Both the position numbers and the translations under genes were made by a program. This document shows positions 1 through 64,000 of a stretch of 64,000 nucleotides of DNA, piece after piece. The stretch lies in contig CAVTND010000008.1 in NCBI GenBank assembly GCA_963735955.1, positions 15,085 to 79,084 of the forward strand. The letters run 5' to 3'. This stretch comes from an uncultured beta proteobacterium. GTDB taxonomy: Bacteria; Pseudomonadota; Gammaproteobacteria; Burkholderiales; Burkholderiaceae_F. Below the pieces are notes generated by a model. The model was not told the origin of the DNA, did no database searches, and was given only the letters and a program-made list of their open reading frames with translations. The first letter of the stretch is position 1. Each line of letters opens with the position of its first letter.

Positions 1-1428
1 TGCGCGAGCCTTGATTCGCCCTACCGGGCGCTTCCTGCTGCCACGGACCTGGCCCGCAGCGATGCCACCGGCGAGTGCCTGCGCCGCCTGCAGTCGTTCG
101 ATTCGGACATCGATGCAGCGGCACTACGCGATGTCCAGGCCACGCCTGTCCCCGGGTATCCCTACTTGCGTGCGGATCGGTTCTCCGTTCGCTCCGAGAG
201 CGGCAGTCAGCCCGAGGCCGGCATTGCACGGGCACGCGTGGAACGCATGGCGGCGCTGGATGCCGAAGCCCGGGAGTACGAGATGAAGAATCTGGGGCTG
301 CCGCCGTCCGAGCGCGAAAAGCTCGAGCGCTGTCAACGCGAACTCGCCGCGACCGCGCAGGAAGATGCACAGCATGCTGCCGCCGCGGCGGTCGTGCCCG
401 ACGACTACAGCGAAGCAATGCGCATCGTCGGAATCTATCCGCTGGCGCAGATTCCGTTTTCAGCCGGAGTCGCCGATTGGCAGAACAGCGTGCTGGAGGG
501 TTTCCGGAAGCCTTGGCCGCAAGTGCCGGTTGAAGGTCAACGTCAGCGATACACATTGGTCGCGCGCTCTGAGTCAGCGGATGTAGCCGGACTACTGCCG
601 GGCGCGCCTGCTTTGGGTTCAGCCCGGGCATGGCAGCTGCTGCAGCAGCATGCGCCGGTGATCATCGTCGATACGGTGTCGGACGATGATCGAATCGGTG
701 CTCTGACCTGGCGTGATTTGTCGGGCGCAGAGCGCATCACGGTCGATGTGCGCGATCCGGCCCTGTATGCGCGCATCGCCTGGACCGAAATTGCCGGAAA
801 CGCAAGACTGCAACTGGTCTACACGCTTTGGTTTCCTGCGCGCACCGCGCGCTCAGCATTCGACCTCGAGGCCGGGCCGCTGGATGGCCTGATCTGGCGG
901 ATCACGCTCGATGATCAATACCGTCCTCTGGTTTACGACTCCATCCATCCTTGCGGTTGTTTCCACATGTTCTTTCCGACCGAAGGCATTCGCACCCGAT
1001 CGGACATCGCTGGGCAGGGCCGGTTCGACGAGCGGCTGCTTCTGCCGCAGTCACTGCGCTCTCCCGACACGAATGAGCGGATTGCGGTCTACGTGACTGC
1101 CCGCACGCACCAGATTCAGCGCGTGGCGATTGAAGCGCAGGGTGCGGAGCCGGGGCGAGGCTACCGGTTGCTGGACGAGAATCTGCTGCGGGCACTTCCC
1201 CGGGCGTCCGGCACCGGGGCCACACGCAGCGCATACGGACCGGACGCACTGGTCGCCGGCAGCGAGCGCGCGGAGCGTTGGTTCTACTGGCCGATGGGCA
1301 TACCGTCAGCCGGCCAGATGCGCCAGTGGGGTCACCACTCGACCGCCTTCGTCGGCCGCCGCCACTTTGATGACCCGCTTCTGATCGAGCGCTACTTTGT
1401 CGTGGTTCCGCGCGATGGTTCGGGCTAA
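1..1428 (+). CDS. Conserved hypothetical protein, 5'-truncated by the window edge
   Basis: Frame 1 is open from nt 1. There is no stop and no in-frame ATG before the TTG at 166, and it is GC3-rich throughout, so the gene starts upstream of the window. Stop TAA at 1426-1428 abuts the next gene. No family recognised by eye (contains HPCGCFHMFFPTEG). Confidence 0.6.
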   Translation, partial: CASLDSPYRALPAATDLARSDATGECLRRLQSFDSDIDAAALRDVQATPVPGYPYLRADRFSVRSESGSQPEAGIARARVERMAALDAEAREYEMKNLGLPPSEREKLERCQRELAATAQEDAQHAAAAAVVPDDYSEAMRIVGIYPLAQIPFSAGVADWQNSVLEGFRKPWPQVPVEGQRQRYTLVARSESADVAGLLPGAPALGSARAWQLLQQHAPVIIVDTVSDDDRIGALTWRDLSGAERITVDVRDPALYARIAWTEIAGNARLQLVYTLWFPARTARSAFDLEAGPLDGLIWRITLDDQYRPLVYDSIHPCGCFHMFFPTEGIRTRSDIAGQGRFDERLLLPQSLRSPDTNERIAVYVTARTHQIQRVAIEAQGAEPGRGYRLLDENLLRALPRASGTGATRSAYGPDALVAGSERAERWFYWPMGIPSAGQMRQWGHHSTAFVGRRHFDDPLLIERYFVVVPRDGSG

Positions 1429-1431
1429 GTG

Positions 1432-2241
1432 ATGAGACTGCGCGTTGCAACCTACAACATTCAGAAGGGCGTCAGCAGCGTACGCCAGCGCTCGCGCATT
1501 CACGACCTGCGCCTGGCATTGCATTCAATCGATGCCGACATCGTCTTTCTGCAGGAAGTCCAGCAGCGCAACGAGCGCCTGGCGCGGCGCGCCGACCACC
1601 CGAAGGGAAGCCAACTCGATTTGCTGTGCGCCAGTGGCTATCGCCATCGTGCCTACGGCATGAATGCGGTCTACCCGAACGGTCATCATGGCAATGCCAT
1701 CGTGTCACGCCACCGGATCGACAGCCACCTGAATCACGATATCTCGGACCACGTACTTGAAAGCCGCGGCCTGTTGCATGCGGTCGCACATCTGAAAGGG
1801 TCGCGCGGCCGGTTCGACGTCCATCTGATCAACACCCACTTTGGTCTGATGAAGCGCAGCCGCGTGCGGCAGGCCGAATTCCTGATCGATTTTGTGAACA
1901 AGGAGATTCCGAAGGAGGTGCCGCTCGTGATCGCTGGCGACTTCAATGACTGGCAGCGCGGCGTCGATGAGATGCTGCACGCCGAGCTCGACGTGTTCGA
2001 GGCCGCTGCCGACTACAACCGCCGCAAGCGCAAGACCCGCCTGCTGGACCGGCTGCTGCCATGGCGGCGTTCCGGTCGCATCAACGTGGCGCGGACCTTT
2101 CCAAGCGTGCTCCCCTGGCTGACGCTCGATCGGATCTATGTGCGCGGCTTCCGGGTGCGCGAAGTGCGCGTGCCCAAGGGGCCCGAGTGGTCGAAGCGAT
2201 CCGATCACCGGCCACTGGTCGCCGATCTTGAAATGACATGA
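1432..2241 (+). CDS. Endonuclease/exonuclease/phosphatase (EEP) family protein, YbhP-like
   Basis: EEP-type motifs: ATYNIQKG, FLQEV, GDFND, SDHRPL. ATG at 1432 (GTG at 1429 is also possible) lies directly after the upstream stop. Its stop overlaps the next start (ATGA at 2238-2241). Gene order is as in E. coli ybhP-clsB. Confidence 0.85.
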   Translation: MRLRVATYNIQKGVSSVRQRSRIHDLRLALHSIDADIVFLQEVQQRNERLARRADHPKGSQLDLLCASGYRHRAYGMNAVYPNGHHGNAIVSRHRIDSHLNHDISDHVLESRGLLHAVAHLKGSRGRFDVHLINTHFGLMKRSRVRQAEFLIDFVNKEIPKEVPLVIAGDFNDWQRGVDEMLHAELDVFEAAADYNRRKRKTRLLDRLLPWRRSGRINVARTFPSVLPWLTLDRIYVRGFRVREVRVPKGPEWSKRSDHRPLVADLEMT

Positions 2242-3455
2242 GCAGTGTCGAGTCCGACACGCCGTGGGCGGAGGTAACACGACCGCCCGACGTGTCGATC
2301 GGCAACCGGTTGCGCTTGCTGAAGACCGGCAATGATTATTTCCCGATCTTGCTGGCAGCCATCAACAGCGCGGCACGCTCAGTCCATCTCGAAACCTATA
2401 TTTTTGAGGACGACAACATTGGTCGACGTATCAGTGATGCGCTGGCTGTCGCGGCCGATCGCGGCGTGGCGGTGCGCCTGATGATCGATGGTTTTGGCGC
2501 CGCCGCCAGCGTCGCGCTCCTCAAGGCGCGACTCGAGCCGCTGGGTGCCCAGGTGCTGGTGTTCAGTCCTGCGCGCTGGTGGCGTCCGCAACGGGGGATC
2601 TTTCGCCGTCTGCATCGAAAAGTTGCACTGGTCGATGAGCAACTCGCCTTTGTCGGCGGTATCAATATCATCGACGACCAGAATCACCCGGAGCGCGAGC
2701 CCGGAAGTCTCGGACCGCGGTTCGATTTTGCGGTCATGTGCCAGGGGCCGATCGTGGCGACGGTTGCTGTCGCCGTGACCAGGCTTTGGCGTTCCGTGCA
2801 GTTCAGGCAGTTCCGGGCTAGGTCGCGATCGGTGCTGCCGCCGCCGCTCGCCGCAGCGGAACCATTCGCCGATGGCGTGCCGGCCGCACTGCTGCTGCGG
2901 GACAATTTCCGCAATCGCCGCACGATCGAGCGCGCCTATCTGGAGGCGTTTGAAGGGGCCGAGCACGAAGTTCTGATCGCGAACGCCTATTTCCTGCCCG
3001 GTCGACGATTCCGGGATGCCTTGATCGCAGTGGCGCGTCGCGGGGTGCGAGTGCGCCTGCTCTTGCAGGGGCGGACCGAATACTGGCTGCAGCACTACGC
3101 ACAGCTATCGCTCTATGGCCAACTGCTCGATGCGGGAATCGAGATTCACGAATATCTGGCGAGTTACATGCATGCCAAGGCCGCCGTGGTCGATGGCCGC
3201 TGGGCGACGGTCGGTTCGAGCAATATTGATCCCTTCAGTCTGCTCGTCGCGCGCGAAGCGAATGTGGCGGTGTTCGACGAGCGCTTTGCACAGGGGCTGC
3301 GCGCCGAGCTTGACCGCGCAATCGCGACCGAATCGCGTCCGATCGGATCCGAGACACTCGCCAGTCGTGGCCTGCTGCAACGCGTGATTGCCCGCTGCGC
3401 CTATCGACTTGTGCGCCTGCTCACCGTGTTGGTCGCGCAACGCGACGTCGATTGA
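2238..3455 (+). CDS. clsB: Cardiolipin synthase, ClsB-type (PLD superfamily)
   Basis: Two HKD motifs (HRKVALVD and HAKAAVVD...GSSN). About 405 aa with no N-terminal TM helices. Translationally coupled to the EEP gene. Confidence 0.85.
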   Translation: MSSVESDTPWAEVTRPPDVSIGNRLRLLKTGNDYFPILLAAINSAARSVHLETYIFEDDNIGRRISDALAVAADRGVAVRLMIDGFGAAASVALLKARLEPLGAQVLVFSPARWWRPQRGIFRRLHRKVALVDEQLAFVGGINIIDDQNHPEREPGSLGPRFDFAVMCQGPIVATVAVAVTRLWRSVQFRQFRARSRSVLPPPLAAAEPFADGVPAALLLRDNFRNRRTIERAYLEAFEGAEHEVLIANAYFLPGRRFRDALIAVARRGVRVRLLLQGRTEYWLQHYAQLSLYGQLLDAGIEIHEYLASYMHAKAAVVDGRWATVGSSNIDPFSLLVAREANVAVFDERFAQGLRAELDRAIATESRPIGSETLASRGLLQRVIARCAYRLVRLLTVLVAQRDVD

Positions 3456-3620
3456 GCCGCCTGGGCCGGTTCTCAAATTCAGGAATCCGGAGCTTTCAGC
3501 ATGACGCGGCGATGACATCCGCGTATCTTCGCCGCGGCAGCCTCGATCTGCGGCTCTGATGACGGCAGTGGCGATGCCGGCGTGCCGGCAGTTCAAAACT
3601 AGTAAACCGCGGGGGACGTC

Positions 3621-4805
3621 GTGACGATCGCCGTGAACGAGCTCTGGACCGCGATCGCGGCTCTGCTTACGATCCTGCTCGGGATTCGGATCAACGCGGT
3701 CGTCCGGCCGCTGACTTACTACAACATTCCACCGGCGGTAAGCGGCGGCCTGGTTGTCGCCGTATTACTCCTGCTGTACTTCTTGACGACCGGCATTCAC
3801 GTCACATTTGCCGACACCCTGCGCAATGCCCTGCTGCTGGTGTTTTTCGCGGGGCTGGGCTTGACGGCAAAGCTGAAAACAGTTGCCACTGGTGGTCCAG
3901 TGGTGCTGGCGTTGTGTGCCTTGATCGCGGTGCTGGCAGCGGCACAGTCAACGGTTGGCGTGGCGCTGGCCTCCGCCTTTGGCCTGCCGGCAGCGCTCGG
4001 TGTCTTCGTGGGTGGTGTGCCGTTTCTGGGCGGTCACGGCACTACTGTGGCCTGGGCTGACGCAGAACTCGCGCGCGGCCTGCCACACGCGCTTGAAATT
4101 GGCATGGTGTGCGCAACTCTCGGGCTGGTCGCTGGCGCACTTTCTTCCGGTGTCGTCGGCACCTGGTTGATAGAACGAGCACCCAGGACGGTTGCCGAAG
4201 CTGCGGCACCTGTGGCGGCAGAACCCTGGCCGCAGGGACCGTTTGTCTCTGATCGCTGGATCAAGACCCTGCTGTGGCTTGCGGTATGTGTTGGTCTTGG
4301 TCTCGCGGTGCGTCCTCTGATAACTGAGACGTTCGGCGTCACGGTGCCGGCGTTTCTTGCGGTGTTGCTGACTGCGGTGCTGCTGACCAATCTCGCTGAC
4401 CTGGCCAAGGTGCGGATCGATCTCGAAGGTGCTGACTTGATCGGTACCCTCGCACTGCGCGTCTTTCTCGCCGTCGCGATGATGGGATTGCAACTGGCCG
4501 CAGTGCGCGACTCGGTCGGTCTCATTCTTTCGGCGGTCGCCTGCCAGGTCTTGATCACCACAGCCCTGGCGGTGTTTGCGGTCTATCCCTTGCTCAAGGG
4601 ACGCGACGGCGCCGTGGCGGCGGCAGGCTTCGTCGGCTTCGGACTGGGCGCGATGCCGGTCGGGCTGGCCGCGATGAAGCGGCTAACCGCAAGCTACGGC
4701 CCGGCGCCGCGCGCAATCTTGATCATCACGCTGGCCGCTTCATTTACGATGGACACCGCCAATGCCCTGGTGGTCCAGACGTTTCTGAGCTGGTTCGGGC
4801 GCTAG
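3621..4805 (+). CDS. gltS: Sodium/glutamate symporter
   Basis: 394-aa polytopic membrane protein, alignable by eye with E. coli GltS (N-terminal LLTILLG, GGL.VA, LGGHGTT, CATLGLV). GTG start at 3621. Confidence 0.8.
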   Translation: MTIAVNELWTAIAALLTILLGIRINAVVRPLTYYNIPPAVSGGLVVAVLLLLYFLTTGIHVTFADTLRNALLLVFFAGLGLTAKLKTVATGGPVVLALCALIAVLAAAQSTVGVALASAFGLPAALGVFVGGVPFLGGHGTTVAWADAELARGLPHALEIGMVCATLGLVAGALSSGVVGTWLIERAPRTVAEAAAPVAAEPWPQGPFVSDRWIKTLLWLAVCVGLGLAVRPLITETFGVTVPAFLAVLLTAVLLTNLADLAKVRIDLEGADLIGTLALRVFLAVAMMGLQLAAVRDSVGLILSAVACQVLITTALAVFAVYPLLKGRDGAVAAAGFVGFGLGAMPVGLAAMKRLTASYGPAPRAILIITLAASFTMDTANALVVQTFLSWFGR

Positions 4806-5087
4806 GGCCTGTTCACACTAACAACGGGAGTGCGAAAGATGGATGGCGGGAGGAAGTCGCAGGCGGCGCGAGCGCCGTTGGCTGATGCCAATCAGCGAGC
4901 GCTCAGTTGGCAAATGCGGCAGCAATGCGCCCGCCATCCGTCTTTCCCGGAGGGTTGGGCCGAAATGCGGCGTCTGCTTTGTAGTGACGTCTGGCGAAGG
5001 GGGCCACCCTTGGCGGCGCCACCCTTCGCGCAGCCCTCCGCATTGCGGCCCAACGCATCTCCCGTTGTTAGTGTGAACAGGCCCTAG
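4802..5087. mobile_element. MITE-like non-autonomous element with perfect 29-bp terminal inverted repeats
   Basis: CTAGGGCCTGTTCACACTAACAACGGGAG at 4802-4830 is the exact reverse complement of 5059-5087. The outer CTAG could be a 4-bp target duplication, giving a 278-bp core with 25-bp TIRs. The left end overlaps the gltS stop codon. No credible internal ORF. Confidence 0.7.
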
Positions 5088-5191
5088 ACAAACGGCATCA
5101 CCTTCTCCCGGGCTTGGCCGCCCTTGAACAGCAGAGGTAAACTGAATCGCGTACTCGTTCTGAACCCCCCATTCTCGAATCTGGAGGATCC

Positions 5192-5458
5192 ATGAAGATT
5201 CGCTTTTTGAGCGCCGCCGCGGCGCTGCTGTTCTCCGCCGCTGCACTGGCTTTTCACTGCCCGGCCGACATGAAGAAGATCGACGACGCGATGGCCAAGA
5301 ACCCGAAACTGACGGAAGCCCAGATGGCCGAGGTCAAGAAATACCGCGCCGAGGGCGAGACGCTGCACAAGGCCGGCAAGCATCAGGAGTCGGTCGACAC
5401 GCTTGCCAAGGCGATGAAGATCCTCAACATCTCAGTAGTTGCTCCCTGCGCGAGATGA
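5192..5458 (+). CDS. Small exported helical protein (hypothetical)
   Basis: Signal peptide MKIRFLSAAAALLFSAAALA, then a Lys/Glu/Ala-rich helical 60-aa body. Followed directly by a rho-independent terminator. Confidence 0.6.
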   Translation: MKIRFLSAAAALLFSAAALAFHCPADMKKIDDAMAKNPKLTEAQMAEVKKYRAEGETLHKAGKHQESVDTLAKAMKILNISVVAPCAR

Positions 5459-5486
5459 CGCCGCCTGCGGGCGGCGTTTCTTTTTC
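5458..5486 (+). terminator. Rho-independent terminator
   Basis: ACGCCGCC-tgcg-GGCGGCGT stem-loop followed by TTCTTTTTC. Confidence 0.7.
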
Positions 5487-5507
5487 ATCGACTCGAGACG
5501 CACACTG

Positions 5508-8249
5508 ATGAGTCGCGGCCTGCCGCGCGGTTCCAATGTCGGCACTCAGCTGCGCGCGCGGCGCGCACAAGCGGCACGAGCGAGCGCGACGCAAGTTCGC
5601 TGCAAGAGGCCGCCCGCTGCGGCGCCCACCTCCTGCGCAACTCGCGCTGCCGAGCGCCGAGGGCTGGTTCGCGGCGCAGGGCTGGCAGCCGTTCGCGTTC
5701 CAGCGCGAGGTCTGGCGAGCACGTCGCCGACGGCCGCTCGGGTCTGCTGCATGCGACCACCGGCAGCGGCAAGACCTACGCGGTCTGGTTCGGGCTGCTG
5801 AATCGCGCACTGGCCGGCGAAGTCGCCGGTGGCGGCCTGCGCCTGCTGTGGCTGACGCCGATGCGAGCGCTCGCCGCCGACATCGCGCGCGCGCTCGAAG
5901 CGCCGCTGGCCGAACTCGGTCTCGACTGGAACGTCGGGGTGCGTACCGGCGACACCGAGTCGCGGCGAGCGCGCCCGCCAGTCGCAGCGATTGCCCGAGG
6001 CGCTCGTCACGACGCCCGAGAGCCTGACCTCCTGCTGTCGCGCGCCGATCGCCGTCGGCAGCTCGACGGCATCGAACTCGTCGTGGTCGACGAGTGGCAC
6101 GAGCTGATCGGCACCAAGCGCGGCGTGCAGCTGCAGCTCGCGCTGGCGCGTCTTCGCAAGGTTTGCGCGCGCAGCGCGCGGCGCGGCTTCCGCCCCGCCC
6201 CCGCCCCGGGGCGGGGGTCGGGGGTGGGGGGCCCTGAGTCAGGGCAACAGGCCCCATAGAACCGCAGGCGCAGCTTCGCGGTATGGGGCCTGTCCGCCAC
6301 TCTGGGCAACACCGAGCACGCGATGGAAGTGCTGCTGGCCGGCGCGCCCGGCGTGATGGTGCGCGGCGCGATCGCCAAGGAGATCGTGGTCGACACGCTG
6401 CTGCCCGAGCGAACCCGGGCCGCTTCCCCTGGGGCGGTCATCTCGGCATCCGAGATGCTCGAGCCGGTCGTGCGCGAGATCGAGCGCGACTCGAAACGAC
6501 GCTCGTCTTCACCAACACGCGCTCGCAGGCGGAGATCTGGTACCAGTCGCTGCTCGAGGCGCGGCCCCAATGGGCCGGCCTGATCGCGCTGCATCATGGC
6601 TCGCTCGACAGGGAGGTGCGCGAGTGGGTCGAGCGTGGGCTCAAGGAAGGGCGACTGAAGGCGGTGGTCGCCACCTCCAGCCTCGACCTCGGCGTCGACT
6701 TCCTGCCGGTTGAACGCGTGCTGCAGATCGGCAGCTCCGAAGGGCGTGGCGCGACTGCTTCAGCGCGCGGGCCGCAGCGGACATGCGCCCGGGCGCGCGT
6801 CGCGCGTGACGATCGTGCCGACCCACACGCTCGAACTTGTCGAGGCCGCGGCGGCGCGCGCCGCCGTCATCGCCGGCCGGGTCGAATCGCGCACGCGCCC
6901 GAGCCACCGCTCGATGTGCTGGTGCAGCATCTGGTCACCTTGGCGTCGGCACCGGCTTCCGCGCCGAGCAGACTCTCGCCGAGGTCCGCGACACCTGGAG
7001 CTACCGCGAGCTCAGCGGACGAGGAATTTGCCTGGGCGCTCGACTTCGTCGGCCGCGGCGGCGAGTCGCTGCGCGCCTATCCCGAGTATCACCGCGTCGT
7101 CCGCGATGCCGAGGACGGTTTCTTCGCGTGCAGGAGCGCAGTATCGCGCGGCGGCACCGCATGTCGGTCGGCACCATCGTGGCCGACGCCTCGATGCTGG
7201 TGAAGATGCTCAACGGTCGCAACGCTCGGCACGATCGAGGAGTCGTTCATCGTCGCGGCTGCGCAAGGGCGACACCTTCGTGTTCGGCGGCCGCCTGCTC
7301 GAACTGGTGCGCGTCCACGAGATGACGGCGTACGTGCAGCCTCGACCGGCGGCGCAGCGGTGCGGTGCCGCGCTGGACCGGCGGCAAGATGCCGCTGTCG
7401 ACCGAGATGGCCGATGCGTCCCTGCGCGAACTCGAAGGTGCGCTGGCCGGCCGCTACGACGCACCCGAGATGCAACTGGCGCGGCCGCTGATCGAACTGC
7501 AGGCGCGCTGGTCGGCCGTGCCGACGCGCGACGACCCTGGTCGTCGAGTCGCTGCGGTCGCGCGAGGGTCGGCACCTTTTTGTCTATCCGTTCGCCGGGC
7601 GCCATGCGCACCTGGGCCTGGCGTCACTGCTGGCTACCGGATCGGGCAGGCGCACGCCGTCGACCTTCTCGATCGCGATCAACGACTACGGCTTCGAACT
7701 GCTGTCGCCCGGCGATATCGACTGGATGGGCGCCTGGCAACGCCGCGTCGGACGCTGCTCGCCGACAACGGGCTGCTCGACGACGTCCTGGCGAGCCTGA
7801 ACGCCGGCGAGCTCGCACTGCGGCGCTTTCGCGAGGTTGCACGCATCGCCGGGCTGGTGTTCCAGGGCTTTCCGGGTGCACCCGAATCGATGAAGCAGCT
7901 GCAGGCGAGTTCGGGACTGCTCTACGAGGTCTTTCGCAAGTACGACGCCGGCAACCGTCTGCTGGCACAGGCCGAGCGCGAGGTACTCGAGCAGGAGCTC
8001 GACATCGAGCGACTGCGCGCGGCGCTCGCGCGCATGCGCCGCCAACGCGTCGTCTACCGACTGCTGGCGCGGCCGACGCCGTTCGCGTTTCCGCTGATGG
8101 TCGAGCGCCTGCGCGAGCAGGTGACGACCGAAAGTTTGTCCGCGCGGATCGAGCGCATGCTCGCCGAACTCGAAAGCGCCGAGGCGGCATCGGCCAGGGA
8201 CATACAAGATCTTGTTTTCCCACGTGCTGAATCATCCAACATCTTGTAG
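5508..8249 (+). pseudogene. Lhr-like DEXH-box helicase (ligase-associated DNA-damage-response type), multiply frameshifted as sequenced
   Basis: Helicase motifs are readable but spread over all three plus frames: GWQPFAFQREVW; GLLHATTGSGKTYA, LLWLTPMRALA, RTGDTES, VVVDEWHEL; GERARQSQRLPEALVTTPESL in a third frame (about 5950-6030); WGLSATLGN; FPWGGHLG; TLVFTNTRSQAEIWYQ; HHGSLD..VVATSSLDLGVDF; LLQRAGRSGH. The C-terminal 7790-8249 lies in one frame. By eye there are at least about 12 one-nt frame changes, plus an in-frame TAG (6257-6259) inside an inserted GC-rich repeat. The start codon is uncertain. Confidence 0.85.
6190..6293. repeat. GC-rich palindromic (REP-like) insertion with a G-quadruplex-type motif, inside the helicase reading frame
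   Basis: Perfect palindrome CCCCCGCCCC/GGGGCGGGGG at 6198-6217. Four G-runs, GGGGcGGGGGtcGGGGGtGGGGGG, at 6208-6231. Second hairpin ACAGGCCCCATA (6247-6258) / TATGGGGCCTGT (6282-6293). It sits between the conserved LALARLR and WGLSATLGN helicase motifs and carries the in-frame TAG. Confidence 0.7.
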
Positions 8250-8284
8250 AGCAATTCCCGCGGCTTGATTCGTCTCGCATGCCC

Positions 8285-8345
8285 TTTTCAGAGGGAGAAA
8301 CGACGTTGTTCACAGCGCAATTTCCCTCTGAAAACCTGCTTTTTT
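8285..8345 (+). terminator. Hairpin plus T-tract downstream of the helicase gene
   Basis: TTTTCAGAGGGA (8285-8296) pairs with TCCCTCTGAAAA (8323-8334). The loop is long (26 nt). A TTTTTT tract follows at 8340-8345. Confidence 0.45.
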
Positions 8346-8530
8346 CCTCTTGTAATTCGTTGCGTTTGCTCTAGGATCGCGTTCACGCAACGAGAGCGCT
8401 CTTGATTATTCATTCGAGAACGCTGTCGCTGTGGCATTCAACTTCCTGTAAGGAGATACTCGATGGCAACGCCAAAAAGGCAAAGAAAGCTGCGAAGAAG
8501 TCCGCCAAGAGAGCCGCGCCGAAGAAGGCG

Positions 8531-8851
8531 ATGAAAAAAGCGGCACCGAAGAAGGCCGTAAAGAGGGCGGCACCGAAAAAAGCCGCAAAGAAGAAGGTCG
8601 CACGCAAGCCGAACGCTGCCTTCATGCGTCCGCTGATGCCGACTGGCCCGCTGGCCGCGATCGTCGGCTCGGTGCCGATGCCGCGCACCGAGGTCACCAG
8701 CAAGATCTGGGCGTACATCAAGAAGAACAAGCTGCAGGACTCGGTCAATCGCCGCATGATCAACGCCGATGAGAAACTGCGTGCGTTGTTCGGCAAAGCT
8801 CAGGCGTCGATGTTCGAACTGACCAAGTACGTCAGCAAGCACCTGAAGTAG
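8531..8851 (+). CDS. SWIB/MDM2 domain protein with Lys/Ala-rich histone-H1-like N-terminal tail
   Basis: C-terminal ...PRTEVTSKIWAYIKKNKLQD..NRRMINADEKLRALFG...MFELTKYVSKHLK is a typical bacterial SWIB domain, preceded by AAPKKA-type repeats. The frame is open back to 8402. The best SD+ATG (AAGGAG-N7-ATG at 8463) is one nt out of frame, so the true N-terminus is probably longer (see findings). Confidence 0.8.
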   Translation: MKKAAPKKAVKRAAPKKAAKKKVARKPNAAFMRPLMPTGPLAAIVGSVPMPRTEVTSKIWAYIKKNKLQDSVNRRMINADEKLRALFGKAQASMFELTKYVSKHLK

Positions 8852-8881
8852 CCGCCTCCGGGGCTCTCCCGGACCGCAGTC

Positions 8882-8921
8882 AAATCGCCCGGGGGCATTT
8901 CGGCCCGGGCGATTTGTTTTT
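8882..8921 (+). terminator. Rho-independent terminator
   Basis: AAATCGCCCGGG (8882-8893) pairs perfectly with CCCGGGCGATTT (8904-8915), followed by gTTTTT. Confidence 0.75.
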
Positions 8922-9038
8922 CCGGCCCAGCCCGCTTCGCGGTTGACTTGGCCCGAGACTTTGTCAAGACTGGCGCCGTCGCGGTCGTACGGCCCGATGC
9001 CGTAGACCGTTTTTCGGTGTCACTGACAGGAGACCACC

Positions 9039-9530
9039 ATGGCCAGCCGTACTCGCAAGAGCGCCGCCAAACGAATCCGCCGCGCGGCACCTAAGAAAGC
9101 TTCGACCGCAAACGCCGCGATGTCGGCAGCGACTGCTCGGCGCGGCCTGGGCGAAGTATTCGGGAAGATGCAGCTGACGCAAGTCGCGGGCAAATTGATC
9201 GAGGGCCGCCGCCGCGACCTGGATGCAATACTCGAAGCCAACAAGAAGTCCTATCAGGGCTTGCAGTCGGTGGTCGAGCGCCAGACCTCGATGCTGAAGG
9301 AATCGATTGCTCAATGGCAGTCGGTCGCGAAAATGATGTCTACCAGCGGTCCACGCGAAAGCATCTCGAAGCTCGATGAGCTGGCAAAGCAAAGTTTCGG
9401 CATGGCGATCGCCAACATCCGGGAACTGGCGGAGTTGACCGCGCGCTCGCAGGCGGATGCATTCAACGTCGTCCGCCAGCGGATTCGGGAAAACATCGAG
9501 GAAGTGACCCAGCTGTTGAATCGCCGCTGA
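9039..9530 (+). CDS. phaP: Phasin family protein (PHA granule-associated)
   Basis: 163-aa all-helical protein. The segment ...NKKSYQGLQSVVERQTSMLKESIAQWQSV...ELAKQSFGMAIANIRELAELTARSQADAFNVV... is typical of the TIGR01841-type phasin pattern. Confidence 0.8.
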   Translation: MASRTRKSAAKRIRRAAPKKASTANAAMSAATARRGLGEVFGKMQLTQVAGKLIEGRRRDLDAILEANKKSYQGLQSVVERQTSMLKESIAQWQSVAKMMSTSGPRESISKLDELAKQSFGMAIANIRELAELTARSQADAFNVVRQRIRENIEEVTQLLNRR

Positions 9531-9565
9531 CGTGGCGCGGTAATCCGGCAAAACCGAAGTGGCGC

Positions 9566-9588
9566 GACGACGCACTGAGTGCGTCGTC
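9566..9588. terminator. Hairpin between convergent genes (possible bidirectional terminator)
   Basis: GACGACGCAC-tga-GTGCGTCGTC, a perfect 10-bp stem. No strong T-tract. Confidence 0.45.
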
Positions 9589-9613
9589 CGCTGTGTCGGG
9601 CAATCTCGGTCGG

Positions 9614-10255
9614 TCAATCTTGGCGTGAGACGAGGGTAATGGCCTCGGGGCGTTGCGCGACCAGGACTTCGTGCCAGGGCAGGCCGCTCCGCTTCCAGCC
9701 GGGTGCGACCAGACCTGCGCGGTCGGCGCCGCCCTCGAAGCCGCCCGCAACGACACTGACGTCGAGATAACCCATGGTCTGCAGCGCGATCGCCGCGCGA
9801 TGAGCTAATTCCCCGTTTCCGCAGATCAGCATGATCGGCATCGAACGGCCGCCGCCCCGGGAGAAGACCTCGCTATCGATCCGGGCGATGAAGCCTGAAC
9901 CGGGAAGTGTCGGCTGACCCAAAGGATTTTCGGCCCGGACGCCCAGTTCGCGGAACGGCACCACGGCGTCGACCCCTTCCGGCTGGCCCCGGGCTGCATC
10001 GCGGTGACTGCGCAGATCGACAAACAGCAAGACCTCCCCGCGCCGGATCTTCAGATCCCAGGCTTGTTCAGGCGTAAGTTCGGCGACCTGGACCGGCACT
10101 GCCGCGCGCTGGTCGCAGCTCCCGAGCGGCGCGTCGATCACATTTGCTGGGCAGGCATCATCGGCCAGTACCTGGGCTGCTGAAGATGAACTCCAGAGCA
10201 CGAAGACCACCAGGGCCGGGATCAATCGCCTAAAGCGGGCGCGCGGTGCAGACAT
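9614..10255 (-). CDS. Periplasmic rhodanese-domain protein
   Basis: Signal peptide starting at the internal ATG 10255 (MSAPRARFRRLIPALVVFVLWSSSSAAQ). Rhodanese-like active-site loop LICGNGELAHR. C-terminal GG..GW pattern. Confidence 0.75.
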   Translation of the reverse strand: MSAPRARFRRLIPALVVFVLWSSSSAAQVLADDACPANVIDAPLGSCDQRAAVPVQVAELTPEQAWDLKIRRGEVLLFVDLRSHRDAARGQPEGVDAVVPFRELGVRAENPLGQPTLPGSGFIARIDSEVFSRGGGRSMPIMLICGNGELAHRAAIALQTMGYLDVSVVAGGFEGGADRAGLVAPGWKRSGLPWHEVLVAQRPEAITLVSRQD

Positions 10256-10287
10256 GGTTCGACGTCCATCCAAATGATGCAAATGGG

Positions 10288-10569
10288 CTATGCCCGATCG
10301 TCGAATCCGCTTGTCAGACACCTGGCAAAGTAGGCGCTGCAATCAGGCGCGTCAGCCAGTTCGGACGCTGGCAGATCGGGGGCCGGGCGGGGACGGAAAT
10401 CGAAGGCTTCGGCCGAGTTCGGTACCAGGCGACCCCAGTCCCGCGCTCCGCCAGCCAGGGTAAACACTCCAAATAGTGCGATGACGAGTCCACCGGCGCT
10501 GGAACGCCAGTGCGCAGACAGCCACGACGACTTGCGCCGTGGTCGATGCTCTAAACGCCCCTGGTTCAT
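10288..10569 (-). CDS. Possible small single-pass membrane protein (hypothetical)
   Basis: ORF lies 32 nt upstream of, and co-directional with, the rhodanese gene. It has one hydrophobic segment (GGLVIALFGVFTLAGG). No family recognised. Weak call. Confidence 0.3.
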   Translation of the reverse strand: MNQGRLEHRPRRKSSWLSAHWRSSAGGLVIALFGVFTLAGGARDWGRLVPNSAEAFDFRPRPAPDLPASELADAPDCSAYFARCLTSGFDDRA

Positions 10570-10751
10570 TGTCTTCCCCGCGATCTGCCGGTAGATCCTG
10601 GCGCGATGCGGCTCTGCGCGGATCCACTTGCCAGTTACGGTAGGCGCCAGCGTGGACATTCGCGAGGTGCGTATGCGGCGGCGCTTCTGTCGACTATTCG
10701 ACGGCGCAGTCCGGGCGAAGGTGTTGCCCGGGCCAGGACGGCAATGAAAAG

Positions 10752-11336
10752 CTAGGCGTGCGCCCAGCGCGAATGGCGCGGCAGCGAAGCCTGCAGGAAC
10801 GCCATCTGGTCAGCGAGGATGCGGCGATTGCTGAGAATGAAGCCTTCGTTGCGGCACACGGCGTAGGGAACATAAATCAAGGGCATGTGTGCTTCTTCCG
10901 GTCGCCGGTTGCCCTTGCGCGTATTGCACGAACGGCAGGCGGTCACCACGTTGGTCCATTCGTGACGGCCGCCGCGCGATACCGGCGTTATGTGCTCGAC
11001 GGTGAGGTCGCCCTCCGAATAGTGACTGCCACAGTAGGCGCACACCTGACGATCGCGGGCGAACAGGCGATGCTTGGTCAACCCCACGTGCGCATGACCG
11101 AACGGAATCCGGTGCCGGCCTCGAATCATGACGATCGAACTCGTCAGCAGCTCTGAACGCGCGCCCGTGGATTCCTGCACGCCGCCCACCATCCCGAACA
11201 CGCTCTCGCCCAATTCGGTCAGGACTTTCCCCGCGGCGTAATAGCGTGCCGCCCGTTGCATCAACGCCCAGCGGACCGGTTGCCCGTGGGAGTCAATGAT
11301 CAGGATCTTCGGTACGTACTCCGTCGCATGCAGCAT
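10752..11336 (-). CDS. HNH endonuclease family protein
   Basis: CAYCG...LTVEHITPVSRGGRHEWTNVVTACRSCNTRKGN is a complete HNH/zinc-hook motif. The N-terminal 90 aa are uncharacterised. Confidence 0.8.
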   Translation of the reverse strand: MLHATEYVPKILIIDSHGQPVRWALMQRAARYYAAGKVLTELGESVFGMVGGVQESTGARSELLTSSIVMIRGRHRIPFGHAHVGLTKHRLFARDRQVCAYCGSHYSEGDLTVEHITPVSRGGRHEWTNVVTACRSCNTRKGNRRPEEAHMPLIYVPYAVCRNEGFILSNRRILADQMAFLQASLPRHSRWAHA

Positions 11337-11492
11337 GGCAGCGCGATTGTGCCACGTGCCACTCGGCCGGTGCGGGCCATGGCCAGGCGCAGGTCATCGT
11401 GGAAACGGGGGCCGAACCTCTCTGCGAGGAGAGTGCACCCGCCCACGGCAGGCCTTCTGCGTCTAGCCAAGGCCCGGTCGAAGCCCGATCAT

Positions 11493-11993
11493 TTACTTAC
11501 GATTACCGCCACCCCTTTCCCAGGGATCCATTCCGCCCTGCGTTTCGACAACGACGCCCGCCGGGTTGAAGTTGACGAACATCGCCGCCCGGAATCCTCC
11601 CTGAATGTAGGTGCGGTACATGAACGAGGTCTGCTGCTTCAGTGAGAAATACATCACATCGGCCGGCGGACCGAAATCCCGCAGGACGTCCTGCTGCGTC
11701 GTCTTGCCAACGCGAATCCTTCCAAAGGCGGATTCGCTCATCATCTGCTCGGCACGGACCAGGCGGCGCTCAGCATCGAAGTCGACATTCCATACCGATT
11801 GCAGCGACGGTTGACCCGAGTACTGCAGGCGCACTCCGCCATCGGCGAGGGGCCAGGTTGCGGTTGGCCTGCCCAGAGCGGAAAGTGCCGCCTGCTCGGT
11901 AGTGCCAGGCGCAAGCTGCCCCGGGCTTGTACAACCAACAATGCTGAGCGCAAGCAGCGCCAGTCCGGCCCAGTACAAAAATCGGGATGTCAT
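11493..11993 (-). CDS. Lipoprotein with two BamE/SmpA-OmlA-like repeats
   Basis: Canonical lipobox LSIVG|C. Two G.T..qv...lG.P-type segments (GTTEQAALSALGRP and GKTTQQDVLRDFGPP). The start is chosen at the third ATG; ATGs at 12038 and 12014 are also in frame. Confidence 0.7.
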   Translation of the reverse strand: MTSRFLYWAGLALLALSIVGCTSPGQLAPGTTEQAALSALGRPTATWPLADGGVRLQYSGQPSLQSVWNVDFDAERRLVRAEQMMSESAFGRIRVGKTTQQDVLRDFGPPADVMYFSLKQQTSFMYRTYIQGGFRAAMFVNFNPAGVVVETQGGMDPWERGGGNRK

Positions 11994-12064
11994 GGAGACG
12001 AGAGCGTGTGTCATTGGGATAATCCTCGCTTCAGGCAAATTGAACTCCAGCGTGGAGGGACGCC

Positions 12065-12595
12065 ATGAAATGGCTCAAACGAATTGCGATCGGAGTGGTC
12101 CTGCTGGTCGCGGTCCTGCTCGCTGTCGGAATGGTGCTGCCATCCTCTTTCAAGGTCCAGCGCTCGGTTGAAATCGCCGCGGCCCCGTCCAAGGTGTATC
12201 CGCTGATCGCCAATCCGCGCGAGTGGAAGAACTGGTCAGTCTGGAATCGTCGCGATCCGGGGATGAAAATGGAATTCAGCGGCCCCGACAGCGGTGCCGG
12301 TGCGAAATGGTCCTGGCAGAGCAAGACCGAGGGCAACGGGACTATGGAATTCACCGCAGCAGTTCCGGATCAGCGTGTCGACTACTCCCTGCACTTCCCC
12401 GACTTGGACATGCGATCGAAGGGTCAGTTGCAGCTACACGCAAGTGGAACCGGTACGCGGGTGACCTGGACCAACGAGGGCGATGTGGGCAACAACCCGG
12501 TGAACCGCTATTTCGCGGCGATGATGGATTCGATGGTCGGGCCGGACTTTCAGGCTGGTCTGTCCAACCTGAAAGCAATCGCCGAGCGAAACTGA
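12065..12595 (+). CDS. SRPBCC (START/polyketide-cyclase-like) family protein with N-terminal membrane anchor
   Basis: N-terminal TM segment (IAIGVVLLVAVLLAVGMVL), followed by a pattern typical of SRPBCC proteins (ap.kVyplianpreW.nWs.W). Confidence 0.65.
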   Translation: MKWLKRIAIGVVLLVAVLLAVGMVLPSSFKVQRSVEIAAAPSKVYPLIANPREWKNWSVWNRRDPGMKMEFSGPDSGAGAKWSWQSKTEGNGTMEFTAAVPDQRVDYSLHFPDLDMRSKGQLQLHASGTGTRVTWTNEGDVGNNPVNRYFAAMMDSMVGPDFQAGLSNLKAIAERN

Positions 12596-12896
12596 ACCCG
12601 GAAACACCTGGACGGGCGCACCCGGCCGGACCGACCCCGCGGCGAGCGCGCGACCCCCGTCGGTTGGTCAATCCGTCGTTTGCCGCTTCTTCGGCGCGTT
12701 GATCCAGACAATCTGGGAGTGGGTTCCCTTGGCGGCCTGATGGACTTTGGCCACATAGGCCTGATCGACGTCGTCCTCAGAGGCCTGGCCGGGCATTGCG
12801 CTGCACCCGGCCGCCATCACAATGGCGATTCGGCTGCCGCCGATCGGCGGGTTGGGGATGGCAAGGACGACATGCGGTGCGTGCGATGATGCTCTG

Positions 12897-13283
12897 ATGC
12901 ATCGACCGCCTGTGCTTTGCCTGCTAGTTCTGCTTGCCCCTCTTGGGCACGCACCTGCCCTTGCCGCCGACAGCGGTTTTGGTCGGTTTGCAATTGAGGT
13001 GCGGGACAAGGGCGCCACCGAGCGCTGTTTGAAGCTCGAGGCTGGACAGTCGATTCGCTACCGATTCAGCGCGACGAGCCCGGTTGATTTCAACATTCAT
13101 TACCACCTCGGAGACGAGGTTCGCCAGCCGATCGAGCGCAAGGCAGTTCATGCGCTGGATGGTGTGTTTCGCGCCGAATCGACTCAGGATTACTGCCTGA
13201 TGTGGGAACGGCGGGAATCCGGCGGCGTCAGGATCAACGGCCGGATCGAACCGCGCCGAGCAGCGGCGACACGCTCGCCCTAG
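12897..13283 (+). CDS. Exported hypothetical protein (possible GOLD/emp24-like beta-sandwich)
   Basis: Signal peptide MHRPPVLCLLVLLAPLGHAPALA begins at the internal ATG 12897. The mature 105 aa contain two Cys and an alternating beta pattern. Confidence 0.55.
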   Translation: MHRPPVLCLLVLLAPLGHAPALAADSGFGRFAIEVRDKGATERCLKLEAGQSIRYRFSATSPVDFNIHYHLGDEVRQPIERKAVHALDGVFRAESTQDYCLMWERRESGGVRINGRIEPRRAAATRSP

Positions 13284-13333
13284 CGCGCGGCGCACCACCC
13301 GCGCGGTGCTCCAGCCAATGGTCGTATCAATCC

Positions 13334-14884
13334 ATGACCGAAGAGATCGAACTCAAACTTTCTGTTGCCGCGTCCGACATCAACCGCATTCGGCGTCGCG
13401 CGGTGCTGACCGGGGTCGAGCCCCAAGTGAAGCACTTGATGGCGAGCTACTTCGATACCGCAGATCACTTGTTGCGAACACGCGGACTGGGCCTGCGCCT
13501 GCGCCGGGAAGGCAAGCGCTGGGTCCAAACGCTCAAGGCAGGTCCGGCGACGGGCAGCTCGCTGACGAAGCGAAGCGAGTGGGAGTCGGCGGCGCGCCTG
13601 GTGCAAGCCCGGCCGCAGATCGATCTGTCGCTGTTGCGCGGATCTCCGTTGCCGCGTCTGTTGGCGCGGCGCGGTGGAGTCTCGGCACTGACCCCGGTGT
13701 TTCAGACGCGCGTGGTGCGCACGACCTGGATGCTCGACTACAGGGGCGCGCAGGTCGAAGTGGCGCTCGATGTCGGCGCACTGGTCGCGCGGCGAGGCGG
13801 CCGGCGTCTGGTTGAGCCAATCAGCGAGCTCGAAATAGAGCTCAAGTCAGGCAAGCCCGCGCGCTTGCTGGAACTGGCGATCGAACTGGTCGGACACGGA
13901 CGCGACTCGGCCACGTTGCTTCCGCTTGCGCGCAGCAAGGCCGAGCGTGGCTATGCACTGGCGCTCGGTGAGAGCGCGCCGACGGCGAAGGCAAGCGCCG
14001 GGGGATTCCGGGAAAGCGTCACGCCGGACATGCGAACGACCGAGGTTCTGCGTGCCGTGATCGCACACGGAGTCGCTGTCGTCGTCGCCAATGCCGAGGC
14101 GGTGCGTGGGACTTATGAGCCCGAACACATACACCAGGCGCGCGTTGCACTGCGGCGCATGCGTTCGGCGGCGCGATTGCTTGATCGCCAGCAACGCGAC
14201 CTGCGACCGAAGCTAACTGTCGAGCTGCGTTGGATGACGCAGGCCATCAATGCCGCACGCGACTGGGACGTGCTGGTCGATTCAACGCTGCCGGCCTGGT
14301 CGGAGTCAGCGGCGGGAAACTCCGCGCACGCCCAACGCTTGCTCATCTCGGCGGGCCGACGGCGCGAAGCCGCACGCGCCGCTGCCGTGGCAGCTTTGTC
14401 GTCACACCGCTATGCCCGAGCGGTGCTTGGATTGCAACGGTGGAGCTTGTCGACGCCGACGTCGGGCCCGGCCTTGCCGAAGTTCGCGCCGCGCGCTCTG
14501 GGCCGTGCCCACGCCCGGCTGTTTGAAGCGGCCCGATTTCTGACTGCCTCGTCGCCTGAAAGAAGACATCGCGTGCGCATCCTTGCCAAACGTCTGCGCT
14601 ATGCGCTCGATGTGCTTGGGGCGGCCCTTCCTTCGGAGGCAGTCGCCGACTACTTGAACCGGCTCGCGAATCTGCAGGACGAACTCGGCGCCTTGAACGA
14701 TCTGGTGGTTGCACAGCAACTCATCGCCGCGATTGGCTCGTCTTCTGACTTTGCTGGATTGATGCGCCCGTGGGCGACGGCCAAAACTGCAGATCTGCTG
14801 GCTCTGGCGGAACAGCGACTCGCCGCGCTCTATGCGACGACCGCTCCCTGGGCCCCGGAGGTACAACCTAGCGCAGGCGCGTAG
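13334..14884 (+). CDS. CYTH and CHAD domain-containing protein (triphosphate-tunnel / polyphosphate-associated)
   Basis: Starts MTEEIELKLSV (the CYTH EIE.K signature). The C-terminal half is helical with HQARVALRRMRSA and RILAKRLRYALD, typical of CHAD. Confidence 0.8.
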   Translation: MTEEIELKLSVAASDINRIRRRAVLTGVEPQVKHLMASYFDTADHLLRTRGLGLRLRREGKRWVQTLKAGPATGSSLTKRSEWESAARLVQARPQIDLSLLRGSPLPRLLARRGGVSALTPVFQTRVVRTTWMLDYRGAQVEVALDVGALVARRGGRRLVEPISELEIELKSGKPARLLELAIELVGHGRDSATLLPLARSKAERGYALALGESAPTAKASAGGFRESVTPDMRTTEVLRAVIAHGVAVVVANAEAVRGTYEPEHIHQARVALRRMRSAARLLDRQQRDLRPKLTVELRWMTQAINAARDWDVLVDSTLPAWSESAAGNSAHAQRLLISAGRRREAARAAAVAALSSHRYARAVLGLQRWSLSTPTSGPALPKFAPRALGRAHARLFEAARFLTASSPERRHRVRILAKRLRYALDVLGAALPSEAVADYLNRLANLQDELGALNDLVVAQQLIAAIGSSSDFAGLMRPWATAKTADLLALAEQRLAALYATTAPWAPEVQPSAGA

Positions 14885-16883
14885 CCCCGATGTCCACGTT
14901 GACGGTGTCGCGCACTGGCACCTCGACTTCAATGCGCCCTTCGTTGACCAACATCCAGGGCAACGGAAGGTTGTCCGGCATCACGGTGATCACGTGTCGA
15001 CCCGACGCAACCGAAGGAAACTCGAATCGACCTTGACCGTCCGTACGAACCGAATAGCGGCCGTCAATGATCACAGTCACATTCGCGGCGCCTTGCTCGC
15101 CGGCCGCGAAGCGCCCGTCGTCATTGGTGTCGAGGAAGACCACACCCGAGATCCGCCCGGCCCCTCCTCCGATCAATCCGCCGAGCGGCGGCGCCATACT
15201 TCCGGCGCGGGTCTCGTAGCGCAGGATGACAAATGCGCCGCGGTCGTTGATCTTTTCCGCGGTCAGCTGAGTGAGCGTGTCGATCTGCGAGGTGACCAGC
15301 AATGGCACCTGGGAACGCGTCTGGCTGCGATACAGCGTGCCGATCAACTGCAGCTCCGGCAGGAAGCGCCAGGTGATGGCGAGATTGCCGTTCAGCGTCG
15401 TCGGTTGCGCCTCGCCGGTGCTGCTGGTCCATTGAGCGTTGATATCGATCGACAGATTGGTGGCGATGTCACCGCCGCCGAACACCGCGAGGCCGAACTG
15501 GTTCGAACTCAGGTTGAGGTCGCTATAGCGGCCAACCAGTACTGTGGTGTTTAATCGGGTACCCGCGGGCATGTTCCAGGTCTGATTGGCAGTTAGCGCG
15601 ATGTCGCGCTTCGGCGAATTTTCCGCGACCGAGACTTGGGTTCGACTGACCAGGGCCGGCAAGGTGTTCTCGACATAGGCAAATGCCGACCACGCGTTGC
15701 TGCCATCAAAGCGCGCACTGCCACCGCCGCCGATCCCGAGGTCCTGCCAGACCTGGTAACGGGCGCTGCCGGAGACAAAGGTGCTGGGTTCGAAGTCGCT
15801 GCCGTTGAGTGGTGCGGCGTAGTCGATGTATGCATCCCACAACCACTGGCGGCTACCGTAGTTGACGCGGTAATAGGCGCCGCGCGCGTTGCTTCCGACC
15901 GGCTGATTGCCCCAGGCGAGCCCGCGCCCGAGGTAGAACGCTCCGAAGCCATGGCCAAAGCGGCCGTCCTGGATGTAGCCGTCAGCCCATGCGCCCTGTT
16001 GGTTGCCGGTGAAACTGTTGTTGCTGCCGAGCGCATTGAATTGATACCGGTGCGTCGCGTCCTGCCATGCGGCGGATCCGAACCACGAGCGCGACGAAAA
16101 TTGAGTTGCTTCGTCCTCAGGCTGCCAGGGACTCGTGACCTCGCGGGCACCGAAGTACTGAAGTCCTGCTGACCAGTTGCGTGTCAACGCCCACTGACCA
16201 CCGGCGGTGGTCATGGTGCCGCCGAGCCGCCGGAATCCCGGTACGTAGATCCCGGTGTAGACCCCGGGCTCGCCCACTCCGGCAGTCAGTTGCGTGCCAT
16301 CCGGATTGCGCCATTCAGTTGAAGCACCCAACAATGGCGAAGTCGGCAGGAACCAGCGCGGCTGGAAGCGCGCGAGATCAATCGACGGCGAGTTCAGGTT
16401 GCCAGCGCCATTGGTAGCGCGCCAACCGCCATCAAACGGCACGTCGCGCTGCCACAGCGTCGCAATCGATGAGTCTTGAGTGTCGCCGAACACGCCCTCG
16501 AAGCTCAACGCACCATACAGTGGCGTCGCGACGAAGGCACCGATGCCGACACCGGCCCTCGAATCCGTCGTGCCGTTACGCGTCAACCGCGAGTAGATAC
16601 CGTCAAGCCGAAGCCCTCGCGGCAGTCCGTCGGCGTTGCGCGCCGGAATATCACCGGTCCAGACATCGGGCTCGAGTTGTCCACCCTCGATCAACTGATC
16701 GTCGTAGGGTGGGGCGTCGTTCGTGCCGTTCTTTCCGTTCTTGCCGGTCGCGGACTCGAGCGCGTCTCCGTTTCCGCTTTTGGTTCCATTCGAAGCAGGC
16801 GCAACCACACTCTGCGCTGCAACCGGCGCGGCAGACGCAGCGCTGGCGATCAGGAGCAGCCAGGCTGCTGCGCTGCGCCGCAT
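14868..16883 (-). CDS. 671-aa outer-membrane beta-barrel-like protein with C-terminal CarboxypepD_reg-like domain (candidate pore/usher of the fibre operon)
   Basis: Signal peptide MRRSAAAWLLLIASAASAAPVAAQ. The long Gly/aromatic-rich stretch has alternating beta-strand character. The last 85 aa or so (GRISGVVFLDTNDDGRF...GRFEFPSVASGRHVITV) look like a CarboxypepD_reg fold. No usher motifs recognised. Confidence 0.65.
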   Translation of the reverse strand: MRRSAAAWLLLIASAASAAPVAAQSVVAPASNGTKSGNGDALESATGKNGKNGTNDAPPYDDQLIEGGQLEPDVWTGDIPARNADGLPRGLRLDGIYSRLTRNGTTDSRAGVGIGAFVATPLYGALSFEGVFGDTQDSSIATLWQRDVPFDGGWRATNGAGNLNSPSIDLARFQPRWFLPTSPLLGASTEWRNPDGTQLTAGVGEPGVYTGIYVPGFRRLGGTMTTAGGQWALTRNWSAGLQYFGAREVTSPWQPEDEATQFSSRSWFGSAAWQDATHRYQFNALGSNNSFTGNQQGAWADGYIQDGRFGHGFGAFYLGRGLAWGNQPVGSNARGAYYRVNYGSRQWLWDAYIDYAAPLNGSDFEPSTFVSGSARYQVWQDLGIGGGGSARFDGSNAWSAFAYVENTLPALVSRTQVSVAENSPKRDIALTANQTWNMPAGTRLNTTVLVGRYSDLNLSSNQFGLAVFGGGDIATNLSIDINAQWTSSTGEAQPTTLNGNLAITWRFLPELQLIGTLYRSQTRSQVPLLVTSQIDTLTQLTAEKINDRGAFVILRYETRAGSMAPPLGGLIGGGAGRISGVVFLDTNDDGRFAAGEQGAANVTVIIDGRYSVRTDGQGRFEFPSVASGRHVITVMPDNLPLPWMLVNEGRIEVEVPVRDTVNVDIGATRLR

Positions 16884-16889
16884 CGCGCC

Positions 16890-17690
16890 TTACTCGAAGC
16901 GATGCTCGAACGGCACGCGTGCGCCCGTCCATTCGAGGGTGCCGCGTACCGTCGCGGGCAGCGACACGTCGATCCGCTCGTTGTTGCTCGACTGCGCCGA
17001 AAGCTCGAGCAAACGAGTTTCTCCTGGAAGGATCGGGAATGTGGACGGTGCGAAATCGAGTTCGCGACCTTGCGCATCGGTGCCGGTCAGGAATCCGCCG
17101 ATGCGGCCGTGTGCATTTCCGGTATTGCGAACCAGCAGTGTTGGAACCCGCTTGCCGGCCAACGTGGCAACCTCCGCCTTGAGGATTTCGAGTTTGGGCG
17201 CCGCGTCGCCGACGGCCGCATAGACGATGACGCCGATGCGACCGCGCACGGGAATCTTGAATGCGCCGCCGCCGGCCACTGCCGGCTCATCGCCTTCGAT
17301 CATCAGGGCGAACCGGCATTCGCCGGCCGGTGCATCGTCCGGGGGAGAGATTTCGAAGCGGAAACGAACCCGCGAGCCGCCCGGAATCACCAGCTCGTTG
17401 CGTTCAATTGCTACCCACGGCCGGCAGCTGCCCGGCCGAAGATCGTCGTGAAACGTGACGCTGGTGTCCGTGCCGAGCGACCAGTCCGCAGTGCGTATCC
17501 GATAGCGTGCTGGCTGCGATCCGGCGTTGGAGATCTCGACGACGTGGCGTGCGCGGACTCCCGGCGCCGCGGTGATCTCGAAGCGCGGTGGCGACACGAT
17601 AGCGTTGAAGCCCTGGGCTGATGCTGAAGTCATGCAGCACAGCCAAGTCAAGGCGGCGAGCGCAAAGGTTGAAGTGCGAGTCAGGGTCAC
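16890..17690 (-). CDS. Periplasmic PapD-like chaperone candidate
   Basis: Signal peptide (M)TLTRTSTFALAALTWLCCMTSASA from the GTG at 17690 (TTG at 17714 is also in frame). Two-domain beta pattern (VSPPRFEI...RHVVEISNAGSQPARYRIRT...PW..I.P.E..IPGGS.R.FRF). Lies 6 nt upstream of the OM protein gene. Confidence 0.5.
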   Translation of the reverse strand: MTLTRTSTFALAALTWLCCMTSASAQGFNAIVSPPRFEITAAPGVRARHVVEISNAGSQPARYRIRTADWSLGTDTSVTFHDDLRPGSCRPWVAIERNELVIPGGSRVRFRFEISPPDDAPAGECRFALMIEGDEPAVAGGGAFKIPVRGRIGVIVYAAVGDAAPKLEILKAEVATLAGKRVPTLLVRNTGNAHGRIGGFLTGTDAQGRELDFAPSTFPILPGETRLLELSAQSSNNERIDVSLPATVRGTLEWTGARVPFEHRFE

Positions 17691-17694
17691 GGCG

Positions 17695-18162
17695 TCAGTC
17701 GATGTCGATCTCAAAGTGAAAGTTCAGTCGGTGGCCACTGCTCAGCCGGGTGCCGTCGGTTTCGATCCTCAGGACCAGAGTCTCGTCGAGCACCGGCGTG
17801 GTGATCGGTCCGGCGTAGACCAGCGCGCGTTGGCCCGACACGAGTTGCCCCGGCAGCAGGCGCCCCTGGGTCGTCCAGCTGGAGCGGACCTGTCCATGCG
17901 ACTGCTCGGGCAGGACCAGGAACAGGCGGCCACTGCGCTTCAGCCACGGTGCGAGGTTGAGTCTCACCTGCACGGTCGTCGCTCCTTCGACCGTGTTGTC
18001 GCCGCCGCGCGATGGCGCCAACTGGCGCCACCGCAGAGTGGCCGAGCTTTCCTGCGGAATAGTCGCGCTGTCGTCGACTCGAAAGGTCGCCGCAGCGACG
18101 CCGTCAGTTGAGAGGGTTACCCAGACGAGCACACCGGCCGCAAGCAGAATACGGAGGCTCAT
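17695..18162 (-). CDS. Secreted 155-aa protein of the fibre operon (hypothetical)
   Basis: Signal peptide MSLRILLAAGVLVWVTLSTDGVAAA. The ATG at 18162 overlaps the upstream stop (ATGA). No family recognised. Confidence 0.55.
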   Translation of the reverse strand: MSLRILLAAGVLVWVTLSTDGVAAATFRVDDSATIPQESSATLRWRQLAPSRGGDNTVEGATTVQVRLNLAPWLKRSGRLFLVLPEQSHGQVRSSWTTQGRLLPGQLVSGQRALVYAGPITTPVLDETLVLRIETDGTRLSSGHRLNFHFEIDID

Positions 18163-18797
18163 GGTGCGGTCAACGTATACGTCACGGTGCCGGTGAACGT
18201 GCCAGCGGGAACTACCGCGGTGTTGCGATACGAGAAGGTCTGGCAACTCTCAGCCCACTGATTGCGATTGATGGTGCCGATGGTCTGTGTGCCGCCGGTG
18301 AAACTTCCCGCCGGAAACGGCTGCGCGCCGGTGTCGCCGATGCCACTGCTGGTCCACTGAATCTGCGTGAACGGAATCGCGTCGCCCCCGGCATTGGTTA
18401 GGGGGGTCGACGATGTGGCCGTCAGCGTGGCACCCGCACCGGCGGCCGTATTGGTGATCCGGTAAAACCCGCCGACGTACAGTTGGCCAGCGCTGCAGAA
18501 CGTGAAGTTGTCGTAAAAGCTGTTGGTGGCGCCGGTGTTCGACGCCATAGCCTGCGCCGTTCCGCTGCCGACAGCAGCCGCGGGAACGTTGACCGAAACG
18601 ACGTTGACGGTCGGGTTGGCGGCCGGAGTGCCACCGGAGTTATACAAGCCGGTGAACGAACCGACCCCGATCTGCAAGTAGATCACACGGGGACTGCCGG
18701 CGCTGATGTTGACGGTGAACGCGTTTGCGTTTACCGCCGCAAGGCTGCCCACGCCACCGAAGACGAGCCCAAGTATTCCGGTTCGAAGTCGATGCAT
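18159..18797 (-). CDS. Secreted fibre subunit-like protein B (212 aa)
   Basis: Signal peptide ...GSLAAVNANA|F. Gly/Thr/Ala/Asn-rich with two Cys. Shares YLQIGVGSF, DAIPFTQI and the C-terminal GTFTGTVTYTLTAP with subunit A. Confidence 0.6.
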   Translation of the reverse strand: MHRLRTGILGLVFGGVGSLAAVNANAFTVNISAGSPRVIYLQIGVGSFTGLYNSGGTPAANPTVNVVSVNVPAAAVGSGTAQAMASNTGATNSFYDNFTFCSAGQLYVGGFYRITNTAAGAGATLTATSSTPLTNAGGDAIPFTQIQWTSSGIGDTGAQPFPAGSFTGGTQTIGTINRNQWAESCQTFSYRNTAVVPAGTFTGTVTYTLTAP

Positions 18798-18863
18798 GCC
18801 GTACCCGCGGGTCCCCGTGAGTGCACGCGCCGCGGCTGCGCCGGCGCGTGCGTTCGCGGGAGC

Positions 18864-19442
18864 TTACGGTGTGGTCGCCGTGTACGTCACCTGGCCGGTA
18901 TACGCACCCGAGGCCGGTGTGACCGAGTTCAGGTACGAGTACGTCCAGGTGCCGTTGACGTTGACGACCTTGCCAGAGGCCGTATATGTAGTCGTGGCAC
19001 CATTGATCGCCGGATGTGTTGCGCCACCGGTTACGGCGACGGCAATCTGGGTCCACGGAATCGTGTCGGCGCCACTCAACAAGTTCGGGTTGCCGGAAAC
19101 CGCCCCGAGTGTCATGTTGCCGTTGTTGCCGACGACGCGCACAGTCACGGCACCGCCGGTCAGGTTGCCGCCCGTCCCGGCGACCGCCGTGCTGTTACCG
19201 ACGCTCGCGGCCGGGACGGCGAAGTCGACAGTGTCGATCGTTCCGTTCGCCGCCAGAAACGTTCCGGTGCCGACCTGCAGAAACACGAACTTCGGAATCG
19301 TCACCGAAAAGTTGACCCGGGCCGATGCGGTGATGTTTGCACCGACGCCGGTCGTAAAATTCGATTCGGCCTGAGCTGCGAACGGTACCGCCAGCGCTCC
19401 AGCAACCGCGGCGGCGAGGATCGTGGTGCGATTGTGTTTCAT
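18864..19442 (-). CDS. Secreted fibre subunit-like protein A (192 aa)
   Basis: Signal peptide MKHNRTTILAAAVAGALAVPFAAQA|E, then an extra N-terminal alternating segment. Contains FLQVGTGTF, DTIPWTQI and the C-terminal GAYTGQVTYTATTP. First gene of the operon. Confidence 0.6.
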   Translation of the reverse strand: MKHNRTTILAAAVAGALAVPFAAQAESNFTTGVGANITASARVNFSVTIPKFVFLQVGTGTFLAANGTIDTVDFAVPAASVGNSTAVAGTGGNLTGGAVTVRVVGNNGNMTLGAVSGNPNLLSGADTIPWTQIAVAVTGGATHPAINGATTTYTASGKVVNVNGTWTYSYLNSVTPASGAYTGQVTYTATTP

Positions 19443-19989
19443 CAGTTCTCCTGGCGGGGCTTGGCCCTGGGCTAGTGCTCTTCGATTCGACGGTCAGCCT
19501 TACAAGTGCCGGGACTGACCGCCATCAATGTCGTGGAGGCCATCCGGCCCCATGAACGGAGTGCATCGTACCGAGTACGCGGTATCCGGAAGGGCTGAAA
19601 TGGCGGCTGCGCTTGCTCCATTTCAGTGTGGTCCGGTCCTGATCGGCACGATTAGCACGACAAACGCAGCCACCTCGTTGTTTGGTCCGATCCAGCGGAC
19701 CGCGGGATGCTTGAGCGTCGGCCGATGAGCACTTGAGTGGCTGTTGACGGCCTCGGCTGCGACCAATTCTTTCCGCACGCCGGTGTACGTGAACCCGCAC
19801 TTCGGTTGGTCGATTTCCTGATTCTTCGTCACTGCCGACGAACGGTTTGCCGCTCGTCGGGCGCCGCATGCCTCGCGCGTGTGCTTGCTCAAGAAAAGCG
19901 CCGGCGATTCCGTTACCTCGGGAGATTGCAGGCCGCGCAATTGCGGTGTCATTGCCTGACCTTACAGAACGGATTCGACGCTCCTCATC

Positions 19990-20429
19990 ATGTTGCACGC
20001 CGTACCTTCCGCATCCGCGCGCGGCTTCACGCTGATTGAGGCACTGATTGTTGTGACCATGCTCAGCATCCTGGCGGCGATCGCGATTCCCAATTACTCG
20101 CGCTACGTGACGCGCGGGCAACTGGTCGAGGCGACCAACGCGCTTGGCGAGTTTCGCGTGCGCATGGAGCAGTTCTATCAGGATAACCGCAGCTATCAGA
20201 ACGCGGGCGGTGGCTGTGGCGCCGCGGTCCCGGCCAGCCTCTCGAACTTTGCCGTGACCTGTGCGATCGCGGCGGCAGGTCAGGCATACACGGCGACCGC
20301 CACAGGCGCGGCAAACACGCTGGCTTTGTCTACACGATTGATCAAGCCAATGTGCGGGCGACCACAGCCCTGCCTGCACATTGGGGAAGCCTGCCGGCCG
20401 ACGCGGCCACTCGATGGGTGACGCGATGA
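19990..20429 (+). pseudogene. pilE: Type IV pilin PilE-like (minor pilin), one frame change near the 3' end as sequenced
   Basis: Prepilin leader MLHAVPSASARG|FTLIEALIVV. After about 20315 the pilin-like C-terminus GFVYTIDQANVRATTALPAHWGSLPADAATRWVTR continues in another frame. It ends at TGA 20427-20429, which overlaps the next start (ATGA). Confidence 0.8.
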
Positions 20430-21007
20430 GTCGAACCATGATCGCAATGACGCGCCAACGCGGCGTGACGATTGTCGAGACTGTAGTCGTCATGACCATC
20501 GTGGCCATCCTGTTTAGTCAGGCGGTCCCGCTGTTCTCCTCATGGATCGGCAACGCCCAGACGCGCACGGCGGCGGAATCGATTCTCAATGGAATGCAAC
20601 TTGCACGCGGCGAAGCGATTCGACGCAACCGCATGGTGCAGGTCAGTCTGACCGCGGGAACTCTGCCATCGTGGACGGTGGGCTGCGCCAATCCGATCGA
20701 CAATGGCACGCCGGGAATCGATGACCCCGGTGACTGCCTTGCGGTCATCCGTGCGCGCCCTTCAGCCGAGAGTTCGGATCAGCCGCAGCTCGCGGTCGTG
20801 CCGGCGGACGCCAACACCGTGACCTTCGACTCGCTCGGCCGCATGACGGCGAATGTCGACGGTTCTGCCACTCCGGCCACGATCGACGTGGCCAATCCGG
20901 GGGTCAGTGCAACCGAGCGCCGCGTGCTGCGCCTGGTCATGGGGGCGGCCGGCGATGTCCGAATGTGCGACCCGGCTCTTGCCGCCGGCGATCCGCGCGG
21001 ATGCTGA
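20426..21007 (+). CDS. fimT: GspH/FimT-family minor pilin
   Basis: Leader MSRTMIAMTRQRG|VTIVETVVVMTIVAIL. Contains ...AAESILNGMQLARGEAIRRN..., typical of FimT/FimU. Confidence 0.8.
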   Translation: MSRTMIAMTRQRGVTIVETVVVMTIVAILFSQAVPLFSSWIGNAQTRTAAESILNGMQLARGEAIRRNRMVQVSLTAGTLPSWTVGCANPIDNGTPGIDDPGDCLAVIRARPSAESSDQPQLAVVPADANTVTFDSLGRMTANVDGSATPATIDVANPGVSATERRVLRLVMGAAGDVRMCDPALAAGDPRGC

Positions 21008-21018
21008 GGTCGGGCCCG

Positions 21019-21444
21019 ATGATCGCCACTCGACGATCCTTGCCTTCGACGCAGCCGAAACGCGTCCGTGGCATGTCGCTGGTCGAGGTCCTGGTCGCCG
21101 TGGTCGTGTTTGCGGTCGGCGTGCTCGGCCTGTTCAACAGTCATGCATTGGCATTCAACACTTTTTCGGACGCCAAGTATCGAGTCGATGCAGCGCTGCT
21201 GGCCGACCGGCTGATTGGCGAGATGTGGGTCGATCGCGCCAACGTCGCGACCTATGCCTTCAGTGGCGGCACAACGACTGTTGGGCGACTGGCACCCTGG
21301 CTGGCCGAACTGCGCCAGACCCTGCCGGCAGCTGATGCCACAGTCGTTGTCGTCGGCAACGTCGTTACCGTCACCGTCAGTTGGCAGACGCCGTCCAACG
21401 ATCGTCACCGCCACGTTGCAGTCACCACGCTGCAGGAGCCCTGA
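21019..21444 (+). CDS. pilV: Type IV pilus modification protein PilV
   Basis: Leader ...KRVRG|MSLVEVLVAVVVFAVGVLGL. Size and operon position fit PilV. Confidence 0.8.
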   Translation: MIATRRSLPSTQPKRVRGMSLVEVLVAVVVFAVGVLGLFNSHALAFNTFSDAKYRVDAALLADRLIGEMWVDRANVATYAFSGGTTTVGRLAPWLAELRQTLPAADATVVVVGNVVTVTVSWQTPSNDRHRHVAVTTLQEP

Positions 21445-21445
21445 C

Positions 21446-22519
21446 ATGTTGCGCGGGCTACGCGCTTCGAGGGGCATGACGCTCATCGAGGTGTTGATCG
21501 CGATGGTGGTCTCGCTCGTTGTCACGATGGCTGTCTATCAGACGCTGGCGTCGTCGGAGGCCTATCGGCGCGCGGCCACCGGCGGTGGCGACGCAACCTT
21601 CAATGGCTCGATCGCGATGTACACCATGCAGCGCGATCTGCGAGTGGCGGGCTTCGGTCTCAACTCGGTCGATATTCTGGGGTGCCGCTTGTTGGTTTAC
21701 GACAGCGGAACCGATCCGGTGCGCGAATTCAATTTGACACTGGCCCCGGTCCGGATCACCCAGGGCGTCGCCAATGCACCCGACACGATCGAAGTGATCT
21801 ACAGCGGCACGGATGCGGTGCCGGCCCGGTCCGCCTGACCCAGGCGCTGCCCAGCGCGACCTCAGACTTCTATATCGACAATGCCTTCGGCATCGTGGCT
21901 GGCCAGTTGCTGATCGTCGCCGAGCCTGGACAGGATTGCACGCTGGTGCAGGCGACCAATACGCCCAGCCTCGAACCACCGGGCCGCCAGGACTTGCTGA
22001 CGCACGGCAGCGGCATGTATCGCAGCCCGCTACGGCACGATGGTCGCGTCGCGTTACAACAAGCCCGGCGGACTGGGTCCGAACTACACCCTGTCGCGGC
22101 CCTGTTTCCGATCGGCCCGGCACCCACGGTCAACCGGTACTCGATCCAGAACGAGACCTTGGTCATGGATCAGACACTACTGCGGCCGTCGGCCTGCCGG
22201 TGGCCACCGCTGTAGTGCAGTTGCAGGCCCAGTACGGCAAGGACACCGACAACGACGGCGTCATCGACGTCTGGGACGAACTCACGCCCAACACTGCCAA
22301 CGGCTGGGCCGGCGTGATCGCCATCCGACTCGCGCTGGTCTCGCGCAGCGCGGTCCCCGAGCGCCCAAACGCGGCAGGCGACTGCGACGCCACCACCACG
22401 GCGCCTAATTGGGCTGGTGGGGCCATTGATCTGACGGCACGGGCCGACTGGCGCTGCTTCAAGTACCGCGTCTTTGAGTCGACGATCAGCCTGCGCAACA
22501 TGATCTGGAGGCCGGATGA
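21446..22519 (+). pseudogene. pilW: Type IV pilus assembly protein PilW, about 4 frame changes as sequenced
   Basis: Leader MLRGLRASRG|MTLIEVLIAMVVSL. The body continues across frames near 21830, 22035, 22095 and 22185. The conserved tail VVQLQAQYGKDTDNDGVIDVWDEL...AIRLALVSRS...WRCFKYRVFESTISLRNMIW ends near 22515. The exact stop is unresolved: the frame runs on to 22871, while a TGA at 22517 would give an ATGA overlap with pilX. Confidence 0.75.
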
Positions 22520-23154
22520 GTTTGCGCGGCCGCCCGAAGGACGTATTCCCGTTGGGTGTGATGGCGCAGCGCCAGGCGCGTGCCTTGAAGTCGAAGCTGC
22601 CGCGTCGGCAGCGCGGCGCCGTGCTGATGGTCGTGCTGGTCGCACTGATCGCGATGCTGATCTCGGTCATCGCCTTGAGCCGGTCGATGGATACGCATCA
22701 GCTGGTCGCCGGCAATCTCGCGTTCCGCAATGCGGCGGTCCACTCGTCGGACGCCGGCGTCCAGGGCGCGGTGACCTGGCTCCAGGCCACGGTCGGCACT
22801 GCAACACTGAATACCAATGCGCCCAATCGCGGCTACTACGCGCAGCTGATCGAGCCCAACTGGGACGATGACTCGGTCTGGAACCAGTGCGCCACGTGCC
22901 GCATCGTCCAGGACGGCGCCGGCAACACCGTCCAGTGGATCACCCATCGCATGTGCTCGGCGCAGGGCAATCCGAATGCCGCCGGCGTTTCCTGTTCGCT
23001 GCTGACGGCGGGCTCGCCGCCGCGTCCGGCGGCAGCTATGTCAAGCGATGCCACCAACTTCACCGGCACCGCGCAGAACTATTACCGCATCACGGTCCGC
23101 GTGCAGGGACCGCGCAACACCAACACTCTGGTCCAGGCCTTCGTTTCCCTCTGA
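22516..23154 (+). CDS. pilX: PilX-like minor pilin / pilus assembly protein
   Basis: RRQRG|AVLMVVLVALIAMLISVIAL N-terminal PilX-type helix. Intact 212-aa ORF ending 13 nt before pilY1. Confidence 0.7.
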   Translation: MSLRGRPKDVFPLGVMAQRQARALKSKLPRRQRGAVLMVVLVALIAMLISVIALSRSMDTHQLVAGNLAFRNAAVHSSDAGVQGAVTWLQATVGTATLNTNAPNRGYYAQLIEPNWDDDSVWNQCATCRIVQDGAGNTVQWITHRMCSAQGNPNAAGVSCSLLTAGSPPRPAAAMSSDATNFTGTAQNYYRITVRVQGPRNTNTLVQAFVSL

Positions 23155-23167
23155 CACCGAGACCGGA

Positions 23168-26100
23168 ATGCGCCGCATCCTGCTGTTGTTCTGTTCGCCG
23201 CAGCGCTGTCGCCGTGCCGGCGCATGCCCAGCTGACCGATATCGCGAGCACGCCGCTGACGTACTCGATGGCGAGTCAGGTCAAGCCCAACGTCATGTTC
23301 ATCGTCGACGATTCGGGCAGCATGGCCTCGCGCTTCATGCCGGAACACGTCGACGGCAGCAACATCGACAAGTCCCGCTGCAGCAACTGCAGTTGTTCGT
23401 CGACGACCACCAACGGCATCGAAGGCAATCCGCCCTGGTACGCGACGCAGTTCAACACGATCTACTACAACCCGCAGGTCACCTACTACCCGGCGATCGA
23501 CCGCGCCGGCACCCCGATGACGAGCTACGGCTCGCCGTGGACCACGGTCAAGGTCAATGCCTTCGTCGGGTCGAGCGACGATCAATCTGGTCAGCGGCTA
23601 TCCGGAAATCGTCTACTGCAAGAATTCGAACGACTTCACCGACCAGCATCGAACTGCCGACGCAATGGCATCGACACCGGCAATCCGTTTGTCTACAACA
23701 GCACGTCGACCAACGGCTATCCGAACGGCACTGCTCGGGCTCGTTTCGCTTTCCGGATCGCGCGGTGGCAATCCCTTCTATTACGACATCCTGCCGCGCG
23801 AGCACTGCAGCGACGTTCTGCTGACGACCTGCACGCTGTCGACCACACCGACTGGCAGCTTCGTCTATCCGGCGCCGGTGCGCTTCTGCCAGAACTCGAC
23901 CGACGCCAACAGCAACAGCGCGATAACGGGTTCGACCAGCGGCAAGCCGCGCTGCCAGGGCGTGTAGACGACCAACCATACAGCGGCCCGCTACGGACGC
24001 TTCCAGCGCGTCGACATCGTGCCGTCACCGCCACCTATGGTGGCCGGCCGAACCGCACCGATTGCGACGAACGCGCCGAACTGCACCTATGCCGAGGAGA
24101 TGACCAACTTCGCCAACTGGTACGCGTACTACAGCACGCGCATGCAGTTGATGAAGACCGGCGTTGGCCATGCGTTTCTCGAGGTCGACGGCCGCTACCG
24201 GGTCGGACTGATCACGATCAATCCCGGCTCGCCGGTCAGCAGTCGAAGTTACATCCGGGTCGACACCTTTACCGGCACGCATCGCAGCAACTGGTACGCC
24301 AAGCTCTACTCATTCAACCCGAGCGGCGGCACGCCGCTGCGCGAGGCGCTGTCGCGGGTCGGCCGCTACTACGCCGGTATTACGAACCGGCATCAACTAC
24401 GGGATGACCGACGATCCGGTCCAGTATTCCTGCCAGCCCAACGTTGCGATTCTGAGCACCGACGGCTACTGGAACGGCAACGGTGGCGAGCGTCGTCAAT
24501 GGCACTTCCATCGGCAACACCGACAACGTCGACTCCGGATACTCGACGCGCGCGTCGGCGCCTATGACGGCGGCGCCAGCGGCGTCGGCAATACCCTGGC
24601 CGATGTCGCGATGTACTACTACAGCGCGGATCTGCGCGCCAACGGCTCGACCGGCGCGCTCGGCACGGATGTCGGCGACAACAACGTGCCGACCACCTTG
24701 CGCGACACCAATCGGGCCAGCACATGCTGACCTTCACGATCGGACTGGGTCTCGGCGGACTGATGCAGTACATCCCGAACTACGAGGCGGCGACCTTCGG
24801 CGACTTCTACAAGATCAAGACGGGAACACGGGGTGCCCATGGTCGGGTAGCGGGATCTGCAACTGGCCGGTGCCGCCGATCAACGACAACGACGATCCAA
24901 CCAAGCTCGACGATCTGTGGCATGCCGCAGTCAATGGCCGCGGTCGCTTCGTCAGCGCGAACGATGCGCCGAGCCTGTACGACGGGCTGGTGACAGCACT
25001 GACCGATCTGCGCGTGCTGGTCGGTGCGGCAGCGGCGTCGGCGACCAGCAGCCCGAACATCACGACGACCGACAACGCCATCTACAGCTCGACGTACCGC
25101 ACGACGCGCTGGGATGGCGAACTGGTGGCGCAGCGCATCGATCCGTCACCGGCGCGGTGGTCCGACGCAGTCGCAGTGGTCGGCGCGCGATCGGCTGAAC
25201 GCCCGTACAGGTCCGCCGCTACCGACACCCGCACGATCTACACCTCGGTCGAGCGGTGTGCTGACGCTGTTTCCAGTGGAGCGATCTTGACACTGCGACG
25301 CGGGCCTACTTCAGCAGCAAGTGCGCGGTCCTGTCGCAGTGCGCATCGATGACGCGGCCGAGCGACGCCCGTAGACGACGGCGCCAATCTGGTCGACTAC
25401 CTGCGCGGCCAGCGCCAGCACGAAACACTCTATCGCGAGCGCGAGTACCTGCTCGGTGATCTCGTGGGGTCGCGACCGGCCTTCGTGCGCGATCCGCGCC
25501 GCAGCTACGGCGACCCGATCACGCCGTCGTATTTCGACTTCAAGAATGCCAACCAGTCGCGGCGTCCTATGGTCTACATCGGTGGGAACGACGGCATGCT
25601 GCATGCGTTCGATGCCACTAATGGCGATGAGCTGTGGGCCTTCGTGCCGCGCACCGTGCTTGCCGAAGCTGTACCGGCTGGCCGAGACGGCCTACGCTAC
25701 CTCGCACGAGTACTTCGTCGACGGCTCACCTACCGTGGCCGACGCGATCATCGGTAGCCTGTGGCGCACCGTAATGGTCGGTGGCATGAATGCCGGTGGC
25801 CGCGGCTTCTATGCGTTGGACATTACCAATCCGACCGCGCCGCAGGTACTGTGGGAAATCTGTGCGGACGCGAGCCTCTGCACAACCGCCGACGCCGATC
25901 TCGGCCTCTCCTTCGGCAACCCGGTCATTACGAAACGCTACAGTGATGGTCGCTGGGTCGCTCTGCTGACGTCCGGCTACAACAACGTCAGCCCGGGCGA
26001 TGGGCGTGGCTATCTTTGGGTCATCGATCTCGCCACCGGGGCAATTCTGCACAAGGTCAGCACGGGAGTCGGGAGCAGCGTCTCGCCGTCGGGATTGGCC

Positions 26101-26901
26101 AAGATCACGGCCTGGGCGCGCGAGCCGGACGCCGACAATACGTCCCAGTATGTGTATGGCGGCGACCTGCGCGGCAATCTGTGGCGTTTCGATCTCGCGA
26201 CCTCGCCGCCGACGGTGCTGCAGCTGGCCACCTTGCGCGATTCTGCCGGCCTGCCGCAGCCGATCACGACCCGGCCAGAACTAGGCCAGATCGACAATCG
26301 GCGCGTCATCTTCGTCGGTACCGGCCGCTATCTCGGCGGCTCGGATCTGCAAAACCCGACAACGCTTTCACCGCCCGGGGATTGGTCCTATATCGGTTCA
26401 ATGTACGCGATCAAGGACAGCGGAGCGGCGCTTGGCAATCCTCGCGCCAGCACCACCTTTGTCGTGCAGACACTGACGGATGCATCGGATGGCAGACGCA
26501 CGATCTCCAGCAACCCGGTCGACTGGCCCACCAAGAACGGCTGGTACGTCGACTATCCGTCGGTTGGCGAGCGGATCAACATCGATCCTCAGCTCGTCCT
26601 CGGCACGTTGGTGACGACCACGAACATTCCGAATAACAATGCCTGTACCGCCGGGGGCGACAGCTGGATCTATCAGACCGACTATCGAAGTGGCCGGGCG
26701 GTCAATACTGCGACCGGCGGTGAGGTGGGCGTGTTCCGAGGTGGCACCTTGACCGTCGGCAACGCGATCGTCCGGCTGCAGGGCCTTAGTCTGAAGATCA
26801 TCACGACCGGCGCATCCGGGGTCAAGGAAACACGCGGACTGAACGTCGGCAGTGGGATGAATACTGCGCGACGCATGGGTTGGCGCGAGCTCGACCGCTA
26901 G
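23168..26901 (+). pseudogene. pilY1: PilY1/PilC-family type IV pilus tip adhesin, about 17 frame changes plus one in-frame TAG as sequenced
   Basis: Recognisable segments in rotating frames: KPNVMFIVDDSGSM (VWA-like), CTYAEEMTNFANWYAYYSTRMQLMKTG, PNVAILSTDGYWNG, LWHAAVNGRGRF, MVYIGGNDGMLHAFDATNGDELWAFVP. The beta-propeller part at 25660-26901 is in one intact frame. TAG at 23965-23967 interrupts an otherwise continuous frame. Confidence 0.85.
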
Positions 26902-26933
26902 ACTGCTGCGCCCCTCGAAAGTGCGGCGAGGGC

Positions 26934-27665
26934 CTAACGCGGTCGCAGCACCCTGGGCGGGAAATAGGGCTTCTTCAGTGCGCGGCCCTGCCCCAGCACA
27001 AAGCCGGTCTGCTTGGCGAGGCGGAGCTGTTCCTCGCGTTCGATGCCGGCCAGCACGAAGGTCTCGCGAGTAAGGCCGAGAGAATTGACCTCGCGCGACA
27101 TTTCGAACCAGGTTTCCTCGCGCACCGAGATCGGTGCCAGCATCTTCGCGAAGTCCGGCGCCACGAAATCAATCGCACTCATCTCCATGCTGGCGCGTGG
27201 CTCGGCGAATCGGTAACCAACCGGAATCTGGTAGGAGCGCATCAGGGTGATGAACTCGCGTACGCGGTACGGCCAGCGCAAGCGCTCCATTGCGCCGCGC
27301 AGCAGCACCGAAAGGCGATGGGCGGTGGTCTTGTGCGCTTCAATGGTCTGGGCCAGTGATTCGAGCGAGCGTTCGATCGAACCGAACGAGATGGTCACGG
27401 CTATGCGATCAACGCGTTCGTGCTCCAGCATTGAAAACGCATGTTCCAGTGCGGCGAGCTGGATCTGTGCCCGCAGTGAGCGGTCCGGCTCGAAGTCGGC
27501 GGTCCAGACGTACAGCTCGTCGAACCAGCGCTGGGAGCCGACCAGCGTGCGCGTCGGCCATACGAGCGCACGCACGCGCGTGCCGAAGCGGCTGAGCGCG
27601 TCAACGGTCGGGTCGAGCTCGACCTGATGGGTTCCGAGTTCCGGACGTTGATCGATGTTGGACAT
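26934..27665 (-). CDS. Stand-alone degenerate EAL-like domain protein 1 (YdiV-sized)
   Basis: 243 aa counted from the ATG at 27665. Collinear with the EAL motif order but with catalytic positions replaced: RALVW for EALxR, VTISFG for the Asn strand, VLLRGA for ExxE, VGYRFAEPR for DDFGTG. LAGIE and GQG are retained. Confidence 0.6.
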   Translation of the reverse strand: MSNIDQRPELGTHQVELDPTVDALSRFGTRVRALVWPTRTLVGSQRWFDELYVWTADFEPDRSLRAQIQLAALEHAFSMLEHERVDRIAVTISFGSIERSLESLAQTIEAHKTTAHRLSVLLRGAMERLRWPYRVREFITLMRSYQIPVGYRFAEPRASMEMSAIDFVAPDFAKMLAPISVREETWFEMSREVNSLGLTRETFVLAGIEREEQLRLAKQTGFVLGQGRALKKPYFPPRVLRPR

Positions 27666-27738
27666 GTACGCAGTCGGCGCGGGGGCGCAAACGCGGAGCG
27701 ATTCTCGTTCATATTGGCCGTGGCGGCCAAGTCTGCGC

Positions 27739-28443
27739 CTAGTTCCTAGACGGTAGTAGTGGAGGTGGGTAGGGCATGCGGACGGCACGTCCCTGACCCA
27801 GTTCAAACCCGGCCTTGCTGGCGCTTTCGAGTTGCGCGCGGTTCTCGAGCGCTCCGGCAATCGTCGACTGGGTACTTAACCCCAGAGCGCGAACTTCCAG
27901 AGCAAGGTCGCTCCAGGCTTCCGCTCGCGTCGACGCTGGCGCGAGCACCTTCGCGAACGTCGGTTGAACGAGATCGACTCCGGACAATTCCATGCTGACG
28001 CGTGGTGCCGACAGTCGGTAGCCGAGCGGGTAGCGCCAGCCGCGCAACATGTCGGAGAACGCACGCAACCGATAGCGTGAGCGCAGCCGTTGCGGGGCCC
28101 CACGGAGCAGCACAAACATGCGATGCGCAAATAAGACGTTGTTCTCAAACAACTCCGTCAGTGGATCGAGCGTCCGTTCGACCGTGCCGAACGAGATCGT
28201 GACCCCGACCCGCTCGACCAGATCGAACTCCAGCCAACCAAACGCGTCGCGCAAGGCGCCGATCTGAATATTGGCGCGCTGCGTCGTGCTGGCGGCGCCT
28301 CCCTCGGTCCAGATATAAAGTTCGTCGAACCAGCGCTGATGCCCGACCAGAGAACGAGTTGGCCAAAGCGTGGCGCGCACCACGCCGCGAAAGCTGCCGG
28401 ACTGCTCGGCTGAAATCGATTGAGAAGTTCCCTGAGGGCTCAT
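27739..28443 (-). CDS. Stand-alone degenerate EAL-like domain protein 2 (paralogue)
   Basis: 234 aa counted from the ATG at 28443. Shares long strings with its neighbour (WPTR.LVG.QRWFDELY.WT, VTISFG, VLLRGA, LGQGRA..PY.PP). Confidence 0.6.
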   Translation of the reverse strand: MSPQGTSQSISAEQSGSFRGVVRATLWPTRSLVGHQRWFDELYIWTEGGAASTTQRANIQIGALRDAFGWLEFDLVERVGVTISFGTVERTLDPLTELFENNVLFAHRMFVLLRGAPQRLRSRYRLRAFSDMLRGWRYPLGYRLSAPRVSMELSGVDLVQPTFAKVLAPASTRAEAWSDLALEVRALGLSTQSTIAGALENRAQLESASKAGFELGQGRAVRMPYPPPLLPSRN

Positions 28444-28543
28444 GGTCAAGCTGTCGCGCAGGCCGTTCCGGCGCCTGATCGCGCGCTTCGGTATACCAAG
28501 AATCCGTCGTCGGCAATAGGGAAGATTACCCAAGCGGCCACTG

Positions 28544-29290
28544 TCATGGCGCGGGCGGCGGCTCGTAAGTCCCGAATTTCTCGATAACGCGCGACATCTC
28601 TTCGGACGACAGCGTGGGTGGCTCGCCGAGCAAGCGCGCTGAAAGGTAGATCCGCGCCAGTTGCTCGACCTCGATCGCCAGGGCCAGGGCTCGCTCGAGA
28701 TCGGTTCCACAGGCGATCACTCCATGATGTGCAAGCAGGCATGCGCGGCGTCCCTCCAGGGCCTCGAGCGCGCAATCCGACAATTCCTGCGACCCGAAGG
28801 TGGCGTATTTGGAGCATCGGATATCCCTGCCGCCGCCGACTGCCACCATGTAATGAAAAGCAGGCAGGCCGAGGTGCTGGCAGGCGAGAGCGGTGGCAGC
28901 CGGCGAATGGGTATGCACGATCGCGTGAAACTCCGGGCGGCTGCGGTAAATATCGCGGTGGAAGCGCCATTCCGAGGACGGTGCGCGCTGACCGATCGCA
29001 GCCCCTTGCTCGTCGACGAATACCAGGTCCTCGGTTCGCATACGGCGGTAGGAAAGCGCGGTCGGCGTGACCACAAACCCCTGCCGGGTCCCACGCACGC
29101 AGCGCGCCGAGACGTTTCCTGAGGTGTTGACGTTGATGCGTGCGGCGTTCATCGCACGGGCCGTGCGAATCAGGCCCCGCCGCAGTTCCTCATTGTCTTC
29201 GCGCGGCGCGTCGGCAGCCGAAGTGGCGTCGCTGGTCGACGCACCCGCCGGGAGCGAGCCCCCTTTCGGCCGGATCGGCGCTGCGGTCAT
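28544..29290 (-). CDS. Class II aldolase/adducin family protein (MtnB dehydratase or DHAP-shunt Ald2-type aldolase)
   Basis: NVNTSGNVSAR, HTHSP.A, LLAHHG..ACG: the metal-binding His pattern of the class II aldolase fold. Its start overlaps the mtnA stop (ATGA at 29287-29290). Confidence 0.8.
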   Translation of the reverse strand: MTAAPIRPKGGSLPAGASTSDATSAADAPREDNEELRRGLIRTARAMNAARINVNTSGNVSARCVRGTRQGFVVTPTALSYRRMRTEDLVFVDEQGAAIGQRAPSSEWRFHRDIYRSRPEFHAIVHTHSPAATALACQHLGLPAFHYMVAVGGGRDIRCSKYATFGSQELSDCALEALEGRRACLLAHHGVIACGTDLERALALAIEVEQLARIYLSARLLGEPPTLSSEEMSRVIEKFGTYEPPPAP

Positions 29291-30363
29291 GCCGCTGTCC
29301 TGCGCTCGGCGAAAAGCGATCGGAGTGCAGCGGGCGTGGTGATGCCCCGCTCCGTGATGATGCCGGTGACCAGCCGCGCAGGTGTCACATCGAAGGCGGG
29401 ATTGGCGGCGGCCGAGCTTGACAGGCAGACCGTCTGCACGACGCCGCTAGAGTCGACGCCGCTGACCTCCAGCACTTCGGCAGCACCGCGCTCCTCGATC
29501 GGAATCTCCGCGAGGTCGTCGAGATCCCAATCGATCGTCGGCGAGGGTACGGCCACGTAGAACGGCACGCCCGTGTCATGCGCCGCGAGTGCCTTGAGAT
29601 AGGTGCCAATCTTGTTGGCTACATCGCCGCCTGCGGTTACCCGGTCTGCCCCCACCAGTACCAGGTCAACATCCCCGCGCTGCATCAGATGACCCCCCGC
29701 GTTATCGACGATGAGGGTGTGCGGCACTCCGTGCGCGGCGAGTTCCCATGCCGTCAGCAGGCCCTGATTGCGCGGCCGCGTCTCATCGACCCAGACATGA
29801 AGCGGCACGCCAGCGTCGTGCGCTTCATACACAGCTGCCAGGGCTGTGCCGTAGTCGACCGTGGCCACCCAGCCGGCATTGCAATGGGTCAGGATCTGCA
29901 CCGCTTTTGCCGTGCGGCGATGAATCTGTGCAATCAGCTCGGCACCATGCCGGCCGATCGCGCGATTCAACTGAACGTCTTCGTCGGCGATGGCAGCAGC
30001 TTCACGCCACGCCGTCTCTACACGCTGGCCGATAGCCAGGGGCGCGAGCAGGGAGCGCATGCGCTCCAGTGTCCAGCGCAGGTTGACGGCTGTTGGCCGC
30101 GCCACCAACAGGCGCTTGCAGGCGCTCGCCAGCATTGGATCGCTCGCATCCGTGCGCAAGGCCAGTGCTACACCGTAGGCACCCGCGACCCCGATCAGCG
30201 GTGCACCGCGCACCGACATCGTGCGGATCGCTTCGATCACATCATCCAGCGTACCGAGCGTGCGGGTCGTGAAACTGTGCGGCAGGCATGTCTGATCGAT
30301 GATGCCGACCGCGCTTTCGCCGATCGGCCAGATCGAACGCATAGATCGGCCCTGCACCTTCAT
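29287..30363 (-). CDS. mtnA: S-methyl-5-thioribose-1-phosphate isomerase
   Basis: 358 aa. IDQT.LP, IRTM.VRGAP.IGV, NAGW.AT and VGADRVTAGGDVANKIGTY are typical of the MtnA/eIF-2B-related family. Confidence 0.9.
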   Translation of the reverse strand: MKVQGRSMRSIWPIGESAVGIIDQTCLPHSFTTRTLGTLDDVIEAIRTMSVRGAPLIGVAGAYGVALALRTDASDPMLASACKRLLVARPTAVNLRWTLERMRSLLAPLAIGQRVETAWREAAAIADEDVQLNRAIGRHGAELIAQIHRRTAKAVQILTHCNAGWVATVDYGTALAAVYEAHDAGVPLHVWVDETRPRNQGLLTAWELAAHGVPHTLIVDNAGGHLMQRGDVDLVLVGADRVTAGGDVANKIGTYLKALAAHDTGVPFYVAVPSPTIDWDLDDLAEIPIEERGAAEVLEVSGVDSSGVVQTVCLSSSAAANPAFDVTPARLVTGIITERGITTPAALRSLFAERRTAA

Positions 30364-30472
30364 GGCCTGATTCTACGGTTGCGCTTGTCTGATCTGCCGA
30401 CTGCGATTTCCGGATAGCTTGTGCGGTGCGAGTATGGTGCGCGCTGCGGCCGGCATGGCCGGGCCTCAGCAT

Positions 30473-31099
30473 TCAGTACCGGTAGGCGATGCCGAGGCTG
30501 TAGAGCTCGACGTCGAAGTCAGGATTGCGCCCGTCGTTACCCTTCGTACGGTCCCAGTCCACGCGAACCGTCCACGCCGAGCCGAAGTTATAGCCAAGGG
30601 CAACGCCGTAGATGAACTGACCGCTCGAGTCGCGGGTCGACGCGTCGTAATAGGTGATCACGCCGGTGGTGGTGTTCTGCACCGCGGCGTTGCCGGCGAC
30701 GCTGGCGGTCACGCCGGCATAACCCGCGCGACCATCGATGAATGCGGGGCCGAGCGGAAGGCGACCCACCACACTCAATGCGAACGCATAGGACTTGACG
30801 TCGGCCTGTCCGGTCAAGGAGGTCGTGCCGGCCGGCGGGTTGACGATATAGGCTGGGGACGAGCCATGCCCGAAGTTGAAGTAGCTGCCTTCTACGCCAA
30901 GGAACGGCAGGAACAGGTAGCCGGCGAACACCTTGCCGCCGAAGCCGGTGTCGTCGCACGAGAACTGCGGGGGAATGTTGTCGCAGATGCCGGAGTACTT
31001 GGAGCCGCCGAGTCCGGCTCCCAGGTATCCCTTGGGGTCCTGGCCGGCCGCGGCGGAAACCGCAATCAGCATCAAAGCCCCAGTCACCAATCGCTTCAT
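30473..31099 (-). CDS. Small outer-membrane beta-barrel protein (OmpA-like/OmpW-like porin family)
   Basis: Signal peptide MKRLVTGALMLIAVSAAAG. Alternating aromatic strands. C-terminal ...YSLGIAYRY. Confidence 0.7.
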   Translation of the reverse strand: MKRLVTGALMLIAVSAAAGQDPKGYLGAGLGGSKYSGICDNIPPQFSCDDTGFGGKVFAGYLFLPFLGVEGSYFNFGHGSSPAYIVNPPAGTTSLTGQADVKSYAFALSVVGRLPLGPAFIDGRAGYAGVTASVAGNAAVQNTTTGVITYYDASTRDSSGQFIYGVALGYNFGSAWTVRVDWDRTKGNDGRNPDFDVELYSLGIAYRY

Positions 31100-31274
31100 G
31101 TCTGCTCCTCGAGAGTGGTCGAAGCCAGTCTAGACGGCAGGCGTAGCGCCTTCAAGCTGAAAACGGCAGGTAGAGCCGGCCAGTTCAGGCGAAGCATTCG
31201 TGGTTCCGTGCAATCATGCCGCCCGATACGGCCACGATCGACACGCCGAAATCACATTTCTGAAATACCTGTGA

Positions 31275-32204
31275 GTGTCCATGTCACGACTTCGTAATCT
31301 CGATTGTTCCCGGCTGGCGGTGTTCCTGGCGACGGTCCTCCTCGGCCTGCTCTTTTCTGCTGCCCAGGCACAGGCACCGACGACACAGCGTGGCTTCATG
31401 TGGGAGATTCGCAAGGGCACCCAGTCAGCGCTATTGATGGGGACGATCCATGTCGGGCGGCCCGAGTTCTACCCCTTGCCGGCACCACAGCTGGCCCGCC
31501 TCAATGCAATTGACGCCATAGTGCTCGAAGCCGACGTGACCGATGCCGCGCGTGCGATAGCGGCAACCCAGAAATATGCGGTGTATGGACAAGGCGAAGC
31601 GGGCCTGGACACACGGCTGCCGGCGGAGCTCAAGGGCCGGATCGAATCGATCATGACACGCAACGGACTCGACCCGGCTCCGATGTGGCGCATGAAGCCG
31701 TGGATGCTTGCCACCGTGCTTGCCTTGTTCGAGGCCGCACAAGCCGGCTACATGCCCGCGCTGTCCGTCGAGGCTTATCTGACGCGGGTCGCACGGGAGT
31801 CCGGCAAGCCGATCCGGGAACTGGAAGGTATCGACTTGCAGTTCGAGCTGTTCGAGGGCGCGAGCTGGAACACACAAGTTGCATTTCTCGATGAAGCGGT
31901 CAACGCGGTCGAAAACAAATCGGCGCGGCGCGAGATCAACCGCATCACGCAAGCCTGGGAGACCAGTGATCGGGCCGCGCTCGAGCGACTCTATTCAGAG
32001 ATGCGTGCGCAGACCTCCCCCGGGGCGCGCTTCACGGTCGACACCATCCTGCTGAGCCGGCATCCGGCGATGGTCCAGCGGATCGAAGCGATGATGGGCG
32101 ACGGCAAGCGTTACGCATTTGCGGTGGGCTCTTTGCATATGGCCGGCCCGCAGGGGCTGGTCGAACTGTTGCGTGCGCGCGGGTACACCGTAACTCCGCT
32201 GTAA
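31275..32204 (+). CDS. TraB/GumN family protein
   Basis: Signal peptide followed by FMWEIRKG.....LMGTIHVG, the characteristic GumN N-terminal motif. About 300 aa. Confidence 0.75.
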   Translation: MSMSRLRNLDCSRLAVFLATVLLGLLFSAAQAQAPTTQRGFMWEIRKGTQSALLMGTIHVGRPEFYPLPAPQLARLNAIDAIVLEADVTDAARAIAATQKYAVYGQGEAGLDTRLPAELKGRIESIMTRNGLDPAPMWRMKPWMLATVLALFEAAQAGYMPALSVEAYLTRVARESGKPIRELEGIDLQFELFEGASWNTQVAFLDEAVNAVENKSARREINRITQAWETSDRAALERLYSEMRAQTSPGARFTVDTILLSRHPAMVQRIEAMMGDGKRYAFAVGSLHMAGPQGLVELLRARGYTVTPL

Positions 32205-32242
32205 CCAGTCCCGAAGTAGCGGGGAGGCAAACCGTAAAGGCG

Positions 32243-32947
32243 ATGAGACGGAGCTTCGGACTGGATGAGCACCTTCCCGTCACATTGGGTGGTGAACTCG
32301 CGCGCCTGCTGCCGGAGGGCGCCTTGTTGCTCGAGTCGCGTCGATGGCTGGTGATCGCCGATGCTCACTTCGGCAAGGGTGCGGCGTTTCGTGCGCGCGG
32401 AGTGCCGGTACCGCTAGGATCGACCGCGGCTACCCTGCAGCGACTTGACTTCCTGATTGAGCGCGAACAGCCGGATGTCGTGGTGTTTCTCGGCGATCTG
32501 TTCCATGCGCGGGAGTCGCATTCAGACGCGACGCTGTCCGCTCTGTATGCCTGGCGCGCGCGACATGCTGCCCTTGGACTGATATTGGTCGAGGGCAATC
32601 ACGATCTCGCCGCGGGCCCACCGCCGGCGCAACTTCGTCTGCAGGTAGAGACCGAACCATGGCGGCTTGGGTCAATCGCGTTCTGCCATCACCCGCAACG
32701 ACTTGACGATGTGATTGTGCTGGCGGGACATTTGCATCCGGCCGTGCGCCTTGTCGGCCGTGCCGGCGACAGTTTGCGACTGCCGTGTTTCTGGCTACGG
32801 CATGGTCTTGCCATCTTGCCGGCGTTTGGTTGCTTCACCGGCTCTGCCTGTATCGAACGGGAGGCAGGCGACCGCGTGATTGCGATTGCCGAAAGGCGAC
32901 TGTACGAAATTCCGTCGACTCAGGCTCAGGCGGCGACGGTGTCCTGA
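32243..32947 (+). CDS. pdeM: Ligase-associated DNA-damage-response endonuclease/metallophosphoesterase PdeM
   Basis: LVIADAHFGKGAAFRARGVPVP, VVFLGDLFH, LVEGNHD, GHLHP: calcineurin-like motifs in the PdeM arrangement. 234 aa. Confidence 0.8.
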   Translation: MRRSFGLDEHLPVTLGGELARLLPEGALLLESRRWLVIADAHFGKGAAFRARGVPVPLGSTAATLQRLDFLIEREQPDVVVFLGDLFHARESHSDATLSALYAWRARHAALGLILVEGNHDLAAGPPPAQLRLQVETEPWRLGSIAFCHHPQRLDDVIVLAGHLHPAVRLVGRAGDSLRLPCFWLRHGLAILPAFGCFTGSACIEREAGDRVIAIAERRLYEIPSTQAQAATVS

Positions 32948-33753
32948 CCACGGAACAGGTACGCGTCCATCGCCAGTACCGCGCTGTCGGTTCCGGCGTC
33001 GAGGTGTTCGACGCGAGGGTGCGCGCCGGCCGCGCCGAGCGCCACAAAGAGCGGCAGGAAATGTTCGGGCGTCGGGTGCGCGCGCACGGCGTGAGGCGCT
33101 AGCTCTCGCCAGCGTAAAAGCCTCGTGCGGTCGTCGTTCCTCAGCGCCTCATCGATCCAGTGTCGAAATTCCTCGACATAGGGTGCCGCCGCACCTTCGG
33201 CGATCGCCATCGAACCGCGCGCGCGCGCGGCGCTGATCCATTCGCCCAGATTGTGTGTCATATGGCCTGAGCCGATGATCAGCACGTTCTCCGTGGTCAA
33301 GGGCGCCAGCGCAGAGCCGATCCGCAGGTGATGATCAGCACCGAGGGAAGGCTGGATCGAGACCTGCGCCACCGGGATGTCGGCGCCCGGAAACATTCGC
33401 CGCAATGGCACCCAGGCGCCATGGTCCAGTCCACGGCAGCTGTTGGCGGTCGCACCCAGTCCGGCATTACGCAGAAGTTCAACCGCCCGCGTTCCGATCG
33501 CGCGCGCGCCCGGCGCCGGGTAGCGAATCTTGTACAGCTCCTCCGGAAAGCCGCCGAAGTCGTGAATTGTTTCTGGCTGTGCTGAGGTAGCCACCATCGG
33601 CAGCTCGGTTTCCCAGTGAGCCGATGCGATCAGCACGGCGGACGGCCGTGCCAGGCGTGCTCCAAGGGATGCCCACAGTTCGCCGCCTCGCCCCGCCTCG
33701 ACGGCGTGCATGGGCGAGCCGTGCGAGAGGAAGACGGTCGGGAGCGCATTCAT
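32926..33753 (-). CDS. ygiD: 4,5-DOPA dioxygenase extradiol-like (class III extradiol dioxygenase, YgiD)
   Basis: MNALPTVFLSHGSPM..., SAHWE, IIGSGHMTHNL. Start taken at the internal ATG 33753. The 3' end overlaps pdeM by 22 nt (convergent). Confidence 0.85.
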   Translation of the reverse strand: MNALPTVFLSHGSPMHAVEAGRGGELWASLGARLARPSAVLIASAHWETELPMVATSAQPETIHDFGGFPEELYKIRYPAPGARAIGTRAVELLRNAGLGATANSCRGLDHGAWVPLRRMFPGADIPVAQVSIQPSLGADHHLRIGSALAPLTTENVLIIGSGHMTHNLGEWISAARARGSMAIAEGAAAPYVEEFRHWIDEALRNDDRTRLLRWRELAPHAVRAHPTPEHFLPLFVALGAAGAHPRVEHLDAGTDSAVLAMDAYLFRGQDTVAA

Positions 33754-33881
33754 GGAATTTCCTTCGCCAGCGACAACGGCAGTCCGGCCTCGCATAGAAC
33801 GATATGCCGAGACAGCGAACAGGCGCCGCGCGAGTGAAACAGTTTCATTGGAGATCCTAGAGCAGGGTATTGAAAAGTGGT

Positions 33882-34307
33882 TCAGGCAGTGCGCAACTGG
33901 ATTGCGCGGTGCCCAAATGCACGCGACAGTGCAAAGGCGCCGTCGCCGAGCAGGGCTTGCACGAGCGCTGCCACTGTCAGGAACGCCGGGTACTCCCAGC
34001 CGCCGTTGGGCGCGGTGAACAACCAGCCATTCCCGGCGTGGGCCCAGGTGGCGCCCAGCAGGACCGGAATGATTAGCGCTGCGACCCAGCGTGTTCCGAG
34101 CCCAAGCAGAAGCAGAGTTCCGCCGACCAATTCTGCGGCGAAGGTCAGGTAGGCCAGAACGGCGGGAAGACCGAGGGATTGAAAGAACTGTGCCGTGCCT
34201 GGCAGCGTGAAAACCAGCAATTTGAGCAGCGCGTGTGCAATCAGCATGACGCCGAGAGCGATGCGGAGGGTCAGGGCGGCGTAAGGCGCCGTGCGGGAAT
34301 CAACCAT
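33882..34307 (-). CDS. DoxX family membrane protein
   Basis: 141 aa with four hydrophobic helices. Contains LRIALGVMLIAHALLKL and a GNGW motif. Divergent from a LysR gene. Confidence 0.75.
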   Translation of the reverse strand: MVDSRTAPYAALTLRIALGVMLIAHALLKLLVFTLPGTAQFFQSLGLPAVLAYLTFAAELVGGTLLLLGLGTRWVAALIIPVLLGATWAHAGNGWLFTAPNGGWEYPAFLTVAALVQALLGDGAFALSRAFGHRAIQLRTA

Positions 34308-34434
34308 CGTTTGGACTCCTTGGTTAGGTTGGCTCGGCGTTCGCCGCCGGTGAGACGAACTCTATTGCTTGTACTTTGTGGAATAAATAGACTCTAGAGG
34401 AATTGTTTATCCCTGATTTAAGGATAATTAGGCT

Positions 34435-35370
34435 GTGGATCGTTGGGCCGCGATGCGGGCATTCGTTTCAGTTGTCGAGCAGGGGAGCTTTGTCGCCGCC
34501 GCTGCTCGCCTTGGAGTCTCAACTTCAGCGCTCTCGCGACAGGTCGCTGACCTTGAGGAGCATCTGGGTGCCCGTTTATTGAACCGAACCACGCGTCGCC
34601 TGTCCTTGACCGAAGGCGGCCAGGCGTTCTTCGAGCGCAGCGTCCCGCTGCTGAACGAGCTAGACGAGGCGGAAGCCATTGTCAGCCAGTCCGCGGCGAC
34701 CCCCCGTGGAACGCTGAAGTTGACCTGTTCGAACAGCCTGGCGCAGCAGTTGATTGCACCCGCCATCGCGCGCTTCGCCGAGCTGTACCCTGACGTGAAC
34801 TTCGACCTCGTGGTGGCCGACCGCCTGATTGATCTGGTCGACGAAGGATTTGATCTCGCCATCCGGGCAGGAAAGGTCGGCAGTGACCAGCTAGTCGCGC
34901 GACGCCTGGGCGGCATGGAGCTGCTGGTATGTGCGTCGCCGGCCTACCTAGCGACGCATGGAACGCCTGAAACTCCTGCAGAACTGGCTGGGCACAGCAC
35001 GCTTACCTATGCGTATGCGAGCACTCCCGGGATCTGGCAGCTGTCGGGAGCCGGCGGCGAACATGAGGTGCGAGTCGGTGGCAGGCTACACGCCAATAGC
35101 GGCGAAGCCCTGATCGCCGCTGCGGTGGCCGGCCTGGGCATCGTCTGTGAACCCGACTTCATGGTTGCGTCTGCACTTGCCGACGGTCGACTGGTACGCC
35201 TGCTTGCGCGCTACCGGGCGATGCGCGGTGACATCTGGGCGGTCTATCCCAGCCGTCGGCACCTGTCACAGAAAGTGCGACTCTTCGTCGATCACCTGAG
35301 CTTGATTTTTGCTTCCAGCCCGCTGGGATCCCCGGTCACGCCGCAGACTTTCCCTGTGTCGCATCAGTAG
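34435..35370 (+). CDS. LysR family transcriptional regulator
   Basis: (M)DRWAAMRAFVSVVEQGSFVAAAARLGVSTSALSRQVADLEEHLGARLLNRTTR is a canonical LysR HTH. GTG start. AT-rich divergent intergenic region with an imperfect GGAATAAA..TTTATCC repeat. Confidence 0.9.
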   Translation: MDRWAAMRAFVSVVEQGSFVAAAARLGVSTSALSRQVADLEEHLGARLLNRTTRRLSLTEGGQAFFERSVPLLNELDEAEAIVSQSAATPRGTLKLTCSNSLAQQLIAPAIARFAELYPDVNFDLVVADRLIDLVDEGFDLAIRAGKVGSDQLVARRLGGMELLVCASPAYLATHGTPETPAELAGHSTLTYAYASTPGIWQLSGAGGEHEVRVGGRLHANSGEALIAAAVAGLGIVCEPDFMVASALADGRLVRLLARYRAMRGDIWAVYPSRRHLSQKVRLFVDHLSLIFASSPLGSPVTPQTFPVSHQ

Positions 35371-35484
35371 TGAAGCGCCTCTAGATCCCCCACTTGACCG
35401 GCCGGGATCCGGAACGAATAGTACGAACGTTCGTTTTTGTGGCATTCTCCGCTCCCCAACAGAAATCCGAACTGTCGCTTGCGT

Positions 35485-36309
35485 ATGCCGATCTCCTCCG
35501 CCCTTTCGACTATTGCCGCTGCCTTGCAACCGGGCGCGCCGCGCCAGCGCAAGGGCGAGGTCACGCGGGCGGCGATTGTCGATGCTGCCTTGGCGCTGGC
35601 CGCACGTGACGGACTCGAAGGCCTGACGATCGGCACACTTGCCGACCAGATGCGAATGAGCAAGAGCGGACTGTTCGCGCACTTCGGCTCGCGCGAGGAG
35701 CTGCAGCTGGCGGTCCTTCAAGAGTACGTGCAGCGTTTCATCGATGCCGTACTACGCCCGGCGATCACGAAGCCGCGCGGCCTGCCTCGCCTGGAAACCC
35801 TGCTAGAACGCTGGCTTGCTTTCCTTGCACGCGAGCTCGCGCAGGGCTGCATCATGATCGCCGGCTCGGTGGAGTACGACGACCGTCCGGGACCCCTGCG
35901 CGAGCGCATGGTCGCGATCATCACCGGGTGGAAGGGCGAACTGCTGAAAGCGATTCGCCAGGCCGTCGTCGAAGGCCAGCTGCGGCCCGACGTAGACGCG
36001 CATCAGATGGTGTTCGAGTTGTACGGCCTGGTGCTGGCGCTGCATCAGGATGCGCGCTTGCTGCGCTCATCGGACAGTCTGCGCCGGGCGCGCGCAGGTG
36101 TCGCGCGCTTGCTTAATAACGCGCGTGCACCGCTTGCGGCGGACCCAATCCGGAAAGCTCGCGGTCGGCGCGGAATTCCGCGCGGTCCGCCTCGTCGAGC
36201 GTCTCGAGGAAGTTGTCGCGCGGCGCTCGAGGCCGCGCGAAATAGTTCAAGGAGAAGTCATGCCCATTTACAAGGCTCCGTTCCGCGACCAGCAGTTTGT
36301 GTTGCATGA
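35485..36309 (+). CDS. TetR/AcrR family transcriptional regulator (3' end uncertain)
   Basis: RKGEVTRAAIVDAALALAARDGLEGLTIGTLADQMRMSKSGLFAHFGSREELQ is a TetR HTH. As sequenced, the frame runs through the palindrome and SD of the next gene with an Arg-rich tail. A TAATAA double stop at 36114-36119 lies in another frame, so the real end may be near 36116. Confidence 0.8.
   Translation: MPISSALSTIAAALQPGAPRQRKGEVTRAAIVDAALALAARDGLEGLTIGTLADQMRMSKSGLFAHFGSREELQLAVLQEYVQRFIDAVLRPAITKPRGLPRLETLLERWLAFLARELAQGCIMIAGSVEYDDRPGPLRERMVAIITGWKGELLKAIRQAVVEGQLRPDVDAHQMVFELYGLVLALHQDARLLRSSDSLRRARAGVARLLNNARAPLAADPIRKARGRRGIPRGPPRRASRGSCRAALEAARNSSRRSHAHLQGSVPRPAVCVA
36168..36183. promoter_or_regulatory. 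16-bp perfect palindrome, candidate TetR operator upstream of the acyl-CoA dehydrogenase gene
   Basis: GCGCGGAATTCCGCGC lies 77 nt upstream of ATG 36260, which has an AAGGAG SD 6 nt before it. The assignment as an operator is inference only. Confidence 0.3.
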
Positions 36310-38071
36310 AGTGCTGGGAGCCGTTGATCACTTGAAGGCAATGCCGGCGCTTTGCCGACCTTGACCTTGACACCGCCAACCAGATTCTCGAGGAGGCGGG
36401 CAAGTTTTGTGAAGAACAACTGATGCCGCTGAATCAGTTGGGCGACGCGGAGGGCTGCCATTACGACGCGTCGACCAAGGCAGTTACGGCGCCGAAGGGT
36501 TACCGGGCGGCGTTTGATGCGTTTCGGCGGCCGGGTGGCAGGGCCTGGCCGCCGACACCGAGTACGGCGGCCAGGGTCTGCCGCGCTTGTTGCAGATCGC
36601 CTTCTATGAAATGCAGTACTCGACCAACCAGGCATTTGCGATGTACCCGGGGCTGACCAACGGCGCCTCGGAGTGCCTGCGCATCTACGCATCCGAACCA
36701 CTGAAGAACCTATTCCTGCCGAAGCTTGTCTCCGGCGAGTGGACCGGCACGATGTGCCTGACGGAGGCGCACTGCGGCACGGACTTGGGCATGCTGCGCT
36801 CCAAGGCCGTGCCGCAGCCGACGGCAGCTACAAGATCAGTGGCGAGAAGATCTTCATCTCCTCAGGCGAACACGATCTCGCCGACAACATCGTGCATCTG
36901 GTGCTGGCGCGACTTCCTGATGCGCCGGCCGGCACCAAGGGCATTTCATTGTTCGTGGTGCCGAAATTCCTGCCCAAGGGCGAAGGCGCGACCGCGACGG
37001 TCGGGGCCCGCAACGCGCATCTACTGCGGCGGCATCGAGGAAAAGATGGGTATTCATGCCAACTCGACTTGCCAGATGGTGCTCGACGGCGCCACCGGCT
37101 GGCTGGTTGGCGAGGCGAATCGCGGCCTCAATGCCATGTTCGTGATGATGAACGGCGCGCGGCTCGGCGTTGGTGTGCAAGGCCTGGGCATCAGCGAGGT
37201 CGCCTATCAGAACGCCGCCGCATATGCGAAGGACCGCATCCAGGGGCGCTCGCTTTCCGGGGTGAAGGAACCTTCAAAGCCGGCCGACTCGATCATCCAT
37301 CATCCTGACGTGCGCCGCATGCTGCTGACCGCACGGGCCTATGCCGAAGGGGGCCGCGCATTCTCCTATTGGGTGGCGCTGATGGCCGACCAACTTCACC
37401 GCGGCGCGACCGAGGATGACCGGAAATTCGCCGCCGACATGATGGCGCTGATGACGCCGGTCCTGAAGGCCTTCCTGACCGATACGGGCTTCGAGTGTGC
37501 TTCGCAGTGCCTGCAGGTCTTCGGCGGCCACGGCTATGTTCGATCATGGGGTATGGAGCAGTTCGTGCGCGATGCCCGCATCAACATGATCTACGAGGGC
37601 ACCAACGGGATCCAGTCACTGGACCTGCTTGGCCGCAAGGTGCTGATGGACAACGGCGCCCGCCTGCGCAAGTTTGGAGCCATGGTGCAGGAATTCGTCG
37701 AAACCCACGGGACCACCGCCGAGATGAGCGAGTTTGTGACACCGCTCGCGGACCTCGGCGACAAGGTGACCAAGCTGACGACCGAGATCGGGATGAAGGC
37801 GTTTACCAACCAGGACGAGGCGGGAGCCGCCGCGACCGACTATCTGCGCGTGCTTGGTCACCTGATTCTGGCCTACTTCTGGGCGAGGATGGCGCAGGTC
37901 GCACTCGCGCGGATTCGCGCTGACGGTGACAAGGCGGAACCGTTTTATCGTCACAAGCTAGCCACTGCGCGCTTCTACTATCAGCGCCTGTTGCCGGAGA
38001 CGGCCTACCATATCCGCGCCGCGCGCTCGGGCGCGGGCAATTTGATGGAATTGCCCGCCGACGCGTTCTGA
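36260..38071 (+). pseudogene. Large (about 600 aa) acyl-CoA dehydrogenase, FadE-like, about 4 frame changes in the first 0.8 kb as sequenced
   Basis: MPIYKAPFRDQQFVLHEVLG... then the frame changes near 36350, 36530, 36815 and 37015. Readable pieces: [80 protein letters not shown]..., [20 protein letters not shown]. The region 37020-38071 is intact. Confidence 0.85.
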
Positions 38072-38148
38072 TCGTCAGGAACAGACTTCGCCGATCGCGC
38101 GTGGCGCGATCGAACAACCATTCACGGATCACGGACCACGAGACAAAA

Positions 38149-40591
38149 ATGAGCAACTTCGTCGTCAGGAAAGTCGCCGTGCTAGGCGCCGGTGTCATGG
38201 GCGCGCAGATCGCGGCGCATTGCGTCAACGCCAGAGTTCCGGTCGTGCTGTTCGATCTGGCCAGGGACGGGCGGAGGGCCACCCCTCGCGAAGGGTCCGG
38301 TCAAGAATGGAATCGTCCTCAGAGCAATCGAGAACCTGAAGAAGCTGAGTCCTGCGCCGCTCGGCAACAAGGACGACGCGCAGTACATCGAAGCGGGCAA
38401 CTACGACGAGCATCTCGAACTGCTCCGCGGCTGTGACCTGATCATCGAGGCCATCGCCGAGCGCATGGACTGGAAGCACGACCTGTATCGCAAGGTGGCG
38501 CCCTTTGTGCGCGCGGATGCGATCTTCGCGTCGAATACCTCGGGCCTGCCGATCGCCAAGCTGGCCGAAGCGATCGAGGGCGATTTGAAATCGCGCTTCT
38601 GCGGCGTGCATTTCTTCAATCCGCCGCGCTACATGCACCTGGTCGAACTGATCCCGACGCCGGCCACACGGCCCGCGATCCTCGACGATCTCGAGACCTT
38701 CCTGACCTCGACACTCGGCAAGGGCGTGGTGCGGGCCAAGGACACGCCGAATTTCGTCGCGAATCGCGTCGGCATCTTCGGCATGCTGGCCACGATCAAG
38801 GAAGCAGAGAAGTACGGCATCGCCTACGACGTCGTCGACGATCTGACCGGCTCCAAGCTCGGCCGCGCCAAGAGCGCGACCTTTCGCACGGCGGACGTCG
38901 TCGGGCTCGACACGATGGCGCATGTGATCAAGACCATGCAGGACACGCTGCCGGCGTCGATCGATCCCTTTGCCGCGCATTTCGCCACCCCCGCCGTGTT
39001 GAAAGCGCTGGTCGAAAAGGGCGCGCTCGGGCAGAAGGTCGGCGCGGGGTTCTATCGGAAGGACGGCAAGACAATCAAGGTGCTCGACCCGAAAAAGGCC
39101 GACTATGTCGAGTCGACCGGCAAGGCAGATGAACTGGTGGTGCGGATCCTGAAGAAGAAGGACCCGGCGGAACGACTCAAGCTGTTGCGCGAGACTGATC
39201 ATCCGCAGGCGAAGTTCCTGTGGGCGATCTTCCGCGATGCCTTCCACTACATTTCAGTGCACCTCGAAACCATCGCCGACACTGCGCGCGACATTGACTT
39301 TGCCTTGCGCTGGGGATTCGGCTGGTCGACGGGTCCGTTCGAGACCTGGCAGGCGGCCGGCTGGAAGCAGATTGCCGACTGGGTCAAGGCCGACATCGAC
39401 GCCGGTGAGGCACTCTCCAAGGCGCCGTTGCCGAAATGGGTGTTCGACGGCCCGGTGGTCAAAGCGAACGGCGTGCACACGAAGGACGGTTCGTGGTCGC
39501 CGGCGCAGAAGAAGTTTGTTGGCCGCTCGGCGCTGCCGGTTTACTCGCGCCAGATCTTCCGCGCGCCGTTGCTCGGCGAGGGCGCGCCCACCGGGCACAA
39601 CGGCGGCAAGACGATCCAAGAAGACGAATCGGTGCGTCTCTGGACACTCGACTCCGGCCTGGGCGCCGAAGTTCTGATCCTGTCGTTCAAGACCAAGGTG
39701 CATGCGATCGGCCCCGGAGTGCTGGCCGGCATCCACAAGGCGGTCGATCTGGCCGAGGTGCAGTACCGGGGGCTCGTGATCTGGTCGCCGGATGAGCCGT
39801 TTTCGGTGGGCGCCGACCTGCAGTCGATGATGCCGGTATTCATGTCGGGTGGTGCCAAGGCGATCGGTCCGGAAATCGGCAAGTTCCAGCAGGCGATGAT
39901 GCGGCTCAAGTACTCGACGGTGCCAACCGTAGCCGCAGTCAGCGGCATGGCGCTCGGTGGCGGCTGCGAAACGGCGCTGCATTGCGCGAAGCGCGTGGCC
40001 AATCTCGAGAGCTACATCGGCCTGGTCGAAGTCGGCGTGGGGCTGATCCCGGGCGGTGGCGGACTCAAGGAAGGCGCGCTGCGCGGGGCGCAGGCCGCAC
40101 AGGCTTCGGGCCAGACCGATGTCTTTCCGTTCATCCGCAGCTGGTTCATGAACGCGGCGACGGCGAATGTTTCGAAATCAGCGCTCGAGGCGCGCGCGAT
40201 GGGTTACCTGCTGGCCACGGACGCCATCGTCTTCAACAGTCATGAGTTGCTGTGGACCGCAATCGGCACCGCCTTTGCGATGCACGCAACCGGCTACCGA
40301 CCGCCGCTGAAGGTCAAGGCCTTCCCGGTTGCCGGCCGCGCCGGCGTGGCGACAATCAAGGGCCAGCTGGTCAATATGCGCGACGGCGGTTTCATCAGCC
40401 AGCATGACTTCTTTGTCTCGAGCTGCATCGCCGAGGCCATGTGCGGCGGCGACATCGAAGCGGGCTCGATGGTCGACGAGCAATGGATTCTCGACCTCGA
40501 GCGCAAGTTCTTTGTGCAACTGGTCGGTAATCCGAAGTCGCAGGAACGGATGATGGGTATGTTGAACACCGGAAAACCGGTCAGGAACTGA
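38149..40591 (+). pseudogene. fadB: Bifunctional 3-hydroxyacyl-CoA dehydrogenase / enoyl-CoA hydratase (N-terminal dehydrogenase, FadB'-type), one frame change near 38270 as sequenced
   Basis: MSNFVVRKVAVLGAGVMGAQIAAH (Rossmann fold) is in one frame. The remainder, from PLAKGPVKNGIVLRAIENLKKL... to the end, is in the 38192 frame. The C-terminal crotonase fold contains SVGADL...AAVSGMALGGGCE. Confidence 0.85.
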
Positions 40592-40688
40592 CCGGCTTTC
40601 CGGTTTCACCGGATTGTGTGGACGCAAGAGGGGTCTGCCAGCCCCTCTTGGAACTCCCCGGCAAATGAGTGAGACGTTGGAGCCAAGA

Positions 40689-41888
40689 ATGACTCGACAA
40701 GTACAGGATGCCTACATCGTTGCCGCTACGCGCACGCCGATCGGCAAAGCGCCGAAGGGCAGTTTCAAGAACATGCGGCCGGATGATCTTCTGGTCGCGG
40801 CGATCCGCAATGCCATGGCGCAGGTGCCGAACCTCGACCCAAAGGCGGTCGAAGACGCCATCATCGGCTGCGCAATGCCCGAAGCCGAGCAGGGACTGAA
40901 CGTGGCGCGGGTCGCGGTACTGCTGGCGGGCCTGCCCAACAGCACCGGCGGCGTGACGATAAACCGCTTCTGTTCGTCGGGACTGAACGCGGTCGCGATG
41001 GCGGCCGACCGGATCCGAGTCGGTGAGGCCGATGTGATGATCGCCGGTGGCGCGGAATCGATGAGCATGGTGCCGATGTCCGGCAACAAGCCTTCGCTGA
41101 ATGCGCACATCTTTGAGCGCGACGAAAACATCGGCATCGCGTATGGCATGGGGATCACGGCGGAAAAGGTCGCGGCCCAGTGGAAGGTCACGCGCGAGAT
41201 GCAGGACGAGTTCGCCTTTCAGTCGCATCAGAAAGCGATTGCCGGTCAGAAAGCCGGCGGGTTCAAGGACGAGATCACGCCGATCGAGGTGATCGAAAAA
41301 CTTCCCAACCTTGTGTCGCACGAGATCGATGTCAAGAAACGCAAGGTCGAGCTTGACGAGGGCCCGCGCGCAGACACCAGCGTCGAGGCGCTGGCCAAGC
41401 TGCGCCCGGTGTTCGCTGCGCGCGGCCGCGTGACCGCCGGCAACAGTTCGCAGACCTCGGACGGTGCAGGCGCGCTGATCCTGGTCAGTGAAAAAGCACT
41501 CAAGCAGTTCAATCTGACGCCCCTGGCACGCTTTGTTTCGTTTGCTATCCGCGGCGTGCCGCCAGAGATCATGGGGATCGGGCCGAAGGAAGCGATACCG
41601 GTTGCGCTGCGGCTTGCTGGCCTCAAGCAGGATGACATGGACTGGATCGAGCTCAACGAAGCCTTCGCGGCACAGGCGCTCGCCGTCATCGGCGATCTCG
41701 GGCTCGACCGCAGCAAGGTCAACCCGATGGGCGGTGCGATCGCGCTTGGGCACCCGCTCGGCGCCACCGGCGCGATCCGCTCGGCCACGGTCGTGCATGC
41801 GCTACGCCGCAAGCAACTGAAGTACGGCATGGTGACGATGTGCGTCGGCACCGGGATGGGTGCCGCGGGAATCTTCGAACGGGTCTAG
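40689..41888 (+). CDS. fadA: Acetyl-CoA C-acyltransferase (thiolase)
   Basis: DAYIVAATRTPIGKA, NRFCSSGLNA (active-site Cys), NEAFAAQ, GGAIALGHPLGATG, MCVGTGMG. Confidence 0.9.
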   Translation: MTRQVQDAYIVAATRTPIGKAPKGSFKNMRPDDLLVAAIRNAMAQVPNLDPKAVEDAIIGCAMPEAEQGLNVARVAVLLAGLPNSTGGVTINRFCSSGLNAVAMAADRIRVGEADVMIAGGAESMSMVPMSGNKPSLNAHIFERDENIGIAYGMGITAEKVAAQWKVTREMQDEFAFQSHQKAIAGQKAGGFKDEITPIEVIEKLPNLVSHEIDVKKRKVELDEGPRADTSVEALAKLRPVFAARGRVTAGNSSQTSDGAGALILVSEKALKQFNLTPLARFVSFAIRGVPPEIMGIGPKEAIPVALRLAGLKQDDMDWIELNEAFAAQALAVIGDLGLDRSKVNPMGGAIALGHPLGATGAIRSATVVHALRRKQLKYGMVTMCVGTGMGAAGIFERV

Positions 41889-42043
41889 GGGGAAAACCAT
41901 CCTCCGCACCAGACGCGGCGTGTCAGAGGGAGCACCACGGCTTGAAAGGAAAGGGTGTCAAGCGGCCGTTCGCTTGACGGCGGAATGGGAACGATCGCAA
42001 CGGTCGCGATCGTCCTGGTTGAAGTCTTGGACTGGGATCTGAC

Positions 42044-42910
42044 TTGGCGGCAGTCACCATCACGACCAGCGATGGCTACACGCTAGCCGCGACAACGTTT
42101 GGCGCTGCAGCGGATGCGCGCGCAGGCGTACTGATTGTTTCGGCGATGGGCGTGGACCAGGCCTACTACGCAGAGTTTGCCGAATGGCTGGCAGCACGCG
42201 GCTATTTTGTCGTGACATTCGACTTTCGTGGCATCGGCGCCTCACGGCAAGGTCCTCTACGAACGCTTGACGCCGATGTCTCGACCTGGGCCACGCGTGA
42301 TGCAGCCGCGCTGGTCGACTTTCTCGCCGGGAGGATCGGCAATCGTCCCTTGCTCTGGATCGGTCATTCGCTGGGTGGCCAGATCCTCGGCCTGCTGCCC
42401 AATCGTTCGCGCGTCGATGCGGTGTTGAATGTCGCGAGCGGCGCCGCCTACTGGCGCGAGGGCACGCCGTCGCTGCGTCGCCTCATGGGCGCGCTGTGGT
42501 ACTTCATTGTTCCGATGCCGCTGACCTTGTTCGGATACTTTCCGGGGCGGCGGCTGGGGATGCTCGGCGACATTCCTGCTGGCGTCCTCAAGCAATGGCG
42601 CCGCTGGTGCCTGAACCGGGAGTACCTGATCGGCGTCGAGGGCGAAGCGGTGCGTTCCCAGTACGCCGCGCTACGTCTGCCGATGCTCTCGCTGTCGTTC
42701 ACCGATGACACCTACATGTCGATTCGCAACTCCGAGTTGCTGCACCGGTTCTTTCCCCTTGCGCGAGCCGAATTGCGCGTAATTGCGCCGCGCGACGTCG
42801 GCGCCGATGAGATCGGACACTTCGGCTTCTTCCGTCGTAAGCTCGGCGCACTGCTGTGGCCGCAGGCAGGCGACTGGCTCGATGCGCTGCCGGCCGGAAG
42901 GGACGTGTAA
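42044..42910 (+). CDS. Alpha/beta hydrolase
   Basis: GHSLGG nucleophile elbow. About 288 aa. TTG start. Its stop overlaps the next start (TAATG). Confidence 0.7.
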   Translation: MAAVTITTSDGYTLAATTFGAAADARAGVLIVSAMGVDQAYYAEFAEWLAARGYFVVTFDFRGIGASRQGPLRTLDADVSTWATRDAAALVDFLAGRIGNRPLLWIGHSLGGQILGLLPNRSRVDAVLNVASGAAYWREGTPSLRRLMGALWYFIVPMPLTLFGYFPGRRLGMLGDIPAGVLKQWRRWCLNREYLIGVEGEAVRSQYAALRLPMLSLSFTDDTYMSIRNSELLHRFFPLARAELRVIAPRDVGADEIGHFGFFRRKLGALLWPQAGDWLDALPAGRDV

Positions 42911-43389
42911 TGGGGGTCGCCTCGCGGTTCTACGAAGCATTCATGGTGCGCGACTGGTACACCATGGGCATCCTCTATGCCAATCACGCAGTGTTCAGCG
43001 ACCCGGTCTTCCCGCGCCTGTCGGCGCAGGGCGCGCGCCTGATGTGGCAGATGCTGCTCACCGAAGCCGAGGATCTTTCCGTGGACGTCGAGCTGCTCGA
43101 GGATGCGCCCGACCGTGCGCGGGCGCGCTGGGTCGCCCGCTATACCTTCACACCGACCAAGCGCCGGGTGACCAACAGCGTGCACACGGAAATGCGGCTG
43201 GTGGCCGGCAAGATCGTGCAGCAGGTCGATACCTTCAGCTTCTGGCGCTGGGCCGGCCAGGCTCTCGGGCCCAAGGGCTGGATGCTCGGCTGGACGCCGA
43301 TGGTGCGCACCAAGGTGCAGGCCAAGGCCGCCGAATCGCTGAAAGAATTCGCCCAGTTCGTGGCATTGACCAGCAGGGAGCAACCGTGA
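42910..43389 (+). CDS. SnoaL-like / NTF2-fold protein
   Basis: 159 aa counted from the ATG at 42910. FYEAF...DW..M..LY...A.FSDPVF is typical of ketosteroid-isomerase-like proteins. Coupled on both sides. Confidence 0.55.
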   Translation: MGVASRFYEAFMVRDWYTMGILYANHAVFSDPVFPRLSAQGARLMWQMLLTEAEDLSVDVELLEDAPDRARARWVARYTFTPTKRRVTNSVHTEMRLVAGKIVQQVDTFSFWRWAGQALGPKGWMLGWTPMVRTKVQAKAAESLKEFAQFVALTSREQP

Positions 43390-44150
43390 GCATCACGACC
43401 GCAATCACGAATGGCGTCGCGCGGATCGGCATTGCGCGGCCCGAAAAAAAGAACGCGATCACGGTGGCGATGTATCAGGCCATGGCCGATGCGATCGCCG
43501 CCGCCCACGACGATCGTGCTGTGCGTTCGATCCTGATTCACGGCGAGCGCGAGATTTTCACTGCAGGCAACGATCTCGAGGACTTCATGAAGAACCCGCC
43601 GGCCGGCCTCGACGCCCCGGTGTTCAAGTTCATCCAGGCGCTGGGGTTTGCCGAAAAACCAGTGGTTGCAGCCGTCAATGGAGCGGCCGTCGGAATCGGC
43701 ACCACGATGCTGCTGCACTGTGATCTCGCCTACTGCGCCGACAACGCGATGTTCTCGATGCCATTCGTCTCGCTCGGCCTGTGCCCGGAATTCGCCTCGA
43801 GCCTCCTGGTTCCACTCATCGCGGGCTACCACAAGGCAGCGGAGAAGCTGATGCTGGCCGAGCCGTTCAGCGCGGAAGAGGCGCTCGAGATGAAAATCGT
43901 CAATCGCATCCTGCCGCCGGGTGAGGTGTTCGACTACGCAGTGCGCCAGTCTGAACGCTTCAATGCGCTACCGCCGGCGTCGGTGCGCGAGACCAAGCGC
44001 CTGATGAAATCGGCCTGGAAGTCAGTCTGCGAGAAGCTGATTGTCGACGAGGCCCAGACCTTCGGCCGCATGTTGAAAGGCGCCGAGGCGAAGGAAGCGT
44101 TCAGTGCGTTCTACGAGCGACGCAAGCCCGACTTTTCCAAGTTCGCCTGA
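43386..44150 (+). CDS. Enoyl-CoA hydratase/isomerase family protein
   Basis: ITNGVARIGIARPEKKNAIT, FTAGNDLEDF, AAVNGAAVGIGTTMLLHCDL. GTG start overlaps the upstream stop (GTGA). Confidence 0.85.
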   Translation: MSITTAITNGVARIGIARPEKKNAITVAMYQAMADAIAAAHDDRAVRSILIHGEREIFTAGNDLEDFMKNPPAGLDAPVFKFIQALGFAEKPVVAAVNGAAVGIGTTMLLHCDLAYCADNAMFSMPFVSLGLCPEFASSLLVPLIAGYHKAAEKLMLAEPFSAEEALEMKIVNRILPPGEVFDYAVRQSERFNALPPASVRETKRLMKSAWKSVCEKLIVDEAQTFGRMLKGAEAKEAFSAFYERRKPDFSKFA

Positions 44151-44187
44151 GCGCCGCCGTCGCACCGCGCCCCAACTCGATCGACCG

Positions 44188-45078
44188 ATGCATCCCGCTT
44201 TGCAGGCCTGGCGTGACGCCGGCCACGAGTTCAGTCATGACGGGCGGCGCTACTTTTGTCGCGTCGAAGGCGCCGGCCCCGAGCTGCTGCTGATCCACGG
44301 GTTTCCAACCTCATCGTGGGATTGGCATGCAATCTGGCCGGCGCTCGTTGCGCGCTATCGGGTGCTGGCGCCTGATTTGCTCGGATTCGGCTTTTCGGAC
44401 AAACCGCGCGGCGATTTCTATCGGATCGGTGCGCAGGCCGACGCCTGTGAAGCGCTGCTCGCGTTGCATGGAGTCAAGCAGGCCTTTGTGCTGGCACATG
44501 ACTACGGCGTCAGCGTGGCGCAGGAACTGCTTGCGCGGCAGCGCGAGGGCGCAGCCTGGCGGATGCGGGCGCTGGCGCTCTTAAATGGCGGCCTGTTCCC
44601 ACAGATGCATCGACCGATCCTGATGCAGCGCCTGCTGCTGTCGCCGCTGGGTCCGCTGATTGCGCGCCTGTTCAACGAGCGCGGCTTCAGGCGCAGCTTC
44701 GCCAGCGTGTTCGGTCCGCAAACCCGGCCCGGGGACGACGACTTGCGCGCGCTCTGGGAACTGATGACTTACAACGCGGGCCATCGCATTGCTCACTGGC
44801 AGATTCGCTATATCCCGGAGCGCGTCGCAAATCAGGCACGCTGGGTTGGTGCCTTGACTGAAACCAGGGTTCCGCTGCGCCTGATCAATGGTCCGGCGGA
44901 TCCGGTGTCCGGAGCACACATGGCGCAGCACTATGCGCGCGTGGTGCCCAACGCTGATGTCGTTTCCCTGCCCGGCATCGGGCACTATCCACAGGTGGAG
45001 GCACCGGCGGCGGTGCAATCCTCAATGCTTGGCTTTTTCGACCGGGTGACGGCCGCCGAGCAGGAAACCGCCGCCTGA
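44188..45078 (+). CDS. Alpha/beta hydrolase (epoxide hydrolase/haloalkane dehalogenase-like)
   Basis: LLLIHGFPTSSWDW, then HDYGVSVAQE (Asp nucleophile type) and a C-terminal GHYPQVE. Confidence 0.75.
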   Translation: MHPALQAWRDAGHEFSHDGRRYFCRVEGAGPELLLIHGFPTSSWDWHAIWPALVARYRVLAPDLLGFGFSDKPRGDFYRIGAQADACEALLALHGVKQAFVLAHDYGVSVAQELLARQREGAAWRMRALALLNGGLFPQMHRPILMQRLLLSPLGPLIARLFNERGFRRSFASVFGPQTRPGDDDLRALWELMTYNAGHRIAHWQIRYIPERVANQARWVGALTETRVPLRLINGPADPVSGAHMAQHYARVVPNADVVSLPGIGHYPQVEAPAAVQSSMLGFFDRVTAAEQETAA

Positions 45079-45102
45079 GGAAGCCAGCCAAGGAGGCCCA
45101 CC

Positions 45103-45534
45103 ATGCCACTGCGTCCCGGAATAACGCTCGAAAAGCTGAACAGCCGATCTGCCGACAACCTGCCAGGTTGGTTCGGGGTGAAGGTGCTTGCGCTTGCCGA
45201 GGGCACTCTGACGATGGAGTATGTGATCCGGCCGCAGTTTCTCGCGCCCAATGGATTTCTGCATGCCGCTTCAGTCATTGCACTCGCCGACACCGGTGCC
45301 GGCTATGCAACGGTCTCGCATCTGCCCGAGGGGGCTATCAACTTCACTACGATCGAGTTGAAGTCGAATTTTCTTGGCACCGCCACGGAAGGGCGGCTGC
45401 GCGCAGACGTGCGTGCCGCGCATCTCGGCAGGACCACGCAGGTATGGGATTCGACGGTCGTACATCCTGATAGTGGACGCACGATCGCGCTGTTCCGCTG
45501 TTCCCAGCTTATTCTCTGGCCGAAGTCGAAGTGA
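45103..45534 (+). CDS. PaaI-family hotdog-fold thioesterase
   Basis: 143 aa. NG.LHAASVIALADTGAGYA and the GRTTQVWD motif. Confidence 0.75.
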   Translation: MPLRPGITLEKLNSRSADNLPGWFGVKVLALAEGTLTMEYVIRPQFLAPNGFLHAASVIALADTGAGYATVSHLPEGAINFTTIELKSNFLGTATEGRLRADVRAAHLGRTTQVWDSTVVHPDSGRTIALFRCSQLILWPKSK

Positions 45535-45544
45535 ATACGATCAG

Positions 45545-46300
45545 ATGATTCATCTCGCCGCCCAGGCAATTCTTGCGCCGGTGCTGCTGCTGCAGGCCGG
45601 GCACGTGCGCCGTACGACCATTGAGCTGCCGGAACCGGACGGACCGCGCGAAGGCAAGACCGGCCGCGGCGCGCCGCGGCTCAGGGTGCTGGTGGCTGGT
45701 GACTCGAGCGCCGCCGGGGTCGGTGCCTCGACCCAGGACGAGGCGCTGGCGGCTCAGCTTGCGCGCGAGCTCGCGTGCCGCGTCAATGGCATTGTCAAAT
45801 GGCAACTGGTGGCACGTACCGGCGCGCGGTCGGAGGATGTTCGCAAGTTGCTGGCGGAGGCGCGCCTGCGGGCAGCGGACGTCGGCATCGTGGTGACCGG
45901 CGTCAACGACATCACGAAGCAGGTGCCGCTGGCGGCGGCGCTGCAGCGGCGCGGCGAGATCGCAGGCGTGATGCGCAAGCGAGCGGGCGTGCGGCATGTT
46001 CTGTTTCTGGCGGCGCCACCGATGGAACGATTCCCCGCCTTGCCGCAGCCGCTGGCCTGGATTGCAGGCGCACACGCGGCACGCAGCAATCGCGCCCAGG
46101 CTGACTGGGCCACGCGACAGTCGGATATCAGCCATGTACCGTTGGATGGGCTGATGGACACCTCGCTAATGGCGAGAGATGGTTTCCACCCCGGGCCAGG
46201 ACTCTATGCGCTGATCGCCAGGCAAGTGGCAGAGCATTTCCAGCGCGAGGTCTGGCCACGCATTCAACGCAATCGTTCTCATCGACTGGAAGGCAAATGA
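45545..46300 (+). CDS. SGNH/GDSL hydrolase family protein
   Basis: VLVAGDSSAAGVGA (block I), GVNDIT (block III), DGFHPG (block V). Start taken at the internal ATG 45545. Confidence 0.7.
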   Translation: MIHLAAQAILAPVLLLQAGHVRRTTIELPEPDGPREGKTGRGAPRLRVLVAGDSSAAGVGASTQDEALAAQLARELACRVNGIVKWQLVARTGARSEDVRKLLAEARLRAADVGIVVTGVNDITKQVPLAAALQRRGEIAGVMRKRAGVRHVLFLAAPPMERFPALPQPLAWIAGAHAARSNRAQADWATRQSDISHVPLDGLMDTSLMARDGFHPGPGLYALIARQVAEHFQREVWPRIQRNRSHRLEGK

Positions 46301-47124
46301 ACCTCAAGGGCAAGACCATATTCATTTCGGGCGCTTCGCGCGGCATTGGCCTGGCGATCGTCAAGCGGGCGGCGGCCGACGGCGCCAACGTCGCGATTGC
46401 AGCCAAGACGGCAGACCCCAACCCCAAGTTGCCGGGAACGATCTACAGCGCAGCGAAGGAGATCGAAGCCGCCGGTGGGCGCGCACTGCCGATCCAGTGC
46501 GACATCCGCGAAGAACAGCAGGTCATCGAAGCCGCCCGGAAAGCGGCCGAAGCATTCGGCGGGATCGACATCCTGATCAACAATGCCAGCGCCATCAATC
46601 TGACGCCGACCGACGCCACTCCGATCAAGCGCTTCGATCTGATGTTCGGCGTCAATGTGCGCGGGACGTTTCTGTGCACACAGGCCTGCCTGCCCTACCT
46701 GAAGACCTCGGCCGCAGCTAAGCGCAATCCGCATGTGCTGACCCTGTCGCCGCCGCTCAATATGGACGCGCGCTGGTTTGCGCCGCATGTCGCCTACACG
46801 ATGGCCAAGTACGGCATGAGCATGTGCGTACTCGGCCACGCTGAGGAGTTCAAGCGGCATGGCATTGCAGTCAACGCGCTGTGGCCGCGTACCGTGATCC
46901 AGACCGCTGCTCTGGCGATGATTCCCGGCGTAAAGCCCGAGCATTGCCGCACGCCGGACATCATGGCCGATGCCGCCTACGCGGTACTGACTTCCGACGC
47001 GAGCACGACGACCGGAAACTTCTTCATCGACGATGAGGTACTGGCACGCGCCGGCGTGACCGATCTTGGCAAGTACTCGGTCGTGGCTGGCAGCAAGCAA
47101 CTCCTGCCGGACTTGTTCATTTAA
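46297..47124 (+). CDS. SDR family oxidoreductase (HSDL2-like)
   Basis: TIFISGASRGIGLA, NNASA, YTMAKYGMS (YxxxK). ATGA overlap with the upstream gene. Confidence 0.85.
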   Translation: MNLKGKTIFISGASRGIGLAIVKRAAADGANVAIAAKTADPNPKLPGTIYSAAKEIEAAGGRALPIQCDIREEQQVIEAARKAAEAFGGIDILINNASAINLTPTDATPIKRFDLMFGVNVRGTFLCTQACLPYLKTSAAAKRNPHVLTLSPPLNMDARWFAPHVAYTMAKYGMSMCVLGHAEEFKRHGIAVNALWPRTVIQTAALAMIPGVKPEHCRTPDIMADAAYAVLTSDASTTTGNFFIDDEVLARAGVTDLGKYSVVAGSKQLLPDLFI

Positions 47125-47233
47125 GACTTGATTGCGGCGATCAGGTGCCGGCTACCGGGGCATTTCGGGCATTCCGGCGCGATCCAGCGAGACGGCGTTG
47201 CGCTAGAGTCAATATGGACAACCCAGTGCTGCC

Positions 47234-48559
47234 ATGCGAACCCCGCTGAACCGCCTGCCCGCCAGCCGCCTCGCACGCATGATTGCGGCGCACGAGGTCA
47301 GTTGCGAGGCCGTGACGCACTCGTTTGTCGACGCCATTCACGAACGCGAGCCTGAAGTGCGCGCGTTTGCCTGGTTCGACGCGCCGCGCGCGCTTGACGT
47401 GGCGCGCGAGCATGATCGGCCGCCGTGGCGCGGCCCGCTGCACGGCCTGCCGGTCGCAGTCAAGGATCTGATCGACACTGCCGACATTCCAAGCGAGTAC
47501 GGCTCTTCGATCTTCATCGGACATCGTCCCAGTGCTGACGCCGCTTGCGTGGCGGCGTTCAAGAGCGCCGGCGGATTCGTTTTCGGCAAGACGGTGACAG
47601 CGGAGCTCGCCAACTTCACGCCGGGCGCGACCCGCAACCCACATCATCCTGAACACACGCCGGGTGGTTCGTCGAGCGGTTCGGCGGCTGCGGTGGCGGC
47701 GCGCATGACGCCTTTTGCCCTTGGCACCCAAACCGCGGGATCAGTGATCCGGCCGGCGGCGTTTTGCGGCGTGGTCGGCTTCGTGCCGACACGCGGGCGT
47801 GTACCTCGGTCCGGTGTAAAGGCACTGTCGGACACGCTCGATGTCATCGGCGCGTTTGCCCACTCGGTCGATGATGTTGCACTCCTGGCCGCGGCGCTCG
47901 CCCTGGCACCGGAGTGGCAGCACGCGCCGGCCAAGGCATTCGCGCCAAAGATTGCCTGGACTGCCACTCCGTCCGCCGCCCAGCTCGCACCTTCGATGCG
48001 GGCGGCACTGGAGCGCGTTGCGCACCTGCTCGCCGGCAAAGGTGCCCGTGTGCGCGAGATTGCCTGGCCGTTCGATGCGCCCGCCGGCGTGCCGGCATTT
48101 TCCGCGCTGGCCGACGCACAGCGAACCGTGCAGTTGTTCGAAACCGCGCGCGCGCTCGGTCCGGAGTTCGACTATAGAAGGGACCTGCTGTCCGGGCGGC
48201 TGGCCGCACTGATTGAAGACGGACGGGCAATTGGCGCCGCGACCTACGTCGAAGCCCTGCAACTCGGACGCGACTGCGCTGCTGCGCTTGATGCGCTGAT
48301 AGGTGACGCCGACGTCGTTCTGGCACCGAGCGCCCCGGGTGAGGCACCCTACGGCCTGGGTGCAACCGGCGATCCGCAGTTCAACCGCCCCTGGCACCTG
48401 CTCGGCGCCCCGCAGATCAACCTTCCCCTGCCAGGTGCAGTGGGGCACGGCGAAGCGGGACTGCCGCTCGGACTGCAGTTGATTGCACGTCCCGGTGCTG
48501 ACGAACGCATTCTGGCCGCGGCGGCGTGGGCCGAAGCGCAGCTGGCGACGGCCGCCTGA
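47234..48559 (+). CDS. Amidase (amidase-signature family)
   Basis: GLPVAVKDLIDT, GGSSSGSAAAVAA, GTQTAGSVIRPAAFCGVVGF. Confidence 0.85.
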   Translation: MRTPLNRLPASRLARMIAAHEVSCEAVTHSFVDAIHEREPEVRAFAWFDAPRALDVAREHDRPPWRGPLHGLPVAVKDLIDTADIPSEYGSSIFIGHRPSADAACVAAFKSAGGFVFGKTVTAELANFTPGATRNPHHPEHTPGGSSSGSAAAVAARMTPFALGTQTAGSVIRPAAFCGVVGFVPTRGRVPRSGVKALSDTLDVIGAFAHSVDDVALLAAALALAPEWQHAPAKAFAPKIAWTATPSAAQLAPSMRAALERVAHLLAGKGARVREIAWPFDAPAGVPAFSALADAQRTVQLFETARALGPEFDYRRDLLSGRLAALIEDGRAIGAATYVEALQLGRDCAAALDALIGDADVVLAPSAPGEAPYGLGATGDPQFNRPWHLLGAPQINLPLPGAVGHGEAGLPLGLQLIARPGADERILAAAAWAEAQLATAA

Positions 48560-48575
48560 TGTCAGCCCACTAAGC

Positions 48576-49967
48576 ATGGCGATTGTCGTCGACGAGCAGA
48601 TCAGCTTTTCAACTTCCGTGCCGTTGGTGGTGATCGGCGCTGGTGCGGCCGGCATACTGGCAGCGTTGGCGGCGCGCAAGGCCGGCGCTAAGGTGTTGCT
48701 GCTGGATCGCGACGCCGCACCGTCCGGCGCCACCGGTCAATCTTCCGGCATGATCCCGGCCGCCGGATCTCCGGCGCAGGCTGCGCGCGGAATCGCGGAT
48801 ACGCCCGAGCGCTTCGCCGCCGACGTTCAGGAAAAGTCGAATCACCGCTCGTTCGAAGTTCTGGTCGAGGCCTATACGCAGCAGGCAGCGCAGGTGCTGG
48901 CGTGGCTGCAGACGGACTACGGGATGGCGTTCGAACTGGTCGACGGCGTTCCGCCCGGGCACTCGGTGCCGCGCATGCATGCACTCGTCGAGCGTGGCGG
49001 CACAGCATTGATGTCGGCCCTGGTTCGCGCGCTTGCGGACTCGGGAGTGCGCCTGCAGTCGGCGACGCGCGTGACGGATCTGATTACTGATCGTGAACAG
49101 CGCGTGCGTGGTGTGCGCTTCACGCGCGGCGAGTCGAGTGTCGGCGAAGTCGGCTGCTCCGCGCTGATCCTCGCCACCAATGGCTTCGGTGCAAACGCAG
49201 ACCTGGTGGCAAAGTATCTGCCGGACGTGCGGGCGCTGCCGTTCGCCGGTCACGACGGCAGCAGCGGCGACGCCTTGACCTGGGGAGTCGAACTCGACGC
49301 TGCCTGCGCGGATCTCGACGGCTTTGTCGCGCACAGTTCGATTGTCATGCCGCAACGTCACCAGATGCCGTGGGCCATGATGACCGAGGGCGCAATTCAG
49401 GTGAATCGTGAAGGCGAGCGGTTCGGCAACGAGCACGAGGGATATTCGGAAAGCGCGCTGTTCGTCCTTGCGCAGACCGACGGCGTGGCCTTCAACATCT
49501 ACGATGAACGCATTCATGAGGTCGGACTGACGATGCCCGGCTACCCGGAAGCGGTGGCCCAGGGTCTGGTCAAGCGCGGCGCCACACTGCGCGAGTTGGC
49601 GGATGTGCTGGGGGTGGACCGCGACGGACTCGAACAATCCGTCGCTGTCGTCAATTCGCTGGCCTTCGAGGACGAGACCGACGATTTCGGGCGCGCGTTT
49701 CACGCCTCGCAGATGATTCTTACTCCGTTCTACGGCGTTAAGGTCACCGGCGCGCTGCTGGGCACGGAGGGAGGACTTGCGATCGACGCGAACGGTCGCG
49801 TGCTTCGAACCAATGGCCAGGCGCTGCCAAATCTTCTTGCGGCCGGGGGCGCGGCGCGCGGTATCTCCGGCGATGCAGGCGGCGGCTATCTCGAAGGCAA
49901 TGGGCTGCTGGCTGCCGTAGTCGGTGGCTACCTGGCCGGTAGCGCGGCCGCCGAACTGGCCTACTAG
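48576..49967 (+). CDS. FAD-dependent oxidoreductase (fumarate reductase/succinate dehydrogenase flavoprotein-like)
   Basis: VVIGAGAAGILAALAARKAG dinucleotide fold. LATNGFG. C-terminal GLLAAGG..RG. Start taken at the internal ATG 48576. Confidence 0.75.
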   Translation: MAIVVDEQISFSTSVPLVVIGAGAAGILAALAARKAGAKVLLLDRDAAPSGATGQSSGMIPAAGSPAQAARGIADTPERFAADVQEKSNHRSFEVLVEAYTQQAAQVLAWLQTDYGMAFELVDGVPPGHSVPRMHALVERGGTALMSALVRALADSGVRLQSATRVTDLITDREQRVRGVRFTRGESSVGEVGCSALILATNGFGANADLVAKYLPDVRALPFAGHDGSSGDALTWGVELDAACADLDGFVAHSSIVMPQRHQMPWAMMTEGAIQVNREGERFGNEHEGYSESALFVLAQTDGVAFNIYDERIHEVGLTMPGYPEAVAQGLVKRGATLRELADVLGVDRDGLEQSVAVVNSLAFEDETDDFGRAFHASQMILTPFYGVKVTGALLGTEGGLAIDANGRVLRTNGQALPNLLAAGGAARGISGDAGGGYLEGNGLLAAVVGGYLAGSAAAELAY

Positions 49968-50046
49968 GCCCTCAACGCCGAAAGAGTGCGGGGCGCAGCG
50001 GGCCTGTCGCTTGCCGGCCCACTGACCCTCGGTCTTGGCCCAGTGC

Positions 50047-50442
50047 CTATCCGGACTTCGGCAACTGCCGCGGTCGACGCTCGCCATCCGTGGCCACGTA
50101 GACCAGGGTTGCTTCGGTCACCTGCACCAGTTCCTGCTGCAACCGGTTGCGCTCGGCCCAGACCTCGACGTCGACCGTGATCGAGGTCGAGCCTGTTTTC
50201 GTGATCTGGGCATAGAAACTCACCAGGTCGCCGACAAACACCGGATTGCGGAACAGGAAGGATGTGACGGCCACGGTGGCAACGCGTCCGTTGGCGCGTC
50301 GTGCGGCGGGAATCGCGCCGGCAATGTCGACGTGCGCCATGATCCAGCCGCCGAATACGTCGCCATGGATGTTGGCGTCCGAAGGCATTGGCATCATGCG
50401 CAGCACGGCGATCCGGTCGGCTGGAAGTTGTGTTGTGTCCAT
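50047..50442 (-). CDS. Acyl-CoA thioesterase (YciA-like hotdog)
   Basis: MMPMPSDANIHGDVFGGWIMAHVDIAG...FRNPV.VGDLVSFYA. 131 aa. Confidence 0.8.
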   Translation of the reverse strand: MDTTQLPADRIAVLRMMPMPSDANIHGDVFGGWIMAHVDIAGAIPAARRANGRVATVAVTSFLFRNPVFVGDLVSFYAQITKTGSTSITVDVEVWAERNRLQQELVQVTEATLVYVATDGERRPRQLPKSG

Positions 50443-50813
50443 GCGGGTTCAGTTCCGATGTATTGCGAGCGTTGCGCGCGCCAAGCAGCCCGCGATCTGG
50501 CGAGCCATTCGCGCGCCTTTGCCTTCGCTGGCGACGACAATGACCTTGCCTACGTATCGCATCGCGAATCCGGATAATGCGGAGGATGCGAAGCGTACCT
50601 GTGCTGACGATTCTGGGGGGTCCTTTCCATTCCGTTGCAATGCGCGCGCCCGCCCGGCCTGTCCACGGCGCAGCTAGCAGGCTGCGCGGGCCCGACAGCG
50701 CGCAAGCGCTGTCGAGTACTCCCGCTACGCCCAAAGCGCGCGCGCCTGACTTGATCTGGGCTGCGTGCACGTGCGACGGCGCAGCCGTCGCGTACAAGCC
50801 GCCCGACTGAACC

Positions 50814-52649
50814 ATGCGCTGGTCCACTCCACGCGAAGCCTTGCCCAGCGCTCCCCGCGCACGCAATGACTGGCAAACGCTGGGTCAACTGTTCCCCTAC
50901 CTATGGGCCTACAAGGGACGGGTCCTGATCGCGCTGGCCTGCCTGTTGGCCGCCAAGATGGCGACGGTGTCGGTGCCGATCCTGCTCAAGCATCTGGTTG
51001 ATGCCCTGGCGCCTGCCACCGTCGCCGCGACCGCACTGGTGGTGCCGCTGGCGCTGGTGGCCGCCTACGGCGCCCTGCGCTTCGCGACCTCGCTGTTCAC
51101 CGAGCTGCGCGAATTCTTCTTTGTCCATGTCACCCAGTCGGCGACGCGCACTCTGGCGCTGAAGACCTTCCGTCATCTGCATGCGCTCTCCCTCGCCTAC
51201 CACCTCGAGCGCCGCACCGGCGCCGTCACGCGCGAAATCGATCATGGGGTGCGCGGAATCTCCTCGCTGGTCAGCTTCACCCTGTATTCGATCCTGCCGA
51301 CCCTGATCGAGATCGGCCTGGTTGTCGGCTACCTGGTCTGGAACTACGAGATCTGGTTCGCGCTGATCGTCGCCGTCAGCCTGAGCCTGTACATCGTGTT
51401 CACGGTGGTCGTGACCAACTGGCGCACGCTGGTGCGGCGGCGCTGGAACGAACTGGAAACGCGCGCGCAATCGCGCGCGGTCGATTCCCTGCTCAATTTC
51501 GAGACCGTCAAGTACTTCGGCAACGAAGACTACGAGGCGCGCCGCTATGACGAGACTCTCGCCCAGAGCCAGCACACGGCGGTCTTGTCGCAGCAGTCGC
51601 TGAACGTTCTTAACGCCGGTCAGCAGGCGATCATCGCGATCGGCCTGACGCTGGTGTTGTGGCGGGCTGCCGAGGGCGTGGCCAGCGGCGCGTTGACGAT
51701 CGGCGATCTGGTGCTGATCAACGCGTTCATGATCCAGCTGTATATCCCGCTCAATTTCCTTGGCGTGATCTACCGGGAGATCAAGCAGAGCCTGGCGGAC
51801 ATGGACCGCATGTTTGCGCTGCTGGAGGCCAACCGCGAAATCCAGGATGCGCCCGGAGCGCGCGCGCTGACAGTCGGGCGCGCCGAGGTCCGGTTCGAGC
51901 AGGTCGACTTTGCGTATGACCCGCGCCGACAGGTGTTGCATGGCGTCAACTTCACGATTCCCGGCGGCTCGACCACGGCAGTAGTCGGCGCGACCGGCTC
52001 GGGCAAGTCGACGCTGGCGCGCCTGCTGTTCCGCTTCTACGACGTGCAGGGCGGCCGCGTCTGCATCGATGGCCAGGATGTGCGTGCGGTCACGCAGGCG
52101 AGTCTGCGCGCCGCCATCGGCATCGTGCCGCAGGACACGGTGCTGTTCAACGACACGATCGAATACAACATCGCCTACGGGCGGCCGGGGGCGGGCCGCG
52201 AGCAGGTCATTGCGGCGGCGCGCTCAGCGCATATCCACGACTTCGTCGCCTCTCTGCCCGATGGCTATGCAACGCAGGTTGGCGAGCGTGGCCTCAAGCT
52301 TTCGGGCGGCGAGAAGCAGCGGGTGGCGATCGCACGGACCCTGCTCAAGGATCCGGCGATCCTGATCTTCGACGAGGCTACCTCGGCGCTCGATTCACGC
52401 ACCGAGCGGGTCATCCAGTCCGAACTCGAGGCGATTGCGCGCGATCGAACCACCCTGGTGATTGCGCACCGTCTGTCGACCATCGTGCACGCCAGTCAGA
52501 TCCTGGTCATGGATCACGGCCGCATCATCGAGCGCGGCACGCACGACACGCTGCTGGCGCACCGCGGCGCCTACGCTGCGATGTGGGAAATGCAGGCGCG
52601 CGAGCGACGCACGACTGATGCTTCGCTGGCAAGTGCGCCCTCAGCCTGA
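50814..52649 (+). CDS. ABC transporter, fused permease/ATPase, Atm1/HMT1-type exporter
   Basis: Six-TM domain plus an NBD (GATGSGKST, LSGGEKQRVAIAR, ILIFDEATSALD). The SLLNFETVKYFGNEDYEARRY motif is characteristic of the Atm1 family. Confidence 0.85.
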   Translation: MRWSTPREALPSAPRARNDWQTLGQLFPYLWAYKGRVLIALACLLAAKMATVSVPILLKHLVDALAPATVAATALVVPLALVAAYGALRFATSLFTELREFFFVHVTQSATRTLALKTFRHLHALSLAYHLERRTGAVTREIDHGVRGISSLVSFTLYSILPTLIEIGLVVGYLVWNYEIWFALIVAVSLSLYIVFTVVVTNWRTLVRRRWNELETRAQSRAVDSLLNFETVKYFGNEDYEARRYDETLAQSQHTAVLSQQSLNVLNAGQQAIIAIGLTLVLWRAAEGVASGALTIGDLVLINAFMIQLYIPLNFLGVIYREIKQSLADMDRMFALLEANREIQDAPGARALTVGRAEVRFEQVDFAYDPRRQVLHGVNFTIPGGSTTAVVGATGSGKSTLARLLFRFYDVQGGRVCIDGQDVRAVTQASLRAAIGIVPQDTVLFNDTIEYNIAYGRPGAGREQVIAAARSAHIHDFVASLPDGYATQVGERGLKLSGGEKQRVAIARTLLKDPAILIFDEATSALDSRTERVIQSELEAIARDRTTLVIAHRLSTIVHASQILVMDHGRIIERGTHDTLLAHRGAYAAMWEMQARERRTTDASLASAPSA

Positions 52650-52752
52650 ATCCGGACCTGCCTTACACACGATTGCGGGTGTGCAGTGATCAGCCGGGCT
52701 GCTAGTCTCGATCCGCCGCGCTGGTCTCGCACCGATCGCCGCAATCTCCATC

Positions 52753-54126
52753 ATGTTTGACGATCCGATTCTCCTTGCGCGTGCGCAGTTCGGCCTGAAT
52801 ATCGGGTTTCACATCCTGTTCCCGACGGTGACGATTGCGCTTGCCTGGGTGCTTGTCTACCTGCGAGTGCGCGATGCGAACGGCGGCGCGGCCTGGGTTG
52901 CGGTTGCCTACCGGCTCTGGGTCAAGATCTTCGCGCTGTCATTCGGGCTTGGGGTGGTGTCGGGGCTGACGATGAGCTTTCAGTTCGGCACCAACTGGCC
53001 GGGTTTCATGGAGAAGGCGGGAAATGTCGCCGGGCCACTCCTCGGCTACGAAGTGATGACCGCATTCTTTCTCGAGGCCAGCTTCATTGGCGTCATGCTG
53101 TTCGGACGCGACCGCGTACCGGAGTGGCTGCACACCGTTTCAGCGCTGCTGGTCGCAATTGGCACCAGCCTGTCGGCGTTCTGGATCCTCGCGCTCAATT
53201 CGTGGATGCAGACGCCGCAGGGATTCAGCATCATCGATGGGAGATTCCACGCCGCCGACTGGTGGGCGATCGTCTTCAATCCCAGCTTTCCCTTCCGCCT
53301 CGCGCACATGTGGCTCGCATCGGCGCTGACCGTCGCGTTCCTGATTGCGGGACTGTCAGCGTTCCAGCTGCTGCGCAACCGTGCCCACGAGCCGGCGCGG
53401 CACATGCTGCGGCATGGTCTCGTCATGGGCGCATTGCTGGCGCCACTGCAGGCACAGGTCGGTGACATGCACGGCCTGAATACCCTCGAGCACCAGCCCG
53501 CGAAGATTGCCGCGATCGAAGCGATCTGGCATACCGAGCGCGGCTCTCCTCTCGTGCTGTTTGCCTGGCCGGACGCGGCCGAAACCCGCAACAAGTATTC
53601 AATCGAAGTGCCGCACCTGGCGAGCCTGATCCTCACGCACGAGTTCAATGGTGAAGTGAAGGGCTTGAACGAGTTCGCCGGCAAGCATCCGCCGGTCGCT
53701 CCAGTTTTCTTTGCGTTCCGCGCCATGGTTGGCGTTGGCGTGCTGATGATCGTCACCGCCTGGTGGTCCTGCTTTCGGTTATGGCGACGCGGCGAACTGC
53801 AGCTTTGGCTGTTGCGGTGGCTGGCATGCATGACGTTTGCTGGTTGGATAGCGACCCTGTGCGGCTGGATGGTGAGCGAGATCGGTCGCCAGCCCTGGCT
53901 GGTCTACGGCCTGCTTGCCACGGCCGACGCCGCTTCCGCCGTGCCAGCTGCCCAGATCGGCTTCACGCTGATCGCCTACGCATTGGTGTACGCGGGGCTG
54001 CTCGTCTCGTACATGGTGGTGCTCACTCAGCTCGCGATCAAGGAAGCAAAGGAAGCGAACGACGCCGGCACCACGCCTAGCGAGGGCACGCCGCCGGGTC
54101 CCTCGGCCAGTCCAGCAGCGGCCTGA
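52753..54126 (+). CDS. cydA: Cytochrome bd-type ubiquinol oxidase subunit I (short Q-loop, CioA-like size)
   Basis: LARAQFGLNIGFHILFPT, GYEVMTAFFLEASFIG, GWMVSEIGRQPW. 457 aa. Confidence 0.9.
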   Translation: MFDDPILLARAQFGLNIGFHILFPTVTIALAWVLVYLRVRDANGGAAWVAVAYRLWVKIFALSFGLGVVSGLTMSFQFGTNWPGFMEKAGNVAGPLLGYEVMTAFFLEASFIGVMLFGRDRVPEWLHTVSALLVAIGTSLSAFWILALNSWMQTPQGFSIIDGRFHAADWWAIVFNPSFPFRLAHMWLASALTVAFLIAGLSAFQLLRNRAHEPARHMLRHGLVMGALLAPLQAQVGDMHGLNTLEHQPAKIAAIEAIWHTERGSPLVLFAWPDAAETRNKYSIEVPHLASLILTHEFNGEVKGLNEFAGKHPPVAPVFFAFRAMVGVGVLMIVTAWWSCFRLWRRGELQLWLLRWLACMTFAGWIATLCGWMVSEIGRQPWLVYGLLATADAASAVPAAQIGFTLIAYALVYAGLLVSYMVVLTQLAIKEAKEANDAGTTPSEGTPPGPSASPAAA

Positions 54127-54134
54127 TCAAACGC

Positions 54135-55130
<996 letters not shown>

Positions 55131-55333
55131 CAGATCAATAGGACCTGGCGGTGCAGATTTCCGCCGCAAGCTTGTTGCGTTGCACCAGCCGGGTGCAGGT
55201 CCTGGCTTCGTCCAATTTCTGACACCGCGATGTAGCCGCGGCGATTGGCTGAGTTACAGTCACAATTCCGCGTCCTGCGGGCCCGACTGAAGAATTCCCG
55301 GGGATCCGGGTTATGCGAAAAGGAGAGGATTCA

Positions 55334-56368
55334 ATGATCAAGAATGCGAGCAAGGTGCTGGCAGCAGGCGTGGTCGCCGCCGCCGCGCTGGCCTCCGCGC
55401 CGGCCCACGCCGGCAAGACCCTCGACGGGATCAAGGCGCGTGGCCAGGTGATCTGCGGAGTGAACGTTGGCCTGGCCGGATTCTCGGTGGCCGATAGCAA
55501 GGGCGAGTGGAGCGGACTGGACGTGGACATCTGCCGTGCCATTGCAGCAGCTGTCCTCGGTGATGGCACCAAGGTCAAGTTTGTTCCCCTCAATGCGCAA
55601 CAACGCTTCACCGCGCTGCAGTCCGGCGAGATCGACATCCTGTCGCGCAATACGACCTGGACCCTGACGCGTGACGCCTCGCTCGGCATGTTCTTCACGG
55701 GCACGACCTACTACGACGGCCAGGGTTTCATGGCGCCGGCAAAGAGCAAGATCAAGACCGGGAAAGATCTGAAGGGCGCAACCGTTTGTGTGCAGTCGGG
55801 CACAACGACCGAGAAGAACCTGACGGACTACGCGCGCGCCAACAACCTCGCCATCAAGCCGGTCGTGTTCGAGAAAGTCGAAGCAGCCACCGGCGCCTAC
55901 TTCTCCGGCCGCTGCCAGGCCTATACGACGGACGCCTCCGGACTGGCCTCGGTGCGCAACAAGGAGGCCAAGAATCCGGACGAACACGTCATTCTGCCGA
56001 CGCTCATTTCGAAGGAGCCTCTCGGCCCGGCGGTGCGGCGCGGCGACGACGAGTGGTTCACGATCGTCAAGTGGGTCGTGTTCGGCCTGATCGAGGCCGA
56101 GGAATATGGCCTGACGCAGAAGAATGTCGATGAGCAAGTCAAGACGAGCACGGACCCGGTCATCATGCGCATCGTCGGCACTTCCGAAGACACCGGCAAG
56201 CTGATGGGTCTCGACAAGAACTGGATGGTCAACGCGCTCAAGGCCACCGGCAATTACGGCGAGATCTTCGAACGAAATGTTGGCCCGAACTCGCCACTCA
56301 AGTTGCCACGCGGACTGAACAACTTGTGGAACAAGGGCGGTATCGTTTACGCGCCGCCGGTTCGCTGA
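55334..56368 (+). CDS. aapJ: General L-amino-acid ABC transporter substrate-binding protein
   Basis: SD AAAGGAGAGG, then ATG at 55334. Signal peptide, then TLD.IKARG...CGVN..L.GFS and DILSRNTTWT, typical of AapJ/BztA. Confidence 0.85.
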   Translation: MIKNASKVLAAGVVAAAALASAPAHAGKTLDGIKARGQVICGVNVGLAGFSVADSKGEWSGLDVDICRAIAAAVLGDGTKVKFVPLNAQQRFTALQSGEIDILSRNTTWTLTRDASLGMFFTGTTYYDGQGFMAPAKSKIKTGKDLKGATVCVQSGTTTEKNLTDYARANNLAIKPVVFEKVEAATGAYFSGRCQAYTTDASGLASVRNKEAKNPDEHVILPTLISKEPLGPAVRRGDDEWFTIVKWVVFGLIEAEEYGLTQKNVDEQVKTSTDPVIMRIVGTSEDTGKLMGLDKNWMVNALKATGNYGEIFERNVGPNSPLKLPRGLNNLWNKGGIVYAPPVR

Positions 56369-56568
56369 AAGCGAACGGGAGGCGCTGTTCGCGCAATGCG
56401 CGAACGCGCATGATTAGCTTTCCCACTCACCCCCAGCCCCTCTCTCCCAAGGGAGAGAGGGGTGGTGAAGTGAGGGGAGATCTTGGGCCCGGTTCACACC
56501 AGCACGGAGCTTGCGGCGCTTGCCGCAGGCTCCTATGCGAAGCAGGGTTCGCTCCCTGCTTCGCATAG
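56360..56568. repeat. Cluster of palindromic/REP-like hairpins in the aapJ-aapQ spacer
   Basis: Four palindromic units: GTTCGC-tgaaa-GCGAAC (56360-56376, includes the stop codon); GTTCGCGCA-a-TGCGCGAAC (56387-56405); CCCCTCTCTCCC-aa-GGGAGAGAGGGG (56437-56462, extendable to about 56426-56474); CTATGCGAAGCAGGG-ttcgct-CCCTGCTTCGCATAG (56533-56568). Confidence 0.7.
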
Positions 56569-56607
56569 TCGGTACTCTGAAGCGACGGCGATCCGAGGAG
56601 CAGCGCA

Positions 56608-57801
56608 ATGTCACAGGCCATGCCGGGGCGTGTACCGCCCAAGCGACGCGACTGGTCCTGGCGCAGCCAGGCGTTTCGCGGCCTGATCTACCAGATCATC
56701 GCGATCGGCCTGATCGCGTTCGCGGTCTGGTTCCTGGCGCACAACACGCTCGAGAACATGCGGGTGCGCGGCATCCAGAGCGGCTTCGGCTTTCTGCTCA
56801 CGCCGGCCGGCTTCGACATCGGCGAGATGCTGTTTTCCTACGATGCGCTGGACCCGTATTGGAAGGCGTTCCTGGTCGGTATCGCCAATACCTTGCGTGT
56901 CGCGATCATCGGCATCATTCTGACGACCCTGCTCGGTACAGCACTCGGCGTGGGGCGGTTTTCGCGCAATGCGCTGGTGCGCGGCCTTTGCTACGGATAC
57001 GTCGAGCTGTTCCGCAACATTCCGGTGCTGCTGCAACTGCTGATGTGGTACCTGCTGTTCACGGAGATGCTGCCCGATCCGTTCGATCCGATCACCGCAT
57101 TCGGGCTGTTTTCCTTGAGCAAGGGCGGCTTCGTCTATCCGGTTCCGGTCTGGGGCCTGGGGCAGGGCCTGGCACTTGTTGGAGCGCTGGTCGGCGTTGT
57201 TGCGGCTTGGCAGTACCGGCGTTGGGCACAAAGAAAGTTCGAGCTGACCGGCAGGGTGCGCAGCATGTTCTGGGTGCCGATCGCGATCGTCGTGGCCATG
57301 GCGTTCGTCGGCTGGCTAGTCGGCGGCGCGCCGACCGAATTCAGCATCCCCAGTCGCGTTGAAGGCAGCACAGTCGAAGGCGGAACGGCAGTGACGCCCG
57401 AGTTTCTGGCGGTGCTGCTCGGTCTTACCTTCTACACGTCGGCCTTCGTCGCCGAGGTCGTGCGCGCTGGAATCGCATCGGTGTCGCTCGGCCAGATCGA
57501 GGCCGCGAGCAGTCTCGGCCTGTCGCGCGGCCAGGCGATGCGACTCGTGGTCCTGCCGCAGGCCATGCGCGTGATCATTCCTCCGATGACGAACCAGTAC
57601 CTGAACCTGACCAAGAACTCGTCACTGGCAGTCGCAATCGGCTATCCCGACGTGGTGTCGATTGCAAACACCGCGATCAACCAGACCGGCCGCGCGGTGG
57701 AGTGTATCGCCATCATCATGGCGGTGTACCTGACGACCTCGCTTTCGACCTCCGCGCTGATGAACTGGTACAACAAGCGCGCCGCGATCAAGGAGCGATG
57801 A
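56608..57801 (+). CDS. aapQ: Amino-acid ABC transporter permease
   Basis: 397-aa polytopic protein. SD GAGGAG. AEVVRAGI.SV..GQ.EAA.SLGL is the EAA-loop region. Confidence 0.85.
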   Translation: MSQAMPGRVPPKRRDWSWRSQAFRGLIYQIIAIGLIAFAVWFLAHNTLENMRVRGIQSGFGFLLTPAGFDIGEMLFSYDALDPYWKAFLVGIANTLRVAIIGIILTTLLGTALGVGRFSRNALVRGLCYGYVELFRNIPVLLQLLMWYLLFTEMLPDPFDPITAFGLFSLSKGGFVYPVPVWGLGQGLALVGALVGVVAAWQYRRWAQRKFELTGRVRSMFWVPIAIVVAMAFVGWLVGGAPTEFSIPSRVEGSTVEGGTAVTPEFLAVLLGLTFYTSAFVAEVVRAGIASVSLGQIEAASSLGLSRGQAMRLVVLPQAMRVIIPPMTNQYLNLTKNSSLAVAIGYPDVVSIANTAINQTGRAVECIAIIMAVYLTTSLSTSALMNWYNKRAAIKER

Positions 57802-58904
57802 TGAGTGCGATCTTTCAGCCGATCGCACCGCGTTCGGCTCCGATCCGGACAACGGGTGCTGTTGCCTGGGTGCGAGGGAACCTGTTTGCCGACTGGAAGA
57901 GCAGTCTGACGACCGTGGTGATGATCGCGCTGGCGGTCGCCTACCTGCCGGGGCTCGCCGACTGGGCGATCGTGCAGGCTGTGCTGCAGCCGAACGCCGA
58001 GATCTGCCAGGCCGCGCGCGGCAGCGGCGCCTGCTGGGGCGTAGTCACGGAGAAGTACCGATTGATCATTTTCGGCCGCTATCCGTACGAGGATCAGTGG
58101 CGGCCGCAGCTGGCGACGATCCTGCTGGTCGGACTGCTGTGTGTCAGCTGCATCCGCACTTTCTGGAAACCATGGCTGGCGCTGCTCTGGGTGGTCGTAC
58201 TCGCGGTGTTCTTCGGGTTGATGTACGGCGGCGTGGCAGGGCTTTCGGTAGTCACGACCGATCGTTGGGGTGGGCTTCCGCTCACGATCATGTTGTCGTC
58301 GCTGTCGATCGTGCTGGCGTTCCCGCTGTCTGTGCTTGTGGCACTGGGTCGCAAGTCCAAACTGCCTGCCATCCGCACGGTCTGCGTGATCTACGTCGAG
58401 CTGATCCGCGGCGTACCACTGATCTCCGTGCTGTTCATGGCGAGTTTCATGTTTCCGCTGTTCATGCCGCAGGGATTTACGATCGACGTGCTGGTGCGCG
58501 TGCTGGTCGGCATCACGCTGTTCGCGGCCGCCTACATGGCAGAGATTGTGCGCGGCGGGCTCCAGGCCATCCCGAAGGGTCAGGTCGAAGCAGCCGATTC
58601 GCTTGGCCTGTCCTACTGGCAGACTCAGCGCAAGATCGTGCTGCCGCAGGCGCTCGCCATGGTGGTGCCGGGAATCATGAATAACTTCATTTCGATCTTC
58701 AAGGACACCTCGCTGGTGACGATCGTGTCACTGTATGAGCTGACCGGATCACTCGGCCTGGCCTTGAACTCCGACGCCGACTGGCGCCCGTTCAAGATCG
58801 AAGGCTACCTGTTCATCACAGCGATCTACTTCGTTTTCTGCTTCGCCATGTCGCGCTACAGCCTCTGGATCGAGAAGCAACTCAACCGCAGCAAGACACG
58901 CTAG
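57798..58904 (+). CDS. aapM: Amino-acid ABC transporter permease
   Basis: Start MMSAIFQP overlaps the aapQ stop (ATGATGA). [30 protein letters not shown] loop. Confidence 0.85.
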
Positions 58905-58923
58905 CCGGAACCGGACTCGAATC

Positions 58924-59673
58924 ATGACCGCCAGTGAAACCATCATTTCCTTCGACAAGGTCAACAAGTGGTACGGCAACAGTTTCCATGTGTTGCGGGA
59001 TATCGACCTGAATGTCGCGCGCGGCGAGCGCATCGTCATTTGCGGCCCATCGGGCTCCGGCAAATCCACTCTGATCCGCTGCATCAATCGACTGGAGGAA
59101 TTCCAGGAGGGGCGGCTGACCGTTGATGGCACCGAGATGAGCGACGACGTCAAGGCGATCGAGAAGATCCGCAAGGAAGTCGGCATGGTGTTCCAGCAGT
59201 TCAACCTGTTTCCGCACCTCACGGTGCTGGAGAACCTGACGCTGGCCCCGATGTGGGTCGGCAAGACACCGAAGAAGGACGCCGAAGAGAAGGCGATGGT
59301 GCAGTTGAAGCGAGTGCGCATCGCCGAGCAGGCCGAGAAATATCCGTTGCAGCTCTCGGGCGGCCAGCAGCAGCGGGTGGCGATCGCACGTGCTCTGTGC
59401 CTGACGCCGAAGGTGATGCTGTTCGATGAGCCAACCTCGGCGCTCGACCCGGAGATGATCAAGGAAGTGCTGGACGTGATGATCGAGCTGGCCAAGGGTG
59501 GCATCACGATGCTGTGCGTGACGCACGAGATGGGCTTCGCCAAGGCGGTGGCCAATCGTGTCATCTTCATGGACCAGGGCCAGATCGTCGAGCAGAACAC
59601 GCCGCACGAGTTCTTCGACCATCCCAAGAGCGACCGCACCAAGGACTTCCTGTCCAAGATCCTCGGCCACTGA
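58924..59673 (+). CDS. aapP: Amino-acid ABC transporter ATP-binding protein
   Basis: [37 protein letters not shown]. 249 aa. Confidence 0.9.
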
Positions 59674-59730
59674 GCGCCTTGCCCGCTCGGCGCATCGTTC
59701 ACTCCTTCCTTGCCTGGCGGGTGCCTCGCC

Positions 59731-61168
59731 GTGCAATGGCCTGAACTCACGACCAGTCTGTGGACTGCTTTGATCATCGCCAGCGACTGGGCGATTCGCC
59801 TGGTCATGCTGCCGATCGTGCCGACGCGCCGTTCGCCCGATGCGGCCAAAGGCTGGCTGCTGCTGATCTTCTTCCTGCCCTGGCTCGGTCTGGTGCTGTA
59901 CGTGCTGATCGGTCGGCCGCATCTGCCCCGCTGGCGGCTGGAGCGACGCGAAGCCTATGTCCAGTGGCTGCGCCCGATCGGTATGCGGTTGCGTTCCACT
60001 CCGGCGTGGCAGCCGCCCGCGGTGGCGCCCGAATTTGCCGCCAGCGTGCGACTGGCGACCGAACTGAGTTCGCTGCCGAACGTGGCCGGCAACGAAGTCG
60101 AACTGCTCTCCGACTACAACGGCACCCTGGCACGAATCGCGACCGACATCGAGTCCGCGCATACGAGCGTGCACCTGTGCTTCTACATCTTTGGTGACGA
60201 TGCGCGCACTGCGCCGGTGATCGAAGCGCTGGGGCGCGCAGCTGCGCGTGGTGTTGCATGCCGGGTGCTGATCGATGCGCGGGGCTCGAAAGCGTCGCGC
60301 ACCACCCTGATTGCAAAGCTGCGTGCCGCCGGAGTCGAAGCGAACATCGCGCTGCCGCTGCGGATTGGCCGCAAGGCGGCGCGCTTCGATCTGCGCAATC
60401 ACCGCAAGATCGTCGTCATCGATGGTGGTGTCGGCTACACCGGCTCGCAGAACATGGTGGCATCCGACTTCAAGCCGGGACTGTCGTACACCGAACTGAT
60501 GGTGCGGCTGACCGGGCCGTCAGTGCTTCAACTGCAGGCCGTGTTCGGCGGCGACTGGTATGTCGAGACCGGGCAGTTCATCGGCGAGGCGGCGTTTCCG
60601 CTGCTGCCGAGCACCGGCCGCTTTGCGGTACAGGTGCTGCCGAATGGGCCGTCCAACCCGGGCCTGCGGGTGCAGCGCATGGTCATCAACCTGATCTACG
60701 CCGCGCGCGAGCGCGTGGTGATGACCACCCCGTATTTCATTCCGGGTCCCGCGCTGCAGGAGGCACTTGAGACCGCGGCGCAGCGCGGCTGCGAAGTGAA
60801 CCTCATTGTCGACCACCAGCTTGACCAGTTTCTGGTCGGCAATGCACAGCGCTCGTACTACGAAGTATCTGCTGCGCGCCGGCGTGCGCATTCACGCCTA
60901 CAAGGCAGGATTTCTCCACACCAAGGCGGTGTCGATCGACCGTCGCATGGCATGGGTAGGCAGCTCGAACATGGACATGCGTTCGTTTCAGCTCAACGAG
61001 GAGGTTGTTGCCCTGTTCTTCGACGCTGAAGTGGCGGAGCAGCTCGCAGCGATCGAGGAGCACTATATGCAGGCCGCCGAACGTATCGACCTTGAAGCAT
61101 GGCTCAAGCGGCCATTCTGGCAGCAGGTGGTGGAGAACCTGACGCGGCTGGTAAGTCCGCTGCTGTAG
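59731..61168 (+). pseudogene. cls: Cardiolipin synthase, ClsA-type with N-terminal TM helices, one frame change near 60860 as sequenced
   Basis: N-terminal TM helices (LWTALIIASDWAIRLVMLPIV, GWLLLIFFLPWLGLVLYVLIG). HKD1 is NHRKIVVIDGG..YTGSQN in the 59710 frame. HKD2 is LHTKAVSIDRRMAWVGSSNMD in the 60806 frame. GTG at 59731 or TTG at 59710 could be the start. Confidence 0.8.
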
Positions 61169-61296
61169 GAGGACGGGAATATTGGTCGGCGTCGAATAGT
61201 CGACATCGGAACCGCCGCATACTCAATCGATTGCAGGAATGCCTGCGCCTAATGTTCGTCTCACTCCCAACCGGGAGACCAACCTGGAGATGAACC

Positions 61297-61443
61297 ATGA
61301 AACGCAACAGCAAATTTTCTCTTTCCCTGATCGCTGCCGCATTCGCTGCCCTTCTGGCGACCGGCTGTGCAACCGTTGGCGAAAGCGCTGACGGTGGCCA
61401 GTATGACTTTCGGACCAGTGTCGACCGCGGCGGAGACAATTAA
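61297..61443 (+). CDS. 48-aa putative lipoprotein (below the ORF-track length cutoff)
   Basis: GGAGA SD 8 nt before the ATG at 61297. Translates to MKRNSKFSLSLIAAAFAALLATG|CATVGESADGGQYDFRTSVDRGGDN with a lipobox-like LLATGC. TAA at 61441. An imperfect hairpin (TGCTGGTG..CACCAGCA) lies downstream. Confidence 0.5.
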   Translation: MKRNSKFSLSLIAAAFAALLATGCATVGESADGGQYDFRTSVDRGGDN

Positions 61444-61649
61444 TCTGCCTCTGAAGTCAGCGCGCTTGCTGGTGCAAGGGCCCACACCAGCAGTGCGCTC
61501 CAGTTCCTGAATCGCGGTCGTTGTTCTTGATTGGTGATGTCCGAAGCGTCGATCTTCTGCACTCTCCCTTTGGGTTGAACTACGTACCGGCCGCCTGCCG
61601 GCCGCATACGGGATAATCCGCACCTTTCGTCCTTGCCGCGTCGGTTCCG

Positions 61650-63719
61650 ATGCGGGCGCTCATGTCTGCTGCAGCTTTCCCCGCGTCAAACTCGCGTGCG
61701 TCGATCGTGCCGTATGCTGCGACGATCTTCCTCTCGGCATTTCTCCTGTTTCTGGTCCAGCCGATCATCGCCAAGCAGATCCTGCCGTGGTTTGGCGGCT
61801 CGTCCGCGGTCTGGACAACTGCCCTGGTATTTTTCCAGTCAACGCTGCTCGCGGGCTATGCCTATGCCGACCTGACGATGCGGCTCGGCGTGCGTCGTCA
61901 GGCGCTGCTTCACCTGGGCTTGCTGCTCGTCTCGCTGTTGACGTTGCCAATCCTGGCGTCGACGGGCTGGAAACCCCAGGGCGACGAAGCCCCGATTCTG
62001 CGCATCCTGCTGCTGCTGACGGCGACCATCGGCCTGCCGTATTTCCTGCTGTCGACGACAACGCCATTGCTGCAAGCCTGGTACTGGCGGCGCTTCCAGA
62101 GTGCGGTGCCGTACCGCCTGTTTGCGCTTTCCAACTTCGCTTCGCTGCTGGCCCTGCTCGGCTTTCCGATCCTGCTGGAACCATGGTTCACGCTGCCCGA
62201 AGTCGGCTGGACCTGGTCTGTGCTTTATGCGGTATTCGTCGTCTGCTGTGCGGCGACGGCATGGGCATCGTTGCGGGCGTCGGTCGCACGTGAAGGCGAG
62301 GCGACTCAATCAACGACCGAATCGAGTTTTCAGGCTGCACCACCGTCGCTGATCACACAGCTGAGGTGGCTCGCCCTGGCGGCAATGGGCTCGATCATGC
62401 TGCTGGCTGTCACCAACCATGTCACGCAAAACATTGCGAGCGTGCCCTTCCTGTGGGTGGTGCCACTGGCGCTCTACCTGCTGACCTTCATTCTGACGTT
62501 CGACCATCCGCGCTGGTACCTACGCTGGCTGGTGATCGGCGCACTCGCAATCCTGCTGCCGGCGATGGCCTGGCTCATTCCTTCCCTCGACCTGAAACTC
62601 GCCTCGGCGGTGTTCTTTGTCGGACTCTTTTTCGCCTGCATGTTCTGCCACGGCGAGCTGGCACACGCCAAGCCGGATCCGCGCTTTCTGACGCGCTTTT
62701 ACCTGATGCTGTCGCTCGGGGGCGCGCTCGGAGCGGTACTAATCGCGATCGTCGCGCCGCTGGTATTGCCCGGCTATCTCGAAGCCAACATCGCCCTGGT
62801 AGCGCTGGCATTGATGGTGATGCTGCAGCTGACTGGATGGCGCCGACTGATCGGTCTCGCGGTCGTCGGCGCGACGGCCTGGTTTTCGGTCAAGGGCGGT
62901 ATCGAGTACGTAAGCGAGATGCGCGTAATCAAGCGTGACTTCTACGGCGTGGTCCGCACGCGCGACCGCGACACGCCGGTGCCGTACCGCTCGATGATTC
63001 ACGGCGGCATCGTGCACGGCGGCCAGTTGCTCGGGCCCGAGTTCAAGAACACGCCGAGCGACTACTTCGGACCGGGTTCGGGCTACGGCCGCCTGTTCGA
63101 GGCCCTGAACCAGCAGCGGCCCGGTCCGCGCAAGGTCGGCATCATCGGCCTGGGAGCGGGGGTAGTCGCTTCCTACGGCCGCACCGGCGATACCTTCGTC
63201 TTCTACGAGATCTCTCCGCGCGTGGTCGACGTTGCGTACAGCGAATTCACGTTCCTGAAGGACACGCCGGCCAGGACCGCGGTCGTGCTCGGTGACGGCC
63301 GGCTCTCGCTCGAGCGCGAGGCGCCCCGCAACTACGATGTGCTGGGAATCGATGCGTTTGCGGGTGATTCGATCCCGATGCATCTGATCTCGCGCGAGGC
63401 GATGGCACTGTACGTCAAGCACCTCGCACCCGATGGCGTTATCGTGTTCCAGGCGACGAATCGCTACATCGACCTGCTGCCGGTGGTGCAGCGACTGGCC
63501 AGCGAATTCGGGATGCAGGCGATGCTGGTATCCGATGCGCCGAGCCACGACAGCGGCCCCGAGTACTGGCTGTCATCGACCGACCAGGTGCTGGTGACGC
63601 GCAACCGCGCCCTGTTCGAGAGCGACGCCCTGCGCGACGTGGCTGCGCCGATTCCCGATCGGCCCGAGCTGAAGACCTTCACCGACGCGCACCACAATCT
63701 GATCCGGATTCTCAAGTAG
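61650..63719 (+). CDS. Fused polytopic membrane domain / spermidine-synthase-like methyltransferase-fold protein
   Basis: The N-terminal 430 aa or so contain many TM helices. The C-terminal part (VGIIGLGAGVVASYG...FYEISP.VV..A...F.FL....VVLGDGRLSL....YDVLGIDAFAGDSIPMHL...A...Y...L...G) matches the spermidine synthase fold. Confidence 0.75.
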   Translation: MRALMSAAAFPASNSRASIVPYAATIFLSAFLLFLVQPIIAKQILPWFGGSSAVWTTALVFFQSTLLAGYAYADLTMRLGVRRQALLHLGLLLVSLLTLPILASTGWKPQGDEAPILRILLLLTATIGLPYFLLSTTTPLLQAWYWRRFQSAVPYRLFALSNFASLLALLGFPILLEPWFTLPEVGWTWSVLYAVFVVCCAATAWASLRASVAREGEATQSTTESSFQAAPPSLITQLRWLALAAMGSIMLLAVTNHVTQNIASVPFLWVVPLALYLLTFILTFDHPRWYLRWLVIGALAILLPAMAWLIPSLDLKLASAVFFVGLFFACMFCHGELAHAKPDPRFLTRFYLMLSLGGALGAVLIAIVAPLVLPGYLEANIALVALALMVMLQLTGWRRLIGLAVVGATAWFSVKGGIEYVSEMRVIKRDFYGVVRTRDRDTPVPYRSMIHGGIVHGGQLLGPEFKNTPSDYFGPGSGYGRLFEALNQQRPGPRKVGIIGLGAGVVASYGRTGDTFVFYEISPRVVDVAYSEFTFLKDTPARTAVVLGDGRLSLEREAPRNYDVLGIDAFAGDSIPMHLISREAMALYVKHLAPDGVIVFQATNRYIDLLPVVQRLASEFGMQAMLVSDAPSHDSGPEYWLSSTDQVLVTRNRALFESDALRDVAAPIPDRPELKTFTDAHHNLIRILK

Positions 63720-63726
63720 TAGCTGC

Positions 63727-63747
63727 CACTGCGCTTGATGCGCAGTG
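63727..63747 (+). terminator. Short hairpin after the last gene
   Basis: CACTGCGC-ttgat-GCGCAGTG lies 8 nt after the stop. No T-tract. Confidence 0.4.
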
Positions 63748-64000
63748 TGGATCATCCCGGCGTCAATCTTCACGGACACAACTTCACACGCGATTGACTG
63801 CGGCATGCAGTCAGTCGAGCGCTCGTAACTCGCGAACACTTACTGTCTGTTCGCGTCATCATCGTCCCAAACCTGGCGCGATCAGATCGCGCAATCCGGC
63901 GTCGCGCTCGACCGCGATTCCCTTTTGGATGATTGAACCAAAACGAGAACGCACTAGGGTGTCGGTGTGTCAGTCCGGATTGGCTCGGGCCACTGATGGG

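Follow-up and report, generated by a model that had tools for sequence, protein, structure and literature searches.

Organization of the operon

The window, i.e., the whole stretch of 64,000 nucleotides that was analyzed, contains five open reading frames on the minus strand (14868-19442), here called g1 to g5; all the features located below lie on this strand. The tight packing reported by the first-pass annotation is exact, both in the list of open reading frames and when the bases are read one by one: 66 nt separate g1 from g2, an ATGA overlap joins g2 and g3 (18162-18159), the g3 TGA (17697-17695) is followed after 4 nt by the GTG start of g4 (17690; a TTG-extended frame reaches 17714), and the g4 TAA (16892-16890) is separated by 6 nt (16889-16884) from the g5 ATG (16883). 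A ribosome-binding site, AGGAG (19448..19452), can be read 5 nt 5' of the g1 ATG. The promoter should be located within the divergent intergenic region upstream of g1, which is 547 nt long (19443-19989), and a consensus scan finds no sigma-70-like site in it.

None of the five proteins rises above any Pfam or NCBIfam cut-off. In particular, PF00577, PF00345, PF02753 and PF05229, which had been proposed for checking, and the other fimbrial families of Pfam and NCBIfam do not match any of them; the claim of novelty, which depended on the absence of PF00577 and PF00345, thus holds.

Conservation and genomic context

The order g1 (one or two copies)-g2-g3-g4-g5 is retained in 72 species-level genomes, when a complete locus is defined by all five genes at a coverage of at least 70%, and it recurs without exception in the about 80 related loci with enough upstream DNA; g5 is encoded in 183 species genomes. 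The hosts of the conserved operon include many soil proteobacteria. The adjacency to a type IV minor-pilin operon is real locally, but synteny with it is limited to close relatives. Across loci, g1 varies more than any of the other four genes (median identity 42%) and is duplicated in 7 of the 72 loci; g2 is better conserved, with a median identity of 55%. A variable, sometimes duplicated major subunit together with a conserved minor one is the usual pattern among pilins, and the conservation of g1 and g2 fits these two roles.

The relatives of g4 amount to 3037 clusters, and the more distant ones are located in similar gene clusters. Around relatives of about 23% identity, these encode a subunit, a small protein, a g4-like protein and a barrel of 742-903 aa carrying one or two C-terminal sandwich domains. 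In the distant clusters L099 and L100, the first gene is also matched by the g2 profile, and the barrel protein contains the g5-type sandwich in two copies.

Two paralogous proteins, putative fiber subunits

g1 (18864..19442) encodes a putative major fiber subunit of 192 aa, as suggested by its AlphaFold (AF2) model, its fold matches and its variability. Its Sec signal peptide covers residues 1-25, and the mature protein begins with an invariant Glu-Ser. When the model (pLDDT 94.6) is compared with 350,542 PDB chains, chaperone-usher pilins account for 49 of the 50 best fold matches, among them FimF, FimG, FimA, CfaB, Caf1, PapA, CsuA/B and CS17; these matches are weak (E 2.6e-3 to 7e-2, TM 0.28-0.51). 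The predicted fold is thus pilin-like, and not another globular one, even though g1 has neither a PDB sequence match nor a sequence-profile link to any pilin family.

The mature N-terminal segment of g1, ESNFTTGVGANITASARVNFSVTI (19296..19367), is a candidate donor strand, as judged from its translation and the orthologue alignment. It alternates small and hydrophobic residues (A-I-A-A-V-F-V-I) in a pattern that is conserved in orthologues, and the model of the monomer shows no beta pairing for it, despite a pLDDT of 79-96. This segment had been described as peculiar to g1. It is real and conserved, but g2 also opens with an alternating strand: mature g2 carries an equivalent of the g1 strand V-x-F-x-V-x-I-P at its N-terminus, so that the part specific to g1 is reduced to about 15 further N-terminal residues (ESNFTTGVGANITAS), which g2 lacks, and a donor strand exclusive to g1 is not established. 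At the other end, the last strand of the model, GAYTGQVTYTATTP (18867..18908), ends in a conserved T-T/A-P and has a Gly 14 residues before the C-terminus, with Y162, T163, A164 and P167 invariant or nearly so.

g2 (18159..18797; 212 aa, 2 Cys) is a paralogue of g1, as first proposed (BLASTP 33% identity, E 1e-12; hhalign 99.6%), and the motifs quoted as common to both proteins are present. It could be a minor, tip or initiator subunit.

A two-domain chaperone-like protein

g4 (16890..17690) encodes a periplasmic, chaperone-like protein of 266 aa, to which profile homology assigns two Ig domains. Cleavage of its signal peptide falls just before QGF. In the public gene call, the start is set at an internal ATG, which gives 247 aa without the signal peptide. 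Against the PDB, the g4 profile finds EfmWxLIP1 (E 3.7e-6; 9i25/9i1y). With hhalign, both of its domains align with the WxLIPs of Gram-positive bacteria (97.3%, E 2.4e-11), and g4 also aligns with EcpB, the chaperone of the E. coli common pilus (90%, E 1.7e-6), while controls with the subunits, g3 and ushers score 0.4-3%. Judging from these profiles, its nearest relatives are thus the non-classical chaperone EcpB and the WxLIPs. The first-pass annotation had likened g4 to PapD-type chaperones: the two-Ig-domain organization stands by homology, the classical PapD type does not.

The homology extends to functional positions. For EcpB, the donor strand, examined by mutagenesis, and the role of Arg89 and Arg148 in carboxylate anchoring have been described (PMC4654587). 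According to the alignment, R126 of g4 (17313-17315) corresponds to Arg89 and is an Arg in 55 of 60 sequences, and R196, invariant (60/60), corresponds to Arg148; the motif NTGNAHGR (17103..17126) corresponds to NTGNATLR. By mapping on EcpB and column conservation, IPVRGRIGVIV (17223..17255) is a candidate G1 donor strand, in which I146, V148, G150 and I152 align with the donor residues A111, A113, A115 and I117. EcpB Tyr169 and the superfamily-invariant Pro60, however, have no conserved identical residues at the mapped positions of g4.

An outer-membrane barrel and a small secreted protein

g5 (14868..16883) encodes a predicted outer-membrane protein of 671 aa. Its AF2 model (pLDDT 80, pTM 0.67) comprises a signal peptide (residues 1-17), a disordered region (18-81), a beta-barrel (89-560; 15204..16619) and a C-terminal beta-sandwich (575-669; 14877..15161). 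DSSP counts 26 long strands in the barrel, i.e., about 26 strands, and a conserved loop with a short helix joins strands 5 and 6; R172, Q174 and R176 are invariant. The sandwich is Ig-like, and its resemblance to CarboxypepD_reg, noticed initially, is borne out by the model and by SdrD_B and CarboxypepD_reg matches below threshold. With an even number of strands, N-terminus and C-terminal domain would lie on one side, and the latter should then be periplasmic. In the otherwise disordered periplasmic N-terminus, conservation and the model single out a linear motif, PPYDDQLIEGGQLEPD (16665..16712), with D62 invariant and I65 and L70 nearly so, which could be a docking site for chaperone-subunit complexes.

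In the Foldseek comparison suggested for this protein, ushers rank first (FimD and PapC, E 2.6e-13 to 1e-8, over about 670-735 alignment columns), yet with TM-scores of only 0.28-0.40, no better than that of MtrB (0.42), which comes next; the ranking may therefore reflect only a large barrel plus an Ig domain. The further matches, i.e., Occ porins, TonB-dependent receptors and LptD, are generic large barrels. The model has no inserted plug and no folded N-terminal domain, on which usher function depends. PF00577 is absent from g5 even at E <= 1, and hhalign finds no profile similarity to five E. coli ushers (FimD, HtrE, EcpC, ElfC and YehB; 0.1-2.4%), in agreement with the initial view that the operon encodes no canonical usher.

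g3 (17695..18162, from ATG) encodes a secreted, beta-rich protein of 155 aa, assigned to an orphan family from profile and PDB searches and present in all 72 complete loci. Its conserved motifs are IDDSGT, W-x-T-Q-G-R-L-x-P-G and F-H-F-E-x-D. As anticipated, it belongs to no recognizable family: no Pfam or PDB match is found, and hhalign detects no relation to the subunits, chaperones, ushers or LPXTG proteins. LptD and MtrB barrels also have 26 strands. g5 resembles the plug-and-barrel complexes LptD-LptE and MtrB-MtrA in its strand count, in forming a barrel without a built-in plug and in having a small secreted protein, g3, encoded beside it. This comparison, without any sequence or family relation, is an analogy only; it motivates a plug-type role for g3, which could be an in-trans plug or adaptor for the g5 barrel.

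A proposed fiber pathway, and its alternatives

We are inclined, with modest confidence, to consider the operon as a chaperone-usher-like, donor-strand fiber pathway that lies outside all the described clades and uses a non-canonical outer-membrane translocon. Chaperone-usher logic without a place in a described clade had been proposed at the outset, and the outcomes named beforehand as speaking against it were looked for and none was observed. The logic resembles that of the Ecp operon: the major subunit is followed by another one, by a periplasmic two-Ig chaperone and by an outer-membrane barrel, which in both cases ends in a C-terminal Ig-like domain. In contrast to chaperone-usher systems, g5 is shorter than ushers (800-880 aa), the conserved g3 has no counterpart, and the operon proteins contain no adhesin-type domain, a two-domain adhesin being absent.

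The same data could alternatively describe a true but extremely diverged chaperone-usher member, i.e., a new clade and not a new kind of system. In that case, g1 and g2 would be ordinary pilins, g4 would be a PapD-like chaperone of the non-classical kind, and g5 would be an usher homologue from which the plug and the N-terminal domain have disappeared. The usher and pilin fold matches, the alignment of g4 with EcpB and its retained arginines and donor-strand pattern are in its favor, as is the colinear match of a merged g4 and WxLIP profile with FimC-type chaperones (50%, E 1.6e-4), which exceeds the 11% scored by the known-true relation between FimC-type and Ecp chaperones with the same thin alignments. 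It is nevertheless hard to reconcile with a g5 family devoid of usher profile similarity, with low TM-scores, with the missing plug insertion and folded N-terminal domain and with about 26 strands rather than 24, and we regard it as unlikely, though it deserves serious consideration.

A non-polymerizing surface complex, equivalent in diderms to the WxL/Csc complex of Gram-positive bacteria, seems less probable still. g1 and g2 would be surface-displayed partners, comparable to the small WxL and large WxL proteins, held through strand insertion by the WxLIP-like g4, and g5 an outer-membrane exporter or anchor. WxL clusters (small WxL, large WxL, WxLIP, i.e., DUF916+DUF3324, and an LPXTG protein) also pair two paralogous partners and a small extra protein with WxLIP, a strand of which is predicted by AlphaFold2 to insert into the WxL partner (PMC10599100). 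There is also a resemblance, not a significant one, between the second WxL motif (Y-x-x-T-L-T-W-x-L-x-x-x-P) and the C-terminal strand of both g1 and g2. However, g1 and g2 have no WxL Pfam match and score at most 9% against 13 WxL domains in hhalign, g4 lacks the WxLIP membrane helix, g3 is unrelated to LPXTG proteins, a large outer-membrane barrel is added in diderm proteobacterial hosts, and the best fold matches of g1 are polymerizing pilins. Finally, g5 could serve as a large channel for solutes or macromolecules, of the LptD, MtrB or porin kind, with g1-g4 as periplasmic or surface binding partners, as its generic barrel matches and strand count would allow; this is very improbable, given the lack of haem motifs (CxxCH count 0) and of a TonB-receptor plug, Lpt or transport domains, the pilin-like fold of g1, the chaperone-like g4, and an operon that is not linked to metabolic or transport genes across genomes.

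Proposed mechanism

If the operon is a donor-strand fiber pathway, we infer the following scheme for binding, polymerization and topology. All five proteins would be exported by Sec. Periplasmic g4 would capture g1, the variable and sometimes duplicated major subunit, and g2, the conserved minor one, R126 and R196 anchoring the conserved C-terminus of each subunit and the alternating strand I146-I152 entering its open edge. The strand insertion that AlphaFold2 predicts between WxLIP and its WxL partner (PMC10599100) offers a precedent for this step. The complexes would be handed to the g5 barrel, whose N-terminal motif and C-terminal Ig-like domain could stand in for the N- and C-terminal domains of ushers. 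There, donor-strand exchange would take place: each newly arriving subunit would displace the strand of g4 with its own N-terminal strand, and the polymer would be extruded through g5. g3 would be a further, obligatory periplasmic component, which may plug or adapt the plugless barrel. If this reading is true, the operon would encode a pilus-building machine made from previously undescribed protein families.

A Conserved Five-Gene Operon

The five minus-strand genes that the first-pass annotation had read as a chaperone-usher (CU)-like fibre operon are all present where it had placed them: two encoding the putative subunits, g1 (18864-19442, 192 aa) and g2 (18159-18797, 212 aa), followed by g3 (17695-18162, 155 aa), encoding a small secreted protein, g4 (16890-17690, GTG start, 266 aa), encoding a chaperone-like protein, and g5 (14868-16883, 671 aa), encoding an outer-membrane barrel protein. 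Base-by-base reading also bears out the tight junctions it had described, namely a 66-nt gap between g1 and g2, an ATGA overlap of g2 and g3 (18162-18159), 4 nt before the GTG of g4 at 17690, and 6 nt between g4 and g5 (16884-16889). AGGAG lies 5 nt upstream of the g1 ATG. A promoter and terminator scan gave nothing beyond shuffled expectation, and an Rfam scan of window 1-64000 gave no family at gathering score. The public call of g4 (P0091, 247 aa) begins at an internal ATG and thereby loses the signal peptide (17631-17690); the orthologues back a start at GTG 17690 (266 aa) or at TTG 17714 (274 aa). The G+C content reaches 70% at 6001-8000, compared to 61-67% in the rest of the window.

A word-indexed search yields about 90 clusters of g5 homologues, all unnamed or annotated as "hypothetical" or "carboxypeptidase-like regulatory domain". 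When one genome per species is scanned, g5 is found encoded in 183 genomes, nearly all of them MAGs, from Burkholderiaceae, Steroidobacteraceae, Usitatibacter(aceae), Nevskiaceae and unclassified Gammaproteobacteria. The carriers number at least 183 species, for the most part soil bacteria that have not been cultured (Burkholderiaceae, Steroidobacteraceae and Usitatibacteraceae); Arenimonas alkanexedens is a cultured carrier. When the five proteins are compared with these loci by tblastn, the order g1 (one or two copies)-g2-g3-g4-g5 is found wherever the upstream DNA suffices, so that the synteny, which the first-pass annotation had wanted checked, holds across genomes. All five genes occur together in 72 loci, with g1 duplicated in seven of them, and median identities to the window are 42% (g1), 55% (g2), 47% (g3), 53% (g4) and 41% (g5). 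No plasmid match to g4 or g5 is found by tblastn.

Some loci show local variation. In A. alkanexedens, whose cluster lies at L001 5450-9968, an extra 273-aa gene without Pfam match (9965-10786), absent from the window, comes directly after the barrel gene, whose stop its start overlaps. In the 767-aa branch, an additional 159-aa gene lies between g1 and g2 (L002, 3088-3567) and weakly resembles the g1 profile, in its N-terminal part only (E 3.5e-11). In several MAG loci (L007, L012, L014, L067), the g2, g4 or g5 match is broken into adjoining pieces in different frames, which probably reflect frameshifts in the assembly and not pseudogenes.

The flanks are far less conserved. Upstream, a minor-pilin operon of the FimT/PilV/PilW type (19990-22900, plus strand, overlapping genes) is divergent from g1, and its products carry type IV pilin N-terminal motifs (GFTLIEALIVV, RGVTIVETVVV, RGMSLVEVLVA, RGMTLIEVLIA). 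Downstream, a CYTH-CHAD domain gene (13202-14884, plus strand) is convergent with g5, their 3' ends overlapping by 17 nt (14868-14884). Both flanks are kept in the closest Burkholderiaceae relatives only, the CYTH-CHAD gene in eight loci of this group and the pilin operon in four close relatives (L004, L005, L007, L012); Arenimonas and the 767-aa branch have other flanks. The back-to-back placement pointed out by the first-pass annotation is therefore real but local and carries no functional weight, and a functional tie to the type IV minor-pilin operon was dropped.

Proteins Outside Curated Families

When the five proteins and their family alignments are scanned against Pfam and NCBIfam, nothing rises above cut-off. 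PDB searches with the single sequences of g5, g4 and g1 give nothing useful, those with the g1 and g3 family profiles nothing significant, and that with a close-family g4 profile nothing at all; the sole PDB match by sequence is that of a diverse g4 profile to EfmWxLIP1. The suspected novelty of the operon thus stands, as g5 has no full-length PF00577 match and the proteins of the operon match no characterised fimbrial family. Our literature searches turned up no account of a Gram-negative system of DUF916 type or with a non-canonical usher, and we found no description of the present one in the searchable literature.

Subunits with a Predicted Pilin Fold

g1 and g2 are paralogous, as had been proposed (33% identity, E 1e-12; hhalign 99.6%). 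The model of mature g1, built with 116 homologues in the alignment, has a pLDDT of 94.6, and 49 of its 50 best PDB fold matches are CU pilins, including FimF, FimG, FimA, CfaB, Caf1, PapA, CsuA/B and CS17. The match probabilities range from 0.66 to 1.0, but the E-values, at 2.6e-3 to 7e-2, are weak, and TM-scores are 0.28-0.51. g1 is thus predicted to adopt a pilin-type Ig-like fold. At the sequence level, no tie of g1 to pilin families is found by family scans, profile PDB search or hhalign: g1, g2 and the 116 g1 homologues have no Pfam or NCBIfam match to fimbrial subunit families (Fimbrial, SCPU and others), and hhalign of the subunits against 13 E. coli subunits, EcpA and EcpD stays below 4%.

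Two features of CU pilins had been recognized in these proteins. The C-terminal one is confirmed: G-x-Y-T-G-x-V-T-Y-T-x-T-x-P forms the last strand of g1 and is conserved through the terminal proline. The N-terminal one needs correction. The mature N-terminus of g1 carries a conserved alternating pattern, A-I-A-A-V-F-V-I, and its first 27 residues are unpaired in the monomer model despite a pLDDT of 79-96, which makes this segment a candidate donor strand. g2 starts at the second half of the pattern and lacks the first ~15 residues, so that restricting the donor strand to g1 was too strong a statement.

A Chaperone-Like Protein Related to EcpB and WxLIP

Neither PF00345 nor PF02753 is matched by g4 and 37 homologues, which show only weak Ig-type matches (HYDIN/VesB Ig, ASH, MSP, NEW3). 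A profile search of 1.84 billion representatives retrieves 3037 relatives of g4 at E <= 1e-3. Distant ones recurrently give sub-threshold matches to PF06030, WxLIP_PGBD (DUF916), a family that is absent in g4 and reaches at best 24.0 bits in distant relatives, for a cut-off of 27.3. The diverse 60-sequence g4 profile finds the solved EfmWxLIP1 (9i25, 9i1y) with an E-value of 3.7e-6, and the g4 family aligns with nine plasmid-borne WxLIPs, the Gram-positive WxL-interacting proteins (DUF916+DUF3324), over 223 columns covering both Ig-like domains (hhalign 97.3%, E 2.4e-11). WxLIPs are described as consisting of two perpendicular Ig-like domains and a membrane helix, and AlphaFold2 predicts that one of their strands inserts into the WxL domain (PMC10599100). 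Unlike WxLIPs with their C-terminal helix, g4 has no hydrophobic tail and ends in ...VPFEHRFE.

g4 is also related to a pilus chaperone. Against eight pooled E. coli chaperones it scores only 5.8% by hhalign, and the relation hidden in this pool becomes visible after the Ecp chaperones are split off: with EcpB alone, the E. coli common-pilus chaperone (PDB 5DFK), the g4 family scores 90% (E 1.7e-6, 163 columns), and both have an NTGNA..R motif. When g4 and WxLIP are merged into one profile, its alignment with FimC-type chaperones is colinear and scores 50%; with equally thin alignments, FimC-type and Ecp chaperones score only 11% with each other. In control comparisons of the g4 profile with subunits, g3 and ushers, values are 0.4-3%.

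The functional residues described in the EcpB study (PMC4654587) could be mapped onto g4. Arg89 of EcpB, present also in CsuC, anchors the C-terminal carboxylate of the subunit and Arg148 is a second anchor (PMC4654587); they correspond to g4 R126 (R in 55 of 60 sequences) and R196 (invariant in all 60). The G1 donor residues A111, A113, A115 and I117 correspond to I146, V148, G150 and I152, positions that are conserved as hydrophobic or small (L/F/V, V/I/L, G/A and I/L/V, respectively). EcpB Tyr169 and the superfamily-invariant Pro60 (strand D1) have no conserved identical residue in g4 and fall on P219 and R97, the latter position being uncertain due to a 6-residue gap near Pro60.

g4 had been likened to two-domain PapD-type chaperones. 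This is right inasmuch as it is homologous over both domains to a structurally proven chaperone, EcpB, and its homology to EcpB and WxLIP suggests a boomerang of two Ig-like domains; it is not right as to the classical type, EcpB and WxLIP being the nearest relatives. g4 is best described as a putative non-classical, EcpB/WxLIP-related chaperone-like protein without membrane anchor. Compared directly, WxLIPs and Ecp chaperones score 0.2%. As the g4 family (window 16890-17690, compared with L090-L098) scores well with both, this proteobacterial family acts as a bridge between them, suggesting that the Gram-positive WxLIPs are relatives of pilus chaperones.

Relatives of g4 at ~23% identity again have one or two small proteins encoded ahead of them and a barrel protein encoded behind them. 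The barrel protein has 742-903 aa and bears SdrD_B/CarboxypepD_reg-type domains and, in one case, a C-terminal OmpA domain. In two such clusters, L099 and L100, the first gene matches the g2 profile (E 4e-12 and 2.7e-5), and the g5 C-terminal domain occurs twice in the barrel protein, which has 742 aa in L099 (8869-11097) and 903 aa in L100 (8851-11562), where the OmpA peptidoglycan-binding domain is present in addition to the two sandwiches. Another locus (L102, 2266-4711) has neither barrel nor subunit genes; its 263-aa g4-like gene, which matches the g4 profile at E 7.7e-41, immediately precedes the type II secretion genes F and G.

A Barrel without Plug and the Accompanying g3

In ushers, the barrel has 24 strands, with a plug domain inserted after the sixth, and about 125 aa at the N-terminus fold into a periplasmic domain to which chaperone-subunit complexes are recruited. 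The g5 model (49 sequences, pLDDT 80, pTM 0.67) comprises a signal peptide, a low-confidence segment (18-81, pLDDT below 50) including a conserved 16-residue motif, PPYDDQLIEGGQLEPD, the strands (89-560) and a C-terminal beta-sandwich (575-669). The latter agrees with the CarboxypepD_reg-like sandwich noticed initially, and weak SdrD_B/CarboxypepD_reg matches are found at 578-635. By DSSP of the model, the barrel has 26 long strands, an approximate count, and both termini are presumably periplasmic. Like ushers, g5 thus has an Ig-like domain after the barrel, but its model shows neither an inserted plug domain (~80 aa) nor a folded N-terminal domain. PF00577 is found neither in g5 at E <= 1 nor in the Pfam domains precomputed for 90 homologues, and the 49-sequence alignment scores 0.1-2.4% by hhalign against FimD, HtrE, EcpC, ElfC and YehB. 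FimD and PapC head the Foldseek ranking against the PDB (E 2.6e-13 to 1e-8, ~670-735 columns), but with TM-scores of only 0.28-0.40; MtrB (TM 0.42), Occ porins, TonB receptors and LptD come next. An electron-conduit reading was dropped, as CxxCH motifs are lacking. With its layout of a barrel followed by an Ig-like domain, g5 is usher-like in architecture; lacking a family match, profile similarity, plug and folded N-terminal domain, it does not qualify as a member of the usher family, and the absence of a canonical usher had been correctly called.

A loop between barrel strands 5 and 6 (residues 165-182, window 16338-16391), containing a short helix, is conserved better than most of g5, with R176 invariant and L170, R172 and Q174 nearly so. 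In the model, it could be a pore-constricting loop.

g3, which had been assigned to no recognisable family, is present in all 72 complete loci and indeed shows no relation in Pfam, in the PDB profile search or to subunits, chaperones and ushers. To the LPXTG proteins encoded in WxL clusters it shows none either, hhalign being not significant. Its sequence is charged, with much Trp and Arg rather than Gly, Thr and Ala, a composition that argues against a surface subunit. By analogy with LptD-LptE and MtrB-MtrA, we speculate that g3 might be a plug or an adaptor for the plugless barrel.

What the Operon Could Encode

The operon best fits a CU-like, donor-strand-based fibre pathway, in which the putative chaperone g4 belongs to a broad PapD-like/WxLIP superfamily and the subunits have a pilin fold. 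The synteny, the paralogy, the folds and the g4 homologies with their conserved functional positions are shown; binding, polymerisation and the parts played by g2 and g3 are inferred. g5 would have arisen either by strong divergence from an usher or by separate recruitment of a barrel. A genuine usher clade that has diverged would account for FimD and PapC heading the fold matches; with neither plug nor folded N-terminal domain, ~26 strands instead of 24 and negligible profile scores, this is rather unlikely. Still tentative, though less doubtful, is a separate and undescribed class of outer-membrane fibre assembly, in which a ~26-strand translocon not homologous to ushers would be gated in trans by g3 and the chaperone family would be the missing link between EcpB-type chaperones and WxLIPs.

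The homology of g4 to WxLIPs also raises the idea of a surface complex of WxL type that does not polymerise and is adapted to diderms. The neighbours of WxLIPs are WxL-domain proteins, whereas g1 and g2 are not detectable as such: they have no WxL Pfam match, their hhalign scores against WxL domains are 9% or less, and a reading as WxL domains was not adopted (no WxL-domain structure is present in the PDB for fold comparison). With subunits of predicted pilin fold, such a complex is improbable. A transport system, which the porins and TonB receptors among the fold matches of g5 could evoke, is very improbable beside the same subunits.

To our knowledge, CU pili are classified entirely by Pfam-recognised usher and chaperone families, and here CU logic appears in proteins that escape every curated family. 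A wider superfamily is marked by the relatives of g4, which form about 3000 clusters. g5 would show how fibres can be secreted without a plug or an N-terminal domain. The link made by g4 between EcpB-type chaperones and WxLIPs provides a testable strand-complementation mechanism for surface complexes that are still poorly understood, the WxL complexes of enterococci, listeriae and lactobacilli; if the missing-link class is true, WxL clusters would themselves be donor-strand systems, and the principle would be older than the split between monoderm and diderm envelopes. Finally, real fibres would mean that abundant soil proteobacteria possess a major surface organelle that has so far escaped notice.
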